Translations under genes and position numbers: made by a program
In this document: in pieces, positions 1 through 64,000 of the stretch
Layout of the letters: each line of letters starts with the position of its first letter
Numbering within the stretch: position 1 is the first letter of the stretch
The notes under the pieces: model-generated
Database searches by the model: none
What the model was told of the DNA's origin: nothing
Seen by the model: only the letters and a program-made list of their open reading frames with translations
DNA from: Zygnema circumcarinatum SAG 698-1b
Lineage: Eukaryota; Plantae; Zygnematophyceae
Reading direction: 5' to 3'
DNA: 64,000 bases
Assembly (NCBI GenBank): GCA_037447605.1
Contig: CM074823.1
Span: 1,178,001-1,242,000 of the forward strand

Positions 1-516
1 GTTTAGGGTTTCGGGTTTAGGGTTTAGGGTTTAGGCCTTATGCTCGAGGCTCTAGGCCCTAGGCCCTAGGGTTTAGGCCCTAGGTTTTAGGATTCAGGGA
101 TTAGGGTTTAGGCTCTAGGATTTATTGTTTAGGGTTTATGCTCGAGGCTCTAGGCCCAAGGCGCTAGGGTTTAGGGTTTAAAGTCTAGGTTTTTTGCTCG
201 AGGCTCTAGGGCGTAGGGTCTAGGCCTTAGACCCTAGGGTTTAGGGTTTAGGGTTAGGGTCTAGGCTTTTTGCTCGAGACCCTAGGGCCTAGGGTCGAGG
301 GTTCAGGGTCTAAGCTCTAAGCTCGAGGCTCTATGCTCTAAGCGCTATATTTCGTGTTCAGGGTTCAGGGTTTAGGGTTTAGGCCTTGGAATGGTTGGAG
401 GGGTTTTTGAGTTCGTTGGGGAATTGGGTCTCCGGGATCTCTTGGGGGTTTGAACCGTTTTTTGAAGGTGCGGGGCTGTGCGCGGGTTTAGGGTTTAGGG
501 TTTAGGGTTTAGGGTT
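1..516 (+). repeat. Degenerate plant-type telomere-like array (TTTAGGG)n with interspersed variant units
   Basis: Many TTTAGGG units at 1-33, 235-260, 375-385 and 484-516, mixed with CTAGG variants and a recurring GCTCGAG(G/A)C(T/C)CTA(G/T)G unit. The G-rich strand is on +. Confidence 0.85.
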
Positions 517-679
517 TTGGTGGGCCCATGAGAGGGCTCTGGGCTCGGCTGGTTTGTACCATATCTGAAACTTGTAAATTTATAAAAAAGAAAAACGAAA
601 AAATAAAAAAGGGTCATTTTTTCATGAGTTCGCGGCTGACAACGCTCATTTTGGACGAATTCAAGAACGACGACAATGA

Positions 680-1175
680 CAATGATGTTGAAGGTGTTCC
701 AACCATTGGACAACCAACCAACAGTTGGGTGGGTCGCAAATCAATGGTTGCCAGTGGTTGGTCACGTCGCAAATCAATGGTTGCAACAATTGCCAATGGT
801 TGATTGGGTCGCAAATCAATGGTTGCAACCATTCCAATGGTTGGGTGGGTCGCATATCAATGGTTACAACCATTACCAATTGTCGGGTGGGTCGTAAATC
901 AATGGTTGCAACCATTGCCAATAGTTGGGTGGGTCGCAAATCAATGGTTAAAACCATTGCCAATGGTTGGCTACGTCGCTAATCAATCAATTGTTGCAAC
1001 CATTGCCAATGGTTGAGTGGGTCGAAAATCAGTTGCAACCATTGCCAATGGTTGACTGCGTCGCGAATCAATCAATGGTTGCAGCCATTGCCAATGGTTG
1101 GTTTTGTGGCAAATCAATGGTTGCAACCATTGCCAATGGTTGGCTGCGTCGTGTTTGTAACAACGTACAGTACTG
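680..1175 (+). repeat. ~42-bp palindromic minisatellite (left arm of a foldback-like structure)
   Basis: Tandem units close to GGGTGGGTCGCAAATCAATGGTTGCAACCATTGCCAATGGTT, containing the overlapping palindromes CAATGGTTGCAACCATTG and AACCATTG-C-CAATGGTT. Confidence 0.85.
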
Positions 1176-1187
1176 AACAAATTTATA

Positions 1188-2060
1188 CAGTAGGGGGTCC
1201 TCATATTTTCCACCCTGGTTCCGGCCAATATGAGGCGAAAATATTAATTTTGCATATATAAGGTTCGTGTTACGAATAGACGGGCGGTATTATGTTAGAT
1301 TTCATGTTAGACCGTACGTATCGTACCGTACCATATCGTACCGTATCGTGCTGTATCTTTTAGCATCGTATCGTATCGTGACATATCGTGACGCATAAGC
1401 GTAGTTTTAAGGACTATGCTGTTCGTCTCATTGATGATGCTATAATTATCAATAGTGGAAGAGCACACCCATGATAAAATAAATGAGTGAGTTAATATTA
1501 GGCTGGGGGTTGACGGGCTTCCACGGCAATGAAACAAAACTGGGTGCCTTGTGCGACTGAGAAGACGCTCAATACCCAAACACCTCTTGAAGTCAATATG
1601 CTTGCTTGTAGATGGTTCACCTCAATTAGTGTGGACGGATGTAACAAAGAATTAACAACTGACGAATAACCCCTCAGTCGTGTGCGGAAATCGCCCAGTC
1701 TGCGGTACGTTGGTTGGATGACGACAGTCATCCTCGCCCCTATATAGTACCGTATCGGGGAGTTTCGTGTCGTATCGACCATATCGTATCGTATCGTATC
1801 GTATCGTATCGTATCGTATCGTATCGTATCGTATCGTATCGAATCGAAGTCAAGAAGACGGGGAGAAGAGCGAGCGCCTCTTACGGCGGCACGAGCGGGG
1901 AGATTAGGTGCGTTTTGCGTAAGCCCGTAACGGCTAGTACAGATAGTACGGACAAAACGGCAAGTACGTGACAGTACGGATAGTACGGCTAACACAAGTT
2001 ACAGTACAAAAAGGTGGTTTCGGCAAAATCGGGGCGAAAATATTAGAGAACGCACTCTTA
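1188..2060 (+). mobile_element. Tc1/mariner-like MITE copy 1 (decayed right end, ~340-bp internal insertion)
   Basis: TA|CAGTAGGGGGTCCTCATATTTTCCACCCTGG terminus at 1188. Positions 1188-1400 and 1740-2050 are the reverse complement of the TIR element at 14641-15151. Contains (ATCGT)n at ~1770-1840. Confidence 0.7.
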
Positions 2061-2409
2061 GGTGGTAGTCAAGGACTTTTCAGTCGAACCTCAAGGTATA
2101 TAATACGGATCTCTNNNNNNNNNNNNNNNNNNNNNNNNNNNNNNNNNNNNNNNNNNNNNNNNNNNNNNNNNNNNNNNNNNNNNNNNNNNNNNNNNNNNNN
2201 NNNNNNNNNNNNNNTCGGAGGTCCCATGTTGACCAACTATTATGAGTGCCAGTCCGATTCCAAATCGACGGTAGAAGAACCTTCTGAGAGAAGGAATTGT
2301 TCAAGTCCGTACAGACTTTTCATGACTGTACAAGTTGGTACACTACAGTACAGTACAGTACTTTGTCCACACGCTTTGTACAATAGTACGGAACCAATCT
2401 TAAAGTGTC

Positions 2410-2670
2410 TACTGTACCGTACGGTAGTACAAACGTGACGCAGCCAATTATTGGCAATGGCTACAACCATAGATTCGCGACGCAGCCCACCATTGGCAAT
2501 GATTGCAACCATTGATTCGTGACTCACCCAACCATTGCCAACAATTGATTCGTGACCCACCCAACCATTGGCAACCGTTGATTTGCGACCCACCCAGCCA
2601 TTGGTTGTTTGTCCAATGGTTGCCGATCCCTTCAATGGTCCGCCCTATGCAACACCTTCAACAACAATGT
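2410..2670 (-). repeat. Inverted copy of the 42-bp minisatellite arm (right arm)
   Basis: The reverse complement matches 680-720 (TTGAAGGTGTT...AACCATTGGAC), the repeat units, and 1141-1170 (TGGCTGCGTC..TTTGTA). Confidence 0.8.
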
Positions 2671-2919
2671 CTGGACTGCCAGCTGGTTGAAGGAGCTTGC
2701 GCGGCCTGTGATTGGTTGCGAGTGTTGATGTATGAGGTACATCAAGGTGTTGGTACTTAGTTCCTAGCATGAATGTTGTCCGGGAGATCAATGTGCTGGT
2801 ATAGGGACAATGTCATGCATGAATGGTCATGTTCGTCGTAGGACCGAACATGGGGGGTGCCCGTATCATTAGGGCATGGTACGGCAGGTCTAGGGTCGTT
2901 GATTTGCGGCTTTGACTTA

Positions 2920-5669
2920 GGGCCAGTTTCCATCAGCCCGTTATTCCGACGTGGCGTCGTAATGGACGACGACCCATGGGTTCCATGAGGCCGTTTCCAC
3001 CAACGTGGCGCCGACGTGGCTGCCACGTGGTAACGAGGCACCGTTCCACAGGATGCTGCTCCGGAGGTGGTGTAACGCCATTACGACCATTCGCGTGCCA
3101 CCACGTGGCTACCAAAGATACGCCAGCGTGCGACTGCCACGTTGGCTGGAAGCCGTCAACGCTCGGTGACCGCCGGTCGTGGTCGCAGGTCGCTTCAGCG
3201 CCGAGGAAACTTCCGAAGGTGCAGCCATGGCTGTCAACTTATCTGGAAAACCACGAGAAGAAGCCCGAGTGCCTGCGAACGGACAACGGGCGTTTCATGA
3301 GTCAGTCAGCCAAAGGGCGTAGAAGCTCGTTGCAGGAGGGAGGGCTGCAGAGTTAAGCTCTGGCACTTAACCCTAGAATAGGGATGATAATGGGGCCTCT
3401 TCCCATTCTCGCCTTAGGACAGTTTGAGACGGCTCCATGCCGGAAGGGGGGTGCGCCCCTTTACTTCGTGCCGATGGAGATTTTTTGTTAGAGTGGGAGT
3501 GGAGGGAGATCACCTATGAAGGTCTAACGGTTGTGTCGCTGCTACTCCGCGCTTTAGAAGCAATTGATTAGGGTTGTAATTATTATTATTCTTTTTGTTT
3601 AATTAATTTGAGTACGTGATTGGCAATTTTTCACTTTCAGATTTTTGCTTCCATTCTCTTGGATGGCTTTTTCTAATGCATACTGCTTTGGAGAGGAAAA
3701 AACGAATTGGAGTGGCTGTGGGCGGCAACTAAAAGCCACTTGGCTAAAAAATGAGGAAAATAAAGGGAAAGAAGAGAAAGATTGAGGAAGTGTAGAGAAA
3801 ATAGAGGTGCATGTAAACCATTGCCTCTTTTTGTTTTTGTTTTTCGAAATGATTTTTTCGCTTTATCTTTTGCTGCATTTTTGTCTCTTTAAAAGGCTTT
3901 GTACCGGTAGAATAAGCATGTAGCCAATTTTTCCAGGGTCAGTATGTAATTCGCAAGAAGCAAGTAAAGCAAGCAAATAAAGAAGCAAGAAGCAAGCAGC
4001 GCATGTTGCCAGCGAGCCAGCAGCGTTAGCCAGCCAGCCGGCCAGGAAGCCGGGCCGGCCGTGGCCGGGCCGTAGCCGGGCCGGCCAGAAGCCGTAGCCG
4101 GGCCGGCCGTGAGCCAGGCCGTAAGCCAGTTCCGGCCGGCTCGGCCGGGGCCGTAAGCCAGAAGCCGAAGCCAGAAGCCAAAGCCAGGCCGGGCCAGAAG
4201 CCAGAAGCCGGCCGTAGCCGAAGCCGTAGCCGGCCGTGGCCGGCCGGGCCGTAAGCCAGAAGCCAGAAGCTGAAGCCAGAAGCCAGAAGCCAGAAGCCAG
4301 AAGGCCAGAAGCCAGAAGCCAGAAGCCAGCCAGAAGCCAGAAGCCAGGAAGCCAGAAGCCAGAAGCCAGAAGCCAGAAGCCAGAAGCCAGAAGCCGAAGC
4401 CAGAAGCCAGAAGCCAGAAGCCAGAAGCCAGAAGCCAGAAGCCAGAAGCCAGGAAGCCAGAAGCCAGAAGCCAGAAGCCAGAAGCCAGGAAGCCAGAAGC
4501 CAGAAGCCAGGAAGCCAGAAGCCAGAAGCCAGAAGCCAGAAGCCAGAAGCCAGAAGCCAGAAGCCAGAAGCCAGAAGCCAGAAGCCAGAAGCCAGAAGCC
4601 AGAAGCCAGAAGCCAGAAGCCAGAAGCCAGAAGCCAGAAGCCAGAAGCCAGAAGCCAGAAGCCAGAAGCCAGAAGCCAGAAGCCAGAAGCCAGAAGCCAG
4701 AAGTCTATGGCGGAAACACGACCAATCAGACAAAGCTGAGCTTTGAAACATTCCTGACAGCAGCTAGACTCTTTCTGGCTCTAGCTCTACTTTTCAAGAT
4801 TAATGTATCAACTGTGCAGTAATGTGCCTTGATGCGGAATTAGCAAAAAATGGAGCTCAGTGTCTGCAAGCACGTAATTACTTTCGAATGCAGCCCCTGA
4901 ACGTTCTCAAGGTGCAGGTGCAGGAATGGATTGAGCACTTAGTGGCGTCGGGGGACAAAACAGACTTCCCTCGAAATGTATATTTTCTCTCACAGTCGCG
5001 AATGGGGGCCATACACAATTGTGGTTTGTAATGCTTTAGCTCACCCGTTCAACATACATATCCTCTCAATTTCTCAGTAATGGATTCAGCTGAACTTAAT
5101 CTTCATGCTCTTTGTTGGAAACAATTCAGAAGTTGTTCCATGTGTACCTGCTGTTGAGAAAGTACATCACCGAGCACAAGATGGCTTACGAACGAGAGTG
5201 GCCAATTGCTGGTGTGCAGATTATGAAGGCACCAGCATTAGTGGAGCATTAGTGGAGCACCAGCAACAAGAGGGCTCTTCGATCCATACTGTTGCCGGAG
5301 AGTGTTGCTAGTACTACCAAACCTGGGAGAAGACGACGCAGAAAGGGAACGGAAGCCTCCGGCCGTGGAATTGCGAGGCAAACGCCGCGAATGACGTTGC
5401 CGCGAAAGGTAGGGAAGAGGGGGAGAAGGGAGGGGGAGGTGGCGGCTGCAGTGGCGGCGTCCGTCGCCTCCTGCAAACCCTAAAAAATTGTCGACGGTGA
5501 CGCGCGTACGGTAACCGCGGTGGGCCACGGCGGACGCTTCAAATCGTGCACGTGGCGATCGCTGATTGGAAAACGGCGTTTTGATGGAACTCGTCATTTT
5601 ATCTGCAAAACGACGTCCTACGTGGACCGTAATGAGCTCGTTACGAAACGGGCTGATGGAGACTGGCCC
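2920..5669. mobile_element. Non-autonomous PIF/Harbinger-like DNA transposon
   Basis: 23-bp TIRs, GGGCCAGTTTCCATCAGCCCGTT versus the reverse complement of 5647-5669 (one mismatch), flanked by a TTA direct repeat at 2917-2919 and 5670-5672. No intact transposase seen. Confidence 0.8.
4020..4703 (+). repeat. Heptamer satellite (AGCCAGA)n with a degenerate GCCGGCC-rich left part
   Basis: Near-perfect AGCCAGA tandem from ~4255 to 4703. The LLASGFW and SQKPEAR ORFs are translations of this repeat. Confidence 0.95.
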
Positions 5670-5672
5670 TTA

Positions 5673-6007
5673 GGGTGGGGTTCCATCAGCCCGTTATTCC
5701 GACGTGGCATCGTAATGGACGACGACCCATGGGTTCCATGACGCCGTTTCCGCCGACGTGGCGCCGACGTGGCGCCACGTGGTAACGAGGCACCGTTCCA
5801 CAGGATGCTGCTCCGGAGGTGGTGTAACGCCATTACGACCATTCGCCGCGGCCGCCACGCGGGCTACCGGCGATCCGGGCCAAATATGGCGCATCGCCAC
5901 GCCGCCACGCGTGCTTCGCATGGAACTCTGCTGCTCCATCTGAAAAACGGTAGACCTACTGGACCGTGAATAAGCTCGCTACGCAAACGTTTACGGAAAC
6001 TCCACGC
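5673..6007. mobile_element. Harbinger-like MITE, a deletion derivative of the 2920-5669 family
   Basis: Begins right after the TTA. Positions 5681-5850 are nearly identical to 2929-3100, and 5950-5990 resemble the subterminal 5612-5650. The right TIR is degenerate. Confidence 0.6.
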
Positions 6008-9000
6008 TGAAAAGCGCCGCGAGTGCGCGGTTCGATTACGCGCCAGCGCCATACGAGAGCAAGTTGCGCGCCAAAACGGCAGCCGGAATGTCGGCGGCGA
6101 CCAAGACGCTTACGTGGACCACTACGGAGCGGGTCCGCCGCTCGAGCTGCATTCGAATGGCCTACGCTAAGAATGCCGAAAATGGGCGTAAACCAAGAAC
6201 ATCGGTATGAATGGAACAACGCGAACTAGGTCGGTGCCGCCGTAGGTTTACGAGGCCGCTAGCTGGTCACTGTTCCTGAGTGCGCCCACTCAGCCGTGCA
6301 AGGGCCGGCCGTGACGTGACAATTATGTCACGTCACATCGCCATGGTGTTCAAGAGGGAGCAAGCTTGGCTCTCTTATTACTAACTCAAACTCGCTCAAC
6401 TCTCTCTGAATGTAGTGCTGCACTGTCGTTGGTTTTTTAGGAATAGCAATCAGAGGCTGAGGCGTAGAGGAGTCCAGCCTTGTGTATGAAGGTCGTGAAG
6501 GAACTAGCTCTCATCCTGCTAAGCTTTAGTGAAAGAGTTAGATGATGTGTCTCATGTACGAACGCTACAGCTTCACCGGCGCTAATACGCCGCTATTCAC
6601 TCGAGATCTCCGTGACGGGTTTGTCCGCACGCATCGTCAGTTCGTCGAGATCGGACTGCCGAGACCTATTATACTAGGACTCGCTACAGACGGACGCCAA
6701 GGCCGCTTTTCACAGCGCCGCAGCGTTGCGCCTGGCCGCACGCATGTGCGCTGCCAGACGCGCGCTGCCGATATGACGACGCCAACTCGCTGACGGCTCC
6801 GGCCGAAGGCCGACAGTACGCGGTATCCGGCCACGGGTTACCAGCCACGCCGCTGCTCCTCGCAGCCCCGCCTCGTCCTCGATGTTGGTAGAGGGTTCGA
6901 CGGGGAAGCGATGGGCGGGGCTTAATGTAACGCGATTCAACCCTAAACCGGCCGCCTTTCCACCTCTACCGCGACACTCGCCCACCAGTCCCCCGACCTC
7001 GCTATATCGTATCGCAGCCATTTTTCTGATCTACGGCCGCCACCGCCTCCCACCATGGTCACCACGCGCGCACGGGGAGCTGGGGAGCCGGCACCGTCAG
7101 ACACACCGCCGGTTCCCCTTCCTCCCCCACCTCCCCCACCGGCACCCGCTTACCTTGCCGTGGGCGAGGCCTCAGGGGAGCATGTTCCACCGGTCGGGGC
7201 TCCGGTCACCGCGACCTCGGCCGCGCGGGCCCTGTCGGCAGAACCAAACCTTTGGGAGGACCACCCGGAGGACCCTCCTCAGCACGGTGATCTCGGTCAG
7301 CCTCGCTGACACTTATGGATTCACCCCCGCGATCGAGAGCTGAACGTCGTCTCGCCGTCGTCAGCTTCTCAAGATGAGCGTGCCGAATCGCCTGAACTAC
7401 ATCACCTGGAGCTCCTCTTATGACGGTCCGACGGAGAACCGACGCCTTCAGAGGACTTCCGAGACGACTCACCGCCGACTACGGAGGTCCCAAGCGGGAC
7501 ATCGTGGAGACTAGAGGTCACCTCCTAACCCGTGAGTGAGCTCGGTCCTCCGCCGGGGTCCACTCGGGTGCTACCTTCAGGAACTCCGCGTCGGGTGGGT
7601 ACCCTCCTCCCCGCCTTTCCGGCCTGCCCCGTGTATCGTCGAAGTAATTCCACCTGCCCTACAAAAGTGTGGGCTCGCGATATCCGATGGGGTTATCTCA
7701 GGGGGGATATTCCCACCGGGATACACCGCGGGGACGGGCCTCGCGGGCCTTGATCCCGCAGCGATGGCGCCTACCCTTGATCAGTTTATGCTATCACGCT
7801 TGCTGTCCCACCCATTCCTATTGTGGGTGAGCGACCAGCTAACATCAGCCTGCTTGGAGCAAAAGGGGTCACTTTAGCCGTAGGGTTACCTTTACGCACT
7901 GCCCAACGGAGATGCGAACTACGCTGCACTCTCTCCTCGCGGACAGGCTTCTCGCCGTTCTAACCTTCGGCCAGTATCAACTAGCTTGCCTCGCTTTGAA
8001 ACCGAGATGAACAAGCACTTTGGCGGCTAGACCCCGCCTTGGAGGGTCGCTTCTGGCACGCCACTGGTGCGTACAGCAACAGGCTCCAGTTCCTCACACT
8101 GCCGAGACACGGTAAGTTCACGACACTGCGACACTCCTCCCGGTGTTGAACGCTCTACAGTCGGCGGGGTTGAAAAACCTCACATTGCTAACCAACCGCT
8201 GCTCAACCCCGCTACTTCTGGGCTCTGGGTGGCCGCGGACGCAGATTCAAGCGAGGCGGCCGCCAGAACGCGACGCTGCTGACCGTGAGCGCCGACCCGT
8301 GGCGTGGACTTGGTCCTCGCACTTCTGGTCTAACCGCTTCTGCTGAGACCCCACCTTCGAGCCCCAAGGCTGGCAGCTCCAAGCGCCTTTGGGAAAACTA
8401 ACTCAGCCCTTGGCGCGAAGTCCTCAAGTTGACGCCCCAAGAAGCGACAGGTTTAAGAGAAGGAGGGCCGAGCACTGCTACGCATAAAGGGGCATCTGCT
8501 CGTGATCGGCCCTAAGGGTCAAGAAGCCCCCGCCCGAAGTGGACCTCCACCTCGCCTTCCAGAGGTTAAGCCGCAGTGGTGGGTAGGGGGAGAATGGTTG
8601 TTGAGCCGCTAAAGCGTAGGGATTTTGTTGAACCCTTTTCCAGTGATTTATTGAATATTATGGGCCGACAGCCCCTTGCATCAGATATTTTCGTCTTGCA
8701 TTGCCCGGAATATCTGAATGACTATTTGTTCTCCACCACGACCTCTCGCGAGTTTTCGCTGGCGCGAATGGATGGTTTCGCTGACCTGATTCTCGAATCT
8801 CACCGGAGCTACCGACTGCTTGATAGTGTTCCCCGATGCCTTCCTATTCGGGTATTTCTTCCATGTTTCCTCGTGGTTCCGCTGTGCACGCCTTGCCCAA
8901 CACGCCCCCATCACTTGCTTCCTCGCCACGCCCATTGGAAGGTGGTACGGATTTGGCTGAGGGGTCACCCGGCCGGTGCGCCGGGACGACTCGTGCCACA

Positions 9001-9829
9001 TCACCTCTTGCACGCCTGCCTTCGCCCTTACGCACGGCGCCCCGCCAAGGCTGGTCAGACTCTCGCATCCATGTTTCAAATGATCCCACCGCGCTGGGCG
9101 ACCTTTTCGGGTTGTGGATAGACTCACATCGCCTTTATTCGATTCCAGCCGACGATAATTTTTCGAACTCTTCGCTTGTTAAGATGGCCGGCCTGGTTCT
9201 TGCGGCATCGCCTCCGACATACCACGCTCGCGATGGTCGTAGCGTGACACATCCTCGGTTATGCGGACTACCGACATAATCTAATCGCTTTCTCCGGGCA
9301 GACCAATGCTTGGTCACAATTACCCGGCATTGACTTGATTTTAGGCAGTCATTGGCTGCAGTCCGTCCGGGCCATGATGGATTTTGCAGTTCCAAACTGC
9401 GTGGTTCGCAGTGGCGCTCGGCCGGTCACCTTACTACCGGGTATGCCCACGGTTGTTCCCCCCCTCCATCCAGATGCGGCGCACTTGTGCTCCGCCATGC
9501 AGGTGGCGAAAGCCGTGAAAACGGGTTGTGTACTTTTCTATGTGCACCTCGCCGATGAAATCGAACTGCTTATGACGGTGACCAGAGTGGTTACCCACCG
9601 CCAGAGTCGTTACCACCGCATTCACCGGGCGATCCAATCTTACTTAATCCACTTCAGACATTTTCCCAGAGGACCTCCCCTCACTCTGGCCGCCTCTCAA
9701 GGGCGGGGCAGCCTATTCCCTTGAGCTCGAAAGTGTAAAACCACTCTTGGGCAATTACCCATCGCATTGAGCCCCAAGAGACCAAGAAATGCGTAGCCAC
9801 CGGTCAATCTGCTCCAAAGCGTTGATTGA

Positions 9830-10630
9830 GCCTGGCCGCAGCCCCTTTGGGGCCCCATCCTGTTTGTGGGAAAGAAAGACGTTCCTGCTTAATGTGCATT
9901 GACTATCGGCCCTTAATAAAATCACGACAAAGAATCGTTATGTTTACCTCGACCAGATGATTTATTAGACCGCTGCATGGGGCTGCACTTTCACTTCGGG
10001 CCGATCTGGCCCGTGGCTACCATCGCATCCGGTCACGGATGCCGACGCATCAAAGACTGGCGCCGTGACGCATATTGGTCATTTCAAAGACAAGGTACTG
10101 CCCTTTGGGTTGACAAATGCACCGGCAACCTTTCAGTCTGTGATGAACGAGATGTTCTCCGGCATGGACGATTACGTTTTGGTCTACCTCGATGACATTC
10201 TGGTTTTCAGCAAATCAGAACAGGACCACTTAACCCACGTTCGCAATGTGTTGTCAGTCTTACGCCAGCACACATTTTATGCGAAACGCAAGAAATGTCA
10301 GTTCATGCAGCGCGAGTTGCTCTACCTTGGACATATCCTTGGAGCGGACGGCCTCAAGCCTGACCCGGGCAAAATTGCGGCGGTTGCCACTTGGGCTGTT
10401 CCTAAGGACCTGCATCAGTTGCGTTCCTTCTTGGGCTTTGCGAATTATTTCCGTAAATTCATTCAAGGATTTAGTAAGCTAGTTACTCCACTTACAGATC
10501 TCACAAAATCTGGAGTTCGCTACACCTGGACAGATGAATGTCAGGTGGCGTTTGAGGGGACCAAACACGCCCTCATCACCGCACCTACGTTGGTGTTGGC
10601 AGACCCTACCAAACCCTATGAGGTGGTTTA
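9830..10630 (+). pseudogene. Gypsy reverse transcriptase, frameshifted; best preserved part is ORF 10065-10630
   Basis: The translation contains VLPFGLTNAPATFQSVMN, VLVYLDDILVFS, KCQF, YLGH, LRSFLGFANYFRKFI and TAPTLVLADPTKPYEV. Confidence 0.95.
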
Positions 10631-11284
10631 TGGCGCTGCCCGTGACTTGGCGCCGCCCTGCCAGAGGGCTAACCCCGCTTATGAAAGTTTCAAGATGAAC
10701 CCAGCCGAATCTAAAACTATTCCAAGAATCGAAAGGTGAATCGCCGCAGAGTCGTTTCACGCTTCTTTGAGGACATGGCGCTAGCATTTGAGGGGCGAAG
10801 CCGCCACGCTGGTCACGCACTCACCGCCTTGACCTTCCTCTCCTCCCAACAAACACTATCTAGGGCGCAGTCTGCTGTCCGAAGTTCCGTGAGATTTGAC
10901 CGCCAATGGGTTTATATCGCCGTGCAGGCTGGGCCAATGTGGCCGCATCCGCTGAAGGGCATGCCCGGGCCATCTTGCCCGATGGTGCGCCACGACCCGA
11001 AAAGCCGAGGAACAGCTGTCGGTGAAGGTGGGCCGCCAACTCACCTTCTTCCTAACGGTTCAGCCAGATACCGCAACCAAATAGCCATTTGCCGACCCCC
11101 CACCCTCTCTCCTCTCGATCTTAGACAGATGTGGGATTCTTATGGGTTATGTCAGGATCCTATGTTCTTGGATCTGCCGGTAGTGGCTATAAGGACAAAG
11201 TGCCGCGCCCACGTGACCAAGTTTTGGTACCGCCGACAGCGCTAGTCGCATCTGGGCAAGGAACAAGACTGCCAGCCTCATTCT

Positions 11285-13470
11285 AAGTGAGATGCACGAT
11301 CCCTCCATAGGGCCACATGGGTGTTGCCAAGACTCCGAGAGGCAAGATTCGTGAGTTCTCGGGTGGCCGACTCACGACGATGTATCGCATATGTGCTCAG
11401 CTCGGCCCAAATCTGGCCAACGGATAAGCCCCGCGATCGGGTGTATTCCTGCCAGCTTCAACTTCACTCACTCTTCTTTCCAGAAGTGGGAGAGCATCGG
11501 TATGGATCTGATCACAGATTTACCAGAAACCCCACGGGGTCACGATGCTATTATGGTGTTTGTAGACCGTCTCAGCAAAATGGTGCACTTTGCATCTACG
11601 CTGAAGTCCCACATGAAGAGGTGGCGCTACTTACGTGCTGGCCAAGGTGAGTTTGCATGGTTTTCTGCTAGTCCACCATTGTTTCTATTGCCAGGATCCT
11701 GATGCATCGTCACTTTTTGTGTTGGATGTGATAGGTACATCAAGGTGTTGGTACTTAGTTCCGGTAGTATGATGTTGTCCGACATCGTGGTGGTATAGGG
11801 ACAATGTTTCGTATGAACTACGTTTCAAAGTGAGGACCTAATACGGGGGTGCCCGACGATAGTGGCATGGTACGGCAGGTCTGGGGGAAGGTCTAGGGTC
11901 GTAGGAATTACGCTTAGGCTTAGACCGCATTCAAAGGGGTGCACGGAATGCTTGATCGGAGCCGCCGCATTGCACGCGCTACGATCAGACGCGACGACGC
12001 GAAACAAAATGGACGCTGAGATATTTGGCGCGAGAGGCGATCTCGCGACGGTTTACATGATTGGTCGCGCCCAGCTGCAGCAGATGGGGCTGACGCAGTC
12101 TTCGGCGTGACGTGACGCGTGGGAAGTCGGTTGAAGAGATTGAGACGCTTCTACGCGAATGAGGAGGTGGTGACGCGTATCGCTGGACCCTAAGGCGCGT
12201 CTTCCCGCGACTCGACGCAGGTCAACTGAGAAGGGGAACGTAGTCAGATCTTGACCGGAGGCTGACATGTACAGCCGGGCGGCGGACGGTATCGCCGGGC
12301 GGGCGGAACAAGACGGATCTACCTTATGTAGGCTCTGCCGGGCGTAGGGTTTACGGAAGTCGCCAGAGGCCGGCTGTTGAACGCCAAGAGGCCGCCGCTG
12401 AACGCTTGCTGGCCGCTGAATGCATGCCAGCAGGCGTACCGCGGACGCGGACATCGGGTGTCACAACACCGTCAGCCAGTTTAAGATTGGAGCAAGCTTG
12501 GCTCTCTCACTCACTCACTCTCTCTCTCAACGCGTGCCGCCGACCGCTGTCAGAAGGAAGAGTAGTAGAGGCCGAGGCTCTGCAGGAGTCCGCCTCAGGT
12601 ATGAAGGTCGTGAAGGAACTAGCTCTCACGCGCGTTTTAGTGAAGAAGCTAGATGGTGTGTCCCTGTGTGCTGAGGTAGCAGGAGGAGTTCATGGAGGCA
12701 GTAGTGCTTGGCTACCTAGCTGGGGTGTAGGCTATCATGAGAGGATAGGATGTTTATGAGAGGAGGAGAATCTAGCATAAGGGATCTATGTAGATTTCTC
12801 AAGAGCTTGTATTACACCTCATGAAGCTTAAGGAGTTTTAGGGCCGTGGGCTTTCTCCTTACTTTCATCAGACACTGGGTCATGTGAGTCCTCGTGGTTG
12901 GATTGACGTAGGATGAGTGGAGGCCACCATCAGATGGGCGTGTGTAAGCTGCCCACACCCAGGAGATCATTGAGGAGCCGTGGAGTTGAGGACGAGACCA
13001 TATGGGAGATGAAGAAGTGCACTTGTTGAGGCGTGGGTGTTTAGTTTCGGCCAGGCGCACTGCAAGAGAGGTGGACGAGAAGGCATATCGTGGCGGAAGC
13101 GGTATGTGGCCCAAGGTGAAGAAAAAGAAAAGTTTTGAGCTCTGATACCCAGGGCATGTGTTGCCCTTTCCTTGTGTCTTTCCTTTCTTGCTGCCCCTTG
13201 CACCAACATTTTGGACTGAAATTCTGAAAATCGTGGGCACCAAGCAAGCGCTCAGCACAGCTTTCCATCCGCAAACTGACGGCCAGACGGAGAGGGTCAA
13301 CCGCATTGTGGAGGATTTCCTGCGGCATTACGTGGGACCCACGCCGGATGAGTGGGATACCTTGCTCCCATTGGCGGAGTACGCCATCAACAATGCTCAT
13401 CAGGAATCAATCGGTACGACCCCCTTCTTTCTGAATTATGGTCAGCATCCTCTAAATCCCCTGCAGCCAA
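11285..13470 (+). pseudogene. Gypsy integrase split by a solo-LTR insertion (11285-11719 and 13209-13470)
   Basis: WESIGMDLITDLP...VFVDRLSKMVHF lies before the LTR. FWTEILKIVG...STAFHPQTDGQTERVNR...AEYAINNA...TPFFLNYG resumes immediately after it. Confidence 0.9.
11720..13208. mobile_element. Solo LTR (1489 bp)
   Basis: TGTTGG...CCAACA inverted termini with a perfect 5-bp TSD, TTTTG, at 11715-11719 and 13209-13213. The integrase continues on either side. Confidence 0.9.
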
Positions 13471-13536
13471 GGGATCAGCCGCCGTCCTCGTGGAATGAAG
13501 GCATCCACCGGGACGATGACCCTTGGNNNNNNNNNN

Positions 13537-13914
13537 CAAAAAGCTTGTATTACACTCTTGAAGATAAGGAGTTTTATAGCCGTGGGCTTTCTCCTTACTA
13601 CTGCATCATTTGTCATGTGAGTCCTCGTGTTGGATTGGCGTGGTGGATGAGTGGAGGCGACCATTGTATGGGCGGTGAGTTGCTCCACACAAGGAGATCA
13701 TTGGAGGAGCCGAGACCATGGAGGAGTTAAAGTGTTCTTGTAGGTGGCGCTTTTAGTTTTCCGCTGTGCGCACATGGCAAGGGGTGGATGGAAGGTCAGA
13801 TCGTGGAGGAAGCGGTATGTGGCCCAAGTGGAAGATGAAGAAAGCTTTTGAGCTTCATCCGGGCATGGATTTATCCCTTCCTTGAAGTCTGCCCTCTGGC
13901 CCCTTGCACCAACA
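13537..13914. mobile_element. Right-hand fragment of a related LTR
   Basis: Diverged match to 12805-13208, ending in the same CCCCTTGCACCAACA. Its left part is lost in the N gap at 13527-13536. Confidence 0.8.
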
Positions 13915-14640
13915 TGATCAGGAACCACGAGGGACTGGTCGCAAATGGCCTAAGCACAAAAGAAAAAAGCTAGTGAATCGTTCTTGTCATTGATGATGCT
14001 TTAATTATTCAGGTTAAATCTGGTCAAGCATATCGTCATCAATGCCATCACCCGAGCGTTCACCGACGAGTGCACTATCATGCATGCATGAGGTTTGGAT
14101 CGTCCAACAACCCATCGAAGTCCATGGAGCTAAAAAAACAGTTCAAAGTCTTCATAGTCATGGGCGTCGTTGCCATCAGCTCCTTGTTCAAACCCTCGTC
14201 TTAAGGCACCCACTTACTAAACACTCAACACGTGTGACTTGGTCCGTAGAATTCCGTACACCATATCCGTACGACTCTACGTCCGATTGTACGGATTGCG
14301 TGTATAATACGGTACAGTGTAGCGTAACGGAGCTCTGTTCGACGGATCTGCGTCAGTTCAATCGTACTTGACATATGCCTCTTCCGTGTCACGGATCAGC
14401 GGAATCCAGGAGCTGCCAACGGAAAATGCAAAAAGGCGGCGCCAGGTGTTGGCGGCCCACGGGACGGCACACCATCCAGCTAGGCGCACTCGGAAGCGCC
14501 GCAAAATGCCGCCGATTGTCATCAGCTGACCTATCCGAAGGCTNNNNNNNNNNAGTTTCAGCACGGACGCGCGAGTGGCCGTACAGCACCTGCAACTAGC
14601 TCAGCAGTCTTCTCTTAACCCCACTTATCTTGTGCTACAA

Positions 14641-15151
14641 CAGTCTGGGGTCCTCATATTTACCGCCCTGAGGACTGCGTCCCCAAGAATTTCGCCCCGA
14701 TTTTGCCGAAACCACCTTTTTGTACGGTAACTTACTGTCCGTATTATTCGTACTGTCTGTATTATTCGTACTGGATGTACTAGGCGTACAAGCTGTAATA
14801 GCCGTTACGGGCTTACGCAAAACTCACCTAATCTCCCCGCACGTGCCGCCGTAAGAGGCGCTCGCTCTTCTCCCCTTCTTCTTGGCTTCGATACGATACG
14901 ATATGATACGGTACGATATGGTACGATACGAAACGCCCCGATACGGTACTATCCGTACTAGCCGTACGATTTGTAATTGACGATACAGTACGATACGGTA
15001 CGATATATTACGGTACGATACGTACGGTCTAACATGAACTCTAACATAATACCGCCCGTCTATTGGTAACACGAACCTTATATATAGAAAATCAATATTT
15101 TCGCCTCATATTGGCCAAAACCAGGGTGGAAAATATGAGGACCCCTGACTG
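14641..15151. mobile_element. Tc1/mariner-like MITE copy 2 (511 bp)
   Basis: 30-bp TIRs (27/30 identical), CAGTC(T/A)GGGGTCCTCATATTT(A/T)CC(G/A)CCCTG. TA follows the right end and AA precedes the left end. Confidence 0.8.
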
Positions 15152-15173
15152 TATTGAACCATCCTGAATAATA

Positions 15174-15329
15174 GGGGGTGTCAGACTTAAAAAATTTCAG
15201 TACGCGTGTTCGTAAGTTTGACATCAGAACGAGTACTCCAGTATGATAGCGATCCTCCTGCGGCGGAGTACTTTCGTAACCTTTTTTTCGTAACGCTTTT
15301 CGTAAGATTTTGTTAAGTCTGACACCCCC
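15174..15329. mobile_element. Short MITE (156 bp) with GGGGGTGTCAGACTTAA TIRs
   Basis: TIR GGGGGTGTCAGACTTAA(A/C)AAAAT, with TAATA on both flanks. Same family as 42908-43484. Confidence 0.8.
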
Positions 15330-15456
15330 TAATATGTACGGATTTGTGTATTTCAATCTCTCAGAAATAGTTACGGAACGGTCTTCCACCGTCGATTCGA
15401 AATCGGACAGCTCTCCGCATTGAACGGTCAAAACCAATCAGGATTTAGTATTTATA

Positions 15457-16016
15457 CACGTGGTGAACTCCCAATGGCGGTTGAGTAACAACATGCACAC
15501 GTGGCCGACGTTTATTGGTGCATGCTGAGTCAAATGTCCCCAGTTCCGCCAGTTCGGTCAAGCTGCCAGGAATCCCTCGAGACCGGATTTTGGCCCTACG
15601 GGAAACTTTCAGTCAATCAGAGGATGCCACGTCAGTGTAAAACACGACAAAGATCGCCGCAGATAAGGACCAGATGTGACTTTTTGTCTTCTAGTCGGGA
15701 CGGCATCAGTAACATTCCGACACGTGGTGATTGGAGACATTGCCGAAAAGCCTCAACCAATCAGAGGGCAGGCTCGCCCTGACCGAATCTAATGGTCAGC
15801 AGAGACAAAAATTCGTATGGTCGAGAACCAGTAAAAACAAAACATCACCGAATCAAAAACTGACACGTGCTCAACAAAGACAACAAACATCCAGATCCTA
15901 GATCTGACAGCCTTTGATAAGTCAGATTCTGTGCGGTGATTTTTGGACAGGTTCGAAGTCCGTACGGACTTTCAGAAGTACGATCCGTAGAAGCGCTTGC
16001 TTTCCTGCCACGTGGC
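15457..16016. promoter_or_regulatory. G-box/ABRE-like cluster upstream of expansin 1
   Basis: CACGTG at 15457, 15498, 15721, 15864 and 16009 (the last within GCCACGTGGC), CCACGTCA near 15627, and several CCAAT. Function is inferred only. Confidence 0.4.
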
Positions 16017-16431
16017 CAGCATACTGCCAAAAAGTTACCTCGTGGCACACTTTCTTTGGTACACCTCCTGCAGCGAATTACGAGACCGCCAGCAAGAATT
16101 CGTTCAAGCACACTCTTGAAACCGTACTTTGCACCAGCTTATGAATATACTGAATTTCATGATTGAGTGCTAACTCTTTGTTCTGTAGCTGAAATCGGTT
16201 CTTGCGCTTCGGCCCCCGGCTGGACGGCGCCACTTGGGTCNNNNNNNNNNAATGAAACGAAAGGCCGCCGATGAAGCAGAGCATTGCAGAGGCTTGTAAG
16301 CGTTGGACGGAGAGAGAGAGCGAGAGAGAGAGAGAGAGAAGGAGAGGAAGAGGGAGAGGGAGAGAGAGAAACTGAGAAAGAGACAGATAGAGAGAGAGAG
16401 GGAGCTCATTCTTCTACGCAGCGCGGCAGCC

Positions 16432-17274
16432 ATGGCTTCAACCAACCGCTTCTCCCTCCTCCCCGTCCTCCTCCTCCTCCCTCTCCTCTCCTCTGCGGCG
16501 ACCCCTCCTCCCTGCTCTCCTCCCGCCCGCTCTCCCCCTCCCCCTCCGCCTCCCTCCCCCCCTCCCCCCCCCCCTCCCTCTTCCTCCGCCGTTCCATGGA
16601 CCGAAATGACCGCTTCGTACTACGGCGGCCCAACGGCGGACGGCGCCAACAACGGCGCATGTGGCTACGGAAACGCGAACCAGAACGGTTACGGAGTCAC
16701 CACGGCCTCAGCTTCGGGCCAACTTTACGGAAACGGAGCCGCATGTGGCTCCTGCTACGAGGTCCAATGCGTGCCTTCCAAGTCCAAGTTCTGCCTCCCT
16801 TCAACCCCCACCATCAATATCACGGTCACGAACCTATGCCCTACGGGCTACGAGGGCCTCTGCGACTTCCCCAAGCTGCACCTCTCGCTGACCCAACCCA
16901 TGTTCTCTACCATTGGCCAAATTGTGGGGGGGGTGATCCCCATTAGGGCGAGGAGGATTGCCTGCGTTAAGAAGGGGGGGATCGCCTTCACCATAATGTG
17001 GGGCAGCTACGACTCCTTCTTGTTGGTGCTCGTGTCCAATGTCGGCGCGGGGGGGGACGTGGCGGCCGTGGATGTCAAGTTCGATAGCGGGGCGTGGGAG
17101 GCCATGTATCGGAACTACGGGTCGGTATGGTCGGTATCGGGCGGCCGATATTTGAACAAGGCGATGTCGTTCCGCGTGCGGCTCTTCAAGGCGGGGACGG
17201 AAGTGACGGCGAACAGTGTGGTGCCGAAGACGTGGACGTTCGGGGGGAAGTACGTCTCCACGGTCAACTTTTGA
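16432..17274 (+). CDS. EXP: Expansin-family protein (EXPA-like), intronless, 280 aa, with signal peptide and extensin-like Ser-Pro7 linker
   Basis: Signal-peptide-like N-terminus MASTNRFSLLPVLLLLPLLSSA. DPBB domain motifs ASYYGG, GACGYG, CGSCYEVQC and TNLCP. C-terminal domain motifs LVSNVGAGGDV, W..MYRNYGSVW and VVPKTW. ATG in GCCATGG context. Confidence 0.93.
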   Translation: MASTNRFSLLPVLLLLPLLSSAATPPPCSPPARSPPPPPPPSPPPPPPPSSSAVPWTEMTASYYGGPTADGANNGACGYGNANQNGYGVTTASASGQLYGNGAACGSCYEVQCVPSKSKFCLPSTPTINITVTNLCPTGYEGLCDFPKLHLSLTQPMFSTIGQIVGGVIPIRARRIACVKKGGIAFTIMWGSYDSFLLVLVSNVGAGGDVAAVDVKFDSGAWEAMYRNYGSVWSVSGGRYLNKAMSFRVRLFKAGTEVTANSVVPKTWTFGGKYVSTVNF

Positions 17275-17278
17275 GAGG

Positions 17279-17315
<37 letters not shown>

Positions 17316-17850
17316 AGAGGATGGGAGAGGGACACAGAGAGAGAGAGAGAGAGAGAGGATGGGAGAGGGACAGAGAAAGAGAGAGGATGGGAGAGGGACA
17401 GAGAAGGAGTGGGAGAGAGGAGGAGAGCAGAGGGAGGGAGGGACAATGAGGGAGGATGGGAGAAGGAGAGAGGGAGGGTAGGGGAAGGAGTGAAGAGGAG
17501 AACAGAGGCAGAGAGGGAGAGACGGAGGGAGGGAGGGATAGGGATTGGCTTGCTGTGAAAGGTGCACTGCTCGTGCACATAGGGGAGTGAGAGTCTTTTT
17601 TCTTTTTTTTGGTGGGAGGGAGGGAGAGCGATTGTCGGTAGGGGTAGAGGGAGAGAGAGGGGAGGAGGAGAGGAGGAGGGAATAAAGTACTCCGCGCTCT
17701 CAGAGAGCCGTCAAGGGCCTTTCAGCCCTAATTCCGTGTGACGGTTTTTTATTTCAATCATATAAACAGTTGGCAAGACCTTGTGTGTTGTGTCCTTGTT
17801 GTTGGGAATGTGTGATATTGAGAAGTCTTTGGGGTTTTTCGCTTTCACAT

Positions 17851-17934
17851 GACCTGCATTGACCTGTGTTGACCTGCATTGACCTGCATTGACCTGCGTT
17901 GACCTTCGTTGACCTTTGTTGACCTGTGTTGACT
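17851..17934 (+). repeat. 10-bp minisatellite (GACCTGYRTT)n forming 8 W-box (TTGACY) motifs
   Basis: TTGACC at 17859, 17869, 17879, 17889, 17899, 17909 and 17919; TTGACT at 17929. Confidence 0.85.
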
Positions 17935-18669
17935 TTCAAAAGCCTCCAGGAGTTAGAGTTGATGTTTTTGGGCTGTTCCTTTTTGTTCTTCCTTTCCGTG
18001 GCTCATTTCTCTGTCATCAAAGTTTCAAATTTTCAGAGCAGAGAGGGAGAAAAGGAGAGGAAGAAGAGAGGAAGGGAGAGTGGGGAGAGAGAGAGATATG
18101 GAGAGGGTGGGGGGGAGAGAGAGATGAAAGAGAGGGTGAGAGTGGGAAGGAGACAGAGGAATATGAGGGAGAGAGGGTGGAGAGGGAGAGGAAGAGAGAG
18201 AGCAAGAGAGAGAGGGGAGAGAGAGAGATGGGGAGAGGGTGGGAGGGAAGGAGGGAGAGAGGAAGCAGAGGGAGCGAGGGGAAGGAGAGAGGGAGGGAGG
18301 GAGTGTGAGAGAGAGAGAGGACGAAACGAGCGTTGGAAGAAAAGAGCTGTAACCGAGGAAGAGTGTGAGCAACGAGGGAGTGAGAGAGAGAGAGACAGGA
18401 GAGAGCGAAGATATCCTTGGTTCCTCGGATCCTTGGCAGTCACGTGGCGTTTCGTGATTGGTTTGTAAAATATTTCTAGCCACGTCAGTACCACGTCAGC
18501 AGAACGCGCCCTCATGGAACCTGGCGAAACACTGAACAGGACGGCGAACCTGTCCATGGAACATGCCCTGTGATTGGTCATCTTCTGACATGGTGATGAT
18601 CTGGCCTTCCGTGATTGGACAATAGCTTTTGCCACGTGCGCCAAATGTCGTTTGTACATAGTGCATATT

Positions 18670-19430
18670 TATATGGAATTACTATTTTCACACCTTTTTT
18701 GTCGAGATACACACCTTTTTTTTTCTTAAATTGCCCTCCATACCCTTAAAACCCTCAAGTAAAATCTGACCGGCGAAAAGTTGTGTATCTAGACAAAAAG
18801 GTGTGTATATAGCATTTTCCTATACGTAGTTTCGGTAGTTTGGTTATCTAAAACTAGGGGCCGATTTACACACCTTTTTGGCTAGATACACACCTTTTTT
18901 CGTATTGTCAAATTCTTTTTTAGAGCCTTACGAGGTTTTGGCTTATTTTTTAAAAGGTGTTTATCTAGCCAAAAAAGGTGTGTAAATTGAAAGTCCCTTC
19001 TTGAATGCCTTCCAATTTCTTGCTACATGCACATTGACAACCGCGTGGTTCGCGCACAGCTGTATTTTTGTACATAGAAAGTGTGTTTGGAATCCTGAAT
19101 TTAACAACGACAGCTGAAGCGCCTCAATGGAACTGCGTATAGAGCCGTTCAAACGAACGTTAACTGCCACATAGATCCTCCACCGGCATTGCCCAGTTGT
19201 TTGGCCACTTGCCTCTTGAATAATAATCTTGTCGTTTTCTGGTTCTCTCGCAGCCAAATCACAGGCCGTGCATGGTCCCTCTGTCAGGTGGCAGTCCAGC
19301 CGCCAGCTCAGCTAAACCTCCCACTCCTAATCGAACACGTGTGCATATCTTAGACGTATGCAATCGTAGGACGTCACGTGTATGACATGTCACCTATTTT
19401 TTTGTCGCCATGTCCGTCAATTGTCACGAC
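18670..19430. mobile_element. Hairpin-module repeat element, copy 1
   Basis: Two inverted-repeat pairs of CACACCTTTTT(G)NCTAGATACACACCTTTT modules (18675-18820 and 18862-18990), followed by a ~400-bp core shared with copy 2. Confidence 0.55.
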
Positions 19431-19819
19431 ATTAAACGCACACGTGACAGATGGTGATTCGTCAGGCTTGCAATGTACGGTATTTCGCTTTTCCTTGCGG
19501 CTATGACCGTACGACATTTGTACGGACCTTTGAGCCGGCTTGGGTTGGACACGTGGGCACGTGCCATTCGCTGGGACCGAGCCCGGCTGTAGATCGAACG
19601 GTGATCTGCCGTGGTGCGATCTGCTAGGGAATTGACGGCGTAGATTGAACGCACGTGAGAAGGACGGACACCCGCGAACGATCTCGTGGCGGAACGGATC
19701 TTCCGCACCGAGCGGTTTGTGCAATTCAGTCTGCCCGCCGGAACAAGGTGTGTATCGATTCCAAAGAGGACCTCATTTTTCGTTTTTAATCCTTATTTTT
19801 CTAGAATAGAACCTGCACG

Positions 19820-20610
19820 GTGCGAAAAAAAGGTGTGTGTGTAGACAAAAACGGTGTGAATATAGCATTTTCCATTTGGAAATACTATTCACACACACCT
19901 TTTTTTTAAAAGCCCCATACCCTACTAACCCTGCAGTAAAATCTGACCAGCGAAAAAAGGTGTGTTTCTAGACAAAAAGGTGTGAAAGTAGCATTTTCCT
20001 GATACATCCGGTAGTTTGGGTTTTCTTAAACTAGGGGTCGATTTGCACATCTTTTTTGGATAGATTCACACCTTCTTTCGTCGGTCAGATTTTACTGTAG
20101 GGTTTTGGGAGGTTTTGGGCTACTTTTTTTAAAAGTATGTATCTACCCAGAAAAGGTGCGTAAATTGTAATTCCCATTCTTCAAGGGCCCAAGGCCTTCA
20201 AAGTTCTCGCTACATACACAGCGACAACGCTGTGGTTAGAGCACAGCTGTTTTATACATAGAAAGGGTGTTTGGAACCCTGAACTCAACAGCGGCAGTTG
20301 AACTGCCCCAACGGGACTGCACATAGATCTGTTATGATGAACGGTGCTTCTCACATACAACCTCCGCCGCCATTTCCCAGTTGTAGGCCACGTGCCTCCT
20401 GATCTGATACTGTCGTTTTCTGATTCTCTCGCAGCCAATCACAGGCCGTGCATGCTCCCTGTGCCAACTGGCAGTGCAGCCACCAGCTCAGCAACACGAC
20501 CCAATCCTGATCGACCACGTGTATAACTCTTACCAATATCTAATCATCGGACGCCACGTGTATTACACGTCACCTATTTTTGTCGTCATACACAATGGAA
20601 CGCCCCTAGG
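19820..20610. mobile_element. Hairpin-module repeat element, copy 2
   Basis: Diverged direct copy of 18670-19430 with an extra module arm at 19825-19870. The core end (20425-20480) matches the reverse complement of 2670-2722. Confidence 0.55.
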
Positions 20611-20974
20611 TCCGACCTGTCGGGTATTTCGCGGCATCTTCCTTCGGGACCCGCCCTGATGCGCGCTTTCATTGGTCCATTGATGTTGACGTGGCATCAT
20701 GCGATTGGCTTATGTGGGATTGGAAGATGTTTCGACGGGCGGCAGTCAGTTCAGAATCGGTAGTTATCAGTTCGTAGGGAGAGGCCTAAATTATGACACG
20801 AGTCGTTACATTGGAGTACGAGATCTATGTTGGGTCATCATTCGTGCGTCCAGCGTGGCGAGTAAAGCCGGAAGTGCTGGTACGAGGTAGAGAGGGAGAG
20901 AGGGAGAGAGGGGGAGAGTGACGAGTGCGAGAGATATAGAGAGAGAGCGAGAGGGAGAGAGATAGAGAGAGAGG

Positions 20975-21009
<35 letters not shown>

Positions 21010-21035
21010 TGAGAGAAAACGTACGAGACTTCACC

Positions 21036-21830
21036 ATGGCTCCGACCACTGCCGCGCGGCCACCTGTTCCCCTCCCCCTCCTCCTCCTCCTCTCCCTCTC
21101 CCTCTCCCTCTCCCTCTCTCTCCCTCTCTCCGTCTCCGCCGCGACGGCTCCCTGGATCCCCATCAACGCCACGTTCTATGGCGGCGTCACCGGCAACGGA
21201 ACGTTCAACGGCGCATGTGCCTACGGCGACACGAACAGAACTGGGTACGGAATCAACACAGCGAGCGTCTCCGGCCAAGTGTGGGCCAACGGGGCGGCCT
21301 GCGGCTCCTGCTACGAGGTTCAATGCCTCTCGATAAAGTCAAAGTATTGCCTCCCAAATAACCCCCTCGTTAAAGTCACAGTGACCAACCTCTGCCCCGC
21401 CGGCGACGTGAGGTGTGCGCTCCCAAAAATTCACTTTACGCTCGCTCAGCCGACCTTCGCTCTCCTCGGTAAAGTCATCGCCGGGGTGCTCCCGGTACAA
21501 GTGAGGAAGGTGGCTTGTAATAAGAAGGTGGGAGGGATGGTGTTCTCCATATTGAAGGGGAGCAATGAGTACTATTTGGAGGTGCTTATATCGAATGTGG
21601 GAGGGGGGGGAGACATCGCTGCTGTCAATATTAAGTTTGATAATGGGAAGTGGCAGAACATGTACCGAAACTATGGGGCAGTTTGGTCGGTGACCGGGCA
21701 GAGCTACTTGAAGAAGGTGATGTCATTCCAGGTGAAGTCGCTGACGTCAGGAACCATCCTGACGGCAACCAATGTTGTGCCCAAAACGTGGATGAACGGA
21801 GGGAAGTACCAGTCCACGGTTAACTTTTAA
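21036..21830 (+). CDS. EXP: Expansin-family protein (EXPA-like), intronless, 264 aa
   Basis: Signal-peptide-like [21 protein letters not shown], then ATFYGG, GACAYG, CGSCYEVQC, TNLCP, LISNVGGGGDI, WQNMYRNYGAVW and VVPKTW...STVNF. Colinear paralog of 16432-17274. Confidence 0.93.
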   Translation: MAPTTAARPPVPLPLLLLLSLSLSLSLSLPLSVSAATAPWIPINATFYGGVTGNGTFNGACAYGDTNRTGYGINTASVSGQVWANGAACGSCYEVQCLSIKSKYCLPNNPLVKVTVTNLCPAGDVRCALPKIHFTLAQPTFALLGKVIAGVLPVQVRKVACNKKVGGMVFSILKGSNEYYLEVLISNVGGGGDIAAVNIKFDNGKWQNMYRNYGAVWSVTGQSYLKKVMSFQVKSLTSGTILTATNVVPKTWMNGGKYQSTVNF

Positions 21831-24281
21831 GAGGGAGAGAGGGAGAGAGGCGAGAGAGGGAGTGAGGGAGAGGGAGAGGGGAGGGAAGAAGGGACCAGAG
21901 GGAGAGAAGGAGAGAGGGAGAGGGAGGAGGGAGGGAAGAGGGGGACCAGAGGGAGGGAGGGAGAGAGGAGAGGGGGAGTGAGGGAGAGGGAGGGAAGAAG
22001 GGGACGAGAGGGAGAGAGGGAATGAGGGAGAGGGAGGAGGAAGGGAAGAGGGGGACGAGAGGGATAGGGGCAGGGAGGGGGAAGGGGGAGTGGGAGGGTG
22101 GAGGGACAGGGGGAGAGGTGAGAGAGGGAGAGACAGTGGGAGGGAGAGAGGGAGAGACCCACTAGTTACACTGCATGTGCTTACGTACTATGAAGTGAAT
22201 TAGAGTACTTTTGTTTTTTGGATTTATTTTGTTTTGGGAGCACAGGGGCGAGGAAGGCTTTTGTTAGAGCAGGGTTCAGGCGGGCAATTTTGTTAAACCT
22301 TTTGGCGTTCATTTATTTTTTCAATTTTAAGATGAGGCTGAGAAGTGCGCAATATTTTTGAAGGATGGTGGAGCTCAGCGTGAGCATTTTTGGTGTTTGA
22401 TTGATCCCATTGGTTTCATGAACAATGTGGTCTTCCATGTACGTGTACGCCCTACCTAAATCTGCTCCTCCCCCCTCTCTCTCACTCGTGGTTCTTACAT
22501 TTCTAAAACCCCTAAAAAAGTGCACCAGAGAAGTAAACAATCTTCACAACCGCTTGGAAGAGGCATCTCAAATGTCTGAGGAGTTTCAACATGGGCTCGT
22601 GACACGTGCCATCCTCCATTCCGTAAATTCCCTTATGCAGGCTCATGATGTTGTAGGACTGCAATGGAATGTGGAATGGTGTGGAATGTATGTACATGTT
22701 GTGATCGAAGGAGAGAAGGAAAATGGCATTGAACTCACGATGGCGAGCGAGGCCATCAAATGTCCATGGACAAAAGCAGCAGCATGGGGAACCACGAGGA
22801 ACTGGTCGCAGAGGACCTAAGCACAAAAGAAAGAGGTTAAGAGCGGAAAACTACGCCTCGGCGGAGCAAAGCATAGAAGCAGCCGCGAAGGTCACCGATG
22901 TGCGGCACATCGCGAGGAGGAGGATTGTGAGATGGTATGATTGATGTTCGTCATTGTGATGTTTAAAAGTGTGATGTATCGAGCATGGGAGTAACGCATC
23001 ACACCAACCAACCCAAGCAATCAACCTACCAACCAACCAGCCCTGACCAACCTTCAACATGCTATGAGAGAGATGGCTGCTTTATCTCCGGCGGAGATTA
23101 CCAGATCAAGACCATAAGGAGTAGCCAACCCCGCACCGCGCACACCAATCTTCAGGGTTTTATGATTCGTATGTTTTTGTCGGTGTGTTTTTTATCATTT
23201 ATCAGCCACCATTCGCAAGAATTCTATGGCTAAAAAAGTTTATTGCTAGAAAAGCGTCTGAGATCCTGTCTGGGTAATTCAAAAGAGCGAGAATTATTTG
23301 ATAGGATTTTTGAAGGTTTTGAAGTTTATCAAGTTCCTCTAGCTAAGGGCTTTAAAATAAAAAATTATTCTTTAAATGTTTGGAGTGTCCAGAGTTTTCG
23401 CCTTTTCTATATTTCTGTGTGTTTTTTGTGTCTACAGCCTACAGCCTACACCCTCAGGCAGAAAGCTCAACGCTTCGTTTCATGAATGACACATTCTCTC
23501 TCTCCCTCTACCACTCTTCCTCTCCTCGCCCTCTCGTCTTCTCTCCCTTTCGCTCCCGCCTCTCGCCCTTCGTCTCTCTCACTCTCTCTGCTCCCCCTCC
23601 CCACCTTCTCTCCCCCTCTCCCTCGCATATCACACATTCATTGGCATAGTCACGCCCCCATTTCAGCCCACCGCCCGAATGTACATCTCGGAAGTTGTCA
23701 GATACTTGGTACACCGCTGTGCTCGTCCCCGAGCTTGCAGCATCTTCAAGCAGCTTAGACCATAAACCTGAACAAAGAATCGGCTGCTTTACTCACTTGC
23801 TCTTCCTCTCTCTATCTCCCTCCCCCCGCATGTGCGCTCCCTTCCTCCTTCTGCTTGTGTGCCTCTGCTTGTCAATGTCTACGAGAAACCTTCTGAGAAA
23901 AAGGAAAAAAAAAAAAAAAACCAAATCAAAGCTCTCTCTCCCTTCTACCGTTTGCATTACTCTGCGCTGCGCTGTTATGTCAGTTCCCTCCCTCGCCCTC
24001 CCTCCTCCCTCACTCTCTCCTCCCGCTCCCGCTCCCCCTCCTCCCTCCCTCCAACTCTCCCTCCTCGCTCTCTCCCTCTCCCTCCTTCCCTCCCTCCCTC
24101 CCTCCCTTCCTCCCTCTCCCTCTCCTCCCTCCCTCTCTCCCTCTCCCCCNNNNNNNNNNCCCTCCCCCCTCCCTCTTTCCCTCTCCTCCCTCCTCCCTCC
24201 CTCCCTCCCTCTCTCTCTCTCTCCCTCCCCGCACCGTGAATGAGTCAGATTATAGTCAGAACACGAGTCCTGCCTGCCTGC

Positions 24282-40590
<16,309 letters not shown>

Positions 40591-42907
40591 GATCTCTCCT
40601 TCTCCTCGTCAGCTAACTTAGCTCAGGATAACCCTAATTTGTCAAACGCAAGTGTATCCTTCCGCACCCTCGCTATACGCAAATCCTCCAAACCCTAATT
40701 TCTCCTCTGACTCTCTTTCCCTCCCTCGCTCTCGCTCTCTCTCTCACTCTCTCCTTTAATTTCCTTAGCCGCTTTCCGTCAGGATCCGGGCAACCCTAGT
40801 TTTTGTCTTCCGCGTGTCGGTGGTATGCGGCTGCAAAGAGATCCTTCTGCCCAGCAGACAAGGCCCATATGGAACGGCTCTGATCAGTGCTAGGAAAAGG
40901 AGTGAACTAAACGGAAATGAAAACAGCGTTTGCCTCCGTTGGCAGTACGGAAGACCTTGCAGAGTAAAAGTTGGAGTCCAATAGACTGTGTATGAAAGAG
41001 GGAGAGAGGAAGAGAGGGAGAGAGAGGGGGAGAAAGACAGGGAGAGAGAGTGGGGAGGAAGACAGGGAGAAAGAGAGGGGGAGAAAGAAAACGGGAACGG
41101 AGAGAGAAGGGACGGAAGGAGGTGAGAGAAATGACGAGGGGCAGGAAAAAAGGGATGGGGAGAACTAGAGAGGGAGACAAAGAGAGAGAGAGTGAGAGAG
41201 AAAGAGGAAAAAGTGGGAGAGGGAGCGGGAGACGGAGAGAGAGAGGAGAGCGAGGAAGAGGGCGAGGGAGATGGAAAGAAAGATGCATTGAAAGATGCAA
41301 GACAAAGCAGGAAGAGAAAGCGGGAGAGTGAGAGGGAGAGAGAAAGGAAAGAGATACAGACAGGGAGGGAGAGATGGGAGGAGAAGGAGAAGTACAGAAA
41401 GAGAGAAAATGCAAAGGATATAGGAAATTACGTCTCGAAATATAAAGGAGTTTCAGAAAAAAAGAAGACGACAGAGAGAAAGAGGAGAGAGCGAGAGCGA
41501 GAGACAGAAAGAGTGAGCAACAGAGAGGAAGAGAGCGAGAGAGAGCAAGAGAGTGCAACAAAGAGGGAGTGAGAGAGAAACAGTGAGGGACAGAGAGAGA
41601 AACAGAGAGGGACAGAAAGAGAGAGAGTGACAGAGAGAGAGAGGGAGAGACACACACCGAGCCGCGAATCTCCTTAAGCGCCGCCGCCAGCCATGGCCGC
41701 AGCAGCAAGTGTCCAGGCTTCTTCTTCTATGCTTCTGAAAGTACCAAGATGCCGCCTAGGGTTTTAGGGTTCCCGCTTCTGCAGATTCTGTATTGACAGT
41801 TTCTAGGGTTTGGGAAGCCTCCCCTCCCACTCTCCCTTCCTCCCTCCCTCCCGCCCTTCTCCCTCCCCTCTCCCTCTCGCTCTTGCTCGCCGCTTCTTCC
41901 TCCGCCCTTCAAGGCTCCGCTCCGCTTTGGTCCGTTGGAGAGATCCGATGTGGCGCACACGTGGCACACATGTGGCGTATACGTGGCAGTTTGGAGGGCA
42001 GTGATTGGTCGAGAAGACGTAAGTATTGCCACGTCATCGGTTGTTCTCTTGGAAAGTTCGCAAGTCCTTAGGGATTGTGTGCGGGCAGTGGGTGCAGAGT
42101 TCGACAAGTGTTGCGATGGAGTTGTGGGAGAGGCAATGTTTGCAAGTTGGGGCAGCATGAGTGCTAGGAATGAAGGGTGGTTCAATTAAAGGGGGAAGAT
42201 GGTTGTTGTGTTGTTGTTGTTGTTTCAAAGACTGAACATTTAGAGAGAATGAGAATGGTTTTTCTTGATGTTGTTGTTTGCTATGTTGTTTTGTTGGTAG
42301 GATGACTTTCATATTGTTATTATAGTTGTTCCTGTTGTTGTTGCTAGTACTCTTTGGTTTTTGTTTCTGTTGAAATAGGCGTCTCAACTTCTTGTTGTTG
42401 TTTTAAAGTGTTGTTTTGCATTACATTCTACGAGTGCAACCTGAATCCATGCTTGAAGCCTTGAACAATGTTGTTGTAGGAAATTCATGCTTCTATTTCA
42501 TCTGTTGTTTAACATTACATTGTACAAGTGCAACCGAACTCCATCCTTGAAGCTTAGAACAATGTTTTTGCTGTTGTTCATGTGAGGACGACTTGAATTC
42601 CGCCTATTGCTACTTTGACTTTTGGAGGGACTACGATATTTCTGACGGTACGAACTCCGACCAATCAGCGGCCGAAAAGACACGTGTAACTCTCTGTAAA
42701 GCTGGTGGACATGGAACCTGGACACAGGAATTTTCCAGATCCGTCGAAGCTTCGCAGACTGTTACGGTGCCTAAATTTTTTTTCCGGCATAATTTTTTCG
42801 TAATTTTTTTTCCAAACATTTTTAATGCCCAAAACTATTACCTTCGCGGTCTTAAGCTAATCATAGGGCTGCGGAAAAAACTTTCTTCCATGTGTCACAC
42901 TTTATTA

Positions 42908-43484
42908 GGGCGTGTCAGACTTAAAAAATTCTCGTAATACTAAAAACTCGATATTCGTAACATTTCGAGTCAACGTCAGTAAAACTAAAATTCCCGAGCC
43001 TAGTTTTTCGCACTCGCGGCGCGGTCCTGTTCGCACTCCGCGATCGCCGTCTTCGCACTTCTCCAAACGCCGTGTTCGCAACTTCGCCCTCGCGCGGGGC
43101 CCTCAGACTTAGAAACAGCGCCGGCGCGGCGCGCGGAGACCGCTTGTCGTTGTGTCGTGTTGCGCGTCACGGGCGGGCGCGGGCGCGGGCGGGAAGCCGG
43201 GAAAACAACCATGACGTCACGTTGACGCGATTCTCGCCAGTATTTTCTTCGCACGTCCATTTCGGCGCCTCTTTTGGGTGCGAACAAAATCGTGCGAAGA
43301 AATGCAATTTCAGTAAACCCCACGGGTCAATCTTCGCAACGTTGACCCGTTGACTTAGTACAGTTGACTTCCGTTCGGTTCGGTTTAGGTTCGGAGGCGC
43401 GATGATTTTTAGTACTTAGTAACCTCGATTCTCGTAATACTAAAAACTCGATATTCGTAACATTTTGTTAAGTCTGACACGCCC
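42908..43484. mobile_element. MITE (577 bp) between the divergent XPO1 and VAP genes
   Basis: TIR GGGCGTGTCAGACTTAA(A/C)AAAAT with TA on both flanks. Subterminal direct repeat CTCGTAATACTAAAAACTCGATATTCGTAACATTT at both ends. Confidence 0.85.
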
Positions 43485-43974
43485 TATTGGCTCGTAATGT
43501 GTTTCAATCTGCCCGTCAGGAAAAACGCGCACATAACAGTTTTTCTTTAGTTTCGGGCAGTTGTTGAAAACTTTCTACGGCCCTCAAATCCTATTCGTCC
43601 CTACTGTCGGTCATCCAAAACATTTTTTTCAATTTGATTTTGCGATTTTCTTTTCTGGATCTCTTGATCCGCCCAAAGTCCTGACCAACCTTTGAACCCT
43701 CGCGCTCTACCTTGCCCCCTCCCGGCCAATGCCACTCTGACACGTGTACAAATTGTACACGTGGCGCGCCGTCAGTGGTTGAAGCTCACCTGAAGCGTTG
43801 CAATGGAGACTGGTAACCCTAATTTTTTTTGCAGATCTGCGCAGTTGCAAGATTAGGGTTTGGGAGGCCTTCCCCTCTCTCTCTCTCTCTATCACACACA
43901 CACATCTCTCCTTTCTTACCTTCTCTCCCTCTCTTTATCTCTCTTTAAGGAACTTCTGTAGTGTCTGTCAGTCT

Positions 43975-46954
43975 CTCTCTCTCACTCTCTCACTCTCTCA
44001 CTCACCCTCTAGCTCTTTCCGTGTCTCTCTCTCTCTCTCGCTCTCGCTCTCGCTCTCTCTCTCTCCTCCTTTGCAGATCCGTGAATTAGGGTTTGGAGAG
44101 CTTCCAGCTGTGCCAGCACCATGCATGGAGAGCTTCTGAACATCCAGCCTGGAGAGCTCAAGTTTCCTTGTACTCTATCTCTCTCTCTCCCCCCAGTCTC
44201 TCTCACTCTCTCTCCCTATCCCACTCTTCTTTCACTCTGGTTCTCTCTCATGCACGCAGACGCACACTCAAACACTCGGTCTCTCATTCCTCTCTCGCTC
44301 TCCCCCTCTCTCTTTCTCCCCCTCTTTCTCTCCCTCTCACTCTCTCTTTCTCTCTCCCTCCCTCTCTCTCTCCCCCTCCCTCTCTCCCCCTCTCTCTCTC
44401 CCCCTCTCTCTCTCCCCNNNNNNNNNNCCCCCTCCCTCTCTCCCCCTCTCTCTCTCCCCCTCTCTCTCTCCCCCTCTCTCTCTCTCTCCCTCTCTCTCTC
44501 TCTCCCCCTCTCTCCTTCTCTCTCCCATCTCACGCCTTCTGTTTACCATGCTCTGTTCCGTTCGGTTTCATTTTTTTTTCTTGGTTTCATTTTCACACTC
44601 TCCTTCCTCCCTCCCTTTGCTTTGATGTGCTTGTCTCAGATCTGCTTTGTTGGCGTGCTTTTTTTTCCCTTAATTCGAGTGCATGTAAACTTGCATTATA
44701 GGGTGGGCCGCTCCATTGAAGGTACCCACCCTTCAAAGGTTAGCAGAGGCCAATCACGGCTTGCCCGGTCCGCATAATTTTCTGACGTGGCACGCTGCGA
44801 TTGGTCCAATCAAGCCAATTATATCTCCAATGAAGTCCGGGCATTTTTTTTTTTTTTTACTGTTGCTTCTGCTTACGAAGGATGGAAGAAAAAATGATGA
44901 TGTTGATGTGAGATTGGTTCTTAATCGTAGGGTATCTTGGTCATGAAAGTTGGGTTAAACTTACCTATGATGACTACTGCTCAATCTGATCTTGTTACTT
45001 TGTCGGATTTTGACGCCATCTGTTTTTTTAACCCCTTCAGTTTGCAGTTTTCAGTTTGTGGTTGTCAGTTTGTGGTTTCTGGTTTGTGGTTCGTACAGTC
45101 AGTGATCTATCTTCTTAAAAGTCAATTTTTACATGTGAGAGCCTCTGCCAATGTAAAATATGGATCTATGAACTTGTTTTGTTTACCAGATACAGCTTTT
45201 TAACCGCCCCATGTTGTCGTTTCCTTCCTCTCCCTCCCCGCATATCTTCCTTTTTTTCTTCAGTTGAGCTGAAGAAGCAGGTCTCCTGCTCGCTGCGACT
45301 CGTCAATGTCACGTCCGAATATGTGGCCTTCAAGGTGAGGATGGGGAGGAGGAGGAGAGGGAGAGGGAGAGGGACCCAGGTCCGAGGGAGAGTTAGAGGG
45401 AGAGGGAGAGGGAGAGGGAGAGTTAGAGGGAGAGGGAGACGGACGCAGGTCTGAGGGCTGAGGGGGCTAGGGAAGGGAAAAAGGGCTGGAGGGAGTGGGG
45501 GGGGGGGGGCTGGATGGAGTGATGGAGAGAAAGAGGCAGGGAAAGGGATGTGGAGGGGAGAGAGAGAGAGAGAGAGAGATGAGAGAGGAGAGATGGGAGA
45601 GATATGGGGAGAGATTTGTAGCGAGGGGTGAGGGGGCCGGGGAGTGGGAGATGGCTGGAGGGAGTGAGGGAGTGAGGAGAGGAGGGATGGGGGGGAGGGG
45701 GTGCGTGACGACGAAGATGGAGAGAAAGGACTGAGGGAGTGAGGGAGAGAAATGGATGAGTAGAGCAGGGCGGAGATTTAGAGGGAGGTATGAAGGGGTA
45801 GGGGCGTGGGGGAGGGTTGGATGGGAGGAAGAAGGAGAGAAAGGGGGCAGGTGACAGAGATGGAGAGAGGGATGAAGGGGTGGGAGCGGCTGAGATCCGA
45901 AGAGATTTAGGGAAAGGGCAAGGAGTGAGAGCGAGAGGGAGAGCGGGGAAGAAGGCAATGTGAGGAAAAGACGGAAAGCGGGCGGGTGAGGAGGAGACGC
46001 AGAGAGAGAGGAAAGAGAGGGAGGCGGAGAGGAAAAGAGTCGGAGGGGGAAATGAGAGACGATGGAGAGGAAGGAGAGGGAGAGGGAGGGGGAAAGGGAG
46101 ATACTGAGGCTGAGAGGTAGTGGCAGAGAGAGCAAGGATGACTTCCTTGATGCCTTCACTTTTTGACATATTGGTTTCAAATTAGGGTTATGGATCCATC
46201 CATGACTGTTGGCTTGTTTTACTTATCAACCGGCAGACCGACCGACCAACCAAGTTGCTGACTTACCGACTTTCTGCTTTAGTCCTAATTTCGTAGCATA
46301 CCTATTCTTCGCATCGAGCTTTTTCTTTGCCTTATTCCTATGATTCCTTGAATTATATGGATTCATTGCACATCTGTGCTTCGTTCTTCGGGCTACTCTC
46401 GACACTCTACTGACGGGATTTGGTATGGAGTCCTAGAAATTAGGGCTAGTCGTGGGGTCATAAAAATTAGGGTTTCCAGGGAACCTTTTCCTGCAACTTG
46501 AAAGTCGAGCCATTGCAATCCTCTCTCTCCATCTTCTTTCTCTCCAGGTCTGTTGTGTTATGTTATTTCTGCTTATTCGTGTTTCCTACTTTCTTTGTCG
46601 TTTCTTTCCAGGTCAAGACAACTTCTCCTAAGAAGTATTGTGTGAGGCCAAACACAGGCGTTGTTCCTCCTCAGAGCAGCGCTGAAGTGACAGGTGTGAT
46701 GCTCTTAAAAGCAAGGAAATCAGTGCCCTTTTGGTTGTATTATTGTATAAATGTAAAAATACTTAAATCTGGTTTTTGCTTTTTATAACTTGGCTTTTTC
46801 TTGGTCATTCTTATCGCTACTATTCAACGATTGTGTAATCACCCCATCTTTTCTCCCCTTCCAACCATTCACTGTCTTCCCCCAGTACCTCCTCTCCCCA
46901 TTTCCCCTGCTCCCCTCCCCGCCTCTCCCTATCTCCCGGTATCTTGAACTTCAC

Positions 46955-47004
<50 letters not shown>

Positions 47005-47029
47005 TTTTCTCTCTCTCTTTCTCTCTCTT

Positions 47030-47069
<40 letters not shown>

Positions 47070-49915
47070 TCACTCTCTCACTCACCCTCTAGCTCTTTCC
47101 GTGTCTCTCTCTCTCTCTCGCTCTCGCTCTCGCTCTCTCTCTCTCCTCCTTTGCAGATCCGTGAATTAGGGTTTGGAGAGCTTCCAGCTGTGCCAGCACC
47201 ATGCATGGAGAGCTTCTGAACATCCAGCCTGGAGAGCTCAAGTTTCCTTGTACTCTATCTCTCTCTCTCCCCCCAGTCTCTCTCACTCTCTCTCCCTATC
47301 CCACTCTTCTTTCACTCTGGTTCTCTCTCATGCACGCAGACGCACACTCAAACACTCGGTCTCTCATTCCTCTCTCGCTCTNNNNNNNNNNTTCTCTCTC
47401 CCTCCCTCTCTCTCTCCCCCTCCCTCTCTCCCCCTCTCTCTCTCCCCCTCTCTCTCTCCCCCTCTCTCTCTCTCTCCCTCTCTCTCTCTCTCCCCCTCTC
47501 TCCTTCTCTCTCCCATCTCACGCCTTCTGTTTACCATGCTCTGTTCCGTTCGGTTTCATTTTTTTTTCTTGGTTTCATTTTCACACTCTCCTTCCTCCCT
47601 CCCTTTGCTTTGATGTGCTTGTCTCAGATCTGCTTTGTTGGCGTGCTTTTTTTTCCCTTAATTCGAGTGCATGTAAACTTGCATTATAGGGTGGGCCGCT
47701 CCATTGAAGGTACCCACCCTTCAAAGGTTAGCAGAGGCCAATCACGGCTTGCCCGGTCCGCATAATTTTCTGACGTGGCACGCTGCGATTGGTCCAATCA
47801 AGCCAATTATATCTCCAATGAAGTCCGGGCATTTTTTTTTTTTTTTACTGTTGCTTCTGCTTACGAAGGATGGAAGAAAAAATGATGATGTTGATGTGAG
47901 ATTGGTTCTTAATCGTAGGGTATCTTGGTCATGAAAGTTGGGTTAAACTTACCTATGATGACTACTGCTCAATCTGATCTTGTTACTTTGTCGGATTTTG
48001 ACGCCATCTGTTTTTTTAACCCCTTCAGTTTGCAGTTTTCAGTTTGTGGTTGTCAGTTTGTGGTTTCTGGTTTGTGGTTCGTACAGTCAGTGATCTATCT
48101 TCTTAAAAGTCAATTTTTACATGTGAGAGCCTCTGCCAATGTAAAATATGGATCTATGAACTTGTTTTGTTTACCAGATACAGCTTTTTAACCGCCCCAT
48201 GTTGTCGTTTCCTTCCTCTCCCTCCCCGCATATCTTCCTTTTTTTCTTCAGTTGAGCTGAAGAAGCAGGTCTCCTGCTCGCTGCGACTCGTCAATGTCAC
48301 GTCCGAATATGTGGCCTTCAAGGTGAGGATGGGGAGGAGGAGGAGAGGGAGAGGGAGAGGGACCCAGGTCCGAGGGAGAGTTAGAGGGAGAGGGAGACGG
48401 ACGCAGGTCTGAGGGCTGAGGGGGCTAGGGAAGGGAAAAAGGGCTGGAGGGAGTGGGGGGGGGGGGGCTGGATGGAGTGATGGAGAGAAAGAGGCAGGGA
48501 AAGGGATGTGGAGGGGAGAGAGAGAGAGAGAGGAGAGAGATGAGAGAGGAGAGATGGGAGAGATATGGGGAGAGATTTGTAGCGAGGGGTGAGGGGGCCG
48601 GGGAGTGGGAGATGGCTGGAGGGAGTGAGGGAGTGAGGAGAGGAGGGATGGGGGGGAGGGGGTGCGTGACGACGAAGATGGAGAGAAAGGACTGAGGGAG
48701 TGAGGGAGAGAAATGGATGAGTAGAGCAGGGCGGAGATTTAGAGGGAGGTATGAAGGGGTAGGGGCGTGGGGGAGGGTTGGATGGGAGGAAGAAGGAGAG
48801 AAAGGGGGCAGGTGACAGAGATGGAGAGAGGGATGAAGGGGTGGGAGCGGCTGAGATCCGAAGAGATTTAGGGAAAGGGCAAGGAGTGAGAGCGAGAGGG
48901 AGAGCGGGGAAGAAGGCAATGTGAGGAAAAGACGGAAAGCGGGCGGGTGAGGAGGAGACGCAGAGAGAGAGGAAAGAGAGGGAGGCGGAGAGGAAAAGAG
49001 TCGGAGGGGGAAATGAGAGACGATGGAGAGGAAGGAGAGGGAGAGGGAGGGGGAAAGGGAGATACTGAGGCTGAGAGGTAGTGGCAGAGAGAGCAAGGAT
49101 GACTTCCTTGATGCCTTCACTTTTTGACATATTGGTTTCAAATTAGGGTTATGGATCCATCCATGACTGTTGGCTTGTTTTACTTATCAACCGGCAGACC
49201 GACCGACCAACCAAGTTGCTGACTTACCGACTTTCTGCTTTAGTCCTAATTTCGTAGCATACCTATTCTTCGCATCGAGCTTTTTCTTTGCCTTATTCCT
49301 ATGATTCCTTGAATTATATGGATTCATTGCACATCTGTGCTTCGTTCTTCGGGCTACTCTCGACACTCTACTGACGGGATTTGGTATGGAGTCCTAGAAA
49401 TTAGGGCTAGTCGTGGGGTCATAAAAATTAGGGTTTCCAGGGAACCTTTTCCTGCAACTTGAAAGTCGAGCCATTGCAATCCTCTCTCTCCATCTTCTTT
49501 CTCTCCAGGTCTGTTGTGTTATGTTATTTCTGCTTATTCGTGTTTCCTACTTTCTTTGTCGTTTCTTTCCAGGTCAAGACAACTTCTCCTAAGAAGTATT
49601 GTGTGAGGCCAAACACAGGCGTTGTTCCTCCTCAGAGCAGCGCTGAAGTGACAGGTGTGATGCTCTTAAAAGCAAGGAAATCAGTGCCCTTTTGGTTGTA
49701 TTATTGTATAAATGTAAAAATACTTAAATCTGGTTTTTGCTTTTTATAACTTGGCTTTTTCTTGGTCATTCTTATCGCTACTATTCAACGATTGTGTAAT
49801 CACCCCATCTTTTCTCCCCTTCCAACCATTCACTGTCTTCCCCCAGTACCTCCTCTCCCCATTTCCCCTGCTCCCCTCCCCGCCTCTCCCTATCTCCCGG
49901 TATCTTGAACTTCAC

Positions 49916-49965
<50 letters not shown>

Positions 49966-49990
49966 TTTTCTCTCTCTCTTTCTCTCTCTT

Positions 49991-50020
<30 letters not shown>
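43975..50020 (+). repeat. ~3-kb near-identical tandem duplication (43975-47055 and 47055-50020)
   Basis: Exons and introns match with offsets of 3080, 2988 and 2961 bp. Visible differences are mainly microsatellite lengths and N gaps. The junctions lie in (CT)n tracts. Confidence 0.9.
44121..46693 (+). other. Partial upstream copy of the VAP27-like gene (exons 1-3 only)
   Basis: Exons 44121-44169, 45264-45334 and 46612-46693 have the same coding sequence as exons 1-3 of the downstream copy. No exon 4 follows within this copy. Confidence 0.8.
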
Positions 50021-50022
<2 letters not shown>

Positions 50023-50586
50023 CCGCTTCCGTTCTCCACTCTCAGTGATGATGCAGGCTCAGAGGGATGTCCCTCCCGACATGCTGTGCAAGGATAAGTT
50101 TTTGGTGCAGAGTGTGGTAGTGCCACAGGGGTCCTCCACAAAGGATGTGGCACAAGATCTGGTATGTTTTTTTTCTCTTTGTTTCCTATTTTCCATCAGC
50201 TTTGAATCTCTCTATCTATTTCTCCTATCTTGGTATGATGATCTTAGCGTTCCCGGGGTTTGGCTATTCCATCAACAATGGTTTGCATCCTTATGAGGAT
50301 GGAGACGTGTGAACAATCCCCCATTAATCATTCACATCGTTTGGACCTTCCTCTCTCCCTTTCACTCTCTCTCGCCCCCTCTCTCCATTCTCTCTTTCTC
50401 TCACTCTCTCTCTCGACTTTGCAGTTCAACAAGGAGGTCGGAAGGGAGATTCACGAATCTAAGCTCAAGGTGATCTACGTGGCCCCTCCTCAGCCCCCCT
50501 CTCCTGTGGCGGAGTCAGCAGAGGAAGGCGTGACAGTGTCACCCAGCCCTTCAGAGCACTTTGCAGACGTGGTATGTATCCCTCCG

Positions 50587-50617
<31 letters not shown>

Positions 50618-51717
50618 CTCTCCCATCCTCGCTTTCTGTCCCCCATCCTCTCTTTACAACCAGTGATCCTGAGTGAAGAATCGCGCATTACACATAGAAC
50701 TTATGGCCTAGAAACGAGCACTCTGATGTGGATTTGCTTTTAAGTAAGCACTTGGCTACTTGAAACAAGTTGCGAATTATGAAACATGAACCGGTAAAGC
50801 TTTAAGTCTAGTGTTGTTCTGATAGGGTTTCCTCGGAATGGGATGGTTTTCAGCAAACTAAGGAAGCAGAACCCCGGGGTGCAAAGATTGATGTAAGCCC
50901 AAATGGCTCATTCCCATGCTCCTTTCCTTTTCCTCAGGATGTCGAAGGTGTCTTTTTAATAACTTACACCGATAGTCGTATTTTTTCACAGTTCTGCATT
51001 GTGACATTATCTATTGTATGGCAAGTTCTTGCCCATTTTCCTCTGTTGAAGTGGCAGTACTTTCCATACAACATAAGGCAATTCAGGTTAGAATATAAAA
51101 TGGAGTTATTTTCCCTTTAATGTGTGTATACACTTGATATGAATCCTCCTTTCCTGTCAACCCTACATTCGTGGTTCATATGGGTTAGGGAGTAGAGACG
51201 AGCATAATGCCTCATTTAGACCCACCGTAACATGAGAAAGAGGGAGAGAGTGAGGGAGGTGGGAGAGGAGCAGGGACGCCTTAATGCCTTACCTTGAGTG
51301 CTTTGACACCTTACATTACATGACCCACCTCCTTAACAGGAGCAGGAGAAGAGAAAGGGAGGGATACGAGCACTGGTGGAGGGAAGGGTTGCTAGAGATT
51401 TAGACCCCCTTTAATGTTTGACCGTATATACCCCCCCACCCCCCTCACACCCCTCTCCTCCCCCCTTTTTATTCTTTCCAATGTTTCAGCAACAGTACAC
51501 GAGCTTTGGCAACGGAGAGACAAAGGACTCCGTATATCCGAGCAAAGTGGGAACCACAAACTATTCTGGAAGTCAGGCTGTGGCTACAAAATCAGTCCAA
51601 CAGGGATGGTCCTTTTACACTCTCCTTATTGTGGCACTTCTTGCCTTTGCCATCGGATACTTCTATGGGCAGGCGCCGCCTCCCTCCTCAGTCTCCCCTC
51701 CAAGCTCTAGTTCGTGA
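47201..51717 (+). CDS. VAP27: Vesicle-associated protein VAP27/PVA-like (MSP domain, C-terminal transmembrane anchor)
   Basis: GT-AG exons 47201-47249, 48252-48322, 49573-49654, 50046-50161, 50425-50571, a probable 50854-50892, and 51490-51717. Motifs LKFPFELKKQVSCSL, VAFKVKTTSPKKYCVRPNTG, CKDKFLVQSV and YVAPPQPPSPV; TM segment FYTLLIVALLAFAIGYFY. Confidence 0.92.
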
Positions 51718-53453
51718 GCAGAATCATGTGGCGGAGTGAATTTGAAGAGCCGAGGAAGAGCAGTGGGGAGAGGCTCCTATCTTTGGACTGTAGGGAATCC
51801 TTGGAGGTCGATAGAAAGAAAAAAGAGCAAAAAAACGTACCTACAGGTACTGTTGACATGTGTGCTTTTTCCTTTTTTAGTGCTGTTGAAAACCGAGGAG
51901 TCAGGGTGGGAGGGAGGGAGGGAGGTAGGGAGGAAGAGAGGACGGAGGCTGCTGTTAGCACACGGAATGGGGAAGTGTGGAAATATGGCAATAGGGAGGG
52001 AAGCGATGCATTTTTTGTTCTCTATATCTATGAAACGAAGGGGTGTTTTTTTTTTTCTCTCTCCCTTCCCCCTTCCCCTTCCTCTTCCCCTCCCTCTGCC
52101 CCCCCTCCCCAGCCCCCCCTCCTCGCGTCTCTCCCTCTCCCTCCCCCCTCTCTCTCCCCCTCTCCCTTCCCGACTTTTCCCCCCTTCTACCTTCAATTTG
52201 AACCTATAGTATTTTTGGATTGTGGTTGATGTTAAATGTACATGTAGCTTCCTGATGAGTATGCGACCCCATAACCCCTTGCAACTGCTTTCTAAATGTC
52301 GAAGCGGTACTCGTCTCAGCGTGATTATGTTGTTTCGAAGGCACCAGCTATTGTAATACGGAGAGGAGACATTTCAGAATCGATTGAAGTAACCTGTCTG
52401 TAATTGGACCTGTCTGTAGGACGAAATAACCATAAAAATAAACCAAGTAGAATAGAATAGAATATATTAGTTGAATACGGCACAGCATGCAGATTTTCGT
52501 CTGACACTTTTTAGCTTTGCCTTAGCAGGGATATTGGTATTGTAATCCTCTTTTCCATCGTAAGCGGTTCCATTTCAACCATCCTCTGTCAAAACGTGGC
52601 CGACCGCGATACCAATGTTCCAATGTAGTGACAAAGGAAATGCAAGTATGGGGCCGCGGCCGCCAAACTCAAGGGTCAAGCTCAAGGGTCATTCTGCATG
52701 TAAACGTCTTGGTAATAAGAAAGGTTCAATATGGGAAATAGTTGCACCCATCCCTAGCAGCCCCCCCCCCCCCCCACCCTTCCCAAACTACCCCTAATTG
52801 GGTAACTCCATTTACTACCACAATCAATCCTAACAATAAAATTTCCAATTCCGTACAAAACAACAGCAACACAAGCAAAAAAAAACGGTGAAGGAAGAAA
52901 TAAGTAAACAATAGAAAAGAGGTGAAAAGGACGAAAAAGGAAACTCAACTTTCTAAATGAGATGGTCTTTATACATGGAAGAAGTCGAAACTAACCCTAA
53001 ACTCGTAGTGTAACTGTAACTGAAACTGAAACAGAAACATGGACATGGACAAGTTCGATCAGCTAACCGACTTATTCTGTTCCTCGCTCCCACAAGGCTC
53101 CCAAGCAGAGCTCACATGAACAAAAAATTAGTACCCAGTTAAAACTTCCAATCGCGTCTCTTCTCCAATTCTCCATTTCTCCCTTCATTTCACCTTTTCC
53201 TCACTTTTCTGCGCCCTCATTTCTCCGTTTCTCTTTCACATTTCGATGCTCTTTGTTTCCCAGGTTTCCATTTCTTCGACTCTCTCTGCCTCTGCCCCAT
53301 CCTCAGATATCCTTCCTGTTCCTGATCTCCATATTCCTGTTCTTTTTACCCTCTAGTTGCCTGTTCTCTGTTACTTCTGAACTGAATCAAACTGAACAGA
53401 ACTGAACTGAGAACTGAATTCAGAACTGACCCTCTCTCTGTGTCTCCCTCCGC

Positions 53454-64000
<10,547 letters not shown>

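Follow-up and report, generated by a model that had tools for sequence, protein, structure and literature searches.

Two tandem expansin genes in the 64,000-nucleotide window analysed here, a stretch of DNA from a zygnematophyte green alga, encode proteins (p1 and p2) that both lack the aspartate of the HFD motif. On balance, the pair is best read as an old tandem pair of secreted two-domain proteins that has lost this residue and probably acts as non-canonical wall modifiers. The HFD Asp is the one residue shown both genetically and biochemically to be necessary for expansin action, as D82 in BsEXLX1 and D136 in AtEXPA7 (bioRxiv 10.64898/2026.04.01.715922), and lineages that have discarded it while still under selection raise the question of which other capacities the expansin fold may hold. 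The first-pass annotation presented the pair as a candidate undescribed module. However, loss of the HFD motif is known from the desmid Micrasterias (Vannerum et al. 2011, PMC3191482) and from seed-plant EXPA clades VIII and IX (bioRxiv 10.64898/2026.04.01.715922), and the pair is a further example of this published loss (2011 and 2026), so that the gain is incremental. It is a useful zygnematophyte case, from an alga close to land plants, in which the groove His is kept, Ser or Thr occupies the Asp site, and one copy is apparently strongly transcribed.

Gene structure and the HFD column

Both genes are present as first annotated, as intronless open reading frames on the forward strand, where all features given below also lie: p1 at 16432–17274 (280 aa, stop TGA) and p2 at 21036–21830 (264 aa, stop TAA). 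Pfam recovers the two-domain expansin architecture in each. In p1, domain 1 (DPBB, GH45-like; PF03330, DPBB_1, 1.1e-14) covers aa 92–172 (16705–16947) and domain 2 (Expansin_C/CBM63; PF01357, 8.3e-20) covers aa 184–265 (16981–17226), and the corresponding domains of p2 cover aa 76–156 (21261–21503; 3.2e-14) and aa 170–249 (21543–21782; 1.8e-20). The two proteins are 56% identical. Both translations begin with hydrophobic stretches, read by eye, which suggest a signal peptide in p1 (MASTNRFSLLPVLLLLPLLSSAA, 16432–16503) and a signal peptide region in p2 (21036–21143) that is partly encoded by a CT microsatellite. A Pro-rich Ser-Pro7 linker leads from the predicted signal peptide to domain 1 in p1 (16504–16590) and is missing from p2, leaving a gap in the alignment with land-plant EXPAs. 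An Rfam scan of 15000–23500 returned no match.

At the position of the canonical motif, p1 reads HLS (CAC CTC TCG, codons 150–152, 16879–16887) in the context CDFPKLHLSL, and p2 reads HFT (CAC TTT ACG, codons 133–135, 21432–21440) in the context CALPKIHFTL. The column was assigned on the basis of 95 full-length relatives and solved expansin structures. Two MAFFT alignments, one adding land-plant EXPAs (A1) and the other 29 relatives from algae and plants (A2), place both triplets in the H-F/L-D column, and the A2 profile equates this column with the HFD of maize EXPB1 (2hcz) and of Phl p 1 (1n10) and with the HLD of a fungal expansin (7wvr). The multiple alignments and the profile-to-structure comparison agree that the Asp is absent from both proteins, as originally noted, and none of them places it elsewhere. 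A pairwise HMMER alignment to 2hcz, which put HFD on the residues RCA of p2, was overruled by these alignments.

Much of the surrounding framework remains. Each mature protein retains eight Cys, as claimed, and A2 shows no variation in any of these eight columns. The accompanying claim that the aromatic residues of domain 2 are retained holds in kind, with three of the four conserved Trp columns still Trp, and fails at the RNWG column, which is Tyr in both proteins (W, Y, W, W). The groove His and the TN motif are kept in p1 and p2, and the Asp of the EXPA-type GGxDASGTM motif is also missing from both.

Read support, selection and fold

An assembly or sequencing artefact is an extremely improbable source of the missing Asp. 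The HLS codons of p1 are covered and unchanged in two DNA runs (X1 and X2, from different studies) and in two probably-RNA runs (X7 and X20), the four runs coming from four studies; the HLS-spanning contigs of the latter two are record 25 of X7 (16844–16992) and record 16 of X20. Contigs from the four runs span 16592–17265 with zero or one difference, the only one being synonymous (16776 T>C, Pro115), and the linker at 16504–16590 was left out of this comparison as a repeat. No HFD therefore appears in the DNA or probably-RNA contigs of p1, for which nothing favours an artefact. For p2, contig depth over 20932–21830 is zero in all four runs, so the HFT of this copy is read from the assembly alone, which is the one point in favour of an artefact; such a gap proves nothing, and the share of words in X1 (0.94) implies the presence of p2 DNA. 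Against an error in either gene, the paralogues agree in lacking the Asp, and because no position of the Ser codon (TCG) or of the Thr codon (ACG) matches GAY, neither a base-call error nor RNA editing could hide an Asp.

Word depth of the p1 contigs reaches 6,500–8,300 in X7 and 783 in X20, compared with 2–100 for intergenic pieces. Thus p1 appears to be strongly transcribed, X7 and X20 being taken as probable RNA runs that carry no RNA label on record. Between p1 and p2, dN/dS is 0.21 at a dS of 1.37 (226 codons), and their GC3 is 0.73–0.79 in a window of about 0.5; the pair is under purifying selection and its genes are intact. The AlphaFold2 model of p2 (aa 37–264) has a pLDDT of 91.3, and Foldseek aligns it to maize EXPB1 (2hcz) with a TM score of 0.83, so that the expansin fold of p2 is intact as modelled. 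The loss of two conserved acids, together with the absence of any p2 read or RNA contig in the four runs, might be taken to indicate that one or both genes are decaying and functionless. However, the open reading frames with all eight Cys, the low dN/dS, the high GC3, the confident p2 model and the very high word depth of p1 make such decay very unlikely. For real and constrained expansin-family proteins that lack the HFD Asp, the non-canonical function proposed in the first-pass annotation is a fair reading of the sequences.

Placement and origin of the loss

In the phylogeny, which lacks the other expansins of this genome (seemingly missing from the protein libraries searched), p1 and p2 group together (support 99–100) and are nested in a 15-row zygnematophyte group (90/95) whose source names are Micrasterias, Closterium, Netrium and Spirogloea. 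Land-plant EXPAs form a separate group (96/94) that excludes both proteins. The alpha-insertion GGWCNPP is missing from p1 and p2, in which this loop is reduced by 6–7 residues and Leu or Arg stands in the Trp column. The description of the pair as otherwise EXPA-like is thus not supported, given the missing insertion, the missing GGxDASGTM Asp and the branching outside land-plant EXPAs; by sequence, p1 and p2 are members of a zygnematophyte-specific expansin radiation. Among 1.84 billion representatives, no relative was more than 46% identical, and an exact look-up of p2 in an assembly collection returned no record. Logan protein P0001 was considered as a paralogue from the same genome and excluded, because its contig has a GC content of 40% and is free of GA runs.

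Among relatives without the Asp, the closest to the pair include CCD17875.1 and CCD17876.1 of Micrasterias denticulata and proteins of Closterium. Like p1 and p2, MdEXP1–4 and the unnamed Closterium homologues are zygnematophyte two-domain proteins with eight Cys that lack the HFD Asp and the GH45 key residues (for the Micrasterias MdEXP proteins, see PMC3191482). They have likewise lost GGxDASGTM and have Tyr or Phe in place of the RNWG Trp. Their identity to p2 is only 31–40%. In the full-alignment tree, all ten Asp-less rows group together with an SH-aLRT of 89, a single Asp-less clade is not rejected by the AU test (p 0.417), and the pair and some desmid-type rows have in common the RNWG change to Tyr and one extra residue following domain 1. 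These observations argue for a loss shared with desmids. However, when the HFD and GGxD columns are removed, P0040 with the p1–p2 pair, the desmid clade and the HFD-bearing Netrium- and Spirogloea-like proteins fall into a polytomy. Since the link to desmids collapses without the trait columns, the Asp loss may be independent. Other evidence points the same way: the desmid proteins have lost the His, keeping only the Leu of HFDL, whereas p1 and p2 keep H-F/L-x-L; the desmid proteins read GGSCGY/F, whereas p1 reads NGACGY and p2 NGACAY; and the 97-row tree requires at least five changes of the Asp trait. A separate event in the Zygnema lineage, adding one more to a series of recurrent losses, is thus quite possible, although it falls somewhat short of being probable. 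Membership in an already described clade with this motif is accordingly upheld in part: the grouping with desmid proteins is moderately supported and not rejected, but the His lost in those proteins is still present in p1 and p2.

Possible activity and comparison with known expansins

If the preferred reading of the pair as non-canonical wall modifiers is correct, an old tandem duplication in a zygnematophyte green alga, probably Zygnema circumcarinatum, would have given rise to p1 and p2, and the HFD Asp would have been replaced by Ser in p1 and by Thr in p2, with the EXPA-type GGxD Asp lost as well. The disulfide scaffold, groove His, TN motif and domain-2 aromatic platform would have remained in place. 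The proteins are predicted to be secreted to the wall, where domain 2 and the groove of domain 1 may mediate their binding to cellulose or to some other glycan of the wall. By analogy with BsEXLX1 and AtEXPA7, which need the carboxylate that p1 and p2 lack, canonical acid-induced creep is probably not an activity of the pair. Their role might instead be binding or shielding, or action on a different wall polymer, as has been proposed for MdEXP2, EXLA, EXLB, EXPA13 and EXPA20. MdEXP2 lacks HFD, yet it reaches the wall and its overexpression alters cell shape (PMC3191482), so the group cannot be assumed to lack loosening activity.

A different possibility is that a relocated carboxylate in the loop ahead of the His reaches the groove and that loosening is kept. 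The Asp of CDFP, suggested earlier as a substitute acid, is not conserved, p2 having Ala at that position. A pair-specific acid might serve instead: A2 column 145 is Glu in p1 (Glu141, nine residues ahead of the His, 16852–16854) and Asp in p2 (Asp124, 21405–21407), and Gly, Ser, Thr or Asn in all 29 other rows. That an acid occurs there only in p1 and p2 and has been kept across a duplication of this age favours relocation, as do the retention of the groove His, which the desmid proteins lack, and the capacity of an Asp-less relative, MdEXP2, to alter walls. However, the conservation of E141/D124 is weakly evidenced by two sequences, and the V140D back-mutation of EXPA13 restored no function, which suggests broad divergence of Asp-less lineages (bioRxiv 10.64898/2026.04.01.715922). 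Relocation is therefore considered unlikely, and less likely still is the fuller proposal that p1 and p2 are intermediates, abundantly expressed and wall-loosening, with a hydroxyl residue in place of the Asp and a new loop carboxylate at E141/D124. If such a rebuilt centre were real, the 'catalytic-like' site would be evolutionarily movable and the pair would provide a natural test of the role of the Asp.

Beyond desmids, the non-canonical role favoured here has a parallel in seed-plant EXPA clades VIII (AtEXPA20, HFE) and IX (AtEXPA13, HFV), which lack the Asp and in which complementation by EXPA13 and EXPA20 fails (bioRxiv 10.64898/2026.04.01.715922). Relatives of these clades among the matches read HFV, HFL, HFE and HFQ. 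As in p1 and p2, the absence of the Asp has been conserved over the long term, and classical loosening is proposed to be lost. In contrast to the algal pair, these clades lie inside land-plant EXPA, have the full alpha-insertion, and lost the Asp independently with different replacement residues. Land-plant EXLA and EXLB also combine the expansin fold with absence of the HFD Asp, and cotton GhEXLA1 (7xc8) aligns to the p2 model with a TM score of 0.81. However, GhEXLA1 is 22% identical to p2, both EXLA and EXLB are restricted to seed plants, and the algal pair branches apart from them; the CDRC motif and C-terminal extension that mark EXLA and EXLB are found in neither translation.

Maize EXPB1 and Bacillus subtilis EXLX1 (3d30/2bh0; TM 0.71–0.73) share the two-domain fold of the p2 model, and the loop ahead of the HFD position in p1 and p2 is short, closer to that of EXPB than of EXPA. 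In both known proteins the essential Asp is present, as D107 of HFD in EXPB1 and as D82 in EXLX1, whereas the algal pair is without it. The proteins of Netrium digitus and Spirogloea muscicola and Logan protein P0001 belong to the same algal radiation and show the top identities to p2 (41–46%), with P0001 also sharing the short loop. Unlike p1 and p2, these proteins keep HFD or HLD together with GGxD(A/G)SGTM, and the pair thus lends itself to a natural comparison with those expansins of the same algae that carry HFD.

The HFD column in the two neighbouring expansins

At the position of the canonical domain-1 motif HFD, the expansin gene p1 (16432-17274, + strand; uninterrupted ORF, 280 aa) reads HLS (CAC CTC TCG, nt 16879-16887) and its neighbour p2 (21036-21830, + strand; uninterrupted ORF, 264 aa) reads HFT (CAC TTT ACG, nt 21432-21440). 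The first-pass annotation had claimed that both proteins lack the motif's aspartate and retain the eight domain cysteines, and both claims hold. HLS and HFT fall in the H-F/L-D column in a MAFFT alignment with land-plant EXPAs, in one with 95 further full-length relatives, and in a curated 31-row alignment (p1, p2 and 29 algal or plant relatives), whose profile places them in the same column as HFD of maize EXPB1 (2hcz) and Phl p 1 (1n10) and HLD of the fungal expansin 7wvr. A shifted placement of the HFT segment, obtained in a pairwise HMMER comparison with EXPB1, is contradicted by these three multiple alignments and the profile. TCG (Ser) and ACG (Thr) share no base with the Asp codons GAY at any codon position, so a miscalled base or RNA editing could not bring the residue back.

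The curated alignment shows no variation in any of the eight Cys columns. At the four Trp columns of domain 2 both proteins carry W, Y, W and W, and both have Thr in place of the Asp typical of EXPAs in GGxDASGTM. Column 145, nine residues N-terminal of the motif's His, holds Glu141 in p1 (16852-16854) and Asp124 in p2 (21405-21407) and is G, S, T or N in all 29 other rows, making an acid there specific to the pair. Judged from sequence, this residue might substitute for the lost Asp and reach into the groove.

For p1, the lack of Asp is fully confirmed by the alignments and by contigs placed on 16432-21830 from four sequencing runs, two of DNA (X1, X2) and two probably of RNA (X7, X20). All four cover 16592-17265 with HLS unchanged, and their sole difference in p1 is a synonymous T>C at 16776 (Pro115). 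Word depth of the p1 contigs reaches 6,500-8,300 in X7 and 783 in X20, compared with 2-100 for intergenic pieces; p1 is thus probably transcribed, the depth pattern being RNA-like; no record classes either run as RNA, and contig depth gauges expression poorly. For p2, the lack of Asp is confirmed by the alignments from the assembly alone. The region 20932-21830 had zero contig depth in all four runs, including the DNA runs at ~44x, a hole that proves nothing; contigs from this region had presumably been filtered out. Of the sequence words in 16432-21830 (5,399 letters), a share of 0.87-0.94 was present in six DNA runs that three studies made from a single coded organism, and 0.33-0.48 in fourteen further runs. 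Since the 0.94 of X1 is unreachable without most p2 words, the runs do not contradict p2.

Structure, constraint and genomic setting of the pair

Both proteins match DPBB_1 and Expansin_C (Pfam) with scores over the curated cut-offs, begin with a hydrophobic, signal-peptide-like N-terminus, and are 56% identical over 231 compared residues; tblastn found no third expansin copy within the 64-kb window. Between the predicted signal peptide and domain 1, p1 carries a Ser-Pro7 extensin-like linker (aa 25-53; 16504-16590, + strand) that is absent from p2; this stretch was handled as a repeat in read placement. A dN/dS of 0.21 between the genes (dN 0.29, dS 1.37; 226 codons), together with GC3 values of 0.79 (p1) and 0.73 (p2) in a window of ~50% GC, indicates that the duplication is old and that both copies are constrained. 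The AlphaFold2 model of mature p2, built with the curated alignment (mean pLDDT 91.3, pTM 0.83), gave Foldseek TM scores of 0.83 to maize EXPB1, 0.81 to both Phl p 1 and cotton GhEXLA1 (7xc8), and 0.71-0.76 to microbial expansins.

GA/CT microsatellite DNA surrounds both genes, with long imperfect (GA)n/GGGAGA tracts on either side of each (16250-16431, 17275-17700, 17950-18400, 20880-21035 and 21830-22170), and a CT microsatellite itself encodes the predicted signal peptide of p2 (SLSLSLSL). The window contains 140 all-purine or all-pyrimidine runs at least 25 nt long, which together occupy 8.6 kb; simple repeats are plentiful in it, and gaps of 10 and 100 N occur. Between the genes lies a high-copy repeat (19492-19851; variants at 19559/19560) with a word depth of ~8,500-19,000 in X1 and X2 vs ~44 in its flanks, an excess pointing to a few hundred copies in the genome. 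The spacer also contains MITE-like inverted repeats (18675-18996, 19825-19870 and 19927-20104; arms of 45-52 nt, 84-85% complementary) and a duplicated unit of ~1.18 kb (18738-19401 vs 19915-20581, 74-80% identity). Elsewhere, the ORF at 10065-10739 matches the reverse-transcriptase domain RVT_1 (3.8e-23) as well as the beginning of RT_RNaseH_2, marking a retrotransposon fragment. An ORF at 39667-40590 (- strand), whose C-terminal part matches the Importin-beta N-terminal domain (7.6e-06), probably represents one exon of a gene for an importin or exportin.

Relatives and the history of Asp loss

A word search yielded no relative above 44% identity, and an exhaustive search of 1.84 billion representatives, a set from which the host genome's own proteins are seemingly absent, yielded 919 relatives, none above 46%; the exact p2 protein had no match in the assembly collection. 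As expected, the hits include some from grasses and other plants that show HFL, HFV, HFE or HFQ at the motif. Among 97 full-length rows (95 relatives, p1 and p2), the HFD-column Asp is present in 78 and absent in 19, p1 and p2 included. On the tree of these rows its distribution takes five changes or more, indicating recurrent loss in the superfamily. In this tree, p1 and p2 pair (99) within a ten-row group (SH-aLRT 89) whose members all lack the Asp: two Micrasterias denticulata expansins (P0047, CCD17875.1; P0067, CCD17876.1), three Closterium proteins (P0078, P0079, P0132) and three unnamed Logan and ENA proteins (P0040, P0046, P0066), of which P0040, from a 1.2-kb contig of SRR8128902, is sister to the pair. 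Neighbouring proteins that bear HFD belong to Netrium digitus and Spirogloea muscicola, and land-plant EXPAs, including those of Marchantia, group apart.

A second tree was built from 48 rows after the columns of HFD and GGxDASGTM had been taken out. In it p1 and p2 remained within a 15-row zygnematophyte group (90/95), in keeping with a host that is probably a zygnematophyte alga. P0040 joined the pair (81/83), seven desmid-type rows formed a clade (95/89), and these two lineages stood in a polytomy. A single clade of all ten Asp-less rows was not rejected (AU p 0.417, delta lnL 1.98); with the polytomy, one shared loss fits the data without being demonstrated.

Probable role and published Asp-less expansins

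Collectively, p1 and p2 are intact, secreted-type two-domain expansin folds under purifying selection that lack both conserved domain-1 aspartates. They would bind the wall via domain 2 and the groove, and the carboxylate required for canonical creep would be missing. The initial reading of otherwise EXPA-like proteins with a non-canonical function holds in part: the pair are expansins that lack the Asp and probably have a non-canonical role, but they do not otherwise resemble EXPA. Nor is the module undescribed, since its kind has been published for the closest algal relatives and for seed plants.

HFD is kept in Chara and Spirogloea expansins. Micrasterias MdEXP1-4, termed expansin-resembling proteins, have all eight Cys, a GGSCGY motif, and Tyr or Phe at part of the Trp positions; they conserve only the Leu of HFDL and miss the GH45 key residues, and MdEXP2-GFP located to the wall, its overexpression changing lobe growth (Vannerum et al. 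2011, PMC3191482). AtEXPA13 (HFV, clade IX) and AtEXPA20 (HFE, clade VIII) lack the Asp across angiosperms and in a gymnosperm, and EXLA and EXLB are Asp-less too; neither AtEXPA13 nor AtEXPA20 complemented expa7 expa18, and EXPA7 D136N is inactive (bioRxiv 10.64898/2026.04.01.715922). The likeliest role for p1 and p2 would be non-canonical, in wall binding or shielding or with another polymer as target, as argued likewise for MdEXP, EXLA, EXLB, EXPA13 and EXPA20.
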